Positions 1 to 64,000 of a stretch of 64,000 nucleotides of DNA are shown here, piece after piece. How positions within the stretch are numbered: position 1 is the first letter of the stretch; each line of letters starts with the position of its first letter. The notes beneath the pieces are model-generated. The model had not been told where the DNA came from. It saw only the letters and a program-made list of their open reading frames with translations, and made no database searches. The stretch lies in assembly GCA_963846575.1 (NCBI GenBank), contig CAWJWJ010000001.1:576001-640000 (forward strand). Reading direction: 5' to 3'. This stretch comes from an uncultured Nitrospiraceae bacterium. GTDB taxonomy: Bacteria; Nitrospirota; Nitrospiria; Nitrospirales; Nitrospiraceae. A program made the translations under genes and the position numbers.

Positions 1-2130
1 GAAGACATCACCGAACGGAAGCGACAGCAGGAAATCGAGCAGATGCGCCTGGTGCAACTGGAAATCCAGCAGTCGGTCCTGCACAACTTGGCGGAGCATC
101 CGTCGATCCACAGCGGGCATCCTCAGGAGGCCTTTCCCGTCATCACTGAAAATGCGACTAGAACCTTTGGCGTCGAGCGAGCCGGCATCTGGCTGTTCGA
201 CGACCGGCTGTCCGGTCTGGTGCTGCAAGATCTTTTCGAAGCCACGCCCAAGCAACATACCAACGGGACACATCTGTCGATCGACCGGTACCCCGGCTAT
301 CTTCGCGCCCTGGAAACCGAAGCCTATTCCTTAGCTGCGCATGATGCCCGAACTGATCCGCGCACGTCCGAATTGACCTCCTCCTACCTGTCTCCAATGG
401 GCATCGTGGCGATGTTAGACGCCCCGATCAGGCGGCAGGGCCGGGTCATCGGAGTGTTGTGTATCGAACACTTGAGTTCACCGAGGATGTGGACCGCGGA
501 GGAACAGACCTTTGCCGGCTCCCTGGCCGCAATGGCGACGCTCACGTTGGAGGCTGCCGACCGCCGGCAGGCACAGGAGGCACTGGAACAACATGTCCGC
601 GAACGCACAAGCGAGCTGCGGCGGACCACTGCGCACCTCCAGACCATTATCGAAGAATCGCCGTTGGCCATCGTCGAGCTGGATCAGGAAGGCCGCGTGA
701 CAACCTGGAACGCCGCCGCCACCGCGCTGTTCGGCTGGACCAGGGATGAAGTGACGGGACAACAGGTCCCCTATGTGCCGCCCGGACAAGAGCAGGCATC
801 CGACGATCTCTGGACGTCGGTGATGAGCGGCTCAGCGCCGAGGAATCTTGAACTCCGTCGTCAGCGAAAGGACGGAACGCTCATCGATGTGAACATGTGG
901 GGGTCCCTCCTGCAGGGCTCGGGCAACCAGGCGACGGGGTCCATCGGTTTCTTCATCAACGTCACGGAACACAAACAACTCGAAGACCAACTACGGCAGG
1001 CCCACAAGATGGAAGGCATCGGCCGATTGGCCGGCGGGGTGGCCCACGACTTCAACAATCTACTGACCGTCATCAACGGCTCCGCCGCGCTTCTCTTGGA
1101 CCAGGTACGCGCCGAGGATCCGCTGCACATGTTGCTCACGGAGATCCTCGCTGCGGGGCAGCGGGCGGCCGCGCTGACGAAGCAACTGCTCGCATTCAGC
1201 CGGCGCCAGGTCCTGACCTTCCAGCTGTTCGATTTGAACGACGCATTGACCTCGACTACCTCAATGATCGAGCGACTGATCGGCGAGGACATCACACTGG
1301 TGCGAGACCTCCACCCTCGGCCTTGCACCATTCGCGCGGACCGCGGCCAGATCGATCAAGTGATCCTGAACGTGGCGGTGAATGCCAAGGATGCCATGCC
1401 CGAAGGAGGCCGACTGACCATTACGACCCGCCATGTCAGCATCACCCCCGAGCATCCGGCAGCCCAATCGGCCCTGGTGCCCGGAGCCTATGTGCACTTG
1501 ATGGTCCGGGACTCCGGTAAGGGCATGGATCGGGAAACCCTGTCGCACATTTTCGAGCCGTTCTTTACTACCAAGGAAGAAGGGAAGGGCACCGGCCTGG
1601 GATTGGCGACGGTGTACGGCATCGTCAAACAAAGCCATGGATTCATTTTCGCTGACAGCCGGCCTGATGCGGGCACGACGTTCGACCTGTACTTCCCGCT
1701 GGTGGACGAGCCCGTGGTGCACAGCCGCATCACGCCACCCTCCAAACCCCAGAGCGGATCGGAGACAATCCTGCTCGTCGAAGATCAGCAGGCGGTGCGG
1801 CTGCTATTGACCCAGGTTCTCACTGATTACGGGTACAAGCTGCTCGAAGCGTCCAACGGCCAGGAAGCGTTGCGGCTCGTCGCCGTCACTCGCGACCCCA
1901 TCCACCTCCTGGTCACCGATGTCGTCATGCCGCAGATGACCGGCCCCGCCTTGGCTGAACGCTTGCGGCGACAATGGCCCGGCCTGCGTGTCCTGTTCAT
2001 GTCGGGATATGCGGAGGGAACGGTGCTTCCGACCTTCCTCGCCGAGCCGGGAACCGGCTTTATCCAGAAGCCGTTCCTGCCTGCAGATCTGGCCAGGAAA
2101 CTGCGCGATCTACTCGACCCTGCCAAATGA
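1..2130 (+). CDS. Hybrid sensor histidine kinase/response regulator (PAS-GAF-PAS-HisKA-HATPase-REC), 5' end outside window
   Basis: Frame is open from base 1 (EDITERKR, end of a PAC motif). H-box GGVAHDFNNLLT, N-box NAKDAM, G-boxes DSGKGM and GTGLGL, C-terminal receiver (LLVEDQ...TDVVMP...KPF). Confidence 0.93.
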   Translation, partial: EDITERKRQQEIEQMRLVQLEIQQSVLHNLAEHPSIHSGHPQEAFPVITENATRTFGVERAGIWLFDDRLSGLVLQDLFEATPKQHTNGTHLSIDRYPGYLRALETEAYSLAAHDARTDPRTSELTSSYLSPMGIVAMLDAPIRRQGRVIGVLCIEHLSSPRMWTAEEQTFAGSLAAMATLTLEAADRRQAQEALEQHVRERTSELRRTTAHLQTIIEESPLAIVELDQEGRVTTWNAAATALFGWTRDEVTGQQVPYVPPGQEQASDDLWTSVMSGSAPRNLELRRQRKDGTLIDVNMWGSLLQGSGNQATGSIGFFINVTEHKQLEDQLRQAHKMEGIGRLAGGVAHDFNNLLTVINGSAALLLDQVRAEDPLHMLLTEILAAGQRAAALTKQLLAFSRRQVLTFQLFDLNDALTSTTSMIERLIGEDITLVRDLHPRPCTIRADRGQIDQVILNVAVNAKDAMPEGGRLTITTRHVSITPEHPAAQSALVPGAYVHLMVRDSGKGMDRETLSHIFEPFFTTKEEGKGTGLGLATVYGIVKQSHGFIFADSRPDAGTTFDLYFPLVDEPVVHSRITPPSKPQSGSETILLVEDQQAVRLLLTQVLTDYGYKLLEASNGQEALRLVAVTRDPIHLLVTDVVMPQMTGPALAERLRRQWPGLRVLFMSGYAEGTVLPTFLAEPGTGFIQKPFLPADLARKLRDLLDPAK

Positions 2131-2180
2131 CGAAGGACATAATCGGCTGGCTGGCATCGAGACCCGGCCATGACAGCCGG

Positions 2181-2867
2181 CTAGCCGGGAAGAATAGTCC
2201 GGAAACTTTCAATGGAAGCAAACCGCAGAGAAGGAACTGGTGAGGCCTGCGAACTCGACTTTGAGCGATGAAAAATCCGGCTGATCCCGAAGTGTTCGGC
2301 CGCTGCCAGGCATTGTTCATCATCATCGATGTACAGGGCCCGCGCCGGGTCAAAGCCGACCAACCGGCGGCAACTGGGCCAGTACTCCGACCGCATCTTG
2401 AGCCATCCGACTTCAAACGCGTCGACAATGCGATCCACTCGCTGATCCAGGCCCGTCTTGGCAGTTTTAACTGTCACGCCGGCACGATGGGCGTTCGTCA
2501 AAATCGTCACGCGTTTCCCCAGGCGGCGCAGGGCCGACAAGAACTCTTCGGCATCAGGGAGGAACCCGATCATATGGTCGAGCTCGCGATGCAGGGCGAC
2601 CACATCAATATCCACCCGTTCCGTCCAGTAGTGCAAATCAGTCCAGGCTAACTCGCCCTCCACGGAACGGTACATCGCCATCAGACGAGCGCGGGCTTCC
2701 TCGAAGGCCAGGTCATGCTTCACCGCATACCGTCTCGGCAGTTCTTCCTCGAAAAAAAAGTTGTCGAAGTGGCGGTCGAGCAACGTGCCATCCATGTCGA
2801 GCAACACATCGTCGATCTGACTCCAATCCACCGGCTGAGGGAACGCATCGGACCCTGTTATCTTCAT
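2181..2867 (-). CDS. yrfG: HAD-family nucleotidase, YrfG-like (GMP/IMP nucleotidase)
   Basis: WSQIDDVLLDMDGTLLD motif I, LTNAH motif II, YIDDDE motif IV. Confidence 0.8.
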   Translation of the reverse strand: MKITGSDAFPQPVDWSQIDDVLLDMDGTLLDRHFDNFFFEEELPRRYAVKHDLAFEEARARLMAMYRSVEGELAWTDLHYWTERVDIDVVALHRELDHMIGFLPDAEEFLSALRRLGKRVTILTNAHRAGVTVKTAKTGLDQRVDRIVDAFEVGWLKMRSEYWPSCRRLVGFDPARALYIDDDEQCLAAAEHFGISRIFHRSKSSSQASPVPSLRFASIESFRTILPG

Positions 2868-2945
2868 TGCGGCAGTATAACGGAGCGGGTAACGACAAGA
2901 CGAGACATTGTGTTCCGTGAAATCTCTATGCTACCGTCGCACACA

Positions 2946-4322
2946 ATGTCTCGCACCAAAACCGCACATGGGCCTGTCGCGCCGCTGTTCACCCTCGAGG
3001 GCGGGCGCTTGCCCATCATCGCCATCATCGGACGGCCCAACGTCGGCAAATCGACCCTGTTCAACCGGATACTCGGCACGCGGGCTGCCATCGTCGACGA
3101 CGTGCCCGGCGTGACCAGGGACCGTAACTACGCCGATAGCGAGTATCGCAATCGCCGGTTCCGGCTGGTTGATACCGGCGGCCTCGACCCCACGGCCCAT
3201 GAGGGCATGTTGAGCCTGATCCGCCAACAGTCGCAGCTCGCCATCGCGGAGGCGGATATCCTGGTTCTCGTCCTCGACGCCCGATCCGGGCTCACCCCCC
3301 CGGATGAAGAAGTCGTCCGGACGCTCCGCGGGACCGACAAACCCGTCTTTTTCGTCATCAACAAGATCGATACGCCGAAAGCCGACCCCCTCATAGCCGA
3401 TTTCTATCGGCTGGGCCAGGACCAGCTCTATCCCCTGTCGGCCGAACATGGGATCGGCGTGGCGGAACTCCTGGATGACCTTTTTTCCCATATGGCCGAG
3501 CCGCCGGACGAAGAGACGCGCAGCGACATACCGCGCATCGCCATTGTGGGACGGCCGAATGTCGGCAAATCGACGTTGGTGAACTCCGTGCTGGGCGAAG
3601 CGCGCGTCGTGGTCAGCGACGTGCCGGGGACGACTCGCGATCCGGTGGATTCGGTCGCCACATTCAAGGACCGGCAGTATGTGCTGACCGACACGGCCGG
3701 AATCCGCCGGCGCGGTCGCGTCGAGCGCGGCATCGAAGGGTACAGCGTCGCCCGGTCGTTGCGTGCCATCGGCCGCTCGGATGTGGCAGTCCTCCTCCTC
3801 GACGCGGACGAGGGTGTGACTGAACAGGACACCAAAATTGCCGGTCTGGTGCTCAAGCAGGGACGCGCCTGCATCCTCGTGGTGAACAAGTGGGACCTCA
3901 AGAGCGACGATGTCGGAGCGCGGGAGGCGTACAAAGAAAATCTGGAGCGTCGCTTTCCCTTTCTGGCCTGGGCGCCGGTACTGTTCATTTCCGCGCTGGA
4001 GCAGGACTTTCTCCGTGGTCTCTTCGCACTGATCGATCAGGTCTATTTCTCGTTCTGCAAACGGGTCCCGACCGGCACCCTCAATCAATTCTTTCAATCG
4101 CTGCTCGAAACACACCCCTTGCCCGCCAGGAAGGGAAAACCTGCCAAAGCAAGTAAATCGGCCTTCGTTACGCAGGTAGCGACCAGGCCTCCGGCTTTCG
4201 CCCTCTTCGTGGGTCATCCCGACGACATGACGCCGGCCTATCTTCGTTTCCTCGAGAACCAGATTCGAAAGGAGTATCGTTTTTCCGGCACGCCACTTCG
4301 CCTGATGGTTCGTAAGAAATGA
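2946..4322 (+). CDS. der: Ribosome biogenesis GTPase Der (EngA)
   Basis: Two tandem G domains (GRPNVGKS twice, DTGG/DTAG, NKID/NKWD) and a KH-like C-terminus (YLRFLENQIR...FSGTP). Start placed at ATG 2946; 2928 is an alternative. Confidence 0.96.
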   Translation: MSRTKTAHGPVAPLFTLEGGRLPIIAIIGRPNVGKSTLFNRILGTRAAIVDDVPGVTRDRNYADSEYRNRRFRLVDTGGLDPTAHEGMLSLIRQQSQLAIAEADILVLVLDARSGLTPPDEEVVRTLRGTDKPVFFVINKIDTPKADPLIADFYRLGQDQLYPLSAEHGIGVAELLDDLFSHMAEPPDEETRSDIPRIAIVGRPNVGKSTLVNSVLGEARVVVSDVPGTTRDPVDSVATFKDRQYVLTDTAGIRRRGRVERGIEGYSVARSLRAIGRSDVAVLLLDADEGVTEQDTKIAGLVLKQGRACILVVNKWDLKSDDVGAREAYKENLERRFPFLAWAPVLFISALEQDFLRGLFALIDQVYFSFCKRVPTGTLNQFFQSLLETHPLPARKGKPAKASKSAFVTQVATRPPAFALFVGHPDDMTPAYLRFLENQIRKEYRFSGTPLRLMVRKK

Positions 4323-4692
4323 GATTGTTGTGCCGGACAGAGCTGCCCGACACCATCGGAGACCCGTTCGCCGTTTTGTGTTCTGACCCCGCACCCTGTG
4401 TTGAGATCTCCTGAAATTCCGTCCCCACAGAACTCCAGTGCGATGGAATCTCCTGCTTTGATGGCCGCATCCTCCACATCGATGCATACGCTGCCATCCC
4501 TGCCCTTGCAGCAACCAGCGCACAGCCCCTGAAGACCTTTCAACTTGACTCGTCCCGGTGAGCATGTTATTCGCACGGGTGGCCCGGAATGCCTCATCCG
4601 GCCAGACCGGATCCGCCACCAACGAAACAGTCCGGGTACACCACCACTCATTCGACGTCGTAGGACTTCCCGTCGATGAATCTCTGAGACAT

Positions 4693-5721
4693 ATGGCCAA
4701 TTTTACCTTCGCATTTCCGTTCCAATCAGTGCTGGGACGCGCCCTGCTCTCTCTCTGCATACTTGTCCCCTGCACATGGGCGCAAAGCGCCCCCCCCACT
4801 CCGGCCACGGAATCGACTCCGACCATGGAACCGACTCCGGCCATGGAACCGAACGAACCGCCCGCGCCGGAAGCTACGGAACCGTCTCCCATCCCGGTTT
4901 CTCCTTCCGGTCGAATCTCCGGCTCGATCTGGCGGTCCAAACCCGGCATCGTGTTCCTGCAAACCCCCATCGGACCCCTATCGCTCAGCTCGAAAACCAC
5001 GCTTCGCGACATTCGCGGCTCTCAGAAAATCACGCTCTGGATTCATGGGCCGAGCACGGTGATTGATATTCAGGAGAAGGGGGCCGGTACCCTGGTTCAC
5101 CGCTATATCACGGCAATGCCCAATTTCACCTCCCCGGAAAAGAAGACCGTGACCGTGTGGACACCGGAGGGTGAACAGCCCTTGGCGCTCGGAGCGTTCG
5201 AAGACAAGATTACGGCGCGGCCCGATCATCTCCCCTTCACGGTGGAAGTCGACCGGTCCGGCACGATCCGCGGGCTCCATGACGTTCAGTTTGATCTCCA
5301 AGTGAATCAGCTTCCCCGGTCGGCATCCCAGCTCCACCTGCTCTTGAATGGGACGGTCTCGAAACTGAAGTCGAACTATGTGTTCCTGAAGACCCCGCTG
5401 GGGATCGTCACCGTAAGTGGAAAAACCGGTGTACGGAACGCCAAGGTCGGGCAGGAGATGTCGGTCTGGGTCCGGGAACAACACGTGGCGATCGACTTGT
5501 ATCCGGACGGCCTCTCGGCACCGTCACGCCGGTTTTTGTCCGGCCCCTTGACCTACGCCTCCGGAGACCACAGTCAGCTCATCATGCAGACGCCGGAAGG
5601 AGAACAGTCCATTCCCCTCACGCAACGTCCTACCTCTCTCGCCGCGCTGAAGGAAGGCGTCCCGGTCACGATCGAACTCAACCAGCAGGGCGAGCTCGTC
5701 GATATCCGTCGGGTAAATTGA
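4693..5721 (+). CDS. Exported hypothetical protein with a Pro-rich linker and an internally duplicated beta-rich domain
   Basis: Signal-peptide-like N-terminus (…TWA/QS). The two halves share FLxTP(I/L)G…SxKT and TPEGEQ. Confidence 0.75.
   Translation: MANFTFAFPFQSVLGRALLSLCILVPCTWAQSAPPTPATESTPTMEPTPAMEPNEPPAPEATEPSPIPVSPSGRISGSIWRSKPGIVFLQTPIGPLSLSSKTTLRDIRGSQKITLWIHGPSTVIDIQEKGAGTLVHRYITAMPNFTSPEKKTVTVWTPEGEQPLALGAFEDKITARPDHLPFTVEVDRSGTIRGLHDVQFDLQVNQLPRSASQLHLLLNGTVSKLKSNYVFLKTPLGIVTVSGKTGVRNAKVGQEMSVWVREQHVAIDLYPDGLSAPSRRFLSGPLTYASGDHSQLIMQTPEGEQSIPLTQRPTSLAALKEGVPVTIELNQQGELVDIRRVN
4798..4851 (+). repeat. Three copies of an 18-bp in-frame tandem repeat
   Basis: actccggccacggaatcg / actccgaccatggaaccg / actccggccatggaaccg, encoding TPATES-TPTMEP-TPAMEP. 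Confidence 0.85.
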
Positions 5722-5760
5722 CCGTTCAGGCTGGACGAAAACCTGCCTCCTCTCTCTCGC

Positions 5761-5789
5761 TTGACAGGGTGGAGCGCCGCCCGTAGACT
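5761..5789 (+). promoter_or_regulatory. Sigma70-type promoter of the ECF sigma gene
   Basis: TTGACA-17 bp-TAGACT, 10 nt upstream of ATG 5800. Confidence 0.65.
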
Positions 5790-5799
5790 CGCCTCGCCT

Positions 5800-6432
5800 A
5801 TGTTGCCGAAGAAGAAAAGCCGCCGCGGAAACGACGACGGCCAGGAACCTTCTCCCTCCACCTCCGGCTCATTCGACCAGCTCTATCGCGAGCACATCGA
5901 CATCATGTACCGGTTCGCCTATCGACTGTGCGGCGAAGCCGAAGCGGCCAAAGACCTGGTCCAGGAGACCTTTCTGAACGCCTATCGTGCGTATGACCGG
6001 TTTCGGGGAGACGCACAGGTGTCGACCTGGCTTTATGCCATTGCGTCCCACGCCTGCCTCCGCATGCGCAGAAAACGAAAAGGCGAACCGGATCGCGAAT
6101 TGTCCCTGGAAGAATTCGTCCCGACCTCCGAGGGGGAGTTTGCTCTCCAGATTCCGATTGAAGGCCATAGCCCTCAGGAAGCCTTGGAGAATAAAGAGCT
6201 CCGCCAGATTCTCGATCGGGCCATCGGAAAATTACCGCCTAAATACCGCATGGTCCTGGTGCTCCGCGATATGGAAGGGTTGAGCGCCAAAGACGTGGGA
6301 GGCGTCCTCGGCTTGAACGAGCGCGCCGTCAAATCCCGTCTCCACCGCGCCCGGCTCTTCGTGAGAAAAGAACTCAGCGCGAGAGGAATTGCGAGCGAAT
6401 CGGACCGGACCCCTCACACCCGTCTCAAATAG
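5800..6432 (+). CDS. ECF RNA polymerase sigma factor
   Basis: Region 2 (AKDLVQETFLNAY…STWLYAIA) and region 4 (LPPKYRMVLVLRDMEGLS…VKSRLHRAR). Confidence 0.93.
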   Translation: MLPKKKSRRGNDDGQEPSPSTSGSFDQLYREHIDIMYRFAYRLCGEAEAAKDLVQETFLNAYRAYDRFRGDAQVSTWLYAIASHACLRMRRKRKGEPDRELSLEEFVPTSEGEFALQIPIEGHSPQEALENKELRQILDRAIGKLPPKYRMVLVLRDMEGLSAKDVGGVLGLNERAVKSRLHRARLFVRKELSARGIASESDRTPHTRLK

Positions 6433-6456
6433 TTTGGTATAGTCACGAAGGACACC

Positions 6457-6756
6457 ATGGCGGACCGAGTACGCACTTATCCAGGCACCCGGAACCCCAC
6501 CCCTCACCAGAGGCATGGGAAACGGCACTGCGTCAAGATTTTGGAACGGCTATCGGCCTATTTGGACGACGAGCTCTCCGGGGACGTCTGCAAGGAAATT
6601 CGCGTCCACCTCGGTGAATGTCCCAATTGCGAAGTGTTTCTCGATTCGCTCCGCCATACGGTGCAACTCTGTCAGCACCAGCCACCCCCCTCGCTATCCG
6701 CCAAGGACCGCGCGGCAATCAGGCGTCAGATTCTGAAGGGCGCGCAGTCGTCGTAA
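6457..6756 (+). CDS. Zinc-binding anti-sigma factor (ZAS, zf-HC2)
   Basis: C…LSAYLDDEL…HLGECPNC (HxxxCxxC), immediately downstream of the ECF sigma gene. Confidence 0.88.
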   Translation: MADRVRTYPGTRNPTPHQRHGKRHCVKILERLSAYLDDELSGDVCKEIRVHLGECPNCEVFLDSLRHTVQLCQHQPPPSLSAKDRAAIRRQILKGAQSS

Positions 6757-6773
6757 CCCGCTCAGATATTCCC

Positions 6774-7250
6774 ATGCCGCCGGTCTTGATACATTCGCAG
6801 ACGACCAGTGACGGCAGGCCCGTGAAGCCAGGAGCGAAGTCGAAGCAACCCAGGAAAGGCAAGACCGGTCGGCTCGCCGAGTGCTGTCTGCTGCTGTTCT
6901 TGTTTCTGTGCACCGGCGCCGGACTGGTCTTGGCTCAGGCCACCGAGGGGCTCGACCGGGGTCAGAGCACCTATCGCAAACATTGCATGGAATGCCACGG
7001 TCCGACCGGTAAGGGTGATGGGGTCAGGGCGCCGTCTCTGTCGCCTCGACCCGGCAACCTCGTATCGGCCGCTACTTCCGTCAAGACTGATCAGGAGTTG
7101 CTGCGCACCATCGCAGAAGGGAAATCGCGTACCGCCATGCCGGCCTGGGAAGGCGTGTTGTCCCCCGAAGATCAACAGGCGGTGCTTCAATATATTCGTT
7201 CGCTGGTTCGGTTCTCCCGCCCCCCGGCATTACCCTCCAGTGTTCCCTAA
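6774..7250 (+). CDS. Monoheme c-type cytochrome
   Basis: Hydrophobic signal, CMECH heme motif, distal Met in TAMPAW. Start codon uncertain. Confidence 0.85.
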   Translation: MPPVLIHSQTTSDGRPVKPGAKSKQPRKGKTGRLAECCLLLFLFLCTGAGLVLAQATEGLDRGQSTYRKHCMECHGPTGKGDGVRAPSLSPRPGNLVSAATSVKTDQELLRTIAEGKSRTAMPAWEGVLSPEDQQAVLQYIRSLVRFSRPPALPSSVP

Positions 7251-7332
7251 ACCCGGCTGCATCAGACCTCTTTCGTCTTAAAAGAGCCTCGTGGTACAGT
7301 GGCCTTCTTTATCGCTATCGGAGGTCGTTCGT

Positions 7333-9054
7333 ATGAATCGCGGGAACTTGTTCCATCGAACACAGACGAGTGCCATCGTGATCCTGGCCTGCCTGCTCAA
7401 TGTCTGGATCGGACCTGCCGACCCAGCCCAGGCCGCCGGGATGAAAAAACACTCCATGCCAGGCAAACCCAAGGGGACCCCGGCCGTTCAGGCGGCGGTG
7501 CGGTATGCCGAGGCCGTGGCGCACGGCGATCGCGTGACCACCGGCCAACTGGACTTTGCCTGCCAATACCGGTTCATCACGTCCTCACCGACGAAGGTGA
7601 AGGGTTTTGCCCCTGCCGGTGATCCATCCTACGATTCCTGCTGGCGCACCTTAACCGACGCGCATGCACCGGTGCTCAAGCGAACCGACACGGCCATGGA
7701 CGTCATATGGCCGAGCGCCGGCCCGCTGGTATTTTTCGGTGATGAGTTGCCCAGAACCCCGGCATCCGCATTCGTGATGGATGCATTGGGCACTTCGCCT
7801 CCGGGCACTGACCTGAAGGTCACCCCGATCAACAGTCGGGCCATTCCAGCCGGTTCCTTCCGTCTTGGAGGCAGAGGCAAAGTCCTGGGCGTCCCGACCA
7901 CGCTGGTGGAGTTATCCGTGGAGTACCACGATCCTCTGACCTCTCCGGTCACCTATGCTGCCGGCAACGTCAAATGGACCAGCCCGATCAAGCGCCCCCG
8001 GCGGGCGCTTAAATCCGTGACCACCCAGTGGGTCGTGTTCACCGGGCTGAAACAGCATGGCTTTCCCGGAGATGCCGCGGTGTTTAATCTGCCGGTGGAA
8101 GGGCAAGCCGAAGCGCCTGGTATGGTTGCGGACAAAATTCCTTTCGCCACGGAACGGAGTCGGGCGTTGCCTGAGTCATTGAAGTGGTGGGGACCGGAGG
8201 ATCAGCCCGGGACCTTAACCGCCGCCGCCGCCCGCGCCGCCAGTTTTCCCGATCTGCGCGACCGGGTGGCCCTGCTCAACCGGGTGCTGCTGATCGATCC
8301 TCAACAACCTGAAGCCCTCACCGTGTTGACGCAGCATCTCTACAGCGTGCTCCTGTATGAAGGACGCACCAGCCATCAATTGAACGTGAAGAACCCGGCC
8401 CTCGGGCTGGTGGTCGATGAGTTTTATTGGAATATCTATGCGCAGGGAGCCCGCATGGACCTATCCAACAGTATGGAAATGGGCGGCCTGTCCCAACCGA
8501 CACCGGCCGACTTCCTGTATCGCCTGATCCCGGCCCTTGAAACGCTGGTCAGCATCCGACCGGACCAGCTCGACAATCGTTTCCGGCTCGGGGTCGCCTA
8601 CCGCTGGAACAATGATCAGGGTCCCATGATCCACACCTTCGAAGCGCTGGTCAAAGACATCCCAGAGAACCGGCAGACTCCGAAGGCCGAGGCACTGCTC
8701 CAGTTAGCCTGGTCGCGCATCAACAAAGTTTCCTGGAACCGGATTCTGCATGACCCCGAGACGCCCCAGGCCTACGCTGATGCCGAAGCGTCCTTGGCTC
8801 ATGCCCAGATCCCGCTCGACAAATTTCTAGCCGAATATACGATGGCCTACAGCATGATCTTCCTGCCGAACTATGGGGACAAGACGAAGATGCTTCAGCA
8901 CCTCACCGAGGCCAAACGCTGGTTCGACGAGGTGCCTGGCAACTCAGAGGAAGTGTGGCGGTATTTCCTACGAACGGAACTGCTCCATGCCGTACTCGAC
9001 GCCGATCCCATGTTCAAACCGATACTGGCTACCATCGCAGAACCTCACGCGTGA
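7333..9054 (+). CDS. Exported hypothetical protein with a helical, TPR-like C-terminal half
   Basis: Long ORF with RBS ggaggt, signal peptide (AQA/A) and TPR-like segments (LLIDPQQPEAL; FRLGVAYR). Confidence 0.7.
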   Translation: MNRGNLFHRTQTSAIVILACLLNVWIGPADPAQAAGMKKHSMPGKPKGTPAVQAAVRYAEAVAHGDRVTTGQLDFACQYRFITSSPTKVKGFAPAGDPSYDSCWRTLTDAHAPVLKRTDTAMDVIWPSAGPLVFFGDELPRTPASAFVMDALGTSPPGTDLKVTPINSRAIPAGSFRLGGRGKVLGVPTTLVELSVEYHDPLTSPVTYAAGNVKWTSPIKRPRRALKSVTTQWVVFTGLKQHGFPGDAAVFNLPVEGQAEAPGMVADKIPFATERSRALPESLKWWGPEDQPGTLTAAAARAASFPDLRDRVALLNRVLLIDPQQPEALTVLTQHLYSVLLYEGRTSHQLNVKNPALGLVVDEFYWNIYAQGARMDLSNSMEMGGLSQPTPADFLYRLIPALETLVSIRPDQLDNRFRLGVAYRWNNDQGPMIHTFEALVKDIPENRQTPKAEALLQLAWSRINKVSWNRILHDPETPQAYADAEASLAHAQIPLDKFLAEYTMAYSMIFLPNYGDKTKMLQHLTEAKRWFDEVPGNSEEVWRYFLRTELLHAVLDADPMFKPILATIAEPHA

Positions 9055-9064
9055 GCAGCAACGA

Positions 9065-9096
9065 CGGCGGGACCCGGCAATGCGCGGGTCCCGCCG
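9065..9096. terminator. GC-rich stem-loop, putative terminator
   Basis: cggcgggacccg-8 nt-cgggtcccgccg just after the stop at 9054. No clear U-tract. Confidence 0.5.
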
Positions 9097-9297
9097 CCTG
9101 TTCGCCGGTGCCTCTCCACGTTTCCCCGCCCCTCACCCGCCGCTCAGGATCGTCACGATAGCTTCCTCACGACGGTTTGAAGTGCACGACACGGCGATGG
9201 CTCACGGGATCTGCAAAGGAATTCGACGTATCTATCTTGACAGGGTTCTCGATGGCCGGTTGCCTTCACGACGGCCCTCTAACCGAGAGAAGGACAC

Positions 9298-10350
9298 ATG
9301 ATTATGAACGACGTACAAGCCTATGCCGCGATGACTGCCACGACTCCGCTTGCGCCACTCACTATTTCCCGGAGGAAAGTCGGGCGGCAGGACGTGCTCA
9401 TCAACATCCTCTATTGCGGCGTATGCCACTCAGACCTGCACCAGGCGCGCGATGAATGGGGCGGGTCGCTCTTTCCGATGGTGCCGGGACATGAAATCGT
9501 CGGGACCGTCGAACAGGCCGGTGCATCGGTGAAAGGGTTGAAGGTGGGGCAGATGGTAGGAGTCGGCTGCTTCGTCGATTCCTGCCGGACATGCCCCTCT
9601 TGCAAGAAAGGCCTGGAACAGTACTGCGAGGGCCATCTGAGCTTCACCTATAACGGCAAGGAGCGAGACGGCGTCACGCCGACCTACGGCGGATACTCCA
9701 CTAAAATCGTGGTCGACCAGCGCTATGTCGTTCGAATTCCCAAGGGCTTACGTCCCCAGGAAGCCGCGCCGCTCCTGTGCGCCGGCATTACGACCTATTC
9801 GCCGTTGCGCCATTGGCGGGTAGGAAAGAAACATCGGCTCGCCGTGGTCGGATTGGGAGGCCTGGGCCATATGGCCGTGAAAATCGGCAAGGCCCTCGGC
9901 GCGGAGGTCACGGTGCTGAGCCACTCCGACAAGAAACAGGCCGACGCCAAACGGCTTGGAGCGCGGGCGTTTTACGCCACTTCGAAACCGGAGACCTTCA
10001 CAACCCTGGCGAAGCGATTCGATTTCATTCTGGACACCGTCTCAGCGCCGCACGATTTGAATGCCTATCTGGACTTGCTTAAAACCGATGGCACCATGAT
10101 TCTCGTCGGGGCTCCGGACAAACCCGCTCAATTAGGAGCGTTTCCCCTCATCCTCAAGCGACGGCGGTTGGTGGGCTCGCTGATCGGCGGGATCAAAGAA
10201 ACGCAAGAGATGCTCGATTTCTGCGGAAAACATAAGTTCGGGTCCGACGTCGAAGTCATTCCCATCCAACAGATCAACGCGGCTTACGATCGCCTCGTCC
10301 GGGGCGACGTGCGCTATCGATTTGTCATCGATATGCAATCGCTCAGGTAA
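9298..10350 (+). CDS. Zn-dependent NAD(P) alcohol dehydrogenase (cinnamyl-ADH/YahK family)
   Basis: CGVCHSD, GHEIVG, structural Zn cysteines (DSCRTCPSC…C), GLGGLG, YRFVID. Confidence 0.95.
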   Translation: MIMNDVQAYAAMTATTPLAPLTISRRKVGRQDVLINILYCGVCHSDLHQARDEWGGSLFPMVPGHEIVGTVEQAGASVKGLKVGQMVGVGCFVDSCRTCPSCKKGLEQYCEGHLSFTYNGKERDGVTPTYGGYSTKIVVDQRYVVRIPKGLRPQEAAPLLCAGITTYSPLRHWRVGKKHRLAVVGLGGLGHMAVKIGKALGAEVTVLSHSDKKQADAKRLGARAFYATSKPETFTTLAKRFDFILDTVSAPHDLNAYLDLLKTDGTMILVGAPDKPAQLGAFPLILKRRRLVGSLIGGIKETQEMLDFCGKHKFGSDVEVIPIQQINAAYDRLVRGDVRYRFVIDMQSLR

Positions 10351-10471
10351 TCCCGCGTCTGCTGCATGGTGGTCCACCCGTGAAGCCTTGGAGGAGCTTG
10401 ATTTTGACGGGGTGGAGCGGGATTGCGTCAGGGGAGGGGCTACGGCGGCAGACCAGCGTGACCGGATCCGG

Positions 10472-10496
10472 GCCGGGCGGCGACCTGCCGCCCGGC
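10472..10496. terminator. Stem-loop between the convergent adh and nirK genes
   Basis: gccgggcggc-gacct-gccgcccggc, a perfect 10-bp stem. Confidence 0.55.
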
Positions 10497-10506
10497 GGCT
10501 GGTGCG

Positions 10507-11499
10507 TTACTTGATCGTGAGATCCTGCTCGGTCAGCTTGATCGGTTCGACAAACGGCATGAGAGCCAGCGGTTTGGCCTCCTTGCTCACCTTCAAGAGC
10601 GCGATCGCTCCACGAAGCGCATCCGTGAGTGAATGCGTGACGATCGGATAGACGCCCTCATCCTCCCCGACGACCATGTCGAGGATGGCAGCTCCCGCCG
10701 GTGGAATCAGTTGCGTTTGAACCCCCCGGGTATGGTTGGCAGGATTCCCGCTCTCCCAGACATCACTCCAAATCTCCGCGATCGGGTGGACGGCCGAGAC
10801 ATTGTTAGGACCCGCGTTGACGAAGTAGAACCGGACCCGTTCGCCCGGCCCGGCCTCTAAGAACTCTCCTCCCGCCTTGCTGTGCACGGGATCGTAGCGG
10901 AAGACAGAGCCGTTAAAGACGACGTGTTGATACTTCCGGTCGAACATGGCATCCACGTCATCCGGATCTTTAAATAGCTCGCTTTGAACCAGCACGTACT
11001 CACGGTCGGCCTTCGGCATCGCCTTTGGATCTTTGGGATCCACGATGATGGCTCCCATCATCCCGCGTGCAATGTGCTGAATCATCGGAGAGGCGCCGCA
11101 GTGGTAGGCGAAGATCCCCGGCCACTTGGCCTCGAACTTATATTTGAGCGACTCCCCGGGGCGCAGCTCCTTGTAGTGCTCCAGGAAATTGGTTTTAGCG
11201 GCGTGGAAGTCCATCGAATGGGGCCGTCCATTGGTCTCGGGATTCGTGAGCGTGAAAATGACCTCGTCACCTTCCTGCACACGTATCACCGGGCCGGGGA
11301 ACTGGCCGTTGAACGTCCAGGCATCGTAGGTATGTCCTTCGCCATCGATGACGAGCTTGGTTTCCACCGCCGTCATGGACACCTCGACGACTTTCGCGAG
11401 AGCTGCATCCACAGGCAGCAGGGCCAGACTGTAGATCGACGCCATTCCTAGAACGGTCGCGATCATCGATCGCCTGGTGAAACGGTGTTGTGCTGTCAT
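10507..11499 (-). CDS. nirK: Copper-containing nitrite reductase
   Basis: Cu ligands HSMDFH, YHC…H…M, catalytic HPI, YPIVTHS. Twin-Arg-like signal (TRRSMI). Start at ATG 11499 after ggaggag. Confidence 0.9.
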   Translation of the reverse strand: MTAQHRFTRRSMIATVLGMASIYSLALLPVDAALAKVVEVSMTAVETKLVIDGEGHTYDAWTFNGQFPGPVIRVQEGDEVIFTLTNPETNGRPHSMDFHAAKTNFLEHYKELRPGESLKYKFEAKWPGIFAYHCGASPMIQHIARGMMGAIIVDPKDPKAMPKADREYVLVQSELFKDPDDVDAMFDRKYQHVVFNGSVFRYDPVHSKAGGEFLEAGPGERVRFYFVNAGPNNVSAVHPIAEIWSDVWESGNPANHTRGVQTQLIPPAGAAILDMVVGEDEGVYPIVTHSLTDALRGAIALLKVSKEAKPLALMPFVEPIKLTEQDLTIK

Positions 11500-11583
11500 A
11501 GTACAGGGGCTCCTCCATGTTAAGAATGATCGAGAACGGGGTCTCGCAAATCTGCATGGAGGATACCGACCCCTCAACAAATA

Positions 11584-11605
11584 AAACATGACATTTGTCA
11601 TGTTT
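11584..11605. promoter_or_regulatory. Perfect palindromic operator candidate upstream of nirK
   Basis: AAACATGACA-TT-TGTCATGTTT within an AT-rich stretch, about 85 bp upstream of the nirK start. Confidence 0.7.
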
Positions 11606-11786
11606 CTAAAATATCGCGCGACCTGCCGCTTCATCCCGGTTACGAACAGCACGGTCTGAGGGAAATCTGGCGCTTCCCGATCGTATGCCGGTCTGACGAG
11701 AGTTGCAGGCGGACGCTCACTGCACTCACCGGTCGGCACCTCCTCGCGGTGCGCCTCTGCCGGCAGGAAGGCCACCTGGCCGGTCC

Positions 11787-13157
11787 CTACCTCCTTTCCA
11801 TCTTGGACAGCTCTCCCAGATAATGCACGAACGCTTTTATGCCGCCGGAGGCTTGGCCCCAGTCGAAGTATTCGTTGGGAGCATGATAGCCATGCTCGGG
11901 CAGGCTGAGTCCCATGAAGAGGATCGGCACCTTCCAGAGCTTCTGCATCGTCACCACCGCGCCGATCGATCCGCCCTCGCGGATAAAGGCAGGCTCTTTG
12001 CCGAATCCCGCCTTTACCGCCCGCTTCACGGCCTCGACGTAGGGCCCGTCGAACAGGCCGCGGAACGGCTGCAACATCCCTTCGCGCTCGACCGTCACAT
12101 CGGGATTAAGCTTGGCGACATATTGTTTTAACAACGCAAAGGCTTTCTCCGGCGTTTGATTCGGCACCAGCCGCATGCTGACTTTCAGTTCTCCATGTCC
12201 CGGCACGACCGTTTTGACTCCCGGACCATGATAGCCACCGACCAGACCATGCACCTCGAAGGTCGGCGCGGCCCAGATCCGTCGCATAATCTCCGCCGGG
12301 TCCTGCGTGCGCAACGTCTTGAACCCATAGGCCTGCTTGAACTGATTCACCTGAAAACCGGACATGAGAAAGCTTTTGATCTCCGCCTTCGTCGGCTCGA
12401 CGACATCCTGGTAGAACCCGGGGATCTTCACCTTTCCGGTCCTCGCATCGACGCAGGCATGGACAATGTCCATCAGCTCGGCCAGTGGATTCCGCGCCGC
12501 CCCGCCTGTCACGCCGGAATGGGCATCCTTGGATCCGGTGCGCAGAATCAGGCGCGCGCCGAGCAAACCGCGCAACCCGTAGGGCATCGCCGGCCGCTTT
12601 TTCGACAGCCAGATCGTGTCCGAAATCACCACCGAATCCGGGCGGGGAATCGCAGCGCGGTTCTTGATAGCGCTCGCAAAACTGGGGCTGCCGTTTTCTT
12701 CTTCCAACTCCCAGAGAAGTCGCACATTGATCGGCACGCCCTGCTCAATGGCATACCGCGCGCCAAATAACGCCGCGAGGGCCGGCCCCTTATCGTCTGT
12801 AGCTCCGCGCCCGCGATAGAGGCCATCATCCTTTTGAAAGACAAAGGGGGCCTGTTTCCACTCGGGCTCTTGCGCCGGTTGCACATCCATATGGTTGTAG
12901 ATCGTCACGGTCGGATAGCTGGGATCGACCGTCCATCCGCCTGAAACCACCGGGTAGCCCGTGGTTTCGACGATGTTGGCTTCCGCGCCGGAGGCCCGCA
13001 GATATTGCGCCGCCAGTTCCGCCATCCTCCGCACATCGGACGCATGGCGCGGATCCATGCTGATCGAGGGAATCTCAACCGCCTGTCCCAGCATGTCTTC
13101 ATATCGTGGACGGAGATCCCTGATATAGATGTCTAGCTGCCGCTCCAAATCGCGCAT
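11787..13157 (-). CDS. M20/M25/M40 family metallo-hydrolase (dipeptidase)
   Basis: YNHMDVQP, GRGATDDKG, EEENGS, DAHSG, GGSIG, HAPNE. RBS ggagg before ATG 13157. Confidence 0.93.
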   Translation of the reverse strand: MRDLERQLDIYIRDLRPRYEDMLGQAVEIPSISMDPRHASDVRRMAELAAQYLRASGAEANIVETTGYPVVSGGWTVDPSYPTVTIYNHMDVQPAQEPEWKQAPFVFQKDDGLYRGRGATDDKGPALAALFGARYAIEQGVPINVRLLWELEEENGSPSFASAIKNRAAIPRPDSVVISDTIWLSKKRPAMPYGLRGLLGARLILRTGSKDAHSGVTGGAARNPLAELMDIVHACVDARTGKVKIPGFYQDVVEPTKAEIKSFLMSGFQVNQFKQAYGFKTLRTQDPAEIMRRIWAAPTFEVHGLVGGYHGPGVKTVVPGHGELKVSMRLVPNQTPEKAFALLKQYVAKLNPDVTVEREGMLQPFRGLFDGPYVEAVKRAVKAGFGKEPAFIREGGSIGAVVTMQKLWKVPILFMGLSLPEHGYHAPNEYFDWGQASGGIKAFVHYLGELSKMERR

Positions 13158-13254
13158 CGTGCTGCCTCCTAGTGATCGGCGGGGATTATATCGACTTGAA
13201 AAGCGAAAACACAGGACCGGGGCGATGCCCGGCAAAGAATGGTAGAATGCTCCG

Positions 13255-13743
13255 ATGAGTGCCGATTCGTCACAGACCGCAGAGTGCCTACGTACATGGT
13301 TGATCTGCGGCCTCGTGGGTGCGACCTTCGGCACCCTCGTGAATTGTCCGCACGCGTCGGCTGGCGAACCGGTCACCGTGCAAGAGATCCTGGCCGACCC
13401 TTCCCTGTTTCACTTGCGACAAATCACCTTGCGCGGAACCGTGCGAAACGTCCAGCCACTTGATCCGTACGAAATCCCGGCGGGTTCCACCTGTTACGGC
13501 GGCTATCTGTTCGGCCTGGAGGATGACACCGCGCTGCTATCCGTGGCAGTGCCCGGACTGTGCGGCGTGCCAATGGTCAAAGACCCCGACGTGGAAGACG
13601 GCGAGCGGGTGGCGGTAGAAGCCACGGTGCAAGCTCCCAGCCACGGAGGGTATGCGCTGAGCTTTAAAGGCGGAAAGATCGCCGTGGATCAGGAAGGTAT
13701 CGTTCAGGCGATCGCCAACCGCATCACTCCGCTGGTCGAATAA
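13255..13743 (+). CDS. Exported hypothetical protein (possible OB fold)
   Basis: Signal peptide, then VQEILADPSLFHLRQITLRGTV and LEDDT, typical of periplasmic OB-fold proteins. Confidence 0.65.
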   Translation: MSADSSQTAECLRTWLICGLVGATFGTLVNCPHASAGEPVTVQEILADPSLFHLRQITLRGTVRNVQPLDPYEIPAGSTCYGGYLFGLEDDTALLSVAVPGLCGVPMVKDPDVEDGERVAVEATVQAPSHGGYALSFKGGKIAVDQEGIVQAIANRITPLVE

Positions 13744-13746
13744 CCT

Positions 13747-14697
13747 ATGACTCATCCCCTCCGCGACGTCATTCCCTCACCCGCCACTCCCTCCGATACG
13801 CGCATTGGCTGGATCGGCACGGGCGTCATGGGGTCGCCCATGTGCCAACACCTGCAAGAGGCGCGGTACCGGGTCACGATCTTCACGAGGAACCGGAGCA
13901 AAGCCTCATACGTACTGGCCAAGGGAGCCACGTGGGCCGACTCCCCCGCCGCGGTGGCCGAACAGAGCGACGTCGTCCTGACGATGGTCGGGTTTCCATC
14001 GGATGTTCGGGAAGTCTACTCGGGCGAACAGGGGCTTCTGACTGCCGTACGGCCGGGGATGGTTCTGGTCGATATGACCACGACGGAGCCGTCACTGGCG
14101 CAAGAACTCTCCCTCTCCGCTCAAACGCAGGGAGCCTTTGCCGTCGATGCACCGGTCTCGGGCGGGGATGTGGGCGCGCGCAATGCCACTCTGTCGATCA
14201 TGGTCGGTGGCGCCACCAACGCGGTCCAGGCGATCATGCCCTTGCTCGAACGCCTGGGCAAAAAGATCGTTCATCAAGGCGATGCCGGAGCGGGCCAGCA
14301 TGCCAAGCTCTGCAATCAAATCGTGATCGCCGGCACCATGATCGGCGTCTGCGAGAGTTTGCTCTACGGGTACAAGGCGGGACTTCAGTTGGATCGCATG
14401 GTCGAATCGATCCGGGGCGGAGCCGCCGCCTGCTGGACCCTGGAGAACCTGGCCCCGAGAATTCTCGCTCGTAATTTTGATCCCGGCTTCTTCGTGGAAC
14501 ATTTCATCAAGGATATGGGCATTGCGCTGGAGGAAGCAGGCCGACGGCAACTCACCCTGCCCGGTCTCAGCCTCGCGCACCGGCTCTACGAGCGGGTGCA
14601 GGCACTCGGCCACGGTCGCGCCGGCACCCACGCCCTCATGCTGGCACTCGAAGATCTGTCGCACGTCGACTTGCCCAAGCCGCCAGCCTCGCCGTAA
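13747..14697 (+). CDS. NAD(P)-dependent oxidoreductase, 3-hydroxyisobutyrate dehydrogenase/tartronate semialdehyde reductase family
   Basis: IGWIGTGVMG, DAPVSGG, KLCNQ, FIKDMGIA. Confidence 0.93.
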   Translation: MTHPLRDVIPSPATPSDTRIGWIGTGVMGSPMCQHLQEARYRVTIFTRNRSKASYVLAKGATWADSPAAVAEQSDVVLTMVGFPSDVREVYSGEQGLLTAVRPGMVLVDMTTTEPSLAQELSLSAQTQGAFAVDAPVSGGDVGARNATLSIMVGGATNAVQAIMPLLERLGKKIVHQGDAGAGQHAKLCNQIVIAGTMIGVCESLLYGYKAGLQLDRMVESIRGGAAACWTLENLAPRILARNFDPGFFVEHFIKDMGIALEEAGRRQLTLPGLSLAHRLYERVQALGHGRAGTHALMLALEDLSHVDLPKPPASP

Positions 14698-14710
14698 TCA
14701 GAGGACTATT

Positions 14711-15442
14711 ATGAAAGCAGGTACCCTATCGAGATTGCTGACCGTGACTCTGGTGGTGATGTTGGCCGGATGCAGCGGCAGTCGCGGCCTCAATCGACTG
14801 GCCTTGCAGAAATCGTTTTACGACAATCCCGACATCGTCACCAACCAGGACATCGCGGCGACCATGACGCTGCGCGGAACCCTTCCTGCGCCCTATCGTC
14901 TGGCCATTTTCTTTAAACAAAAGGATTTCCCCGGCAGCCCCACCTTGAGAAAGGCGGACTGGGTCAGCGCGGACGCCGCACTCGTCCAACGGGCGCTTGA
15001 ACCCGTCAAAGAAGAAGGAATTATCCGGCAGATTTTTCTCCTCGCGAACTCGACCGTGCAGGGCACAACCTTGCGCGACATCCGCCTCGCCGCGGCCCGG
15101 TACAATGCAGACGCAGTCCTGGTGATAGACGGCGCCTCCGCCTCGGAACGCTACAACAACGGTTATGCCTGGTGGTATGCCACCGGCATCGGTGCGTATC
15201 TGGCCCACGGAACGGAAAGCCATGCCCTGTTCCTGATGGAGGGGACGTTGTGGGATGTGCGAACCGGCTATCTCTATGGGACGCAGACGGCGGAAGGCGA
15301 GACCACACTCATCGGACCGGCAACATCGCTGGAGGACAGAACCGCGATTGCCGAGGCGAAAGAGGTCGCCTTGGATCGATTCGGAAAAGAAACCGCCGGG
15401 ATGCTACGGCTGCTGAAGGAGAAGCAGAGCACGGTCAAATAA
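14711..15442 (+). CDS. Lipoprotein of unknown function
   Basis: Lipobox MLAG/C and RBS gagga. LWDVRTGYLY resembles CsgG/rhombotail-like lipoprotein cores. Confidence 0.75.
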   Translation: MKAGTLSRLLTVTLVVMLAGCSGSRGLNRLALQKSFYDNPDIVTNQDIAATMTLRGTLPAPYRLAIFFKQKDFPGSPTLRKADWVSADAALVQRALEPVKEEGIIRQIFLLANSTVQGTTLRDIRLAAARYNADAVLVIDGASASERYNNGYAWWYATGIGAYLAHGTESHALFLMEGTLWDVRTGYLYGTQTAEGETTLIGPATSLEDRTAIAEAKEVALDRFGKETAGMLRLLKEKQSTVK

Positions 15443-15615
15443 GCGCTTCACGCTTAGTCTCAGCCATTTTGTAGGCCGGATCCTTCCCGCGCGTGCTCCC
15501 GAAACTGTGGCGAACGCCAGGCCCGTCCGCGATGAACCGCGGAGGCCCAGCGAGCACGCCCGCGCCGGACAAGTGCATCTGACTGCCGCAGTGGTTGCGG
15601 CTGGAGACGTCCGGG

Positions 15616-16866
15616 TCACGGACTATCGAAGGTCCAGAGAATGCCGATTAATACCAGATGCTGATTCGGGGTAAGGCTGATCGCCCCCGGTTGACTATCT
15701 CTTCGACTGAAGAATCCTCCCCCTGCTCCGGTTGATTCATCCCATCTGTGTTCGAGCCGCACCATCGTGTTGGTCCACCGGTAAGGAATCCGGTACTCGA
15801 CCGTGGAAGTCACCGCTTTCACGAATTGCTCCGATCCCGTCCAGCGGCCATTTCGATCCCAGTAGAACTCCGGCCGAACCGCCAGCGTCCAGGGGCCGGC
15901 CACATGCCATCGCGCGACCACGTTCCCGCCCGTCACGAACGCCCGAGGATTCCCGGGACGATCGGCGATGTTCTCCGTCCCCACATCGTAGGAAGCCGCG
16001 AGCGTGAGTTCGTCACCTCTCCACTCGACGATATGGTTGACATAAAAGCGCCAGAAATCCAGGGCCGTATTGGTCTGGTCCGGCCCTGCATACAGTGTTT
16101 GCGTCACGGTGAGATGCGAGGTGGCTTTGTAGGCCCACTGACCGCCGTAACTCGGTCGATCGTTGGGGCGGGACAGGTGGTAATAGCCATTCACGATGAA
16201 GGCGGTCATCGTAAGCTTCTCAGTCACAGGATACCTGGCGTTGACGCCAAACATCATGTAGGGCGTGTTGTCCGCAATCCACGAGCGGGTGTAATTAGGG
16301 TTGTCCTTGGCATACAGCGACTCATAGCCGATGAGACTGTTAAACAGTCCGGCGGTGATCGTCAGTCCGTTCCCGACCGGGGCGAGATACGAGAGATTCG
16401 CGCGATGGAGGTGCCGGAGCGTATCCGCCCCGCTGACCTCCCGTTCGCCCTGCAGGAACGCAAAACGTTCCGAGTCGTATCCTCCTTGTATCCCGAGTTC
16501 CATACCCCAGCGGGATGACTCAGTCACATCCTTGCGGACATATGCGAGCGCCATATTGGGAGCGAGTTCGTTGTGGCGGGCAGCGGTCGCGCGATTGCGC
16601 CAGAGATGATTTTCCGGGAAATTGAAGTTGACGATGTATCCGATATCCAGGTAGGCGCCGTAATGCCAAAGATCCGTCCCGGTTGAGGGTATCGATTGCG
16701 GTGCCGAAGGGATGTCCTCCGCATGGGCCGGCGCAGATACCATCAGGCAGAGCACCACCCACCAGAGTCGGCCCAACACACCGGACCGGACGGCGTCTAG
16801 TACCCCTCCGCCACCAGGTCTCACGCCCAGGAGATGCTTCATCTCACGCACATTCTCAAAAACCAT
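15616..16866 (-). CDS. Outer-membrane beta-barrel protein (putative porin, BBP2/OmpL-like)
   Basis: Signal peptide (AHA/E). AGLFNSLIGYES…NPNYTRSW and PY…GV motifs of the BBP2-type porins that often accompany kdp genes. Confidence 0.75.
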   Translation of the reverse strand: MVFENVREMKHLLGVRPGGGGVLDAVRSGVLGRLWWVVLCLMVSAPAHAEDIPSAPQSIPSTGTDLWHYGAYLDIGYIVNFNFPENHLWRNRATAARHNELAPNMALAYVRKDVTESSRWGMELGIQGGYDSERFAFLQGEREVSGADTLRHLHRANLSYLAPVGNGLTITAGLFNSLIGYESLYAKDNPNYTRSWIADNTPYMMFGVNARYPVTEKLTMTAFIVNGYYHLSRPNDRPSYGGQWAYKATSHLTVTQTLYAGPDQTNTALDFWRFYVNHIVEWRGDELTLAASYDVGTENIADRPGNPRAFVTGGNVVARWHVAGPWTLAVRPEFYWDRNGRWTGSEQFVKAVTSTVEYRIPYRWTNTMVRLEHRWDESTGAGGGFFSRRDSQPGAISLTPNQHLVLIGILWTFDSP

Positions 16867-16960
16867 CCCTGTTGATCGCGGACATTTCGCGCGTGATTTC
16901 GCATCACAAGAGGAGGCAACCGAATATGACAGGCTAAGTCGTGCAAGTCGGTGGAAGCAC

Positions 16961-17656
16961 TCATGTCGTTCGGAGACGATACCCGAAACCCAATTCTGTC
17001 ACGAGGTGGCGAGGGCGGGAAGGATCGGCTTCAACTTTGCTCCTCAGTTGGCGTATAGACACGCGCAAATAGTGTCCTTCCTCCACACACGTCGGCCTCC
17101 AGACTTCTGTCAGCAACTGACGGTGGGTCATGACCTTTCCCGCCTGCCGGACCAGCGTAGCCAGAAGCTTGTACTCGGTTGGCGTGAGATGGATCTGCTT
17201 CCCGGAAGTAAACACCTGTCGACGGCCCAGATCAACGGTCAAGTCACCGAAGGTGCAGCTCCCCGCCGTGCCTTCTCCAGGGTGACGGGCGGCGTATCTG
17301 AGTGCTACCCGCATCCTGGCCAGCAGCTCGTCCACATTGAACGGCTTTGTGATGTAATCATCGGCGCCAAGATCAAGCGCTGCGCCTTCAGCCTGCTCCC
17401 GGTCGCTTGCGGAGAGCAACAGGATCGGCATGCTTGCCCATGCCCGAACCCGTCTCACAACCTCGGTGCTATTCATGTCAGGGAGGCCGAGGTCGAGCAG
17501 GATGAGGTCGGGATTGCGCAACCGGGCCTGCGCCAATCCTTCGGCGCCGGACGTCGCCTCGTACAGTCTGTATCCATAGGGCAGCAGGGCGGCACGAAGA
17601 ACCCGTCGGATTTCGACCTCGTCTGCGATGAGGAGCAGGCTGACGTCTTGCGCCGT
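16961..17656 (-). CDS. kdpE: KdpE-like OmpR-family response regulator with no canonical start codon (possibly a pseudogene)
   Basis: LLDLGLPD, GADDYITKPF and wHTH (GKVMTHRQLLTEVW…GFGYR). The receiver beta1 strand (VSLLLIADE) lies upstream of the first TTG at 17536 and is preceded by ACG at 17656 rather than ATG. Confidence 0.75.
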   Translation of the reverse strand, partial: TAQDVSLLLIADEVEIRRVLRAALLPYGYRLYEATSGAEGLAQARLRNPDLILLDLGLPDMNSTEVVRRVRAWASMPILLLSASDREQAEGAALDLGADDYITKPFNVDELLARMRVALRYAARHPGEGTAGSCTFGDLTVDLGRRQVFTSGKQIHLTPTEYKLLATLVRQAGKVMTHRQLLTEVWRPTCVEEGHYLRVSIRQLRSKVEADPSRPRHLVTELGFGYRLRTT

Positions 17657-17680
17657 CGTACCCAGGCGCGCATACGCATC

Positions 17681-20392
17681 TCAGGTGGCCGCTCGATCAC
17701 GTTCGGTGCGTGCAGGCTCGACGGTTGGAGGATTGTCCTCCAGAGGGAGCGTCAGGCGAAACACTGCGCCTCCGCCCGGTCGTTCTTCCAGCCATATGCG
17801 TCCTCCGTGGGCTTCGATAATTCCCCGGCAGATCGTCAAGCCTAACCCCACACCTCCCTCCTGGTCTGGTTGAAGCTGATAAAACCTCTCGAAGATGTGT
17901 TGTTCCTCATCGGCGGATATTCCCAGGCCCCTGTCCGCCACCGCTATTTCCACCGCATTGTTCCTCAGCGCCACCCTGAGCTCGATGGAACTCCGCTGAG
18001 GGGCATACTTCGCGGCGTTTTCAAGAAGGTTGACGAGCACCTGCTCCATCAACACGACGTCGACCAGCATCAAGGGCAGGTCCTGGGGGAATGTCGGCAC
18101 CACCGGATGACCAGCGAGTCGCGTTGCCACTCGCCGCAGCGCGCCCTCGGCAATATCATCGAGCGCGGCCCATTCCTTTCGCAGCTGTATGGCCCCTGCT
18201 TCCAAGCGCGTCATATCCAACACATTCTTCAACAATCGATCCAAGCGACCGGCCTCGTGGCTGATGGAGCGAATCAGTTCCTGCCGGATTGCCGGCTCCA
18301 ACGGCCGATTCTCGTTCAAGAGATCACGACTGGCGCCGACGATCGCCGCAAGCGGCGTGCGAAGGTCGTGCGAGACCGAACTCAGCACGGCGTTGCGCAT
18401 GCGTTCCGTCTCGGTCTGTACGTGAGCCTCCTGGGTTTCCTCCGTCGATCGAGCTCGCTCGAACGCCAGAGCCACCTGATTGGCAAAGGTCTCCAGCAGA
18501 TGCAGCTGCTCCGGATCGAACAGATCGTTGCCCCGCGAGGATTGCACGGCCACGACGCCGACCGGTCCTTCCGAGCCAAGGAGCGGAAGGTACAGGGACT
18601 GAGATTCTGGCAGCGTGTTGGTACCCTGGCCGGCAGGCTCCTTGTGGTCGAAGACCCACTGTGAAATGCCGGCTTCCTTGGGATCCAGGTCGAAGTCGAG
18701 GGCATCGCCTCGATGCAGATGAACCTGCCCGTCCCGATCCGGAAGAAACACCGCCACCTGGCAGTGAAACACATCGTGAATATGGCGGGATGCCACAGAC
18801 GCCAGTTTGTCCACTCCCCGTTGAGTGATCAATTCTCTACTCATGGCGTAGAGCGCGGCGGTTCGTTGTTCACGAATCACGGCCGCCTCGGCCTGCTGGC
18901 TCTTATGGGATGCGAGCCGGCTGATCAGCAGGGCCACCACTAACATGACCCCAAACGTCAGGAGATACTGCACATCCGAGACACCGAAGGAGTAATAGGG
19001 CGGAATGAAAAAGAAGTCGAACGCCGCCACGCTCATCATGGAGGCCAGTGCGGAAGGTCCCCGTCCCCATCTCGTTGCGACGATAGCGACCCCCAACAGA
19101 TACACCATGATCAGGTTGGCAGGACCGAAGTGGGACGACATGATCCAGCTCAGCCCGGTGCAGGCCGAGACAACGACGGCTGTCAGCCAATACTGCCGCC
19201 GTCCGCTGGTTCGTTGCAGGAGCGCCGCCATCATCGGCCTGCCCGATCCCGCTTCACCGGTCATCACCGAGATGTCCATATCCCCGCTGCCGCGGACGAG
19301 ATCCTCCACCACTGAACCGAACAGCCATTCTTTCCAGCGGGAGCGAAGCGGCTTTCCGACGATGATCTTCGTGACGTTGCGGCTGCGTGCATACTCCAAC
19401 AACTGTCGACTGACGTCGTCGCCGGTCAACGTAACGGTCTCGGCACCCATGCGTTCGGCCAGCCGAAGCGTCTCGATGCCGCGGCTGCGCTCGACATCGG
19501 ACAGCCGAAGATGCTTGGAGGTCTGCACGTACACAGCGATCCATTTGGCATGCATCCCGGCGGCCAGCTTGCGCGCCGCGCGGATCAGCATCGGCCCGCG
19601 GGATTTCAGGTTCACGCAAACCATGACGGTATCCGCTGCCGGCCAGGTTGCCACCACGGCATGATCGCGCCGGTAGGCTTCCATTTGCTGGTCAACGCGT
19701 TCGGCGGTCCGGCGCAGAGCCATTTCCCGCAACGCAATCAGATTTCCTTTCCGGAAAAAGTTACGGCCGGCCTGGCGCGCCTGTTCCGGAAGGTGGACCT
19801 TCCCCTCTTTGAAGCGCTGCAACAAATCGTCGGGCGGCAAGTCGATCAGTTCGACATCGTCCGCCTGTTCAAGCACCGAATCCGGCACCGTGTCACCCAT
19901 CCGTATGCCGGTGATCTGCGCCACGGCGTCGTGCGAACATTCAAGATGTTGCACACTCATGGTGGTATAGACGGTGATACCGGCTTTCAGCACCTCCAGG
20001 ACATCCTGCCAGCGTTTCGGATGCCGGGAGCCCGGCGCATTGATATGCGCCAGCTCATCCATCAATAAAATCTCCGGACGCCGGGCCAGTGCCGCATCCA
20101 AATCCATATCGAAGAGCGTGGTTCCTCCGGAAACGACCTCACGGGGGGGCAGGACCGGCAGCCCATTGATCAGTGCCTCCGTCTCCGGGCGACCGTGAGT
20201 CTCCACCGAACCGATCACAACGTCGATGCCGTCTTCCTGCTGCTCATGTGCGGCCTGCAACATGGCGTAGGTTTTCCCCACACCGGCGGTTGCGCCAAAG
20301 AAGATTTTCAGCTTGCCTCGCACGCGTAGAGCTTTTTCGTGGTGCATCGTTACACGGTTCGCCGGATCGACGTTCTGGGAACTCGGAGTCAT
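17681..20392 (-). CDS. kdpD: Sensor histidine kinase KdpD
   Basis: GKLKIFFGATAGVGKTY, DELAH…KRWQDV, Usp domain, four TMs (FDFFFIPPY), GAF, SHDLRTPL, HATPase. Confidence 0.95.
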   Translation of the reverse strand: MTPSSQNVDPANRVTMHHEKALRVRGKLKIFFGATAGVGKTYAMLQAAHEQQEDGIDVVIGSVETHGRPETEALINGLPVLPPREVVSGGTTLFDMDLDAALARRPEILLMDELAHINAPGSRHPKRWQDVLEVLKAGITVYTTMSVQHLECSHDAVAQITGIRMGDTVPDSVLEQADDVELIDLPPDDLLQRFKEGKVHLPEQARQAGRNFFRKGNLIALREMALRRTAERVDQQMEAYRRDHAVVATWPAADTVMVCVNLKSRGPMLIRAARKLAAGMHAKWIAVYVQTSKHLRLSDVERSRGIETLRLAERMGAETVTLTGDDVSRQLLEYARSRNVTKIIVGKPLRSRWKEWLFGSVVEDLVRGSGDMDISVMTGEAGSGRPMMAALLQRTSGRRQYWLTAVVVSACTGLSWIMSSHFGPANLIMVYLLGVAIVATRWGRGPSALASMMSVAAFDFFFIPPYYSFGVSDVQYLLTFGVMLVVALLISRLASHKSQQAEAAVIREQRTAALYAMSRELITQRGVDKLASVASRHIHDVFHCQVAVFLPDRDGQVHLHRGDALDFDLDPKEAGISQWVFDHKEPAGQGTNTLPESQSLYLPLLGSEGPVGVVAVQSSRGNDLFDPEQLHLLETFANQVALAFERARSTEETQEAHVQTETERMRNAVLSSVSHDLRTPLAAIVGASRDLLNENRPLEPAIRQELIRSISHEAGRLDRLLKNVLDMTRLEAGAIQLRKEWAALDDIAEGALRRVATRLAGHPVVPTFPQDLPLMLVDVVLMEQVLVNLLENAAKYAPQRSSIELRVALRNNAVEIAVADRGLGISADEEQHIFERFYQLQPDQEGGVGLGLTICRGIIEAHGGRIWLEERPGGGAVFRLTLPLEDNPPTVEPARTERDRAAT

Positions 20393-20592
20393 CCGCAGAA
20401 GCGGGAGCCCTTGCTCACTACATGGTAATTCTATTGGGACCGTGCCGGACGGGTCAATGATGCCGGATCGCCCGGCGGGTTTTTATCGTAGCAGAGACGA
20501 AACAGATCCTCACCGGGATCAAGCCAGCATCGGTCGGACTGAAGGTCATGGCGAACGCGTCGGGCTGACGCGCGGGACGAAATCGTGGCGCG

Positions 20593-21078
20593 TTACTTGC
20601 CGGCTTCACCAAGAACGCACCAGAGGCGACGCATGCCGGACTTTTGGTCGGTGACGGCTTGACCGGAAAACAAACTGAGCTGCCAGGCCACGATGTCGTC
20701 TGTAGGATGAGGTGTGGCCGTCCAGTAAATGCTGGATTTGATATTGCGAAAGGGATGACCGGCGGGCAGGGAAGGATCCTGTTGGTCGAGATCGACGAGC
20801 GTCCGCATTTCGTCGATACTCGGCGGGCGCCACCCTTGCCGGCCGCCCACAGTTTTTGTGGCGCAACGACTCAGTGAACGATCCCATACCTCGAAGATGT
20901 AATCCGGTTCCCTCTCCCAGACCAGACCGCTGAGCGAATCCTTCACCGCTTCGCCGTCCAGCATCACGACGAAACGTGAACCGCCATCCTCGGCATGAAC
21001 CACGCCTAACAGGAGCAGGCTCCAAAGGAACAGAGGACCGACCGATGATCGCCAGACGGGCCGTAGGAGAGACATCAT
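20593..21078 (-). CDS. DUF1566 (Lcl C-terminal) domain exported protein
   Basis: D..SGLVWE, WRPPSIDEM, YWTAT, AW…F.SG, LWCV motifs. Confidence 0.82.
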   Translation of the reverse strand: MMSLLRPVWRSSVGPLFLWSLLLLGVVHAEDGGSRFVVMLDGEAVKDSLSGLVWEREPDYIFEVWDRSLSRCATKTVGGRQGWRPPSIDEMRTLVDLDQQDPSLPAGHPFRNIKSSIYWTATPHPTDDIVAWQLSLFSGQAVTDQKSGMRRLWCVLGEAGK

Positions 21079-21137
21079 CCGGCAGTGTGCCCGATGTTCG
21101 ATGCCAATTCAAGGATGAGGGGCGGGCGCGCAGATGG

Positions 21138-21866
21138 CTACCAATCCAGCCGCCGGTATTGCCGCCGGAGGATCACCGCACCCCAGCAGAGCGCGACGAG
21201 CATGAGCGCGGTCCCGATGCTGTACGATGCCTGCGCCAGGCGGTGGTCGTGCGGCAACCAGCCCAGCATGGTGAGGAGATTGTTCCAGTCATGGGCATCG
21301 ACTTCCTGGCCGGTGAACCCGCCGAGAAGTATCAATTCCATTGCCCGGGCATCGTAAATATAGGGGGCAACATCCATGAAGTTTTCGGCTGCCCACCACA
21401 AGGCGACCGAGCCACCGAAAGGATCCCGGGTCTTGAACAGGAACGTCGCCAGACAGAGGAGCGGCATGAGGATCTGTCCGAGACTGCCGCCGAGGATCAT
21501 CATGAACCGGCCGAACGGCATGAACAACAGATGGCCGGCTTCATGGAAGGGCAGGTTCACGAGATGCAGAAACGACTCGCCCGTATAATTCGTCTCGAGC
21601 GGAGTGGTGATGAATTTCAGCCCCCACACCACCAACAACAGGAACACCAGGACGCGTCCACCGAAGTTGAACGGATGGACCGACGCCGGCACCGGGAGCA
21701 GCCATTCCCTGATGAAGGTCGGTCCTCCCGCTTGCTGAACCGCCGGATGACGCCGTCTCGACGCAGTCGACGGCGAAAAACTCACGAATTTGGAAAAAAT
21801 AATACCGCAGCGCATACACTCGATGCGGTCGTCGCCCTGTTCCCATTCGCACTTTGGACAACGCAT
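21138..21866 (-). CDS. Zinc-ribbon membrane protein with HExxH (M50-like)
   Basis: CPKC…CMRC N-terminus, PFHEAGH in a TM segment, HDW motif. Confidence 0.75.
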   Translation of the reverse strand: MRCPKCEWEQGDDRIECMRCGIIFSKFVSFSPSTASRRRHPAVQQAGGPTFIREWLLPVPASVHPFNFGGRVLVFLLLVVWGLKFITTPLETNYTGESFLHLVNLPFHEAGHLLFMPFGRFMMILGGSLGQILMPLLCLATFLFKTRDPFGGSVALWWAAENFMDVAPYIYDARAMELILLGGFTGQEVDAHDWNNLLTMLGWLPHDHRLAQASYSIGTALMLVALCWGAVILRRQYRRLDW

Positions 21867-21869
21867 CGG

Positions 21870-22829
21870 TCAACGGAGCACGAATGGTTCCCAGGAGAAC
21901 GTCATCGCGAAAATGGCCAACGCGATCCATCCGACCAGCACGCGAGTACTGCCCAACTCACGACCGGGATTGAGGACCGGTGGATGGGCCAGCCCCATAA
22001 TCCCGACGAGCCCGACCCATAAGAACCATCCCTTCCAACCCAGCCAACCGAACAACATGAGGATCGGCACCAGGGCGACCGCCACACTGCGCTGTCTCGG
22101 TCCCCACAACGCGTAGGCGACGTGGCCGCCGTCGAGTTGGCCGATCGGAAGCAGATTGAGGGAGGTGATGAACAGCCCGAACCAGGCGGCAAATCCGATC
22201 GGATGAAGCACGACATCGGCCGTGGGCGAGAGTGGCCCGATGATAAGCCAGGACATGAACTGCAACAGCAGCGGTTCCCCGAGATGGAGACCATAACCGG
22301 TTTGGATCGGCACGACCGTCGATAAGCGGAGTCCCACCACCAGGGCGATGACCGCCACTACGAAGCCGGCAATCGGGCCGGCTACTCCGATATCGAACAA
22401 CGCCCGGCGGTCGGTCACAGGCCCCCGCATGCGAATAATGGCGCCGAACGTGCCGACGAAATGCGGCAACCCCGGCACGAACAAGGGCAACGAGGCCGGC
22501 ACGCCGTGCAGGCGTGACAGCACGTAGTGGCCCAATTCATGAGTGACGAGGATGCCCAGCAGGGTCGCGGCAAACGGAATGCCCAGCCATAACGCCAACG
22601 GATCGTCCACGAGAAAGGCCCAGGGACCAACCAGCGGATTCGTATTGGTCTGGTACGCGCCGGCCCACAGCACGGTGAAGACGGTCAAGAGGAACAGCAG
22701 CCCCGGCAGGATCCGATTGGAGAACCATCTCGGGGATTCTTCGGCCCATTCGTCCTCTTCTCCGGCATCGGGCGAAGCAGGATTCAGGTCATCCGGAGAC
22801 CGGCTCTGGTCCGACTCGTCACGGTGCAT
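21870..22829 (-). CDS. Site-2 protease family (M50) intramembrane metalloprotease
   Basis: HELGH, GTFGA, AGPIAG, NLLPIGQLDGGH. Confidence 0.93.
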   Translation of the reverse strand: MHRDESDQSRSPDDLNPASPDAGEEDEWAEESPRWFSNRILPGLLFLLTVFTVLWAGAYQTNTNPLVGPWAFLVDDPLALWLGIPFAATLLGILVTHELGHYVLSRLHGVPASLPLFVPGLPHFVGTFGAIIRMRGPVTDRRALFDIGVAGPIAGFVVAVIALVVGLRLSTVVPIQTGYGLHLGEPLLLQFMSWLIIGPLSPTADVVLHPIGFAAWFGLFITSLNLLPIGQLDGGHVAYALWGPRQRSVAVALVPILMLFGWLGWKGWFLWVGLVGIMGLAHPPVLNPGRELGSTRVLVGWIALAIFAMTFSWEPFVLR

Positions 22830-22843
22830 GGAGCGCCTCTGAC

Positions 22844-23680
22844 TTATGCGGCGAACGGATTATGGAGCAATTCTTCCCGCACGGTCGTCGCCGGCCCGTG
22901 GCCCGGGAAAAGCAGTGTATCCGGGGAAAGTGTCAGCACGCGCTGACGCACCGATGCAAGATGGGTCTCATAGAGCCCGGCAGGATTCGAACGGCCGATC
23001 GAACCGGCAAACAATGTATCGCCGACAAAACAGATTGGTGCGCCTGCCTGCTCCACCCGGTAGCAGATTCCTCCCGGCGTATGGCCTGGCGTCGTCACGA
23101 ATCGCACCGTCAACCCGCCGACCTGCAAGGTCTCACCATCCTGCGGCACAGACAGCAGGTGCTGCGAAGGGCACCAACTCAGGAGATCGAGATCGTCAGG
23201 CCCGATATACACCGGCACGGAACCGGCCTTGAGAATGTCCTCGATGCCCTCCGCATGGTCGGAATGGCCATGCGTGAGGCAAATCGCACGCAGCCGGAGA
23301 TTGCGTTGCGCCAGAAGGTGCTGCATCGCAGCCGCGTTGTAGGCGGTGTCCACCAGGATCGCGTCTCCTCGATCGTGAATGACATAGCCCTTCACCTCAT
23401 ACCCGCCGATCGAGCCCAGAACGGTCTCGACATGCGCCGTCGAGGAAGACACGGACTCCGGCGTCCAGCCAGCAGCGACTTGGCCCAACGGCTCCTCCCT
23501 CAAGCCGAGCGCACGGGCCACCGCCGGCAGCTGCTCTCGCTGGCGGGGAGATTGCCCCCGTTCCAACTCAGTCAGTTCGACTTCAGACAGTCCGCTCTCA
23601 CGCGCCACATCGGCCACCGAGCGCCGCTGCCCCGTCCTGGCCTTCTTCAGAATATCGCTCAGTTCGTCTTCAAGTGGCAT
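22844..23680 (-). CDS. XRE-type HTH fused to an MBL-fold metallo-hydrolase (glyoxalase II-like)
   Basis: N-terminal HTH (SVADVARESGLS…ELERG). THGHSDH, PGHTPG, GDTLF, PGHG. Confidence 0.88.
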   Translation of the reverse strand: MPLEDELSDILKKARTGQRRSVADVARESGLSEVELTELERGQSPRQREQLPAVARALGLREEPLGQVAAGWTPESVSSSTAHVETVLGSIGGYEVKGYVIHDRGDAILVDTAYNAAAMQHLLAQRNLRLRAICLTHGHSDHAEGIEDILKAGSVPVYIGPDDLDLLSWCPSQHLLSVPQDGETLQVGGLTVRFVTTPGHTPGGICYRVEQAGAPICFVGDTLFAGSIGRSNPAGLYETHLASVRQRVLTLSPDTLLFPGHGPATTVREELLHNPFAA

Positions 23681-23724
23681 GGTCACCTATAGAGTTGCGC
23701 AGGACATTGACCGAGGAGACAGGT

Positions 23725-24228
23725 TCAGGCCTCATTGAGGCAGACCTCCCATGCCCGCACCATCGAGAGGTCCACGTCGATCAGGATCACGGAGCGCAAT
23801 GTCCGTGGAACGAACGCCTTGATTTCCCGCACCATCTTCTTCGCCGCATCGTGAGCAGGCACTCCGCCGACTCCGGTCCCCATCCCGGGAATCGCGATCG
23901 ATTCGTACGCTTGTTCATCGGCCAGCATGAGAGCCGCTCTGGTCGCCAATGCGACATTGTCTGCCGGAATGCGCATGGCGGGCTCCGGCATGGTCGGCGC
24001 GTGAATAATTCCTTTGAATGTTGTCTTTCCGCCTGTTGTCAGCACCGCCTGTCCCACGGCGATGGGCGCATTCGCCCGAGCCTGCGCCTCGACGTCCTGG
24101 CCTGCCGCGCGCCTGATCACTCCCGCCACACCCCCACCCATGACGCCATGACTGTTGGCGGCGTTCACGATGAGGTCAGCTTCGGCGTCAAGGATGCTAC
24201 CCTGGATCACAGACACCAACAGAGACAA
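23725..24228 (-). CDS. Macro domain (ADP-ribose-binding/hydrolase) protein
   Basis: IVNAAN…GGGVAGVI, IIHAP, PGMGTGVGG. Confidence 0.92.
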   Translation of the reverse strand: MSLLVSVIQGSILDAEADLIVNAANSHGVMGGGVAGVIRRAAGQDVEAQARANAPIAVGQAVLTTGGKTTFKGIIHAPTMPEPAMRIPADNVALATRAALMLADEQAYESIAIPGMGTGVGGVPAHDAAKKMVREIKAFVPRTLRSVILIDVDLSMVRAWEVCLNEA

Positions 24229-24261
24229 GGCTCACTCCGCGCACTGATTGCCACCGCCGAT

Positions 24262-24555
24262 TTAGCCTAGGCCGGCGATGACCCGTCGGTAGTCGTCTTC
24301 CGAAAACGTCTTCAGCGTCGTGGAACGGACACTCCCCAACGAGCCAATCTTGAGTCCAAAACCCGCCATTTTGTCGTCCGTCGGCATCTCAACCACGACC
24401 ACCAGATCATATTGTCCCATCGTGAGATAGAACGCTTTGACCTCGCCACCCATGTCCCTGGCGAGTTTCTTCACCCCATCCAAACGCTTGGGAGAATCCG
24501 CCACATTCTTGATTCCCTGGTCCGTCCAATTCAGGAGCATCAGATAGGTCATCAT
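24262..24555 (-). CDS. GYD domain protein
   Basis: WTDQGIKNV…GG…YLTMGQYDLV…G.VRSTTL. Confidence 0.88.
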   Translation of the reverse strand: MMTYLMLLNWTDQGIKNVADSPKRLDGVKKLARDMGGEVKAFYLTMGQYDLVVVVEMPTDDKMAGFGLKIGSLGSVRSTTLKTFSEDDYRRVIAGLG

Positions 24556-24674
24556 GGCTGCCTCCATATGTTACCAGTCAGATCGACGGTTGCATCGGCC
24601 CCCATCAGCGAGGGTCCTGGATCGGCTGTTCATCGTAGCGTATCTTCCATTCGAGCCCGCCCACGGCTCAATCT

Positions 24675-26189
24675 TCAGCTCTCCGGCGCCAACGTAATTT
24701 CCTTCACGTCCCCGAATCCCGCCAGTACCTTCGACAGGGCTTCACCGGAACCGACCGCCAGAATCCGCAATCGCTCCGGATTGAAATGGGCCTTGGCCGC
24801 GTTTTGAATGTCTTCCTTCGTCAGCTTGACCACCTTGTCGCGGATCTGCTGGAGCCAATCTCTCGGCAACCCGTCATATTCCAGATCCATCAGACGATTC
24901 ACGATGCTCGACGCGCTGGTGAACGAGAAGACGAACGAGTTCACATAGGCTTCCTTGGCTTCCTCCAGTTCGAGATCGGTCACCGGCTCATTCCGCATCC
25001 GTTCCATGTTGGCCACGAAGCGATTGACCACCTCCTGCGTCGAAGAGAGTTTGGTCTCGGCCCGCATGAGCCACACGCCTTGATCGTACACGCTGGCCCG
25101 CAGGCCGCTTCCCACGGAATAGGCCAGGCCGCGCTTCGTCCGCACGTCGTTGAATAGCCGGCTGCGGAAGGAACTGCCCCCCAGAATATCGTTGGCAATG
25201 GCCACGGCCACGTAGTCCGGATCGGTCTCTCTGATCGTCAGATGTCCCACCCGCAGGTGGGTCTGCGACGTGCCCTTGTTCACGAATCGCACGGCAGCGG
25301 TCTTGAAGTCGGCCGCCGGAACATCGGGAATCACGACCTCGGGCACCGCACCGTTGGCCCAATCGCCAAAGACTTCGCGCAGCAATTCCAACATGGAGGC
25401 CTTCTCGAAATCGCCCGTGATGCCCAGAATGATGCCGTTGGGGTGAACCGTCTGTTGGTGAAACCCCACGAGGTCTTCCCGCGTGATCGAGTCGATGGAC
25501 CGCACGGTGGTCTCTCGCGCGCTGGGATGCGTGCTACCGTAGAGGAGCTTGGCAAATTCCCGTCCGACGATCGAACCGGGACTGTCCTGACGGCGGCGAA
25601 CCCCTTCCAGCGACTGCAATTTCGCCAGCTCCACTCGACTCTGCTCGAAGGCCGGGCGGCGCAACAGATCGGCAAAGATCTGCATGCCGCGTTTCAGGTC
25701 CTTCTTCAGCACATCCAGCGAGGCGGAGCCGGACTCCCGGCCCATTCCGATCGACAGGTTGGCCGCTAACTGTTCGAGCTCTTCATCCACCTCTTCCGGG
25801 GACATTCGCGCCGATCCGCCGGTTCGCATCACCGCACCGGTCAGTCCGGCCAGGCCCACCTTCTCAGCCGGGTCCAGCCAGCTGCCGGTTCTGAGGGTGG
25901 CGTTCACGGTTACCAACGGCAATTCGTGATCTTCAAGAAGATAGACGACCATGCCATTGTCCAGCACGACCCGATCCGCGTCGGGCGGGTTGAAATCGAC
26001 CGTCGGGAAACGCATGGCGCGTGGATCCTTCAGCGCCAGGTCCGCCGCCAGCCCCGGCGCGATCTGTGTGACCAGCAACATCAGTATGGCCAGCAGCGAG
26101 ATGCCATTCATCTTCTTCAGCATGCCTGTGTCCCCTCCGACGGTCTCCTCACGTCTCATCAATGACATGTCGACATATTCACGGCTCAT
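24675..26189 (-). CDS. M16 (pitrilysin) family peptidase, non-catalytic subunit
   Basis: LDNGMVVYLLEDHELP, RTGG in place of HxxEH, SRLF..VR..RGLAY. ATGA overlap with the upstream gene. Confidence 0.9.
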   Translation of the reverse strand: MSREYVDMSLMRREETVGGDTGMLKKMNGISLLAILMLLVTQIAPGLAADLALKDPRAMRFPTVDFNPPDADRVVLDNGMVVYLLEDHELPLVTVNATLRTGSWLDPAEKVGLAGLTGAVMRTGGSARMSPEEVDEELEQLAANLSIGMGRESGSASLDVLKKDLKRGMQIFADLLRRPAFEQSRVELAKLQSLEGVRRRQDSPGSIVGREFAKLLYGSTHPSARETTVRSIDSITREDLVGFHQQTVHPNGIILGITGDFEKASMLELLREVFGDWANGAVPEVVIPDVPAADFKTAAVRFVNKGTSQTHLRVGHLTIRETDPDYVAVAIANDILGGSSFRSRLFNDVRTKRGLAYSVGSGLRASVYDQGVWLMRAETKLSSTQEVVNRFVANMERMRNEPVTDLELEEAKEAYVNSFVFSFTSASSIVNRLMDLEYDGLPRDWLQQIRDKVVKLTKEDIQNAAKAHFNPERLRILAVGSGEALSKVLAGFGDVKEITLAPES

Positions 26190-27757
26190 CGCTGCACCTC
26201 GCCGGCCGCCGCCATTTTTTTCTCGGACACCTTCTTGACGAGCACTCCGACGGTTCGATTGGCCTTGGTCAGATACTGAGAGGCCACCCGCTGCACATCG
26301 GCGGGTGTCACCGCTGCAATCCGGTCGCGCGCATTGATGACATAGCGCCAACTCCCCGCCACGGTCTGGTAAAAGGCCAGCTGCGAAGCCAGTCCGCTAT
26401 TAGACCGGAGTGACCGCACGAGATCCGCGTCCAATCCATTGAGGACCCGTTCGAATTCCTTGGCCGATATGGGTTCCTTCTTCAGCCGTTCGAGTTCCTC
26501 ATAAATCGCCGCTTCCACTTCCTCGGTGGTATGGGGAGCAAGTGGGGTCGCGGCAATCACAAAGAGGTTCGGCGCACGAACGCCCGGATAGTTCGTATCC
26601 GACAGCACGGAAGCCGCCAGACGTTTCTCGCGCACCAGCGTGCCGTAGAGCCGCGACGTCACGCCTTCGGTCAGCACTTCGTCGATGACGTCGAACACAA
26701 AATCATCAGGATGCCCGATGGTCGGCTTGTGGTACCCGATGGCCAATGCCGGTTCGGCATCAAACTCGATCTCCACTCGCCGCTCCCCGCGCTGCGGAGG
26801 CTCCTCCGTGACCAGGGCCGGAATCGGAGGCGCGGCCGGGATCCTGCCGAATGTCTGCTCGATGAGAGTGATGACCTCTTTCGGATTGATGTCGCCGACA
26901 ATCGCGACCGTGGCGTTATTGGGGCCGTAATAGGTCTTGAAAAATTCCTCCGTCGCGCCCGGCGTGAGGGAGACAATGTCTGAGCCCCAACCGATGGTCG
27001 GCACGCCGTATTGATGGGCCTGGAATGCCGTGGACGTAAAGGTTTCGTAGAGCAGTCCGTTCGGGCTGTCGTCGGTGCGGAGTCGCCGCTCCTCCATGAC
27101 GACACCGCGCTCCTTGTAAAACTCACGCAGCACGGGATGCGCCATCCGATCCGACTCCAACGCCGCCCAGAGGGCCAACCGGTTGGCCGGCAGGCTGATC
27201 ACGTACCGCGTAATGTCCTTGCCGGTCGAGGCATTGAGTCCCACGCCGCCATGCCGCTGATAGAGCAACGCCATCTCGTTACCCACGACATACTCGCGCG
27301 CCTTGTCCTGCAACTCAGTGAATCGCTGCTGAAGCTGTTGCACAGCCTCGGAGTTCACCACCGCCTTACCCTCCAACTGCGCGCGTGTGGACTCCTCGCG
27401 TTCCAGCCGCTCGAGTTCCGTCCCGACCCGGGTCAACTCGTCCAGCACGGCCTGCTCTTTCTCGTAATCCTTCGTTCCAACGGTCCGGGTGCCCTTGAAG
27501 GCCATGTGTTCATACAGATGGGCCAACCCGGTCTGTCCGACCTGTTCATTGACGCCCCCGACCCCGAACGTCATGTTGATGCTGACGATGGGCGCTTGAT
27601 GCCGCTCCACCATCAGTACGGTCATGCCGTTCCCCACTTTATGTTCAATGACCCGGTCGGCCAGGCTCGGCGAGCCCGCATGGATCGGGGCGGCGGTGAT
27701 GACTGCCACCGCGAGGATCAGAAATGCTACGGTTCGTGTTCGCTGGATGCTGCTCAT
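26186..27757 (-). CDS. M16 (pitrilysin) family zinc peptidase, catalytic subunit
   Basis: GLAHLYEHMAFKGT (HxxEH), NAST, ESDRM, ERGVVMEERR. Signal peptide present. Confidence 0.93.
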   Translation of the reverse strand: MSSIQRTRTVAFLILAVAVITAAPIHAGSPSLADRVIEHKVGNGMTVLMVERHQAPIVSINMTFGVGGVNEQVGQTGLAHLYEHMAFKGTRTVGTKDYEKEQAVLDELTRVGTELERLEREESTRAQLEGKAVVNSEAVQQLQQRFTELQDKAREYVVGNEMALLYQRHGGVGLNASTGKDITRYVISLPANRLALWAALESDRMAHPVLREFYKERGVVMEERRLRTDDSPNGLLYETFTSTAFQAHQYGVPTIGWGSDIVSLTPGATEEFFKTYYGPNNATVAIVGDINPKEVITLIEQTFGRIPAAPPIPALVTEEPPQRGERRVEIEFDAEPALAIGYHKPTIGHPDDFVFDVIDEVLTEGVTSRLYGTLVREKRLAASVLSDTNYPGVRAPNLFVIAATPLAPHTTEEVEAAIYEELERLKKEPISAKEFERVLNGLDADLVRSLRSNSGLASQLAFYQTVAGSWRYVINARDRIAAVTPADVQRVASQYLTKANRTVGVLVKKVSEKKMAAAGEVQR

Positions 27758-28404
27758 ATAAATAGCTCCATCAATTCTTCCGGTCGTTCAATGAACCAAT
27801 CCGGCTGGCAGGCGGCCATCTTCTGACGGTTACCCATGCCATACCCCACCGCACAGACGCGGATACCCGCATTGTGGCCGCCATTGATGTCGTTGGTGCT
27901 GTCACCGACCAGCACGGTACGGTCTTTCTGGACGCCGAGCTGCTCCATCACATGCACCAGCATCCCCGGCTCCGGCTTGAGGCCGAAGCCGTGGTCTCCG
28001 CCGACGACGTAGTCGAAATGCTGGGCGCCCAGGCCGGTCAAAATCACATTCGTATATTCAATGGATTTGTTGGTCGCGACCGCCTTTTGTTTGGAGGCGA
28101 AATGCGTCAGCACCCGGTCGATCCCCGGATAGAACACGGTGCGATCCAGGCAATGCGCCAGGTAGTGAGTGCGGAAGACGCGCAGCGCCTCGTCATACAG
28201 CTCCTGATTGCCCTCCCCGACGGCCAGTCGCAACAGTTTCTTGACCCCGTCTCCCACGAAACCGAAGATTTCTTCCTGCGAGCGCTCCGGCTTGCCCAGA
28301 TCGCGCAGGGTCAAATTCACACTGTCGGCAATGTCCCACTTCGATTCGATCAGTGTGCCGTCCAGATCGAAGATGAGGAGATCTATATCAGCTTTCTTCA
28401 TCAT
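27754..28404 (-). CDS. HAD-family hydrolase, phosphoglycolate phosphatase-like
   Basis: FDLDGTL, ATNK, KPEP, VGDSTND. Confidence 0.88.
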   Translation of the reverse strand: MMKKADIDLLIFDLDGTLIESKWDIADSVNLTLRDLGKPERSQEEIFGFVGDGVKKLLRLAVGEGNQELYDEALRVFRTHYLAHCLDRTVFYPGIDRVLTHFASKQKAVATNKSIEYTNVILTGLGAQHFDYVVGGDHGFGLKPEPGMLVHVMEQLGVQKDRTVLVGDSTNDINGGHNAGIRVCAVGYGMGNRQKMAACQPDWFIERPEELMELFI

Positions 28405-28964
28405 TCCTTCGCCTTTCGCAATTCCGCCTGCAAGGCCGCCAGGGACGCCTGCCGGGTTCCATCTTTCTCTTCGAGCAGCGCCTGTCTCACAAAACTCAGC
28501 AACCGCTTCTGCCCGACATGGGGCGGCAGAATCGGATCCATGATCTTCCACCGGGCTCCCTGCACCTTGAGGCGAACCCGCACCTGTTCGGTGCCCGGTT
28601 CCGGCACGAAGCCGGCGGAGCCCATATACATGACGCCCAGGACCTGAAACTCGACCGGCACCAACACTTCAAGCCTGCTCACGATCTCCCACTTTCTAAA
28701 ATCGTCCGGAACGGTGAACCCCGTGATCACGATGACTTTTCCCCAGACCGGCTCTTCCTTCCAATCCACCAGACCAGCCACGGACTCGAAGGAACTCGCA
28801 TCGAGTCGCACCCCTTTGTTGTCGAGTGCAAAATATTTCTCCACGACTTTGGCCGGAGAATGCGAGATGGAATTGGTTTGCGCAAAAGCCTGCACGGTTG
28901 AGAGCGCCAGCAACAGGACGCCCGACAGCACTCTTGTGGCGCGCGCCAGTCCTTGCCTGTCCAT
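28401..28964 (-). CDS. Exported hypothetical protein
   Basis: Signal peptide (AFA/Q). Tightly packed between pyk and the HAD gene (3-bp gap and 4-bp overlap). Confidence 0.75.
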   Translation of the reverse strand: MDRQGLARATRVLSGVLLLALSTVQAFAQTNSISHSPAKVVEKYFALDNKGVRLDASSFESVAGLVDWKEEPVWGKVIVITGFTVPDDFRKWEIVSRLEVLVPVEFQVLGVMYMGSAGFVPEPGTEQVRVRLKVQGARWKIMDPILPPHVGQKRLLSFVRQALLEEKDGTRQASLAALQAELRKAKE

Positions 28965-28967
28965 GGA

Positions 28968-30422
28968 CTAGCCTACCTCGTGTAACTTCATCAGGTTGGT
29001 CCCGCCCGGATGCCCGATCTTCGTGCCGGACAGAATGACGATGCGTTCACCGGTGTTCACGAGTCCTTCCGCTTTCAATCGTCGCTCTGCCTCGTTGACC
29101 CGTTCATCGGTCGTCGGAATCTGCGCCATCGTGTAGGGCAGCACTCCCCAGTACAAGGCCATTTGCCGGCGGATCGTGGCGAACGGCGTGAACGCGATCA
29201 CCGGCGCAACCGGTCGTTGTTTGGACATGAACCGTGCGGTCATACCTCGTTCACTGAAGGCCACGATCGCGCTGGCCCCGGTCACCGACGCCGCTGAAAA
29301 GGCCGACAGGCAAATCGCCTCCTCACAGGTCAGGTGGGCCTGGTCAGCCGGAGCCCGCCGGACAAATCCCGGTCCTGTTTCAACCTCGGCCGCCCGCACG
29401 ATCCGGTCCATCACCTGGACCACTTCAACCGGATACTGTCCGACCGCCGTTTCGGCGGAGAGCATCACGGCATCGGTCCCGTCGAACACCGCATTAGCCA
29501 CGTCTGACGCTTCCGCCCGGGTAGGCCGCATCTGCTTCGTCATCGACTCCAGCATTTGGGTGGCGGTGATCACTAGCCGGCGATGACGGTTGGCCGTGGC
29601 GATGATCCGCTTCTGCAGGACCGGCACCGCTTCAGGCCCCAGTTCCACCCCTAAATCGCCGCGCGCCACCATCACCCCGTCCGCCTGCGCGAGAATGGCC
29701 TCCAACTCCGTCACCGCCTCCTGCCGCTCGATCTTGGCGATTACCGGCACGTCTCCGCCATAATCGGCAATCAGTTGCTTGGCGGCGATGATGTCTTCCG
29801 CGCCCCGGACAAACGAGAGGGCGATAAAATCGACGCCCTGCGCCACGCCGAACCGTAAATCCTCCCGATCCTTTTCCGTCAAGGTCGGTGCGCTGACGAC
29901 CGTGCCCGGCAAATTCATGCCCTTGTGGGCGGTTACGCGACCACCCGCGATCACCGTACATTCCACCGTGCCATCGACGATTCGATTCGCCTTCAACTCC
30001 ACCAGTCCGTCGTCGATGAGGATCCTGGCCCCGGGACGAATGTCTGTCGTCAGCGCGTGATAGGTGACGGGAATTTCCCGCACGGCCGAACCGTCGGCGA
30101 CCGTCCTGGCCCCGAGTTGCCCGCCGGAGCGTAGTGTCATGGTTCGCAACCGGACGGTCTGCCCTGCCAGAAGTTCGATCCCGGCGTCGGGAAGATCGCC
30201 GACCCGGATACGCGGGCCTTGAAGGTCTTGAATAATTGCTACCGCCAGTCCGTGCCGGTCGGCCGTCTCACGTATGATCTTAATCGCATGGCCGTGCGAC
30301 TCATGCGTGCCATGAGAAAAATTCAATCGAGCGGCGTTCATCCCACTCCGTATGAGCTGCTCGATGACGACCGCACCATCGCTCGCAGGCCCGATCGTGC
30401 AGACGATTTTTGCTTTTCGCAT
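28968..30422 (-). CDS. pyk: Pyruvate kinase
   Basis: KIVCTIGPAS, RLNFSHG, DLQGP, AKIE, MVARGDLGVE, ATQMLESM, PTRAE, MLSAETA. Confidence 0.97.
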   Translation of the reverse strand: MRKAKIVCTIGPASDGAVVIEQLIRSGMNAARLNFSHGTHESHGHAIKIIRETADRHGLAVAIIQDLQGPRIRVGDLPDAGIELLAGQTVRLRTMTLRSGGQLGARTVADGSAVREIPVTYHALTTDIRPGARILIDDGLVELKANRIVDGTVECTVIAGGRVTAHKGMNLPGTVVSAPTLTEKDREDLRFGVAQGVDFIALSFVRGAEDIIAAKQLIADYGGDVPVIAKIERQEAVTELEAILAQADGVMVARGDLGVELGPEAVPVLQKRIIATANRHRRLVITATQMLESMTKQMRPTRAEASDVANAVFDGTDAVMLSAETAVGQYPVEVVQVMDRIVRAAEVETGPGFVRRAPADQAHLTCEEAICLSAFSAASVTGASAIVAFSERGMTARFMSKQRPVAPVIAFTPFATIRRQMALYWGVLPYTMAQIPTTDERVNEAERRLKAEGLVNTGERIVILSGTKIGHPGGTNLMKLHEVG

Positions 30423-30439
30423 GGTCCAATTCTTCTGGC

Positions 30440-30470
30440 TTGACAAGATGTGGCCGGCACACCATCTTGT
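30440..30470. promoter_or_regulatory. Candidate promoter/operator between divergent pyk and the pfk fusion
   Basis: TTGACA-17 bp-CATCTT on the + strand, overlapped by the inverted repeat ACAAGATG-12 bp-CATCTTGT. Confidence 0.5.
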
Positions 30471-30631
30471 ACGTGAGAGGCAGATTTTGCATCAGGCACC
30501 CCGGTCGACGATCGGGTCATTCTAACAAACACATCCGCATGCCGCAAAAGAACATCCACATCCCATGCGGAGAAAAGCGGCGCCGATCTCATTAAAATTC
30601 ACTTATCAACCAGGATCCAACGAGGCAATGC

Positions 30632-32968
30632 ATGAGCGCATCGGACGTGTCGCCAACCGAGCAACTGGATTTTGTCACCCTGAAGGGCTTGCTGGCTTAT
30701 GGAGAGATGCTTGCCCGCCGGACATCGAGCGACCGGTATGTCCTGCCCCCGCCGCCGCCGGCGACCGATCGACGGCAGCTCGTCGAGCAGGTGCTCCCGC
30801 GTATCAAAACATTCGTGCACGGCCTGCCGTCCGGCCTTCCCAGCGCTGAAGCCTATCGTAACGCACGGCATGACCTGGTCGCCGGGGCCTGTGGCGGAGA
30901 TCCGTTGGTCTTCTATGCGGCCTGGAACCTGCTCCTGGCGCGCGGCGAATTATCGGCCCTCTATCGAGCACCGATCGGCGCCACGCAAAAACCCGCGCAT
31001 CGCCGTCCGGTGGCCATCGTGCCGCGTGCGAACCTGACCCCGCAGCTGGCCGAAGGGCGCATCGTGCTGGATCTGGGCGACGATCGCTTCTGGCTGCTTC
31101 CCCGGGACTTGGCCGACCGCACCCTCTTTTTCACGATGCGCCACGGCGTGTCGGAAGTCGAGAGTAAAACCCATCGCGTCGGACGTCGTCTCGCCAACGT
31201 CCTGGACGAGGAACGGGGCGTTCCCAGAGCCGAAGCGGTCGGAGCGGCGTTGGCCAGGATGGTGGGCGTGGTCGGCCAGCAACTCGGCTATCTCAAGCTT
31301 CACAACTACCTGGATGCCTGCACATTTCTGCATCTGATCAGCCGGAGCCCGAATACGGAACAACTGTGCCGGCGAATCACCACGGCTCTGATGCCCGATC
31401 GGGCCGATGCGGTTCATCCCCAGTTGGAAGCGACGTTGGAATCACAAGACTTCGGCTGGGTGACCGGCATGGAAAAACAGGCGGAAGTCGAGGCGGCCGC
31501 GCAGGCGTTCGGCGTCGAGGCCAAAACCGCCAAGCGCCTGATCAAACATCCATTCTATTGTTACCCCGGAGGGCATTCATTTTTTGATCTGTATGTCGAT
31601 GTCATCGACGGCCTGCACCGGCTGGGCCACTCCCACCCCGGGCAGGTCCTCTGTCTGTACACTCACAGTTCCACCCTGCGTGCCTTACGCATCTATCTCG
31701 ATCCCCGGCCCTTCCGCGAAGCCTTCACCGAGTTCGGCGAGTACAAGGAAGGCCAGGACAACGTGGTGCTGCTCACCCTGGAAAACGGGAAACTTTCCGG
31801 CTATTCGACCGCCGTCGGATTGATCGAAAGCGATCGCGTTGCGCGTGAAGCCTGGGTCGCCACCGAACGGGAGCGAAGCCAGCGCGTGACGCTCAAGCCG
31901 CGACGGATCAAGCGCCTGCTCGCCCTGGTGTCCGGAGGGGACTTTGCAGGAGGCGGCGCCGCGTTAAAAGAATTGCGCGTCACAGGGAACCGGTTCGGCC
32001 TGGAAGTGCTCTTCGTCCGCCACGGGTTCCTCGGCCTGGCCAACAACTGGATCGATGCCGTATCCGAGGAAGACACGCGCGGGATGAGCAGTCACGCCAG
32101 CAGTCCGATCGGAAGCAGCCGCTTCGAGGACTTCAAGGACGAGCAGGTGCAGCATGCCGCCATGCGTTCGCTGACTGCCTATCGAGACGACTCTGCCCTC
32201 ATCGTACTGGGCGGCGATGGAAGCCTGCGCGGCGCCAGGGCCATGTACGAAACGTTCGGTATGCAGGTCGTCGGCATTCCCGGGACGATCGACAACAATA
32301 TCGCCGGCACGACCTCATTGGGATTTCATTCAGCGGTGGCACTTGCGAATCAATCGATCGAATCCCTCAAGGCCACCAGCGCCGCTATGGGCAGCATTTT
32401 CTTTGTGGAAGTCATGGGGGCCGGGTCCGGCCACCTGGCGCTGGCCTGTGCCTATCAAGCACGGGCGGAAGGTATTTTGGTCAACGAGCATCCCGATCCG
32501 GATGCCTACATCGAGGAAATCGTCCTGGGTACGTTGAAACACACGTTGGGCGTCCCCAACAAGAGTCACATTTTCGTGGTGGCGGAGCGAACTCCCCATC
32601 GGCATCACCGGGAAGGCGGAGTCCATGGTTTGGTGGATTACGTCGCGAACACCATCGCGAAATGGCCTGTGCGACGGTCACAGTCCGTCCACTATTCCCT
32701 GGCCTCGGCCACGAAGGCCACGATTCTCGGGCATACGCTCCGAGGGGCGCCACCGACGCCGGAAGACAAAATGATTGCCCAGCATCTGGCCTATGAAACC
32801 GTGCGCCGGCTCGTCGAGCAACCGGAAACCATTGTCGGCTGCATGGTGGCGTACCGGGACTCGACGACGCTTGAAACCATTCCCCTGCATGCCCTCTCCC
32901 CCAAGCCTTTCGATTGGGAATTGTTTACCCGCATGCATGGGTCGGAGTTGCCTTTCGAAAAAGTGTGA
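30632..32968 (+). CDS. Fusion of an N-terminal unknown region, a histidine phosphatase domain and a 6-phosphofructokinase (PfkA-like) domain
   Basis: MRHG, LESQDFG, PGGHSF and YTHSSTLR (His phosphatase), then SGGD, GGDGS, PGTIDNN, VEVMG and LGHTLRG (PfkA). Confidence 0.88.
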   Translation: MSASDVSPTEQLDFVTLKGLLAYGEMLARRTSSDRYVLPPPPPATDRRQLVEQVLPRIKTFVHGLPSGLPSAEAYRNARHDLVAGACGGDPLVFYAAWNLLLARGELSALYRAPIGATQKPAHRRPVAIVPRANLTPQLAEGRIVLDLGDDRFWLLPRDLADRTLFFTMRHGVSEVESKTHRVGRRLANVLDEERGVPRAEAVGAALARMVGVVGQQLGYLKLHNYLDACTFLHLISRSPNTEQLCRRITTALMPDRADAVHPQLEATLESQDFGWVTGMEKQAEVEAAAQAFGVEAKTAKRLIKHPFYCYPGGHSFFDLYVDVIDGLHRLGHSHPGQVLCLYTHSSTLRALRIYLDPRPFREAFTEFGEYKEGQDNVVLLTLENGKLSGYSTAVGLIESDRVAREAWVATERERSQRVTLKPRRIKRLLALVSGGDFAGGGAALKELRVTGNRFGLEVLFVRHGFLGLANNWIDAVSEEDTRGMSSHASSPIGSSRFEDFKDEQVQHAAMRSLTAYRDDSALIVLGGDGSLRGARAMYETFGMQVVGIPGTIDNNIAGTTSLGFHSAVALANQSIESLKATSAAMGSIFFVEVMGAGSGHLALACAYQARAEGILVNEHPDPDAYIEEIVLGTLKHTLGVPNKSHIFVVAERTPHRHHREGGVHGLVDYVANTIAKWPVRRSQSVHYSLASATKATILGHTLRGAPPTPEDKMIAQHLAYETVRRLVEQPETIVGCMVAYRDSTTLETIPLHALSPKPFDWELFTRMHGSELPFEKV

Positions 32969-33070
32969 GATGGGGCCGACGCCACCGCCACAGAGGATCA
33001 GGCCACGTTGACCCCTCCCATGCGACATGCTAGGGTCAATACTTGTTGAAGCGAGGAGGCGTTATTCAGC

Positions 33071-33529
33071 ATGCCTGTTCGAGACTTCATCGGATTGCTG
33101 CTGTGGCTGTGCGTCGCCGTGTTTGTTCACCTGGACGTCCCCTTCGCAGCGGCTGATGCAACCGTCCAGGATCTCCCGGTCCAGACAGTCCCACCCGTGC
33201 CAGCCGACAAGCCTGACCCGTCACACGATGGGGTAGGCGCCAAGTCCGGGGTTCAGGCATCCGGTCCGGCAGTGACCGTTCCAGAGGCGGCGCAGCAGAC
33301 GCTCAAAGCCCTCGAAGCCCGTCACGGTAATCCCTTGCCCGGTTATGTCGGGGGACGCACCTTTCGGAATCGCGAACACGCGCTTCCCCGTGGCCGGTAC
33401 CGGGAATACGACGTGCACCCCAAGGTGCCCGGAAAAAATCGAGGACCGGAACGGATCGTCATCGAGCAGCGCACCGGCAAAGCCTTCTACACCGCGGATC
33501 ACTACCGCTCATTTATTCCAATGAATTGA
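33071..33529 (+). CDS. Secreted guanyl-specific ribonuclease (barnase/RNase Sa family)
   Basis: Signal peptide. GGRTFRNRE..LP, YREYD, RGPERIV, YTADHY.SF. Confidence 0.9.
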   Translation: MPVRDFIGLLLWLCVAVFVHLDVPFAAADATVQDLPVQTVPPVPADKPDPSHDGVGAKSGVQASGPAVTVPEAAQQTLKALEARHGNPLPGYVGGRTFRNREHALPRGRYREYDVHPKVPGKNRGPERIVIEQRTGKAFYTADHYRSFIPMN

Positions 33530-33535
33530 GGATAC

Positions 33536-34075
33536 ATGTCGATCATCGCGCTCCAATCGATCAAGAAGCCGTGGGCGCATCTCCTGGTGCATCCCGAGGG
33601 ACAGACACTCGAGAAGATTCTATCGGTCCCTGCGCATTTCGTGATCAAGACCGTCTCCGGCAAGAAATGCAGAACAAAAGCAGGGCTCCTGGACGAATTC
33701 AGCCGTATCTTTTCCTTTCCGGAATACTTCGGCCATAACTGGGACGCACTCGAGGAATGTCTGGCTGATCTCGAGTGGCTTCCGGCGAAGGGCTATCTGA
33801 TCGTGGTGACGGAGGCCGATCAAGTGCTGACGAAGCCAGATGAGGAAGATGACTTCGAAACGTTCGTCGAAATTTTGAGCGAAGCCGGAGAAGCCTGGAG
33901 CCTCAGGGAGTCTGACGAGGCGACCGGAAACGGCCTTCCTTTCCACGCCGTGCTGGCCGTGGCCGACAGCCATAAGCGCGCCCGGCACAACTGGTTCGCC
34001 CCTCCATTAGTGATGGACCGCAAGACCGCAAGCCCTCCGCCATCCAAGGGATCGAAGAAACAGACTCATAAGTAG
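33536..34075 (+). CDS. Barstar family ribonuclease inhibitor
   Basis: FPEYFGHNWDALEECLADL, 6 bp downstream of the RNase gene. Confidence 0.92.
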   Translation: MSIIALQSIKKPWAHLLVHPEGQTLEKILSVPAHFVIKTVSGKKCRTKAGLLDEFSRIFSFPEYFGHNWDALEECLADLEWLPAKGYLIVVTEADQVLTKPDEEDDFETFVEILSEAGEAWSLRESDEATGNGLPFHAVLAVADSHKRARHNWFAPPLVMDRKTASPPPSKGSKKQTHK

Positions 34076-34336
34076 CGGGCGTTCTCGACGCGGAGCAGAC
34101 CCTGCCGATCTCGCCGCAACAGGTCCCGCAGGGTCCTGGCGTGGCGTTGGTAACCCGATCGGCAACGCAGGGCGGAGTCGTTCGAACGCCGCGAGCGTCC
34201 GAATAGCAGCAGGACATTCAGGCATGATGATCGATCCGCTGGAGTTCCGCGGCAAGGTTCCGGAAAGAAACATGATGGAGAGGGAGTCGAATTGCTTGCG
34301 AGTAGAGGTCGCGCAGGATATGTAGCGGTCCGGAAA

Positions 34337-34564
34337 CTACCGTCTCAATGAGCCGAGTCCCCAATGTGTCAGTTTCCGACAGACCCGGCGCAAATACGAG
34401 AGCAGCCATAGCCGGGAATCGACGACTTTTCCCACTCCCGTTCTCAGCGACGTGAAATGATCCCCACAGAGCCCATGCGTTTCCCTGGGATCATCCAATG
34501 GCAACTTGTGACGCAGAAACGACGGCCTACCGTCCCGCACACACCAAGCGCACAACACTTTCAC
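34337..34564 (-). CDS. Small putative Zn-binding protein, paralog 2 (75 aa)
   Basis: GTG start after ggag. KVLCAWC…RETHGLCGDH, homologous to 34858-35088. Confidence 0.65.
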   Translation of the reverse strand: MKVLCAWCVRDGRPSFLRHKLPLDDPRETHGLCGDHFTSLRTGVGKVVDSRLWLLSYLRRVCRKLTHWGLGSLRR

Positions 34565-34612
34565 GGCTGGACTCCACTCAAAGGGGTTTCTCGACCATTG
34601 AACTTCTCCTAG

Positions 34613-34628
34613 GGCAAGACTCGCGCCA
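34613..34628 (-). promoter_or_regulatory. Sigma54-type -24/-12 promoter
   Basis: TGGCGCGAGTCTTGCC (GG-N10-GC), 48 bp upstream of GTG 34564. Confidence 0.65.
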
Positions 34629-34857
34629 TTGCATGGTGAGAGCGATGGCACGCAATCATTTCGATAGCATACCGCCCCGGTTCCAGAAGGATATCACCTG
34701 TTCCAAGCATGGCCGGCGTGACATTACGGCAATGATTGACGCTTTTTGGCTACAGAATCCGATGGCGGCTGCACCAAAGCCGCCTGCCGCCCGGTTGTAC
34801 TGCGGTCGCGGGACTGGCCAGCACTCGTATCGACAACACACGGTCAATGGAGGCTGG

Positions 34858-35088
34858 TCATTCAACACGGGTCACCGCCGCGGAGGGCACCTGGCTAATA
34901 AGGACTGCTTGATAGCGTCCTGAGGTCTTGTCGCCATCGCGAGGAATCTGCGGCTCCCGGCCGTTGCCCAACTGTTGGAGGTGGATGACACAGATGCCGT
35001 GCGTCTCACGTACATCCCAGAGAGGAGCCTTCTCTCGCAGGAACCCGACCTGTCCCTCGCTCTTGCACCATGAACAGATGACCTTCAT
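34858..35088 (-). CDS. Small putative Zn-binding protein, paralog 1 (76 aa)
   Basis: Strong RBS ggaggagg before ATG. KVICSWC…RETHGICVIH. Confidence 0.72.
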   Translation of the reverse strand: MKVICSWCKSEGQVGFLREKAPLWDVRETHGICVIHLQQLGNGREPQIPRDGDKTSGRYQAVLISQVPSAAVTRVE

Positions 35089-35123
35089 CGCCTCCTCCCC
35101 ACCCACGGTGATGCACGGTGTTG

Positions 35124-35139
35124 AGCAAAAGCTACGCCA
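35124..35139 (-). promoter_or_regulatory. Sigma54-type -24/-12 promoter
   Basis: TGGCGTAGCTTTTGCT (GG-N10-GC), 35 bp upstream of ATG 35088. Confidence 0.65.
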
Positions 35140-35386
35140 GCGGGTAAAGATCGATCATTCACGGCAATCCCGGGTTGTCTTGCGTGATTTCATCAACCGA
35201 ATGATCGCCTCTGTTTCGGATGAGATACCTGCCCCTATCCAATCCTGGACAATCAGTAGGGGCTCTCCCTGAGAGATGTGTCGTCCGGGTCTTCCCTCAT
35301 GGCTCGATGCCCGGTCGCAATTGACCGTTTTGAATTTCCCATGGTAGGTTGGCCCCCCAGTCTCACCGGCGTGATGAAAGAGGCCC

Positions 35387-36670
35387 ATGAAAACAGAACG
35401 ATCCGAACAACTTTTCGCAGAATCGCAACAAGTCATTCCCGGCGGAGTGAACAGCCCTGTGCGAGCCTTTCGCTCGGTCGGCGGCCATCCCCTCTTCATC
35501 GCCCGCGCCAAGGGCTCGCGGCTGTACGACGTCGATGGGAACAGCTACATCGACTACGTGCTCTCCTGGGGACCGATGATCCTAGGCCATGCGCCCGTCA
35601 CCGTCACCAAAGCCATTCAACAGGCCGCCGCGAACGGGACAAGTTATGGCGCGCCGACGGAGCTGGAGATCCAGCTCGCGACCATGATTCGTGAAGCCCT
35701 GCCGTCCATGGAGCAGGTCCGTCTGGTGAGTTCAGGGACAGAAGCAGTCATGAGCGCCGTGCGAGTCGCCCGTGCCTACACGAAGCGCGACGGCATCCTG
35801 AAGTTTGAAGGTTGCTACCACGGCCACAGCGACTATCTGCTCGCGAAAGCCGGGTCGGGGTTAGCCACCCTGGGGATTCCCGACTGTCCCGGCGTGCCGG
35901 AGGATTTCACGAAACACACGTTGACGGCGCCCTATAACAATGTTCAGGCGCTCACGCAGCTCATTAAGAAGCATGAACGCCAACTGGCCTGCGTCATTGT
36001 GGAACCCATTGCCGGCAACATGGGAGTGGTTCCACCTTCGCCGGAATTCCTGCAGGCGCTGCGCAAGCTGACGGATGCGCACGGCATGTTGTTGATTTTC
36101 GACGAAGTCATCTCGGGATTCCGCGTGCAATACGGCGGGGCGCAAACACTATTCGGCATCAAGCCCGATCTCACGATCCTGGGCAAGATTATCGGCGGCG
36201 GCCTTCCGGTGGGAGCCTACGGCGGTGCGAAGGACATCATGAAGATGATCGCCCCATCCGGCCCTGTCTATCAGGCAGGAACGTTGTCAGGCAATCCACT
36301 GGCGGTGACGGCCGGGATCGAAACATTGAAGCGTCTGAAGAAACCCGGCGTTTATGAACAACTTGAACAACGGTCAGCCGAGATGGCCGACGGGCTGGGA
36401 CAAGCGGCCAAGCAAGCGGGCGTGCCGCTCACGCAAACCCGTGTCGGCTCGATGATGGGTGCGTTCTTTACGCCCGGACCGGTGGTGGACTGGGGGACAG
36501 CCAAGAAATGCGACACGAAGGCCTACGCGAAGTTCTTTCACCAGATGCTGGCGGCGGGCATTTATCTCGCTCCGTCACAGTTCGAAGCGGCGTTCATGTC
36601 CCTCGCCCATTCACCACGCGACATCGAACGCACCATCAAAGCCGCACAAGCGGCGTTCAAGAATCTCTAG
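35387..36670 (+). CDS. hemL: Glutamate-1-semialdehyde 2,1-aminomutase
   Basis: PGGVNSPVRAF, SGTEA, GCYHGH, FDEVISGFR, GKIIGGG, YQAGTLSGNP. Confidence 0.97.
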   Translation: MKTERSEQLFAESQQVIPGGVNSPVRAFRSVGGHPLFIARAKGSRLYDVDGNSYIDYVLSWGPMILGHAPVTVTKAIQQAAANGTSYGAPTELEIQLATMIREALPSMEQVRLVSSGTEAVMSAVRVARAYTKRDGILKFEGCYHGHSDYLLAKAGSGLATLGIPDCPGVPEDFTKHTLTAPYNNVQALTQLIKKHERQLACVIVEPIAGNMGVVPPSPEFLQALRKLTDAHGMLLIFDEVISGFRVQYGGAQTLFGIKPDLTILGKIIGGGLPVGAYGGAKDIMKMIAPSGPVYQAGTLSGNPLAVTAGIETLKRLKKPGVYEQLEQRSAEMADGLGQAAKQAGVPLTQTRVGSMMGAFFTPGPVVDWGTAKKCDTKAYAKFFHQMLAAGIYLAPSQFEAAFMSLAHSPRDIERTIKAAQAAFKNL

Positions 36671-36789
36671 ATCATTACGCCTGCTCACCAGGCGGGCGGT
36701 GGGGCGCTTACCGACCGTATCAAAACCGATACGCCAGGTGCCCATTCGGATACAGGACGAAGCCGGGAATCGTACTCGGCGTAGGCACA

Positions 36790-36900
36790 GCAGGATGCTC
36801 AAAACGGCTCCCCAGCAAGTCCGCAGCGAGCGCACACCCGAGCGGTACATTGCAGGCACAAATGGGGCGCGAACGATGCTGGGGACCGTTTTCAGCATGC
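36790..36900. repeat. ~110-bp element with long imperfect terminal inverted repeats (MITE/REP-like)
   Basis: ATGCTCAAAACGGCTCCCCAGCA (36795-36817) pairs with TGCTGGGGACCGTTTTCAGCAT (36877-36898). Lies between convergent genes. Confidence 0.7.
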
Positions 36901-36904
36901 AAAT

Positions 36905-37138
36905 CTATTCGTCGTCGTCCTCGTCCTCCGCATCCAATACTTCCTGGCGCTTCTGCTCTTCCATTGCGTTGTGCAGGAGCATGCGGACAAACATCGAATA
37001 GAGCGACCCTTTTTCCAGGGTGCCACCGGGAGGTATCGCGATCTTCCCTTCCTTGATCATGCGATCCATCCAGGCTTTCTGGTCCGGAGCGATCAGGATC
37101 GGGACCTCGACCAGACCCACTTTTCCAAACATATCCAT
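36905..37138 (-). CDS. Small hypothetical protein with an acidic tail
   Basis: RBS ggaga, ATG 37138, 77 aa ending DAEDEDDDE. Confidence 0.65.
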   Translation of the reverse strand: MDMFGKVGLVEVPILIAPDQKAWMDRMIKEGKIAIPPGGTLEKGSLYSMFVRMLLHNAMEEQKRQEVLDAEDEDDDE

Positions 37139-37335
37139 ATGGGACTCTCCTATGGTGCGTGGGTGCTTAATGACAAGAGCGAATGGCACAGGCTATCAGC
37201 CCTCGGCCATGCGTTTCCCATCCGAAGGGGCATTTGAGCATGCGGTTTTTCGGCTTGTCAACCGCGGAGGCCTACACTTCCCCGATGGCACGGAGCCTGC
37301 TTTGTCTTTCCTCGCCAACAAGGAGGACAGCGCAC

Positions 37336-37965
37336 ATGTTAAACAGATTCGTACCGGGTTCCCGCTTTCTGAGCCCGTTGACCTGCTTCCTCCTCGTCGC
37401 CTCGCCGGTCGCACCGGCCGCCGGTGTGGTGGAAGAGAGTCGCTCCACGCTTCACACCTATGCGCCGTCAGTTCCAGGCGGCCCGATCCCGTTTCATTGC
37501 AACGACTGTTGGGATCTGAGGCCCGAAACTGGCCAGCCACTGCCTCAGCATCAGGCTCCGCGTTATCGACGTGGTCATCATGACCGAGGCCTTCGTCCGC
37601 ACAAGCACCCTTTCGCCAAAAAGTCGCGTGTTCATAACAGAGGGCTTCGATTGCTCCATCGACATGCCCTGTCACTGGGAGGCTTTGAACGCACCCTTCA
37701 ACCCTGGCAAATACGCGCCGTGGACGGAGACACGATTCGTTTTGGCAGGGACCGCATTCGCATCCGCGGATACAACGCCCCGGAGCTGTCGGAACCGGGA
37801 GGCTGGGACGCCGCAATCCGACTCGAGCGGCTGCTGCGGGAAGGCCCGATTACGATCCTACCGCATGGCCACGATGTCTACGGCCGGACGTTGGCCGATG
37901 TCTTCGTGAATGGACACAATGTGGCGGAGCCCATGATTGCCGAGGGATACGCGAGAAGGGGATAG
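37336..37965 (+). CDS. Thermonuclease (SNase) family protein
   Basis: AVDGDTI, RIRIRGYNAPE, DVYGRTLADV, NVAEPMIAEGYA. RBS aaggagg before ATG 37336. Confidence 0.8.
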   Translation: MLNRFVPGSRFLSPLTCFLLVASPVAPAAGVVEESRSTLHTYAPSVPGGPIPFHCNDCWDLRPETGQPLPQHQAPRYRRGHHDRGLRPHKHPFAKKSRVHNRGLRLLHRHALSLGGFERTLQPWQIRAVDGDTIRFGRDRIRIRGYNAPELSEPGGWDAAIRLERLLREGPITILPHGHDVYGRTLADVFVNGHNVAEPMIAEGYARRG

Positions 37966-38239
37966 CGCGCGTCCATCGTCACTCCAGGGTTGTTGGCCAT
38001 CCAGACAGGCCGGCCGCGCTACCCTGAGCCTGCCGACCCGGCAGAGATGGACCGCGAGGCCACAGGAACGGACGCGGGGGCACGTATTCCCGGGTAGCCT
38101 CATTGACAGAAGCTCAAGAGAGGCTGAGAATCTTTGCAAGTCCCGCCGAAGAATGCGAAGGTGTTGGGAGAGGCCGCCACTGAATGCCAGGCTCCCCTCA
38201 CCCGTCAACTGTCCGTCCGCAATCGCAACGGAGAATTCT

Positions 38240-38590
38240 ATGAAGGTGCGCCGTATTGTCGCCAACATTCAGGCGTCTGACCACGCGAAGGCCGAGCGGT
38301 TCTACCGGGACCTCCTTGGCCTTGACGTGCTGATGGATCTCGGCTGGATACAGACATTTGGCTCGAGTAACACCATGACCGTCCAAGTGAGCGTCATGTC
38401 AGAAGGAGGCTCCGGAACTCCTGTGCCTGATCTATCGATTGAGGTCGAGGATCTTTCCGCTGCGCTCGACAAAGTCAAGAAAGCCGGCATTGCGATGGAA
38501 TACGGACCGGTCGACGAGCCTTGGGGAGTCCGCCGCTTTTACATTCGGGACCCTTTCGGCAAGCTACTGAATATCCTGGAACATCGGTAA
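38240..38590 (+). CDS. VOC/glyoxalase family protein
   Basis: RFYRDLLGL, PDLSIEV, DEPWGVRRFYIRDPFG. Confidence 0.9.
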   Translation: MKVRRIVANIQASDHAKAERFYRDLLGLDVLMDLGWIQTFGSSNTMTVQVSVMSEGGSGTPVPDLSIEVEDLSAALDKVKKAGIAMEYGPVDEPWGVRRFYIRDPFGKLLNILEHR

Positions 38591-39034
38591 CGGGCGCTCA
38601 CAGGCCGCGACCCATCCGCTCACGCAAACCCACGTCATGAACCGGCGCGCCGTAATTCCGGTAGCCCGGGTCGGCTGGCATAATGCGACGCTGTTCTTAA
38701 CTGCCTCGCTGTCATTCCCGAACAGACAGCCTGGCCGGCGCAGCACTCCGCGTCGCGCATCGAGGGCAAGCCCGAGATTCCCCTGTGAGAAATCAAGAGG
38801 CCAAAGCCTTCGTCATACGCCTGGTTTGATTCGGACCGGCAAGCGAGTACAATTCCCCCCACGCCCCCGACGCAACCGGCAGTGCCCCTCTTTGCCAGCT
38901 GCACTGGATGTTCATATATTTCGTCCAAGAATCTCCACGCTCAACCGATCACCTAACAGAGAATCGTGCCACCGTCGCAGGGGGCTACACTCCCGCGCGA
39001 TCAGGCCTACCGCACCCCGGAAGGAGCCCAACTC

Positions 39035-40297
39035 ATGAATGATCGAATACGCTTTCTGCTGAACCGCGTGAAGGAACGGCTCTGGGTCCGGCCACTCGCG
39101 ATGTGCCTTCTGTCCGTAGCGGGAGCCTACCTGGCGAAGATGGCAGACTATGCCAACATCGATCGCTTCGTGCTGGACATAACGCCCGATTCTCTGGAGA
39201 CCCTGCTCAAAATCATATCCGCAAGCATGCTGGTAATCGCCACCTTCGCGGTCGCCTCCATGGTATCTGCCTTCGCATCCGCGAGCAGCACCGCCACACC
39301 CCGATCGTTCTCTCTCGTCGTCTCCGACGACGTGTCTCAGAATGCGCTCTCCACTTTCATCGGCGCGTTCATCTTCAGCATCATCGCGTTGATCGCCTTG
39401 AAAAACGGCTACTACGACACAGTCGGCCGGTTTGCGCTCTTCACCCTGACCTTGATTGCATTCGCCGTCGTAATTCTAACTTTCGTGGCGTGGGTGGATC
39501 GTATCGCGCGCCTCGGACGCCTCGGAGCCACCATCGACAAGGTGGAGAGGGCGGCGATGGCCGCATTTAAACAGCGTCGATCCGCACCGACGCTGCGCGG
39601 TCTGCCTCTGGTGGGACATCAGCACGGTGGTGCCGCCGTGTATGCGGATTCGATCGGGTATGTCCAACGCATCGATGTCAACGCCCTGCAGCGCCAGGCG
39701 GAAAAATCCCAACTGCGCATCACGGTGGCGGCTCTGCCCGGCACGTTCGCCGCGCCAAACCGTGCGCTGGCCTACGTCATGGCAGACCCGGGCAACCTCA
39801 TGGAGATCGAATCCAACCAGATTGCCGCTGCGTTCACCATCGGACACGACCGGGTCTTCGACGAAGATCCGCGATTCGGTCTGGTCGTGTTGTCAGAGAT
39901 TGCCAGTCGGGCGCTCTCACCTGCGGTCAACGATCCCGGAACCGCGATCGACATCCTCGGGACCTTGATCAGACTGTTTGCCTTCTGGAACGAACCGCTG
40001 AAAGACGGTGATAAGCAGCCGACTGACTGCGATCGCGTGGCGGTGCCGGAACTCTCTATGCGGGATCTGTTCGACGACGCCTTCACCGGCATTGCCCGGG
40101 ACGGCGCCGGCTCCATCGAAGTTGTGGTACGGCTGCAGAAAGCCCTGGCGTCGCTCGCATGGATCGGCAGCGCGACCATGCGGGAGAGCGCGACTCACCA
40201 CGGCCGGCTCGCCCTGGCCAGGGCGGAGAAGGCGCTCCAGCTACCGGAGGATGTAGAGGTGGCGCGACAGCTGGCGGCCTTCGCCAAGATGGGCTGA
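39035..40297 (+). CDS. DUF2254 family membrane protein
   Basis: TM-rich N-terminus, TPRSF, GYVQRID, EDPRFG…EIASRALSPAVNDPGTA. Confidence 0.85.
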   Translation: MNDRIRFLLNRVKERLWVRPLAMCLLSVAGAYLAKMADYANIDRFVLDITPDSLETLLKIISASMLVIATFAVASMVSAFASASSTATPRSFSLVVSDDVSQNALSTFIGAFIFSIIALIALKNGYYDTVGRFALFTLTLIAFAVVILTFVAWVDRIARLGRLGATIDKVERAAMAAFKQRRSAPTLRGLPLVGHQHGGAAVYADSIGYVQRIDVNALQRQAEKSQLRITVAALPGTFAAPNRALAYVMADPGNLMEIESNQIAAAFTIGHDRVFDEDPRFGLVVLSEIASRALSPAVNDPGTAIDILGTLIRLFAFWNEPLKDGDKQPTDCDRVAVPELSMRDLFDDAFTGIARDGAGSIEVVVRLQKALASLAWIGSATMRESATHHGRLALARAEKALQLPEDVEVARQLAAFAKMG

Positions 40298-40723
40298 GCA
40301 GGCCTCACGGTCGTCAGGAGTCACCCGTAGCGGGACAAGATTTCAGGTCTTGGCCGGACGGTCTGAACCATGGGGGGAGCGACGTCCCGAGCGAGCGTGG
40401 AGCGCATCGCCTTCAGGGAAACACGAAGGATGGTATTCAGCTGCGCGTGACCGCGATGTGTGTCGATGTTGAGGAAATGGACTCGCTCGCCGATCGGCAT
40501 AGACTCGCACCTCCGCCTCAGGTCCTGGAATCGTTGAGTAGAAATCACCCTCCGTATCCGTTTCGATACGCCGCGGTATCGCTTCTGATACTGCGCTGAA
40601 CCACCCTTGCACATTGGCACGGCGCTGGTTCGCCAATCCTCTCAGAACTTGAGCTCACCCTAATAGTATTCCGTTTCTGAGACCGGGCATCCGTTTTGCT
40701 CAGTCTAGGTAGCAAGAACCGGA

Positions 40724-41314
40724 ATGCACATCATGGCTACTGTCAGTTTCAACAGATGGCTCAAGGACGGATCCTCAGCCCTAGTACGCCATCAAGCCCT
40801 GACTCACGCGAATGGCCTCGAAGCGAACGGGGATCAGCCAATGGACGCAAACAAGGAACTACCCACGCCACCGCTTCTGGGCTGGTTCGACTATGGAACG
40901 CAGGCAACAACCAAATGCTGGACGTGGCTCGCAGGTGCGAGGGGCCGGGCGGAACATACATTCCTCACCCCGGAGTTGCTCTTTCCCTTGATCTACGGAG
41001 CAGCACTCGCCGCAAACTTATCGTGGGTCTGGATCGCACTCGGCCGCCCGTTCCATCCGGCATGGATCGTCGCGCCGCTCGTGATGTTTCTGACGGCCGA
41101 CTGGACGGAACAGCTTTTCCACCTGGCACAATTCCGTCACTATCTTTCCTCGGACGAGGGGCGCAGTCAAAACCTGTGGCTCCTGGCCTCCGGCTATGTG
41201 ATGGTGCTTAAGATGTGGCTCACCACCGGTCTCTACGTGAGCCTGGGCGGACTAATCGTCAGAATGATTGTCACGCTCTCGGATCGGCGGGTGGTGTCTA
41301 CAGCCGCGGAATAA
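40724..41314 (+). CDS. Hypothetical membrane protein
   Basis: Several hydrophobic segments (ELLFPLIYG, ADWTE). The N-terminus looks atypical and may be degraded. Confidence 0.5.
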   Translation: MHIMATVSFNRWLKDGSSALVRHQALTHANGLEANGDQPMDANKELPTPPLLGWFDYGTQATTKCWTWLAGARGRAEHTFLTPELLFPLIYGAALAANLSWVWIALGRPFHPAWIVAPLVMFLTADWTEQLFHLAQFRHYLSSDEGRSQNLWLLASGYVMVLKMWLTTGLYVSLGGLIVRMIVTLSDRRVVSTAAE

Positions 41315-41791
41315 TGATTGGTCGTCAGGAACTCTTTGTCGAGGGAAGTGGTACAGCCAAATGACAACGGCCCGCATGAGAAGCGACTGCCTCGAATTAT
41401 TGAGCGTGCGTTCCCCCGCCGGCGGGCCACACCGGAAGCAATTGGATCAGACATGCTCCAGAACCGCCCTGCAAGGATGGCCTCAACTCGTCAATACCTG
41501 CCCGCCGCCAGACATCCCCTGGATTGCCGATGAACCAGCGGTTCACCGTTGGCTTGAAAGGTGGCGGAGGACTCGCGCAGCCGCGGTTAATCCCGGGATG
41601 GCCGTGAAGGCCTTCTGGCCGGAGATCGAACACCGCAGTCCCTCCGGAAACAGGCGCACGTTGCCTCAACCGAAACACCTGGCCGACCTTCTCAATCGCT
41701 CCGCACAACCCTTGAGAGACATTACCGCCGCCACCTGCTCCACGCGCCCGACCCACCGCCAGCAGCAGCTATCTTTCCGTCGCAACATCAC

Positions 41792-42487
41792 TTGCGTAGG
41801 CTTTGGCGTTCGCGTACCTTTAAGATTCACCATCGCAGGGAGATCATTATTTTACAAAACTATCGCCCTCTCTTCCTCGCTCTTGTACTCTCAGCCCTGC
41901 CCGGCTGTGCGATCGAACAGGAAATTTCCCGCACCCCGCGAACAGCCGTCGAGCAACTGCTCCTGACAACCTCCGTCGAGCGGGCATTGGTCAACCTGAC
42001 GCTGACCCTACCCCCCAAAGCCAGCCTGCATCTGGAAGTCACCGGGTTTTACATCGATCGTGGCCGGTTGACGTTGAGGGATTCGGGCTCAGGTACCATT
42101 CAGGATCCCACGGTTGATTTCCTGTTCGTAAGGGACACCGTGGGCGTGGCGCTTGGGCGAATGGGGTACCGTGTCCGCAAGCGCGACGAGCACCCTGACT
42201 ACCTGGTCCGGGTGTCAATCGAGTCACTCGGCACCATGCAGGGCCTGACCTTCGTCGGCATGCCGCCCGTCCAAAGCCTCATCATCCCCTTTGCGCTTCC
42301 CGAACTGACGCTCTACAAACACCAGGCCCAAAGCGGATACGCCAGGTTGCATCTCGATGTGTTTGAGCAGGCCACGGGCGACTACAAAGGATCGTCCGCC
42401 ACGATCATCGGGCGCACCCATTATGATCAATACACGGCCTTCTTTTACGCGACCTGGATCGAAACGGATCTGATGGCGCCGCCATAA
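41792..42487 (+). CDS. Putative lipoprotein (start uncertain)
   Basis: Lipobox ALPG/C followed by TPRTAVEQLL. The only in-frame canonical start (TTG) is well upstream of the signal peptide. Confidence 0.7.
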   Translation: MRRLWRSRTFKIHHRREIIILQNYRPLFLALVLSALPGCAIEQEISRTPRTAVEQLLLTTSVERALVNLTLTLPPKASLHLEVTGFYIDRGRLTLRDSGSGTIQDPTVDFLFVRDTVGVALGRMGYRVRKRDEHPDYLVRVSIESLGTMQGLTFVGMPPVQSLIIPFALPELTLYKHQAQSGYARLHLDVFEQATGDYKGSSATIIGRTHYDQYTAFFYATWIETDLMAPP

Positions 42488-42517
42488 CGTGAGGCCCCCT
42501 CCGTGGAGCCTCACGTC
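42488..42517. terminator. Stem-loop after the lipoprotein gene
   Basis: ACGTGAGG…CCTCACGT immediately after the TAA. Confidence 0.45.
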
Positions 42518-42909
42518 TTGAAATCAATGACGGACATGCCGCGCTGAGCTTCCTCGCACAGAATCCGGATAGAGAATTCTCCCGCCTCCCCTCTGCGCCG
42601 GCAGGTATCCCCGCCACGACGGAAACCCTTCTCAAGATGGATCTCTTTCAACGAAGGGGACAGGACCGTCGGTCCCCCTCCCGCTCAAGCTCTGCAAAAG
42701 TTTGATCTCTGCTTGGCAATCCGCGGGTCTTCTTCAATACTGAGCCGAGATTGTGTGTCTGTGGATCTTGCGAATGCGAGAACCGGCCGAGGTCTGGGAG
42801 CACTTGAGGCTGGCACGGCTGATCTCGTTGACTCCCTGCCCCCTCTCGCAGCCTAGGCTGTGAACCAGATGCCAACAAGACGTGGTCGTCGAACAACTGG
42901 AGTGATTCG

Positions 42910-44169
42910 ATGTTACATCGGAGAGGCGCGCTGACCGCCATCGTAGTCGGGTTGGCCACCGCCCTGGCCGGACTCATGCTGCTGGAGGGTTTGTCACGGA
43001 TCCTTCTGACGGTGCGTGCGGACCTGTCATCCCCTGAACCGGATTGGTACCAATACGCCTCCGACGTCGGCTGGGATCGACGGCCCCTGTTCAAAGGACT
43101 GGTCGCGGGAGAGCTGCGCCGGCAAGACCCGCTGCGATATCAGCGCGAGTTCGACTCACAGGGGTTCTTTTCGATCGACACGGAGCAGATCCACAGCAGG
43201 GCGCACAAGAAGGTCCTTGCGATCGGCGATTCCAATACATTCGGGTGGGGCGTGCCGAGCCGAAACGCATTTCCGGAAGTCCTGGATGACCTTCGCCCCG
43301 ATGTCGACGTCATCAATTTGGGAGTCAGCGGCCACACGTCGCTTCAAGGCTACGAAATGCTGGTCAAACATTTCGATCAGGTCCGTCCGGATATCGTCGT
43401 CGCCGCCTATAGTTTCAACGATCGGCGTATCGTCTCCTCAAAGGAAGCCGCCGACAGCCGCGGGAAATACGAACGAGAAACGCTATCGCATCGGTTCGAC
43501 CTGATCCGCGGAAAGCTCTATCTCTATCGCGCGATGCAAGTGCTGTTGTCCAAGGTAGGTCTCATCAAGAGTGGCGGAGAACCCAATCTCACGGTAGACG
43601 CGCGCACCGCCGACACGCGCGTCTCGCCCGAACAATACCGCTTGAATCTGGAGCGCATCGCACAATTCTGCCGGGACCGGCAGGTGCCGGTGGTGTTCGT
43701 CGTATTACAGGATAATCCGGCTCACACCGAACATCTGCGGGCGGGCATCTCCCATCTGAACAGCGGCCGGTATGCAGAGGCGGAAGCAGCACTGCGCATC
43801 GCAGTCTCCATGGATAACTGGTTTTCAGACTTGGCCAGGAAATATCTGGCCATGGCCTTAGAGCATCAGGGGGCTTCGGAGGAAGCCCGGTCCGTGGCCG
43901 CCCTCACCGTACCGGCCTGGAGACTGACACACGGAGGAAGACCGCTTCGTCTGGACAGCGACTACAACGACATCGTGCGGGCCGTCGGCCGTGGGTTCGG
44001 CGCGATCGTCGTGGAAGCCGGACAGGCGCTCGCGGACGATGCCAGCCTGTACCTGGATATGGCCCACCCGGATGAACGCGGTCACCGCATCATTGCCACG
44101 CTCGTGAATCGCGCCCTCGAGGGCCTGCTGCCTACGCCCCAAATAGCCGCTCAACCGCCATCCCATTGA
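42910..44169 (+). CDS. SGNH/GDSL hydrolase family protein with a TPR insert
   Basis: N-terminal anchor, IGDSNTFG, NLGVSG, SFND, DMAHP. TPR-like segment GRYAEAEAALR. Confidence 0.85.
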   Translation: MLHRRGALTAIVVGLATALAGLMLLEGLSRILLTVRADLSSPEPDWYQYASDVGWDRRPLFKGLVAGELRRQDPLRYQREFDSQGFFSIDTEQIHSRAHKKVLAIGDSNTFGWGVPSRNAFPEVLDDLRPDVDVINLGVSGHTSLQGYEMLVKHFDQVRPDIVVAAYSFNDRRIVSSKEAADSRGKYERETLSHRFDLIRGKLYLYRAMQVLLSKVGLIKSGGEPNLTVDARTADTRVSPEQYRLNLERIAQFCRDRQVPVVFVVLQDNPAHTEHLRAGISHLNSGRYAEAEAALRIAVSMDNWFSDLARKYLAMALEHQGASEEARSVAALTVPAWRLTHGGRPLRLDSDYNDIVRAVGRGFGAIVVEAGQALADDASLYLDMAHPDERGHRIIATLVNRALEGLLPTPQIAAQPPSH

Positions 44170-44228
44170 AAACAAATCGAGCAATGCCTTTCTCCGTGGA
44201 CCTCCACGGTTCTCCTTCGTGAAATCCT

Positions 44229-44252
44229 CCGTCAGGACGGCGCCTTTTTTTT
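44229..44252 (+). terminator. Possible intrinsic terminator
   Basis: ccgtc-ag-gacgg followed by a T8 tract. The stem is weak. Confidence 0.4.
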
Positions 44253-44472
44253 GAGTTCTGGACCACTCGCCGTTGACCGGACTCTCCCCCCTAGGACCGG
44301 GGCAATTGAGTCGGCTCTGGAGTGTCGAACGACGGTTCCGACCACTGAGGACCAGCCTTCACCGGCGATGTGACCAGACCCTTCCGGTGCCCTATGGAAA
44401 GAATTCGCCCTTGAACCAGCTAGGGAAGCACGTCACACTGGTCTGGAAAGGGACTGAATCTTCGAGGATATC

Positions 44473-45366
44473 ATGCTGCCACGGAACAGATTTTTTCAGG
44501 TAGGCCTCGCGACTTGCGGTTCGCTGGTCGGCACGCTCTTCCTGCTGCTCCTACCTACTCTATCTGCTTCCGCCCAGCCGGCGCGCCCGACAGATGAAAT
44601 CACCAACCTGGTCGAGGACGTCTACCTGTTCCGGCATCAATCCCATCAGGCCATCTTCATCGTGACACCGAAGGGGGTGATCGTGACCGATCCGATCAGC
44701 CTTGAGGCCGCGACCTGGCTGAAAGGGGAGATCACAAAACGGACCGATCAACCCGTGCGTTATGTCATCTACAGTCATCATCACAACGATCACATCACCG
44801 GAGGCCGCGTGTTTGCCGACCAGGCATTATTCGTCAGCCACCAGGCTGCGCGCGCCAGAATCCTCCAGGCGGACGATCCCGATACTCCCGCGCCAGACCT
44901 GACGTTCACGGATCGGATGTCCATCGATCTGGGCGGAAAACGCGTCGAGCTCGTGTATACGGGAAAGAACCATTCGGACAACAGCCTCGTCCTGCTGCTG
45001 CCGCAGGAACGGCTGTTATTCGCCGTCGATTTCATTCCCGTCGGGACGGTCGCCTATCGGGCCCTGCCGGACGGCTATCCCGACGAGTGGATCGAATCTC
45101 TGAAGCAGGTCGAGCGCTTGGACTTCGACACGTTGGTCCCGGGGCATGGAAAGGTCGGTAAGAAAGCAGATGTGCGGCTCTTTCGAGCCTATCTCGAAGC
45201 GCTTCGCGCCGCCGTAAGGGAGCAGCTTCAGCAGGGCGCGAGCCTGGAGGAGGCGATGCAAATCGTCCGTCTGCCTCAGTACGAAGATTGGTACGGCTAT
45301 GCAGACTGGTTTACCGAGAACGTGGAAGGCATGTACCGGCACCTCGCGCAGCAGTCGCACAGATAG
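44473..45366 (+). CDS. Exported MBL-fold metallo-hydrolase
   Basis: Signal peptide, SHHHNDH, NHS, FAVD, PGHG. Confidence 0.88.
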   Translation: MLPRNRFFQVGLATCGSLVGTLFLLLLPTLSASAQPARPTDEITNLVEDVYLFRHQSHQAIFIVTPKGVIVTDPISLEAATWLKGEITKRTDQPVRYVIYSHHHNDHITGGRVFADQALFVSHQAARARILQADDPDTPAPDLTFTDRMSIDLGGKRVELVYTGKNHSDNSLVLLLPQERLLFAVDFIPVGTVAYRALPDGYPDEWIESLKQVERLDFDTLVPGHGKVGKKADVRLFRAYLEALRAAVREQLQQGASLEEAMQIVRLPQYEDWYGYADWFTENVEGMYRHLAQQSHR

Positions 45367-45474
45367 TTGCGCATCCTGCCTGCATGAGGCCTCAATCACA
45401 GCCGTTTGTCCGGCCGCCGGTGACAATGCGGAACCCGACCTTGAACGGGGGAAGGCCTGACGGCAACGCAATCG

Positions 45475-45588
45475 CTACGGTTTCTTCTTTTTCTTGTCGG
45501 CAGGGTTATCGGAAAAGAGCAACCAGGCGAGGACGACGAAGCCGATCGCAACACCCGTGACCGCCAGCCATGTGCCGAGTTTGTCCAT
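45475..45588 (-). CDS. 37-aa single-pass membrane peptide with a poly-Lys tail
   Basis: MDKLGTWLAVTGVAIGFVVLAWLLFSDNPADKKKKKP*. RBS gaggag and TAATG overlap with the ybgC stop. Too short for the ORF track. Confidence 0.75.
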   Translation of the reverse strand: MDKLGTWLAVTGVAIGFVVLAWLLFSDNPADKKKKKP

Positions 45589-45989
45589 TAGCTCCTCGTC
45601 TGTGGGGGTCCTTGTAACGCAGCCAGCGTGACTGTGTCGAGACGCGTCACTTTCAAATCATCGCCCACCGGCACGAGCTTGGCCGATCCTTCGACCACCA
45701 GGCGCCCGCTGACCCGTTCCCGCACGACGTGGGCAAAGGTGATGGAAGCCTGGCCCACTGCGGCCAGATTTGTCTCGACGGTCAAGGTATCACCATACCG
45801 GGCAGGCGAGCGATAGTCCAGTTCCGCATGCACGACCATGAACTGCCTGCCCTGATTGCGGAGCCCCGCTACCGAAACACCTCGGTCCTCGAGATACTGC
45901 GTCCTCGCCCGCTCGAAATATTTCAGATAATTGGCGTAGTACACTACCCCGCCGCAATCGGTGTCTTCGTAGTAGATCCGTATGTCCAT
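45588..45989 (-). CDS. ybgC: YbgC/FadM family acyl-CoA thioesterase
   Basis: IYYEDTDCGGVVYYANYLKYFERART. Confidence 0.9.
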   Translation of the reverse strand: MDIRIYYEDTDCGGVVYYANYLKYFERARTQYLEDRGVSVAGLRNQGRQFMVVHAELDYRSPARYGDTLTVETNLAAVGQASITFAHVVRERVSGRLVVEGSAKLVPVGDDLKVTRLDTVTLAALQGPPQTRS

Positions 45990-46057
45990 GGAATGTCGAG
46001 CGGCGTCTCTCGTCACCCGGTCCTCGTCAGCGCATGCGTCTCATGATCCACGGGACG

Positions 46058-47314
46058 CTAAAGCGCCAACGTCGGGAACTTCGGCAAGGCAGACTCGCTC
46101 ACGCCGGTGATTTTCATGACCACGTCGGACAACTGCTGTACCCGCTCGGATTTGATCGCCTCGAATCCATGACCGAGAATGGCGTGGTTGGCGGCATCGA
46201 GCAGCGGCTTCATCTTCGGCCAGTCACGAAGAAACGCTTGGCCCATCTGGTCCCCAAGCCCCGCAAGCGCGCGAAACTGACCCTGCAACGGCAATTTGTA
46301 TTTCCCGTCCACGTCGTCCTGATAACAGGTGCGGCAGGTCTCACGTAGCGCCTCCGGAAGCTGGTCCGGCTGCACGTCCCAGGTCTTGATCTTGTACTGT
46401 TTGAACAGCTGACGCTGAGCGGAGGCTTCCAGCGCGCGCAGGAGGGCCACCATGGCCCGCTCGGGATCGTGGTCGAGCTGGGCACGACGGTGTGCGTGGG
46501 CTAAAAGGTCAAGCGCGACGCCCTCTTTGACCTCGGCAGGGTCGAGGACGAGCCGTTCCAGAAATCCACTGTTCGCCTTGATGAACGGGAGCAGCGCCTT
46601 CAGTCCGGGCGGCCCGCCCCACAACGACGCCATGTCGAGTGCCTTCAGCGAGGTCTTGAGTTTTTCCCAGGCCTGCCGGTAATGAAATTGTTCCCAGAGC
46701 GCATAACCTACCGCGAGGTCGCCTAAGGCGCGATAGAGCGGCTTCTGCCCCCCGCTCACGCGAGCTTCCAAAGTATGGAACAGAATGGACGCAGCCCTGA
46801 ACGATCCGTGATTGAACGCTCCGCACGCTTCCTTGCGAACGCCGACCGCCGCTTCATCCCAGGGGTTGCCTTGCAGCCAGCGCTTGGCATGGCCGTCGAT
46901 GACAATTGCTTCGTCGGCCTCCGGCCCCGCGACATCGACCAGGCTGATGACGCGCGAGGTCCAGGGTTGACAGGCAGAGGCCAGCGCTGCCCCCATCGCC
47001 GATGTCGCTCCGGTGAGATCCACGACCAGGTCGCCGACGTGCACATCCCAGGCTTGGAACAGGTCCTGGAGGGAGCGCGACAGAGCCTGGTGGCAGGCGA
47101 TCACATCCGCCGCATCAGGGGTGACCACCCAGTCCCATCGCTTCGGCATCTGCTGCACCTGTGGCTGCACCGCCTCTTCGACCAGCATCTTGGCCGATTC
47201 CGGCACAAAGAAGCAGAGCAATTCCGGCTGCAACCGGTTGATCACGTAGGCCGCCAGGGACGGGGCGTCCGTGAAGGCGACGACGAGGGCTTTGACGGGC
47301 GTATCCGACGGCAT
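46058..47314 (-). CDS. CARF-HEPN protein of the TIGR02710-like family with degenerate motifs
   Basis: Rossmann-like N-terminus (INRLQPELLCFF; VVDLTGATSAM), GNP linker, FNHG..AA, GYALWEQF, DLLAHAHRRA, LRALE..AQ, KLPL, C-terminal ANHAILGHG. Confidence 0.72.
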   Translation of the reverse strand: MPSDTPVKALVVAFTDAPSLAAYVINRLQPELLCFFVPESAKMLVEEAVQPQVQQMPKRWDWVVTPDAADVIACHQALSRSLQDLFQAWDVHVGDLVVDLTGATSAMGAALASACQPWTSRVISLVDVAGPEADEAIVIDGHAKRWLQGNPWDEAAVGVRKEACGAFNHGSFRAASILFHTLEARVSGGQKPLYRALGDLAVGYALWEQFHYRQAWEKLKTSLKALDMASLWGGPPGLKALLPFIKANSGFLERLVLDPAEVKEGVALDLLAHAHRRAQLDHDPERAMVALLRALEASAQRQLFKQYKIKTWDVQPDQLPEALRETCRTCYQDDVDGKYKLPLQGQFRALAGLGDQMGQAFLRDWPKMKPLLDAANHAILGHGFEAIKSERVQQLSDVVMKITGVSESALPKFPTLAL

Positions 47315-47323
47315 GATCCGCGG

Positions 47324-47353
47324 ACTATACCATCGCACTCCGCGCCGGTTCAA
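47324..47353 (-). promoter_or_regulatory. Sigma70-type promoter, near-leaderless
   Basis: TTGAAC-18 bp-TATAGT with an extended TG, 9 nt before ATG 47314. Confidence 0.55.
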
Positions 47354-47513
47354 TGAACGGGGTTCGCACGGGTTCTTGTCGGAGCAGAGACCATCGTGAG
47401 CCCTGTCAACGAGCCGTGCCACCCTGGCCGCAACTTGTTCTCAAGAAACGGGACAAAGACGACCAGGCGGGACCGGAGTGGCATTTCCGGCCGGAGGAGG
47501 TCGGACTTCTCGC

Positions 47514-48566
47514 TCACCTGTCCCCCCCTGTGTGCCGTGGTTCACCGCCCGGCGGCAACGCCTCGTGCCCGAATATCGCGTGCCGTTTGAACACCCGGAG
47601 GAGATAGTAGAGCGATGGAAACAACAGGAGGCCTCCGACAGACATGGCGAGGAGGAGCCACCGGAGCGTCGGCTCCGGCGCAGCCGCCATGGAGATCGTC
47701 AGGTGCGGCGGGACGAGGTAGGGAAATTGCGCGAACGCCCAGGCCCAGATCGTCAACGTGACCTGCCCGACGATGCAGAGCCGCGCCCATCGCAAGCGTT
47801 TTTGCCAGAGGCACAGCAGTCCGGCAAGACCGGCGGCCGCAGTCCCGAACTGGACGGCCGCTCCCCACACGGTGCCGGTCAAGGCGTCCCATACGATGGG
47901 CGCGCCGCTTCGCGACGCCAGCAAGACCGTCTCCTCCAGCAACGAGGCCGCCAGTCCAGCCGTGATGGCGCGCCAGCGAAAGTCTTCCCTGAGCCTGTCG
48001 TCGACCGCCTCAACGGCCAGATAGGCCGCCGCCAGGTAAGAGACCAAGACGAGGGTAAAGAGGCCGACGAGAAAGGGGAACCATTGCAGCCAAGGGCTGA
48101 CGAAGGCTGGAACAAACCCTCCGGCGACGGGAGGGAGGCCACCGGCGATCGTGCCGATCACCACGCCGAGCCAGAAGGGCGTCAACAGGCTGGTCAGGGC
48201 GAACAGCCCTTCCCAGTGGGGGTGGAGCCTGCCGAACGAGACGTCCGCATGGCGAAGGGCGAATGAGGCGCCCCGTAAGACGATGCCGATCAGCAACAGG
48301 GTCAGAGGGATGTACAGGCTGGTTACGATGGCGGTGAAGGCGGCGGGAAAGGCGGTGAAGAGCAGCATCAGCACGAAGATCAGCCAGACATGGTTGGCCT
48401 CCCAGATCGGCACCAAGGCCTCGTCGATGAAGGCCCGGTACACCTTCGAGCGCTCGCCTCCCGCAAACAGGAACCAGGCCCCGGCTCCATAGTCCGCACC
48501 GCCCGTCAATACATAGACCGTCAGGGCCATCAGTAACGCGCCGGCGATGATCAGTTCCAGGCTCAT
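47514..48566 (-). CDS. cydB: Cytochrome bd ubiquinol oxidase subunit II
   Basis: GGADYGAG, PIWEANHVWLI, AFP, LRG, multi-TM. ATGA overlap with cydA. Confidence 0.92.
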   Translation of the reverse strand: MSLELIIAGALLMALTVYVLTGGADYGAGAWFLFAGGERSKVYRAFIDEALVPIWEANHVWLIFVLMLLFTAFPAAFTAIVTSLYIPLTLLLIGIVLRGASFALRHADVSFGRLHPHWEGLFALTSLLTPFWLGVVIGTIAGGLPPVAGGFVPAFVSPWLQWFPFLVGLFTLVLVSYLAAAYLAVEAVDDRLREDFRWRAITAGLAASLLEETVLLASRSGAPIVWDALTGTVWGAAVQFGTAAAGLAGLLCLWQKRLRWARLCIVGQVTLTIWAWAFAQFPYLVPPHLTISMAAAPEPTLRWLLLAMSVGGLLLFPSLYYLLRVFKRHAIFGHEALPPGGEPRHTGGDR

Positions 48567-49945
48567 TCTGGGTTGCTCGTCGTCCCGGAGACCGGCACGG
48601 TCCCGGCCCGGCCGCGCGAATCTCCGTGTTTCTGCCGTCCCGGCGTGATGGGAGGACTTGCTCCGATCTGGTGGAACAGCACCCAGACCACGATGGTTGC
48701 CAGAAACAGATAGAGCGCCCCGAAGAAAATCAGAGGCACGACGAGGCCGGGTACGGGCGTCACGGCGTCCGCCGTTCGCATCACGCCCGTGATAATCCAG
48801 GGTTGTCGTCCGACCTCCGTGGCCGTCCATCCCGCCTCGATCGCGAGAAATCCCAGCGGCGTGCTGCCCACCATGGCCCAGAGAAAACGTCGCGAACCTG
48901 TCATGGATCCGTCCCGCCACCAGAGCCAGCTGCCCCATAACGCGACGCCCGCCATCCAGACTCCGGTCAGGACCATGAGCTGAAACGCCGTGCGAACGAT
49001 GGCAACCGGCGGCCACTCCTCGCGCGGGACGGCATCCAGCCCGGTCACGGTCGCATGGGGGTCCAAGTACAGCATGAGGCTCAGGGCATAGGGGATCTCA
49101 ATGGCATAACGCAGCCGGCCCTGCTCCAGATCCGCCAGGCCTCCCAGCCGAAACGGCGCGCCTGATTCTGTAACAAACTGGCCCTCGAACGCCGCCAGTT
49201 TGGCCGGCTGATGGTCGGCGACGGCCTTCGCCAGAATATCGCCGCTCACCGGCTGGAAGAGCGCGCTGACGCCGCCGACCACACAGGCGATAGCAAAGGC
49301 GCGCCGATGGAGCCGACTGTCTGGATCGCGAAGCAACTGAAAGGCATGGATGCCGGCGACGGCGAACCCGGTCGCCGCATAGGCGGCCAGCACCATGTGG
49401 GGGACTTGAAACAGACCCGACGGATTCAGCATGGCCGCGATGGGGTCGATGTCGAGAGGCTGGGCATCGACGAGGCGAAATCCGCGCGGAGTCTGCATCC
49501 ATCCGTTGGCCAGCACGACGAAGACTGCCGAAGCGATGCCGCTGAGCGCCACGACGATACCCGCCGCCAGATGCGCCGCAGGAGTAAGCCACCGCCATCC
49601 GTAGAGATACAGACCGAGAAAGATCGCCTCGGCGAAGAACGCGAACCCTTCCAAGGTAAAGGCCAGTCCGATGACCGGGCCTGCCCAGGCCATGAACCCG
49701 GGCCAGAGCAGCCCGAGTTGAAACGACAGGATGGTGCCGGAGATGGCCCCGATCGCGAACAGAACCGCCGTTTTCTTCGCCCACCGTTTCGTCAGCGTCA
49801 GGTATACGTCTTCCCCTGTTCGCAGCCAGCGCCACTCGGCGATCACCATCAAGAGCGGCAGGCCCATCCCCACCACCGCAAAGATGATGTGGAACGCCAG
49901 CGACATCGCCATCAACGATCGGGCTGCGAGGAGTTCCGGTATCAT
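48563..49945 (-). CDS. cydA: Cytochrome bd ubiquinol oxidase subunit I (short Q-loop)
   Basis: FHIIF, EGFAFFAE, ANGWMQTP, PHM, QPAKLAAFEG, EAGW…EVGRQPW. Confidence 0.95.
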   Translation of the reverse strand: MIPELLAARSLMAMSLAFHIIFAVVGMGLPLLMVIAEWRWLRTGEDVYLTLTKRWAKKTAVLFAIGAISGTILSFQLGLLWPGFMAWAGPVIGLAFTLEGFAFFAEAIFLGLYLYGWRWLTPAAHLAAGIVVALSGIASAVFVVLANGWMQTPRGFRLVDAQPLDIDPIAAMLNPSGLFQVPHMVLAAYAATGFAVAGIHAFQLLRDPDSRLHRRAFAIACVVGGVSALFQPVSGDILAKAVADHQPAKLAAFEGQFVTESGAPFRLGGLADLEQGRLRYAIEIPYALSLMLYLDPHATVTGLDAVPREEWPPVAIVRTAFQLMVLTGVWMAGVALWGSWLWWRDGSMTGSRRFLWAMVGSTPLGFLAIEAGWTATEVGRQPWIITGVMRTADAVTPVPGLVVPLIFFGALYLFLATIVVWVLFHQIGASPPITPGRQKHGDSRGRAGTVPVSGTTSNPE

Positions 49946-50416
49946 GCCGCCCTCCGACAGTACGCCGGGAATGTACTCGACGATGACCTCCAGGACGCGG
50001 ACCAGCCATCCGGCGCAAGAGCCGCCCGGCCGGACGGACCGGCAGCGCGCCGCGGAATCAAGCCTGCCGCTGCGGAGCCGTGTGGATCGCGGAGCATCGG
50101 GCGGGAACCCCGCCGTTTCACCACGGCGGGGATTTCCTCCATCGGTAGGCCCTGCAGCAGGGCGTGGTCGTATCCTGATTCCAAGTCCACCCCCTCGCCC
50201 CTGCAGCCGCAGCCTCGTGACCGTTCCAGAGAAAGCAAAACCAGTCCTGTGCGGCGCCATTCACAGGGTATCGTCCACTCACCCACCTCCACAGAGTAAC
50301 AACTAACCGGGTGGTATGATATCCCGCCGCACGGCCGTGCCGGGTTTTTCTCTCGCCTGGTGCTCATCCACCCCTGCCGGAGAATCCGCCTGTTCTTCCG
50401 TAACAACTTCATTTTG

Positions 50417-50445
50417 TTGACCCTTTCGGGAAAGACGCCTAGACT
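50417..50445 (+). promoter_or_regulatory. Sigma70-type promoter of the nfeD-SPFH operon
   Basis: TTGACC-17 bp-TAGACT. Confidence 0.55.
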
Positions 50446-50497
50446 TTGCCGGTATCGATCATTCATTTCTCCACGATTTCTCTACGCGAGCACACGA

Positions 50498-50932
50498 ATG
50501 GCCTGGTGGATGTGGGCATTTCTGGGATTGGTCCTGCTGGGCGTCGAAATTACGACTCCCGGCGGGTTCTACATTTTCTTCTTCGGACTCTCGTCGCTCG
50601 TGGTGGCGGCGCTTGCGGGATTCGGGATCACTGAAGCGGAATGGGTCCAGTGGCTGCTCTTTTCGGTGATGTCCGTCGCGTCGCTGTTCGTGTTCCGCGG
50701 CCCGCTGCTACGTATGATCAAATCACATGAGGTATCAGGACCGGCGATCGACACCATGATCGGAGAGATCGCCATCCCGCTCGAACCGTTGGCGCCCGGC
50801 AGCACCGGGAAAGCGGAATGTCGCGGTACGGCCTGGACCGCCCATAATGCCGGGCCGGTCGGTCTGGCGAAGGGACAGCGCAGTCTGGTCGATCGGGTCG
50901 AGGGCCTCGCCCTGTGGCTCAAACCGGAATAG
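50498..50932 (+). CDS. NfeD-like (YbbJ) membrane protein
   Basis: WWMW…E..TPG TMs plus a C-terminal OB domain (G..WTA). Directly upstream of an SPFH gene. Confidence 0.88.
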   Translation: MAWWMWAFLGLVLLGVEITTPGGFYIFFFGLSSLVVAALAGFGITEAEWVQWLLFSVMSVASLFVFRGPLLRMIKSHEVSGPAIDTMIGEIAIPLEPLAPGSTGKAECRGTAWTAHNAGPVGLAKGQRSLVDRVEGLALWLKPE

Positions 50933-50965
50933 GCTGAGGGAGTTCTCAGGATGGAGGAATCAGGT

Positions 50966-51904
50966 ATGTCAGGTGGATTGATGGTCATGGTCGTCCTGGC
51001 GTTCCTGGTGGTGCTGATCATCGCCAAGACCGCCCGCATTGTCCCGCAACAAAGCGCGTATGTGGTCGAACGATTGGGTCGGTACTCCCGCACCCTGAGT
51101 GCCGGGTTCCACATCCTGATTCCCTTCATCGACGCCGTCCAGTATAAGCACTCACTCAAAGAGACCGCTGTCGATATTCCTGAACAGATCTGCATCACGC
51201 GCGACAACGTGCAGGTCGGGGTAGATGGCATCCTCTACATCAAAGTACTCGACCCGCAACGGGCGTCCTACGGCATCAACGACCATCGCTTCGCCATTAC
51301 CCAGCTGGCTCAGACCACGCTGCGAAGCGAGATCGGCAAGATCGATCTCGACCGGACCTTTGAGGAACGCACCAATATCAACCTGCAGGTTGTCAACGAA
51401 CTCGACAAGGCGTCAGAGCCCTGGGGCATCAAAGTGCTCCGCTACGAAATCAAAAACATCACGCCGCCCAAAGACATTTTGAACGCCATGGAAAAGCAGA
51501 TGCGGGCGGAACGGGAAAAACGTGCCGTCATTCTGGCCTCGGAAGGAGAGCGGGACGCCGCCATCAATCAGGCGGAAGGGGTAAAGCAACAGGTCATCAA
51601 GGCCTCGGAGGCCAGAAAGCAGCAACAAATCAACGAAGCGGAAGGTGCCGCGGCGGCGATCACGGCCATTGCCGCCGCCACGGCAGAAGGCCTGAGAAAG
51701 GTGGCCGAGTCGACTCAAATCCCCGGTGGGTACGAAGCCATCCAACTACGGGTCGCGGAGCAATACATCGGCAAGTTCGGCGAGCTGGCCAAGACCAGCA
51801 ATACCCTGGTCCTGCCGGCGAATGTCGCCGATGTGGGCTCGATGTTGGCGCTAGCCATGAACATGATCACGAAACGTTCCTCCCCGACGCCGCCTGCGAG
51901 ATAA
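50966..51904 (+). CDS. SPFH/stomatin-like protein (QmcA type)
   Basis: IVPQQSAYVVERLGRY, ITRDNV, AQTTLRSEIG, MEKQMRAEREKRA. Confidence 0.93.
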   Translation: MSGGLMVMVVLAFLVVLIIAKTARIVPQQSAYVVERLGRYSRTLSAGFHILIPFIDAVQYKHSLKETAVDIPEQICITRDNVQVGVDGILYIKVLDPQRASYGINDHRFAITQLAQTTLRSEIGKIDLDRTFEERTNINLQVVNELDKASEPWGIKVLRYEIKNITPPKDILNAMEKQMRAEREKRAVILASEGERDAAINQAEGVKQQVIKASEARKQQQINEAEGAAAAITAIAAATAEGLRKVAESTQIPGGYEAIQLRVAEQYIGKFGELAKTSNTLVLPANVADVGSMLALAMNMITKRSSPTPPAR

Positions 51905-51921
51905 GCAGCGGTTCCACCCGT

Positions 51922-51950
51922 TTGACAGTGGCTTGACGGTTCCCTACAAT
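51922..51950 (+). promoter_or_regulatory. Sigma70 promoter predicting a leaderless gmhA transcript
   Basis: TTGACA-17 bp-TACAAT, 7 nt before the ATG, no SD. Confidence 0.7.
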
Positions 51951-51957
51951 TCCGCCC

Positions 51958-52536
51958 ATGAAAGATTTCGTCATCAAGGCGTTCGATGAAAGTGCCGACG
52001 TCAAGCGGCGCTTCGCCCGGGACCACGCCGACAAGATCGGTGAGGTCGCGCAGGTCATCGGGCAGGCCTTTCGAGAGGGACGCAAGGTCCTGCTGTTCGG
52101 CAACGGCGGCAGTGCGACCGACGCCGCACACATGGCGGCCGAATTCGTCGGTCGATACAAGCGGGAACGCGCTCCCTTACCGGCCATTGCTCTCGCCACC
52201 GACATCGCCGCCATCACCTGCATCGCCAACGACTACGGCTTCGAAGCCCTTTTCGCCCGTCAGGTGCTCGCGCACGGCCAGAAAGGCGACGTCGCCATCG
52301 CCATCAGCACGAGCGGCAACTCCCCCAATGTCCTCAAGGGTATCGAAGCGGCCAGATCTCTCGGCCTGACGACGATTGCCTGGACCGGCGGTTCGGGCGG
52401 CAAGCTGGCCGGCCTTGCAGACTATGCCTTTATCGTGCCCTCGACCGTTACCGCCCGCATTCAGGAGAGCCATATCACGTTGGCCCACGTGCTTTGCGAA
52501 CTGATCGAGGACCAGGTTCTTGCCAACCCGGCGTAA
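51958..52536 (+). CDS. gmhA: D-sedoheptulose 7-phosphate isomerase
   Basis: GNGGSATDA.H, NDYG, STSGNS, RIQE.H. Confidence 0.96.
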   Translation: MKDFVIKAFDESADVKRRFARDHADKIGEVAQVIGQAFREGRKVLLFGNGGSATDAAHMAAEFVGRYKRERAPLPAIALATDIAAITCIANDYGFEALFARQVLAHGQKGDVAIAISTSGNSPNVLKGIEAARSLGLTTIAWTGGSGGKLAGLADYAFIVPSTVTARIQESHITLAHVLCELIEDQVLANPA

Positions 52537-53518
52537 GCGCACCAGTCACCCTGCCGTCCCTCCCGCGATCATCCAGCCGATAGATACATCGCGCCTGAAG
52601 ACCTATCCGCTCCAGCGACGTCACAGCAAAGTCCAGGTGGCACACTTTGCCAAGGCCTGGCCCGTCGGCCGGTCGTTGAGTCACTTTCTCGACTCGCTTC
52701 CCGACATCCTGGCGGTCAAAACGTTGCGCGAAGTGGCGCAGGCCATCGCGAAGGCCCATCGGCGCGGTCGCCCCGTCATTGTGGGCATGGGCGCCCATGT
52801 GGTGAAGGTGGGGCTGGGGCCGCTCCTGGTGGACCTGATGGAGCGCGGCATCGTCACGGCTCTCGCGATGAACGGCGCCGTGATCATCCACGACTTCGAA
52901 CTGGCCTTCATGGGGCATACATCCGAGGAGGTCGACGCGGAAATCGATTCGGGACGATTCGGCATGGCGGAAGAAACCGGTCGCATGTTGAACGAGGCCA
53001 TCTCGCTGGGCATGAAGGAGGGCCAGGGCCTGGGCGAATCACTCGGGCTCTACATCAATCGCCAAAAACGGCAGTTTCCGCACCGCGCCACCAGCCTGCT
53101 GGCGACCGGAGCGCGCCTGGGTATTCCCGTCACGGTCCATGTGGCCGTCGGGACCGACATCATTCACATGCATCCGTCTGCCGACGGTGCCGCAATCGGT
53201 GCCGGATCACTGCTCGATTTTCGCCGCCTCGCGGCCGTCGTCTCCGCGATGGAAGGCGGAGTCTACCTCAATCTGGGCTCCGCGGTGATCCTACCGGAGG
53301 TGTTCTTGAAAGCCGTCTCCCTTGGACGCAATCTCGGCCACCCGCTCACGAACATCACGACCGTGAATATGGATTTTCTGACGCACTACCGCCCCATGAC
53401 CAACGTCGTGCGCCGTCCTACGCAAAAAGGCGGCAAGGGCTATGCGTTGACCGGGCATCACGAGATCATGGTGCCGCTATTGGCGGCCGCTGTGCTTGAG
53501 GAATTGGCGGGCCAGTGA
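52520..53518 (+). CDS. Conserved protein with a deoxyhypusine-synthase-like fold
   Basis: GMGAHVVKVGLGPLLVDLMERG..TALAMNGA.IIHDFE, GSAVILPEVF. Overlaps the end of gmhA. Confidence 0.7.
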   Translation: MPTRRKRTSHPAVPPAIIQPIDTSRLKTYPLQRRHSKVQVAHFAKAWPVGRSLSHFLDSLPDILAVKTLREVAQAIAKAHRRGRPVIVGMGAHVVKVGLGPLLVDLMERGIVTALAMNGAVIIHDFELAFMGHTSEEVDAEIDSGRFGMAEETGRMLNEAISLGMKEGQGLGESLGLYINRQKRQFPHRATSLLATGARLGIPVTVHVAVGTDIIHMHPSADGAAIGAGSLLDFRRLAAVVSAMEGGVYLNLGSAVILPEVFLKAVSLGRNLGHPLTNITTVNMDFLTHYRPMTNVVRRPTQKGGKGYALTGHHEIMVPLLAAAVLEELAGQ

Positions 53519-53564
53519 CGCGGACTTCCCGATAGCGCCTGCCGTCGCAGACACGGGAGAAATA

Positions 53565-54197
53565 GTGACCACCACCCTGCCCACGACGGAACTGCTGCTC
53601 GCCAGCTGGGCGGATCTCAACTCCCGCTACTTTCGTGGCGCCTTGCCTCCGATTCGCATCGAATGGAGCCGTCGACTCACCTCATCCGCCGGAATGTTCG
53701 TCTGCCGCATGGGCCCCCGGCACGCCGTGGCACCGCTAACCGCTGACGACAGCCGGCGGCGTTGCATCAAACTTTCGGCGATCCTCCTGCATAAACAGGG
53801 GTCGCACGACGCACACGAGACCTTGACGACGCTGGCCCACGAAATGATCCATCAATGGCAATACGATATTCTGAAGCGTCGCCCGAATCATGGCCGCGAT
53901 TTCCGGCGCATGATGGCGCGGATGAATGAAGAAGGCCTTGGCATTACGATCTACCACTCACTGGGCAGGGAAGTGGCCGCTTTGGCCAAGTATGCCTGGC
54001 GCTGCCAGCGTTGCGGCTCGATCTACCATCGCCAGCGCCGGAGCATTCAACCGCGGCGGCATTCCTGCGGTGCCTGTCGAGGACCGTTACGCGAACTGAC
54101 GGTCGCGCAGGACGACTCGCGGCCGACAGTGGAACCGGCACCCGTCGCGACCGGGGCCACCGGACCGCAACTGATCCTGCCCTTCCGCGTCCCGTAG
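53565..54197 (+). CDS. SprT-like zinc metalloprotease
   Basis: WSRRLTSSAG, HEMIH, HGRDF, CQRC…CGAC. GTG start after ggaga. Confidence 0.9.
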   Translation: MTTTLPTTELLLASWADLNSRYFRGALPPIRIEWSRRLTSSAGMFVCRMGPRHAVAPLTADDSRRRCIKLSAILLHKQGSHDAHETLTTLAHEMIHQWQYDILKRRPNHGRDFRRMMARMNEEGLGITIYHSLGREVAALAKYAWRCQRCGSIYHRQRRSIQPRRHSCGACRGPLRELTVAQDDSRPTVEPAPVATGATGPQLILPFRVP

Positions 54198-54205
54198 GAC
54201 CATCC

Positions 54206-55399
54206 ATGTCCGCCCGATGGCTTCGACAAATTCTTTTCGGCGACATCGATGCGATGTTTGCTTCGGCGGCTGTCTTGTCGGATCCCTCCCTCGCCGGGAG
54301 ACCGATCGCCGTCGGTGGTCCGCCCCCTCGCGGCATCATCGCGGCAGCCAGTTACGAAGTGCGCCGGTACGGGGTCCATTCCGCCATGCCGACCATGACA
54401 GCCCTCCGGCTTTGTCCCGGACTTGTGTTAGTTCCACCCGACCGGCCGCTGTACGACCGCCTGCATCACGAACTCCAGCTGGTGACGGACCGGTTTTTCC
54501 CTGAAACCGAATGGACCAGCGTCGACGAGTTTTATACCGACACCACCCGGCTCCAAACACGGCATCCCGATCCTCACGAGCTGGGTCATGCGCTCAAGGC
54601 CGGCATCCGCCGCTCGACCGGATTGACCTGTACGGTCGCGGTGGCGTCGGGCAAAGCCGTCGCGAAGATCGCGGCCGACACGCATAAGCCTGATGGCCTG
54701 GCGGTGATCGAGCCGGGCACTGAGGCGGCCTTCCTGGCTCCGTTGCCGGTTCGCTCCCTTCCCGGGATGGGACCCAAATCCACCGAGTCAGTCGAACGCC
54801 TGGGGATTCGGGTCGTCGGTGATCTGCTCGCGCCGCGCTTCGAATCGTCGCTCGCTCGCCTGTTCGGCACGCGTTTCGCGACGCTCCAATTACTGGCCCG
54901 GGGAATCGATACCGATCCTGTCGTGGCGGACCGCGAGGCGAAAAGCGTGAGCCATGAGACGACCTTCGATGAGGATACCAATGATCCGGCCCTGCTGGAA
55001 CCGATTGTCCATGGCTTTCTGGAGCAACTGACGCATGATCTTCGAATGGAAGGGCTGGCCGCCGGTTCGTTCACCGTCAAACTTAAGGACGCCCGGTTTC
55101 GCATCACGACGCGGCAACGGAGATTCTCCACGCCGGCAAACTATGATCCGGCGATGTGGCCGAGCATCAGGCTCGCCCTCACCGAGCTGATGCAATCTGG
55201 ATCACGATACCGGCTGGTAGGTCTGGGACTGTCGGATCTGACCACGGCCCCCGTACCGCTCTTCGACCGGCGGCAACGCGACGCCGTCGCTGTTCTCGAT
55301 CGCTTGATCGAACAGCACGGTTCCGGCGTGGTTCGTCTGGGAGGACTCCCGGCTGCGGGCGAAAGTAAGAAGAAGCGGGACCATCACCGGAAACCGTGA
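54206..55399 (+). CDS. dinB: Y-family DNA polymerase IV
   Basis: DIDAMFAS, AASYEVR, SVDE, AKIA…KPDG, HhH PGMG, little finger (KSVSHETTF; RLVGL). Confidence 0.92.
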   Translation: MSARWLRQILFGDIDAMFASAAVLSDPSLAGRPIAVGGPPPRGIIAAASYEVRRYGVHSAMPTMTALRLCPGLVLVPPDRPLYDRLHHELQLVTDRFFPETEWTSVDEFYTDTTRLQTRHPDPHELGHALKAGIRRSTGLTCTVAVASGKAVAKIAADTHKPDGLAVIEPGTEAAFLAPLPVRSLPGMGPKSTESVERLGIRVVGDLLAPRFESSLARLFGTRFATLQLLARGIDTDPVVADREAKSVSHETTFDEDTNDPALLEPIVHGFLEQLTHDLRMEGLAAGSFTVKLKDARFRITTRQRRFSTPANYDPAMWPSIRLALTELMQSGSRYRLVGLGLSDLTTAPVPLFDRRQRDAVAVLDRLIEQHGSGVVRLGGLPAAGESKKKRDHHRKP

Positions 55400-55485
55400 G
55401 CTGCCCATAGCGGGGAGCGAGAGAACCATTGCTTCAAGAGGCACCCTCCCCCTAAGATAAGGTTTTTCGAATTGGCATCGATTCT

Positions 55486-55968
55486 ATGCACTCAAAAGTC
55501 GTTATGCGCCCACAACTGGTCTCCCTCCTGGGAGAACCTCGCCGTAAACAACAGGTCCTGGTCTTTACCAACGGCTGCTTCGACCTCATGCACATCGGCC
55601 ACACGCGCTACCTGCAGGCCGCCCGCGACCTTGGTGATCTGTTGATCGTGGGCGTCAATTCGGACGCATCCGTACGAACCTTGAGCAAGGGCGCCGACCG
55701 CCCCATCGTGCCGGACGATCAACGGGCCGAAGTCCTCGCCGCGTTGTCCTGCGTCGATTATGTGGTCATTTTTCCAGAGCCAGATCCCGGTCCGCTCATC
55801 GCGGCCCTCCAGCCCGATATTCTCGTGAAGGGCGGAGACTGGCCGTTGGATCGAATTGTGGGCCGGGAGACGGTCGAGGCTCGAGGCGGACGTGTCCAGA
55901 CGATTCCTCTCATCCCCGGTGTCTCGACAACGACTTTGTTACAGCGGATTCGTTCCACCACAGCGTAA
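55486..55968 (+). CDS. rfaE2: D-glycero-beta-D-manno-heptose 1-phosphate adenylyltransferase (RfaE domain II)
   Basis: [30 protein letters not shown]. Confidence 0.93.
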
Positions 55969-55975
55969 GGACCTC

Positions 55976-58900
55976 GTGCCGCCCATCGCGCCATCGCATC
56001 TCATCAATTGGCTCACTCCTGCGCGGGACGCCCTTCAGACAGGCAGTAGCAAGCCCTGCCTGGTGGGTTTGCACGGCTCGACGGCCGGCTTTGGCCTGGC
56101 GCTCCTGACCCAGAACGCCACGAACCAACCCCTCGCCGATCGGTCCTGGCTGGTGGTCGCTAAGACCGACGATGAGGCGGAACGCCTCTATGGCGATACG
56201 CTGTTTTTTCGAACCCTCTGCGGGTTATCCGGCGACGATCTGGCACTCTTCCCCAAGTGGGAAACCCTGCCCTATGAATCGACCGTGCCCCATATTGATC
56301 TGGTGGCCCGCCGCATGCAGACCTTGCAACGCCTCTGCACCACGTCGCGCACGGTGCTGTTCACGTCGATGCCGGCACTCATGCAGCGTGTCCTCCCCGC
56401 GCTCGTCTTTAGCGACGCCGTGCTCCACTTCGAACCGAACGGGGATCTGGAACGGGAGGTCCTGGTGTCCAGACTGTTGCGCTTGGGGTACCGGAAGAGT
56501 TCCGTGGTGGAAATTCCCGGCGAGTTCAGCATCCGCGGCGGGATCGTCGATATTTATTCGACGGCCTATCCCGACCCGCTACGAGTCGAATTCCTCGGCG
56601 ACACCATCGAGTCGCTCCGGTTCTTCGATCCCGCCACCCAGAAATCCACCGACAAGGTCAAGCAGGCTTGGGTATTGCCCGCTCGTGAGTTGATTCGTCC
56701 GGAGGAGGCCCCCGACGCCTTAGCGCCCCTGCCGGCAGACGCCGAATGGCACGCGCCTTCTGTCTACGGCGCGATGGACAGTCTGCTGGATTATTTCCCC
56801 CGTCCGCCGGTGGTCGTCCTGGATCAACCGAACACGCTCAAGGACCAGAATGCGGCATGTTGGCGGGCTATTGAAGAAGGGTATCTCCGTCATGAAGACC
56901 GGACGGACCCGAATCCCTACCCGACTCCCGATCAACTGTATGTCACATGGGATCAGATTGTCGACGCGACTCATGGCTACGCCACGCTCGCCTTGGAACC
57001 GGTCACGGCGCCGGATGCGACCTGGGACCCCCTCGTCACCTGTCCGGCACAAACGCCGGCGAGCGTCGGGCTCGGCCAACGCGGCACCGCGTTCAGTCAT
57101 ACGCTGGAAGTTCTCGACCGGCTGCGCGAAAGCGGGCCCGTCGTGCTCGTCGCCCGCAGCCAGGGCCAGGTCGGTCGCCTGCTCGCGCTCTTCAGCGAAC
57201 ACGATCGCCCCGCCGTTGAATGGAAGCCCGCGGCGCTCTCGGCCGGCGGCGCACAGAAGGCCCCCTTCTCCGTTCTCAACGGCGAGGTCTCAGCCGGTTT
57301 TCTCTCCCCGGATCTGCGCCTCGTCGTGCTCACGGAGGAAGAACTCTTCGCCAAAGGCACTCGCCACAAACCGCAGGCCAAGAGCAAGGCCGCCACGTTT
57401 CTCTCCTCGCTGGAAGATCTGAACGTCGGCGACTATGTCGTGCACATGCAGTATGGCATTGCGAAGTATCAGGGACTTCGCCGCCTGTCGGTTCAGGACT
57501 TTGACAGTGACTTCCTGGTGTTGGAGTTTGCCGGAACGGACAAACTTTATGTGCCCCTCGATCGGCTGAACCAGGTCCAACGGTATGCGGGAGCCGACGC
57601 CCATGTGCCCCGCCTGGATCGGCTGGGCGGCACCAGCTGGGCGAAGACAACCGCGCGGGTCAAAAAAGACATCGAGGAGATGGCGCACGAGCTCGTCGAT
57701 CTCTATGCCAACCGGGAACTGGTCCACCGAACGTCGTACGGCAAAGACAGCATGCTGTATCACGAGTTCGAGGCGGCCTTCGAGTATGAGGAAACGCCTG
57801 ATCAACGTCGGGCCATTGAAGACATCGCGAATGACATGGCCTCCACCAAACCGATGGACCGCCTCGTCTGCGGCGATGTGGGGTACGGCAAGACCGAGGT
57901 GGCCATGCGGGCCGCTTTCAAGGCAGTGGAAGAAAATCGCCAAGTCGCCGTGCTCGTCCCGACCACGCTGCTGGCGCACCAGCACTACGACAACTTTGCG
58001 GAACGGTTTGCGCCCTTCCCCACCCGTGTCGCCCTCCTCTCCCGTTTTCAATCCCCCAAGGAGACCAAAGCGATTATCAAGGACACTGCGGCGGGCGTCG
58101 TCGATGTGTTAATCGGCACCCACCGTCTTTTGCAGAAAGACGTGCAGTTCCGCAACCTCGGACTGGTGATCATCGACGAGGAACAATGGTTCGGCGTGAA
58201 ACACAAGGAACGTCTCAAACAATTGCGCACCCAGGTCGACGTCTTGACCCTGACCGCCACGCCGATTCCCAGAACCCTGCAAATGACCATGGCGAGCGTG
58301 CGCGACCTTTCGATCATCGATACGCCTCCCTCCGGCCGGCTGGCCATTCGCACACAGGTCTTACGATTCAGTGAGAAGGCCATCCGGGAGGCGATCTTGC
58401 GCGAACTCGGCCGCGGCGGCCAAACCTACTTCGTCCACAATCGGGTGGAAACCATGGAGCGGATGGGGGCCTGGCTCCAGGAACTCGTGCCGGAGGCTCG
58501 CATCGTGATGGCCCACGGACAGATGGACTCCAAACCGCTGGAAGCCGTGATGCTGAAGTTTTTCCATCGGGAGGCCGATATCCTGATCGCCTCCGCCATC
58601 ATTCAATCCGGCCTGGATGTGCCGACCGCCAACACCATCATCGTCAATCGTGCAGACGCGTTCGGACTGGCCCAGCTGTACCAGCTGCGCGGGCGGGTCG
58701 GCCGGGGCGGCGAACAGGCCTACGCCTACTTTCTCGTGCCGGACGAGGGCTCGCTCTCGGATGATGCCCAGAAACGCCTGACCGCCATTCAACAATTTAC
58801 CGAGTTGGGATCCGGCTTCCGGATTGCGGCAGCGGACTTGGAGATCCGCGGTGCGGGCAACTTGCTGGGCAAGCAGCAGTCGGGGCATATCGCGGCTGTG

Positions 58901-59449
58901 GGCCTCGATCTGTACCTGCAAATGGTCGAACAGGCCGTCCAACGGCTGAAAGGCCAGGTGGTGGAGGAGGAACCGGATCCCACGTTGCGCCTCAGCGTCT
59001 CGGCGTTCATTCCTGAAGATTACGTGGTGGACAGCCACCAGCGCCTGTCGCTGTACAAGCGTCTGTCTTCCTGCGGGCAACTCGGGGACTTGGCGTTAAT
59101 GCATGGTGAAATTGAAGACCGGTACGGACCGCCTCCCGATCCCGTTGAACGTCTCTTCGAGATGATGCAGATCCGTCTTCTGGCCAAGCAGCTTCGTTTG
59201 AGTTCCGTCGTCGAACAGCCTCACGCCGTCGTGATCACCTTCGATCCCAAGGCCATGGTTCCTGAGGCCGCGGTGCAAGCCTTGATGGACCGGTACAAGA
59301 AGCGGTTGCGTTTTCTGTCTCCCCTCTCCTTTGAACTCCAGATGCCGCATGAAGACTGGAGTTTGGTCTTTCCGGAACTCAACGCAACCTTGCAAACCCT
59401 CCTGGTCTGTGGTACCAACAGACAAGGGCCACAAACGGGCTCGACCTGA
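55976..59449 (+). CDS. mfd: Transcription-repair coupling factor
   Basis: UvrB-like module (RGGIVD), RID domain, GDVGYGKT, DEEQ, TATPIPRT, QLRGRVGR, DLEIRGAG, C-terminal TRCF domain. Confidence 0.97.
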   Translation: MPPIAPSHLINWLTPARDALQTGSSKPCLVGLHGSTAGFGLALLTQNATNQPLADRSWLVVAKTDDEAERLYGDTLFFRTLCGLSGDDLALFPKWETLPYESTVPHIDLVARRMQTLQRLCTTSRTVLFTSMPALMQRVLPALVFSDAVLHFEPNGDLEREVLVSRLLRLGYRKSSVVEIPGEFSIRGGIVDIYSTAYPDPLRVEFLGDTIESLRFFDPATQKSTDKVKQAWVLPARELIRPEEAPDALAPLPADAEWHAPSVYGAMDSLLDYFPRPPVVVLDQPNTLKDQNAACWRAIEEGYLRHEDRTDPNPYPTPDQLYVTWDQIVDATHGYATLALEPVTAPDATWDPLVTCPAQTPASVGLGQRGTAFSHTLEVLDRLRESGPVVLVARSQGQVGRLLALFSEHDRPAVEWKPAALSAGGAQKAPFSVLNGEVSAGFLSPDLRLVVLTEEELFAKGTRHKPQAKSKAATFLSSLEDLNVGDYVVHMQYGIAKYQGLRRLSVQDFDSDFLVLEFAGTDKLYVPLDRLNQVQRYAGADAHVPRLDRLGGTSWAKTTARVKKDIEEMAHELVDLYANRELVHRTSYGKDSMLYHEFEAAFEYEETPDQRRAIEDIANDMASTKPMDRLVCGDVGYGKTEVAMRAAFKAVEENRQVAVLVPTTLLAHQHYDNFAERFAPFPTRVALLSRFQSPKETKAIIKDTAAGVVDVLIGTHRLLQKDVQFRNLGLVIIDEEQWFGVKHKERLKQLRTQVDVLTLTATPIPRTLQMTMASVRDLSIIDTPPSGRLAIRTQVLRFSEKAIREAILRELGRGGQTYFVHNRVETMERMGAWLQELVPEARIVMAHGQMDSKPLEAVMLKFFHREADILIASAIIQSGLDVPTANTIIVNRADAFGLAQLYQLRGRVGRGGEQAYAYFLVPDEGSLSDDAQKRLTAIQQFTELGSGFRIAAADLEIRGAGNLLGKQQSGHIAAVGLDLYLQMVEQAVQRLKGQVVEEEPDPTLRLSVSAFIPEDYVVDSHQRLSLYKRLSSCGQLGDLALMHGEIEDRYGPPPDPVERLFEMMQIRLLAKQLRLSSVVEQPHAVVITFDPKAMVPEAAVQALMDRYKKRLRFLSPLSFELQMPHEDWSLVFPELNATLQTLLVCGTNRQGPQTGST

Positions 59450-59478
59450 TCTTCGCAGAGGATACGCCTTCCGACCGC

Positions 59479-60375
59479 ATGACAGCACCGCTCACATTCC
59501 ACAGGATCGACCGGCAGGTTCGCGTGACCTGGTTCGCGCTTGGGCTCTGGGTCTTCGCTCCCTTGGCCGCCTGCACTCAACCTCCGCAGGAAGAACCGGT
59601 CATCGCCATGGTCAACGGGCGATCCATCACGCAATCTGAATTTGATATGCGCTGGGAGGAACTCTCGCAGGCCACCCGCACCAGATATGAAAAAGAAGGC
59701 GGAAAGCGCCGCTTTCTTGATGAATTGATCATGCGCGAATTGCTCATGCAGGAGGCGCGCAAGCAGGGATTGGATCAGAACGATGACATCCGTGAAAAGA
59801 CCTTACGCTATCGTGAGCAACTGATCCTGGATGAACTCCTCAAAGATCGGCTCAAGACCAAAGTCGAAATCTCCAAAGACGAGCTGGATGCCTACCTCGG
59901 GAAACATGCCAACCAGCTGTTGGCGAATCCCAAGGTGCAGGTATCGGTGATGTTGTTGCCGAACATTTATGCGGCGAAGGACCTCAAGCGGCAGGTGGAG
60001 GCCGGCGGCAACTTTTCGCGCTTTGCCCTTCGCTATTCCATCGATGAACGGAGCCGCGCCAAAGGCGGCGACCTGGGTCCCTATCGCAAAGGCCTTCTGG
60101 AACCGGAACTCGAAGCATTGATTCCCTCCCTCCATGCGGGAGCGGTCAGCGATCCGGTGAAGACCGACAAGGGCTATTACCTGATGAAGGTGAGTCCGCT
60201 GGATCCGGAAATCCTCCAAAAGGATCAAGCCATCCGCGAACGGCTCCGGCAGGAACTTCTGGCCGAAAAGCACAGGAAGCGGCTGGAGGATATTTACACT
60301 GACCTCCGCTCCGGCGCGACGATCCGTCTGGCCGACGCCGCGCGTTATGTGACCGATGAACCCGCTCGTCCCTAG
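59479..60375 (+). CDS. PpiC-type peptidyl-prolyl isomerase lipoprotein (PrsA-like)
   Basis: Lipobox LAAC, VNGRSIT, YSID…GGDLG, PVKTDKGYY. Confidence 0.85.
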   Translation: MTAPLTFHRIDRQVRVTWFALGLWVFAPLAACTQPPQEEPVIAMVNGRSITQSEFDMRWEELSQATRTRYEKEGGKRRFLDELIMRELLMQEARKQGLDQNDDIREKTLRYREQLILDELLKDRLKTKVEISKDELDAYLGKHANQLLANPKVQVSVMLLPNIYAAKDLKRQVEAGGNFSRFALRYSIDERSRAKGGDLGPYRKGLLEPELEALIPSLHAGAVSDPVKTDKGYYLMKVSPLDPEILQKDQAIRERLRQELLAEKHRKRLEDIYTDLRSGATIRLADAARYVTDEPARP

Positions 60376-60485
60376 TCATCATCCCATTCGACTCCTGCGT
60401 ACCTGCGTTCTGCGCCCTTCCGTACATGGCATGATGAACGCGCTCCCCTTCTGACCTGTCGATTGTGTACAATTCCCTCATTGCC

Positions 60486-61520
60486 ATGAAGGATCGAACC
60501 ATCTTCCTCACCATGTGCCAACACCTCGTACGGTTCATCCCTCGCGAAAGCCCATGGCCGCCGCGTTCGTGGAGGAGCGACTTTCCCGCTCTCCAGGCTC
60601 TGGGCTGCCTGTTGCTGGCGCTCTCCATCCTCCCGCTTGGTCTCGATTCTGCGCAGGCCGCAAGGCTGGAGGATCGCATCATCGCGGTGGTTAATAAAGA
60701 TCTCATCATGCTCTCGGAACTGAAACGAGACCTCCTTCCCGAGCAGGACCGCCTTCGCAAATTGTACAAGGGAGAAGAGTTGGAGCGCCGCCTCCAGACT
60801 GCGGAGGCCATGGCCGTGACGAAGATGATCGAGCGCAAACTGCAACTTCAAGCCGCGCAAAACAAAGGGCTCGAGGTATCGGATCAGGAAGTGGTCCAGG
60901 CGGTAGAGGAAATGAAGAAACAGGGAGAGCGGCTCGACAGTGGTGACCCCAATACGGCCCGGAACGTCCGGGAGCAACTGACCTTGATGCGTGTGGTCGA
61001 TCGGGAAGTCCGGGGTGTGATTATGGTGGGCGAGTCGGATATGAAACGCTACTACGAGGAGCACGAGGACCGCTTCGCCTATCCGGAGGAATATCAGTTA
61101 AGCCAGATCCTGATCAAGCCGAGCAGTCCCGAGGAAACGTCGATCGCCCGCGGTCGGGCCGAAGCCCTTGTCGCCACTCTCAAACAGGGGGATTCGTTCG
61201 AAGAGCTGGCGCTCCGGTTTTCGGACGGTCCCGGCGCATCGCGTGGCGGCCGGCTGGGATTGGTGCGACAGGGCGAACTGATTCCCGCATTGGAGCAGGC
61301 GCTGACGTCGCTGGAGGTGGGGCAGACCACGGGGATCGTCGAGACGGCGGAAGGATTACACATCGTGCGCGTTGACGATAAGAAACCCCGTCAATTTCGA
61401 CCCTTCGAACAGGTGAAGACGGAAATTCAGTCGCTGGTGTTTCAGCAGAAAACCGAGGATCAATATAAACGCTGGATGGCCGACCTGAAGGACAAGGCGT
61501 ACATCGACATTAAGTTTTGA
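60486..61520 (+). CDS. SurA-like chaperone/PPIase
   Basis: DRIIAVVNKDLI, SQILI, FEELA..FS…GGRLG, ET.EG.HI, LKDKAYI. Start uncertain. Confidence 0.87.
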   Translation: MKDRTIFLTMCQHLVRFIPRESPWPPRSWRSDFPALQALGCLLLALSILPLGLDSAQAARLEDRIIAVVNKDLIMLSELKRDLLPEQDRLRKLYKGEELERRLQTAEAMAVTKMIERKLQLQAAQNKGLEVSDQEVVQAVEEMKKQGERLDSGDPNTARNVREQLTLMRVVDREVRGVIMVGESDMKRYYEEHEDRFAYPEEYQLSQILIKPSSPEETSIARGRAEALVATLKQGDSFEELALRFSDGPGASRGGRLGLVRQGELIPALEQALTSLEVGQTTGIVETAEGLHIVRVDDKKPRQFRPFEQVKTEIQSLVFQQKTEDQYKRWMADLKDKAYIDIKF

Positions 61521-62112
61521 ACTGCGTACGGATCTCCCCCCACAGCGCGTCGCGTCCCTCATGCGTTTCCGCCGAATACAAAATGACCGGCACCTCGGGG
61601 CCCAATCCACAAGCCGTCCGCACGGCCGTAAGGCTGGGGGCCCGTTCGCTCTGCCGTAGCTTGTCCGCTTTGGTCAGCACGATGATGAGGCCGCACCCGA
61701 GGGATTGAACCCATCGCACCGTCAGCACGTCCTGCGGCATCCACACGCGCGCTTCAATCAACAGAATGACCGCCCCAAGCGTCTGCCGCTGCTCGAGATA
61801 CTGTTCGATCATCGGTCCCCATTGGGCTCGCACAGTCTTCGAAACTTTGGCATATCCATAACCGGGAAGGTCGACCAGCGACAGAAGGGAGAGGTTCGGA
61901 TCGGACGTCCGAACCGTGAAAAAATTCACCGCGCGCGTTTTCCCGGGGGTCTTACTGACCTTGGCCAGTTTCTTCCTATGGAGCAACGAATTGATCAGTG
62001 ATGACTTCCCGACGTTCGATCGCCCTACGAACGCAATCTCCGGCAATCGGTCGGCAGGAAATTGTTCTGGAGAGACGGAACTTTTGATAAACTCGGCGCT
62101 GAGCAATTTCAT
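61510..62112 (-). CDS. engB: GTP-binding protein EngB (YihA/YsxC)
   Basis: GRSNVGKSS, SKTPGKT, DLPGYGYA, TKADK. Confidence 0.96.
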   Translation of the reverse strand: MKLLSAEFIKSSVSPEQFPADRLPEIAFVGRSNVGKSSLINSLLHRKKLAKVSKTPGKTRAVNFFTVRTSDPNLSLLSLVDLPGYGYAKVSKTVRAQWGPMIEQYLEQRQTLGAVILLIEARVWMPQDVLTVRWVQSLGCGLIIVLTKADKLRQSERAPSLTAVRTACGLGPEVPVILYSAETHEGRDALWGEIRTQFKT

Positions 62113-62212
62113 GGCGGCGAATGGCGAACCGTTCTGCGGGATGCACCTTCACCCCCGGTGAGAACAATCGAACCGGGGGGCACCTCGTGCACTCATAGAT
62201 AGAGTGTTGTGA

Positions 62213-62998
62213 ATGAGCAAGTCAACTGGCAGTCTATTTGGGCGGACTCTGTTTTGGTTGACCCTGTTGATCGGTCTCCCCGCCGCTGCGTTAGGGCTGT
62301 ACTGGTTGACGACCCTGCCGGACGTGTCCACCCTTGCCAAACGCCCCCCAACCGACACGGCACTCATGGAGGCACGACGGGCGCAAGCGAAGGAACAGGG
62401 TCGTCCGCAGCGCCAGCTCTTCATCTGGGTTCCCCTCAGCCGCATTGCACCGGCGCTTCAGCGGGCCGTCGTGGCGACTGAGGATGCGTCCTTCTTCGCC
62501 CATGAGGGCTTCGATTGGGAGGGCATCAAGGATGCGGCGCTGTACAACCTGGAGGTGGGTGAGTTCAAGCGCGGAGGGAGCACCATCACTCAGCAATTGG
62601 CAAAGAACCTGTACCTGTCTTCTGAACGCTCGCTCTTTCGGAAAGCCCGTGAGGCGCTGATCACCCGTTCCCTGGAAAATCACTTGGCCAAGGAGCGGAT
62701 TTTGGAGTTATACCTCAATGTCGCTGAGTGGGGGCACGGCGTGTTCGGGGCGGAAGCGGCGGCACGGCACCATTTCGGTAAATCGGCGAAAGAGTTGACG
62801 CTCGAAGAAGCGGCCCTGCTGGCTGCGATCCTCCCCTCTCCGCGCCGCTATGACCCCATCCGGCACACCGCCTATTTGAATCGACGGCAGCACCACATTA
62901 TCCGGCGGCTCGAACGAGGAAGCGGCCGTCGTCCGGCCCCGCTCTCCCGCACATCCAGTCCGTCCCGCAACGGAACGTCTTTCTCTCACGAAGAGTGA
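62213..62998 (+). CDS. mtgA: Monofunctional biosynthetic peptidoglycan transglycosylase
   Basis: EDASFFAHEGFD, GGSTITQQLAKNL, RKARE, KERILELYLN. Confidence 0.93.
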   Translation: MSKSTGSLFGRTLFWLTLLIGLPAAALGLYWLTTLPDVSTLAKRPPTDTALMEARRAQAKEQGRPQRQLFIWVPLSRIAPALQRAVVATEDASFFAHEGFDWEGIKDAALYNLEVGEFKRGGSTITQQLAKNLYLSSERSLFRKAREALITRSLENHLAKERILELYLNVAEWGHGVFGAEAAARHHFGKSAKELTLEEAALLAAILPSPRRYDPIRHTAYLNRRQHHIIRRLERGSGRRPAPLSRTSSPSRNGTSFSHEE

Positions 62999-63042
62999 GA
63001 TCAGCTTTTGCGTGAGGCGGACGGTGATCCGTACGGCCAGGT

Positions 63043-63471
63043 CTACTCGGCATCCCCGACCGCCGTAAATGCTCGTTCTCCGAAAATCGCCGACTCGTGC
63101 AGGTAATATTTGAACTCGAGGAGATTCCCGGAAGGATCTTCAAGGAAAAACGTGAAGTGTTCAATACGCGTGTCGGCAAATCGCCGCCGCGGCTGCTGAT
63201 AGAACCGGAGCTCGTGGACCTTGGCTCGATCGGCCATGGCCTGCCATTCTTCTTTCAGGGTCAGGACCAGACCAAAATGGCGGGGATAGATACCCTTCTG
63301 CGGAACTATCGTGTCACCGGCAAGATGGGCGATCAACTGGTGTCCGGCCAATCCGAAGGTGACGGCCGTCGGCGACTCCCGCCCCAGCACGCACCCTAGG
63401 CCGTCCACATAAAAACGCTTGGCGGCTTCAAGATCATGAACGGGGAAGGCGAGATGAAATAACGCCGGCAT
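63043..63471 (-). CDS. VOC family (glyoxalase/extradiol dioxygenase-like) protein
   Basis: FHLAFPVHDL, GHQLIAH, PRHFG, DPSGNLLEFK. Confidence 0.9.
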   Translation of the reverse strand: MPALFHLAFPVHDLEAAKRFYVDGLGCVLGRESPTAVTFGLAGHQLIAHLAGDTIVPQKGIYPRHFGLVLTLKEEWQAMADRAKVHELRFYQQPRRRFADTRIEHFTFFLEDPSGNLLEFKYYLHESAIFGERAFTAVGDAE

Positions 63472-63509
63472 AGTGACTCCTCGGGTCACTCTATCAAGCC
63501 GCCCTGAGC

Positions 63510-64000
63510 CTATGCAAACCGGCCCTTCACGCGTGGCCGTCCGTCGCTGCCGATGAAGCCCGCCACCATATGCGGGGTGCTATGCCGGATCGCGAATCGA
63601 CCGTCCGGAGCCAATGCTAATACGCCTGCGGCCCCGCGAATACGATTCGAGACCTTTCGCAGGACGCGATTGGCGGACAGGACGGGACTGACGCCGCTCG
63701 CCAGGAGATCACTGATTTCCTTGGCCACCGCCACCCGAATAATGCTCTCACCGAGTCCTGTCATAGAGACGGCTCCGGATTCATTGTCAGCATAGACCCC
63801 GCAACCGATCAGCGGCGTATCACCGACTCGGCCCGGCAACATGACATCCACTCCACCAGTCGAAGCCCCCGCGGCCACAGTGCCTGTGAGATCCAACGCC
63901 ACCGCACCTACCGTCTCTTTTCCTAAACTTCGTGCGCGGATGCTCCCCTGTCGCAACAGAGCACGATGCAACCGGAGCGTCCGGCGAAGGTCTTCGTGAG
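63510..64000 (-). CDS. Isoaspartyl peptidase/L-asparaginase (Ntn hydrolase), 5' end outside window
   Basis: E/TVGAVALD nucleophile site, STGG, GRVGDTP..G.G.YA, TG.GE. The frame is open to the window edge. Confidence 0.9.
   Translation of the reverse strand, partial: HEDLRRTLRLHRALLRQGSIRARSLGKETVGAVALDLTGTVAAGASTGGVDVMLPGRVGDTPLIGCGVYADNESGAVSMTGLGESIIRVAVAKEISDLLASGVSPVLSANRVLRKVSNRIRGAAGVLALAPDGRFAIRHSTPHMVAGFIGSDGRPRVKGRFA

Follow-up and report, generated by a model that had tools for sequence, protein, structure and literature searches.

The window, a 64,000-nucleotide stretch of DNA from an uncultured Nitrospiraceae bacterium, encodes a SprT-like zinc metalloprotease whose flexible C-terminal tail carries a predicted motif for binding the beta sliding clamp. 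We give about an even chance (roughly 0.48) to the reading that this protein is a clamp-tethered, probably DNA-activated protease of the class that comprises SPRTN and GCNA, and that it clears crosslinked proteins as a general factor independent of DinB. Computation gave the protease fold with its zinc ligands intact, a basic ribbon, conservation of the motif, a plausible docking, and independence from dinB; recruitment, activation, and crosslink cutting are proposed from SPRTN biology (PMC9240642, PMC7511601). Other papers drawn on were PMC7782752, PMC3814617, PMC5098910, PMC5983568, and bioRxiv 10.1101/2020.10.27.357855. On computational grounds, the protease-clamp part of this reading is well supported; its crosslink function is reasoned from related proteins, and a functional module with DinB is only partly supported. 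In an earlier note on the same DNA, SprT was regarded as a possible supplier of clamp access for DinB; the SPRTN-like fold, the clamp motif, the predicted docking, and the gene adjacency described below agree with the note, but the adaptor role does not survive.

The sprT gene starts with GTG, which is preceded by GGGAG (53555-53559), and stops with TAG. Because the ATG of dinB is at 54206, the gap between the two genes is 8 bp, as the earlier note had it, and mfd is indeed the second gene after dinB, with rfaE2 in between. The coordinates are collected in the table below. Since the neighbors are gmhA, a GSU2086-family gene, rfaE2, and mfd, the sprT-dinB pair is embedded in a run of genes for heptose synthesis. 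The heptose genes were absent from the earlier note. Two sigma-70-like sites were found in 50200-56200 versus 1.4 in shuffled sequences, so that the count by itself is not significant; judging from its sequence, the promoter proximal to gmhA is likely the start of a gmhA-GSU2086-sprT-dinB transcript. The product of dinB matched the Pfam domains IMS, IMS_HHH, and IMS_C. Homologues of SprT at 70-74% identity have the source name Nitrospira, and we therefore regard the genome as that of a Nitrospira.

Features of the sprT-dinB region (positions in the window)
Feature	Position	Strand	Basis
Sigma-70-like promoter just 5' of gmhA, 11/12 consensus matches	51922..51950	+	
gmhA-like sedoheptulose-7-phosphate isomerase (context)	51958..52536	+	TIGR00441, 202 bits, slightly below cut-off
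GSU2086-family protein (context; longest ORF, start uncertain)	52520..53518	+	NF052581, E 5.5e-135
sprT, SprT-like zinc metalloprotease, 210 aa, pI about 10.6	53565..54197	+	ORF, Pfam, structure searches
Active-site HEMIH at residues 92-96, plus H109 as third zinc ligand	53838..53891	+	Invariant in alignments; matches SPRTN HEMIH
C4 zinc ribbon (C147, C150, C168, C171) with Arg-rich loop	54003..54077	+	Pfam, alignments
Flexible linker, residues 181-201, unconserved, variable in length	54105..54167	+	Low pLDDT, locus comparison
Predicted hexameric beta-clamp-binding motif QLILPF, residues 202-207	54168..54185	+	Conservation, model, published definition
dinB, DinB/DNA polymerase IV of 397 aa with its catalytic Asp motifs intact	54206..55399	+	Pfam, orthologue rows
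Gln-less, LF-anchored clamp-motif site APVPLF of DinB, residues 348-353	55247..55264	+	Directly after IMS_C
rfaE2, heptose-1-phosphate adenylyltransferase domain (context)	55486..55968	+	TIGR02199, above cut-off
mfd, transcription-repair coupling factor (context; given as the longest ORF, the real start probably lying further in)	55856..59449	+	

The profile match to the Pfam SprT-like family (PF10263; E 1.8e-18, 66.8 bits versus a gathering score of 25.6), the HExxH signature, and the third His place the sprT product in that family, and Zn_ribbon_SprT also matched (28.8 versus 28.1 bits). H92, E93, H96, and H109 were invariant in an alignment of relatives. Residues 141-180 contain ten K/R and one D/E, and R156, which aligns with R185 of SPRTN, is invariant; as read from the sequence, the strong positive charge of the ribbon and the invariance of R156 suggest that it binds DNA. 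No Pfam domain other than these two was found in the protein, which ends 39 residues past the last ribbon Cys, and no signal peptide was visible in the sequence by eye. The AlphaFold model had a mean pLDDT of 86, with values of 54-56 over residues 181-200 and 54-65 over residues 181-210. The top solved relative by sequence was human SPRTN (6mdx, E 1.4e-11, query residues 7-155), with which the SprT-domain segments that the earlier note had named as parallel to SPRTN do align. A Foldseek comparison, also proposed in that note, gave SPRTN as the only two matches at E<=0.001 with the AlphaFold model as query, and a wide structural search returned SPRTN at Z 14.1 with 110 residues superposed at an rmsd of 2.1 A, selecase at Z 10.2, and Wss1 at Z 7.0. 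The fold is thus closest to SPRTN among a thin set of comparisons, since GCNA and ordinary bacterial SprT structures are absent from those lists.

The likeness to SPRTN (PDB 6mdw, 6mdx) comprises a SprT domain in which HEMIH and HG are shared and about 33% of the 110 superposed residues are identical, a zinc-binding subdomain after the protease with the Arg aligned with R185, and, on a disordered tail at the C-terminus, a motif for the sliding clamp, which is a PIP box in SPRTN and QLxLxF here. However, SPRTN has 489 aa and the protein studied here 210 aa, a C4 ribbon replaces the longer ZBD of SPRTN, SHP and UBZ are absent, and proteolysis by the bacterial protein is predicted from its sequence. 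The ZBD of SPRTN has an aromatic ssDNA pocket formed by Y179 and W197, and loss of R185 lowers the activity (PMC7534798). In our alignment, the segments that hold Y179 and W197 were gaps in the Nitrospirales rows; the R185-equivalent Arg was invariant even in E. coli YggI and is therefore not diagnostic of SPRTN. In a tree of 59 rows, 13 SPRTN-like rows formed a 100/100 clade that excluded the 15 Nitrospirales rows. The Nitrospirales rows, the SPRTN-like rows, and two prokaryote-like groups met at one polytomy-like node that does not order them; thus, a sister relation of the Nitrospirales clade to SPRTN was not recovered by the tree, and transfer of sprT from a eukaryote is neither shown nor excluded, because this key node lacks resolution. 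Without the Y179/W197 pocket, SHP, and UBZ, and with a position outside the SPRTN clade, SprT is not an SPRTN orthologue, yet by analogy it may work like SPRTN.

Membership of the other groups of SprT proteins was considered in the same way. A sequence search of 1.84 billion representatives listed Nitrospirales-type proteins first and then dropped to about 1e-16, after which came mostly long proteins that we take, from their architecture and motifs, to be GCNA-like or SPRTN-like, together with roughly twelve short proteins of prokaryotic or phage-like type. GCNA-like proteins make up the bulk of these next-best matches, and in GCNA/ACRC, too, the SprT protease precedes a C2C2 zinc finger, whose spacing equals that of the ribbon here. 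The long acidic IDR and the HMG box of GCNA/ACRC are missing from our protein, however, and a 100/100 branch separated the GCNA-like rows from the grouping of Nitrospirales, SPRTN-like, and prokaryote-like rows, so that the protein is not a member of GCNA/ACRC despite its protease and C2C2 elements. With bacterial SprT proteins (E. coli YggI/SprT, PRK04860; PRK04351) it shares the Pfam SprT-like and Zn ribbon domains, HExxH, HG, and the R156 equivalent, but it scored far under the NCBIfam cut-offs (23 versus 175 and 38 versus 113 bits). E. coli YggI, which formed a long branch of unsure placement in the tree, is 21% identical to it and has neither the tail nor the clamp motif. The ESM Atlas yielded SprT-like clusters only. 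We set aside a phage origin: there were no matches among 50,697 phage records, and IMG/VR gave only partial SprT matches (43 loci, best E 5e-7). A plasmid search with SprT returned one weak haloarchaeal match; DinB matches were present in plasmid records.

The C-terminus of SprT is QLILPF followed by RVP and the stop codon, in agreement with the earlier note. QLILPF satisfies the published clamp motif Q-phi-x-[L/M]-x-[F/L] (PMC11139829). We counted a wider pattern, Q[LIVMF]x[LFM]x[FL], which allows Phe at positions 2 and 4. It was present in 113 of 117 homologue tails (mean of 1.2 and maximum of 5 in 500 shuffles), these being the tails with a recognizable ribbon among 120 homologues, including the SprT of the window, that had been ranked by likeness to the full query with its tail. 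A fairer set came from ranking with a cyanobacterial query that has no tail, which gave 78 Nitrospirales-type loci, 77 of them complete; here the hexamer occurred in 60/77 loci and its first four positions in 68/77, and nine loci had not even a loose motif. The motif is thus conserved, which the earlier note had left to be checked, with the reservation that the two sets overlap partly and that kin are not independent; a hand-picked alignment was excluded from the counts. Among the 60 strict motifs, the distance from the ribbon ranged from 23 to 58 aa, and position 4 was Leu in 30 and Phe in 30, the Phe variants falling outside the published [L/M]. As a genome background, a hexamer lay within the last 15 aa in 6 of 3728 crude ORFs, a set from which sprT itself is missing because an overlapping longer frame displaced it. 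In the nearest bacterial relatives, no motif was found in 80 metagenome loci of a cyanobacteria-like clade, many of them short, or in two loci of Synechococcus MAGs. A search of the cyanobacterial phylum with PF10263 gave mostly weak matches that are presumably YgjP-like and uninformative about the motif.

A conserved motif in a flexible terminus is what characterizes a clamp client, and SprT has it: in consensus, in terminal position, and in the predicted use of the same pocket it resembles clients with hexamers such as E. coli Pol IV (RQLVLGL) and Hda. No protease is among the clamp clients described in the available part of PMC11139829. When residues 178-210 of SprT were folded with DnaN of the same genome, the docking that the earlier note had suggested modeling was predicted in the canonical pocket. 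All three runs gave the complex a score of 0.75, and the highest of three controls was 0.01; the mark set for the score was reached by 116 of 157 solved pairs and by 2 of 215 mismatched ones. Between runs, at least 61% of the contacts agreed, with a partner pLDDT of at least 47. In the model, SprT residues 199-208 contact DnaN residues 176-181, 252-257, 330, and 370-376, which correspond by local sequence to the pocket of the E. coli clamp (residues 172-177, 242-247, 320, and 360-365; PMC11139829). Because motif-clamp complexes are abundant among solved structures, the score may reflect memory of them, and the model supports a likeness to known clamp complexes rather than proving binding.

A protease fold joined to a clamp motif would fit equally well a regulatory protease that uses the clamp to find and cut non-covalent clamp clients, such as stalled polymerases, replication-control factors, or phage or toxin proteins. 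Selecase, the minigluzincin that was the next structural match after SPRTN, has a narrow specificity, the base-binding pocket of SPRTN is missing here, and one review raises the speculative idea that stalled polymerases, too, are degraded by SPRTN (PMC7511601). We nevertheless regard this possibility as rather unlikely, since the strongly basic ribbon with its invariant R156 suggests DNA binding, the closest characterized relatives act on crosslinks, and no candidate client gene accompanies sprT.

The tail could also bind a target other than the clamp, or be a degron, in a protein with a role outside DNA metabolism, for example in heptose or LPS synthesis. The heptose operon around sprT, the nine loci without a loose motif, and a tadA-like neighbor in the sister family fit such a role. 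A further protein of the same genome, presumably PurF-like, ends in QLGLF, and tails of this type therefore occur outside repair proteins as well. However, Gln is invariant in the motif, positions 2, 4, and 6 are hydrophobic, the linker is free, the predicted contacts fall in the clamp pocket, and elsewhere sprT leaves the heptose genes and still keeps the motif. A distant SprT-like family with the motif at the opposite end also argues against it, and we consider a role outside DNA metabolism improbable.

That second family is a PF10263-positive protease of other Nitrospirota that lacks the ribbon. In its 120 best homologues, whose source names include Thermodesulfovibrionales and Deltaproteobacteria, the hexamer lies within the first 40 residues in 99, or in 105 when pentamers are allowed (shuffles: mean 3.5, maximum 9). 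Among 151 genomes searched, the ribbon-less family occurred in 32, in none of the 26 Nitrospirales genomes, and never in one genome with the ribbon-bearing protease. The N-terminal motif adjoins the first helix and could be structural; if it is real, it points to a repeated clamp tethering of SprT-fold proteases.

Within its own order, sprT is near-core: of the family's 121 genomes, 108 carry it, among them 83 of the 86 of high quality. We also found it in 6 of 7 genomes of the sister family, and with this query in none of 125 other genomes of the phylum. Leaving out three unpublished genomes (G006, G053, G076), one of which (G076) also contributes one row to the comparison sets, including the dinB orthologue rows, changes the counts to 106/118 for sprT and 67/72 for adjacent dinB.

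The dinB gene lies immediately 3' of sprT in 69 of the 75 genomes that have this dinB. By their coordinates, four of the other six are at or near contig ends; the remaining two, of one genus, have dinB on another contig, and in one of them no dinB was found within 1.9 kb downstream of sprT. The pair, often 6-30 bp apart, is placed between GSU2086 and rfaE2. The synteny that the earlier note had wished to see compared is thus not strain-specific, but it was not seen outside the family: no pair was found in six sister-family loci, next to 23 DinB-like genes of other Nitrospirota (no sprT match within 1.5 kb), or in the 80 cyanobacteria-like metagenome loci.

This adjacency is one reason to consider that the protease is coupled to this DinB in a dedicated pathway of cutting followed by bypass. 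As the earlier note observed, DinB has only APVPLF where the clamp motif is expected, and across loci this site is L[FY] in 51/51 and has Gln in 0/51. DinB-family polymerases reportedly bypass DNA-peptide crosslinks, to go by the title of a 2008 paper by Minko. In eukaryotes, proteolysis by SPRTN precedes bypass (PMC7511601). Against such a pathway, 35 of the 108 genomes with sprT, some of them incomplete, had no match to this dinB at 1e-60; some of the dinB-negative genomes hold a distant DinB elsewhere (1e-40 to 1e-48), and whole genera are without dinB or nearly so (0/5, 0/4, and 1/10). On the tree, the adjacency changes at least five times, and starred branches require two of these changes, yet the motif shows no change to match, and an independent-pairs comparison of adjacency and motif comprised only two to five pairs, too few for significance. 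Because gmhA or GSU2086 lies upstream of sprT in 60/70 loci, the link to dinB is conserved no better than ordinary synteny. SprT has no extra domain to hold DinB, and the LF moiety of a clamp motif can bind the clamp alone, with Gln not essential (PMC11139829). A pathway dedicated to this DinB is therefore unlikely in our view. A looser functional link between SprT and DinB is possible and rests on one lineage, and dinB looks like a frequent companion of sprT, not an obligatory partner.

The stronger form of this view, in which SprT bridges DinB to the clamp, appears highly improbable. ImuB is the clamp adaptor for DnaE2, and the likeness to the ImuA-ImuB-DnaE2 mutasome is limited to the idea of a neighbor lending clamp access; SprT is not a polymerase-like adaptor, and DinB here looks catalytically intact. 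The SprT motif was present in 17/20 loci without adjacent dinB and in 48/54 with it. In the sister family, where sprT stands beside a tadA-like deaminase gene, SprT ends in QLxFxF in 4/6 loci, and no match to PF00817 (Y-family polymerase) was found in 4/5 genomes; the motif thus does not depend on a DinB that would use it. Gln-less sites are also common in DinB where no sprT stands beside it: among the 23 DinB-like proteins from other Nitrospirota, 8 show a QxPLF- or QLALF-type motif at the same place, and the other 15 lack the Gln or the whole motif. Moreover, the genome has a separate cassette of a lexA-like gene, imuB, and what we take to be dnaE2, in which the ImuB-like protein carries QCNLF. 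The persistence of the motif without dinB, the L[FY] anchor of DinB itself, Gln-less DinB elsewhere, and this cassette together defeat the adaptor idea. The earlier note also mentioned mfd two genes downstream, a position that carries no weight, since rfaE2 and mfd come after sprT whether dinB is there or not; we therefore rejected mfd as a part of a module.

The palindrome TGTAAC-N5-GTTACA, a putative operator by its sequence, occurs in perfect form only before two LexA-like genes, one of them that of the cassette. With this inferred palindrome as the query, no operator-like site for SOS control of sprT-dinB was found: none with three or fewer mismatches lay in 50001-56000 of the window, the best near sprT having four, and near sprT in 78 relatives all sites had at least two mismatches.

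In the reading that we prefer, a general, DinB-independent protease on the clamp, the flexible tail would tether SprT to the beta sliding clamp, and clamps left at stalled primer ends or gaps would recruit it. DNA bound by the ribbon, through the R156 loop, would switch the protease on, and SprT would then cut proteins crosslinked to or trapped on the template, after which any available route (bypass, excision, or recombination) would complete the repair. In Nitrospiraceae, dinB would be a dispensable, putatively co-transcribed neighbor, and DinB would probably contact the clamp by itself, through the weak LF anchor that it has.

In the literature consulted, dedicated crosslink proteases are described for eukaryotes; for the handling of crosslinks in bacteria it names excision and recombination, with Lon as a possibility. 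A full-text literature search, which covered few subscription papers, found no description of a clamp-bound bacterial SprT. A 2020 article by Reinking, Hofmann, and Stingele is said to deal with the evolution of these proteases and may bear on the novelty. A bolder view, which we hold only tentatively and as doubtful, is that bacteria own replication-coupled proteases for DNA-protein crosslinks, that the SprT fold gained a clamp motif more than once in parallel to the PCNA box of SPRTN, and that in Nitrospiraceae SprT and a Gln-less DinB are co-expressed and would cut and then bypass on two pockets of one clamp. If our interpretation is true, SprT would be a minimal bacterial counterpart of 210 residues, made of only a protease, a zinc ribbon, and a clamp peptide, and clamp tethering would have arisen convergently in bacteria and eukaryotes. 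Two questions would then be open to direct tests with purified proteins or in laboratory E. coli: do bacteria degrade crosslinked proteins at the fork, and what role may the unexplained SprT proteins of bacteria have?

In Nitrospirota other than Nitrospirales, we found a second SprT-like zincin family, whose N-terminus carries a clamp-type motif in 99 of 120 homologues. Across the 151 genomes searched, its distribution showed no overlap with that of the Nitrospirales sprT family. One member (L198) adjoins mfd, and another homologue, P0286, is listed as a fusion with a Peptidase_S24 (LexA-type) domain, which could be genuine or an artefact of assembly.

Outside Nitrospirales, the nearest relative of the sprT gene itself was found in Synechococcus MAGs, where the tail is absent; at one of these loci (L108), radA is followed by an alkyl-guanine methyltransferase gene. 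The cyanobacteria-like SprT clade (L301-L380) conserves a Pro/Leu-rich N-terminal peptide and lacks the clamp motif. In one relative (L003), the reading frame of sprT extends 15 codons beyond the motif and into the dinB start.

Clamp-type C-termini also occur on other proteins of the window's genome (G000). QLGLF ends a metabolic enzyme, which we take to be a PurF-like amidophosphoribosyltransferase. QMDLF is the C-terminus of a putative uracil-DNA glycosylase, and QLELF that of a putative radical-SAM repair protein.

Because a strong promoter-like site ends only 7 bases 5' of the gmhA start codon, the predicted promoter position suggests a leaderless gmhA transcript.

Coordinates of features (G000, genome of the window; L, extracted loci)
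Feature	Position	Remark
Promoter-like site and gmhA start	window 51922-51958	before gmhA
LexA-like gene, first	G000:C2:948976	L076
LexA-like gene, second	G000:C2:2377287	L033/L077
PurF-like enzyme	G000:C2:647192-648622	
Locus with sprT-dinB overlap	G116:C1:3030982-3034572	L003
Synechococcus sprT-radA	L108:2943-5555	head-to-head
Synechococcus sprT-radA	L109:3534-5543	head-to-head
Second SprT-like family	L193:2609-3334	
Second SprT-like family	L196:2965-3711	
Second SprT-like family	L199:2711-3394	
Second SprT-like family	L200:566-1255	
Second SprT-like family	L202:2940-3908	

G000 encodes two LexA-like repressors, and an XRE-type helix-turn-helix was detected in the second, the copy tested. A perfect palindrome, TGTAAC-N5-GTTACA, lies upstream of both genes; a search upstream of recA in G000 found none. 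The second gene heads an imuB-like/dnaE2-like cassette, with a uvrB-like gene divergent from it. The two palindrome-preceded loci possibly constitute a small non-canonical damage regulon.
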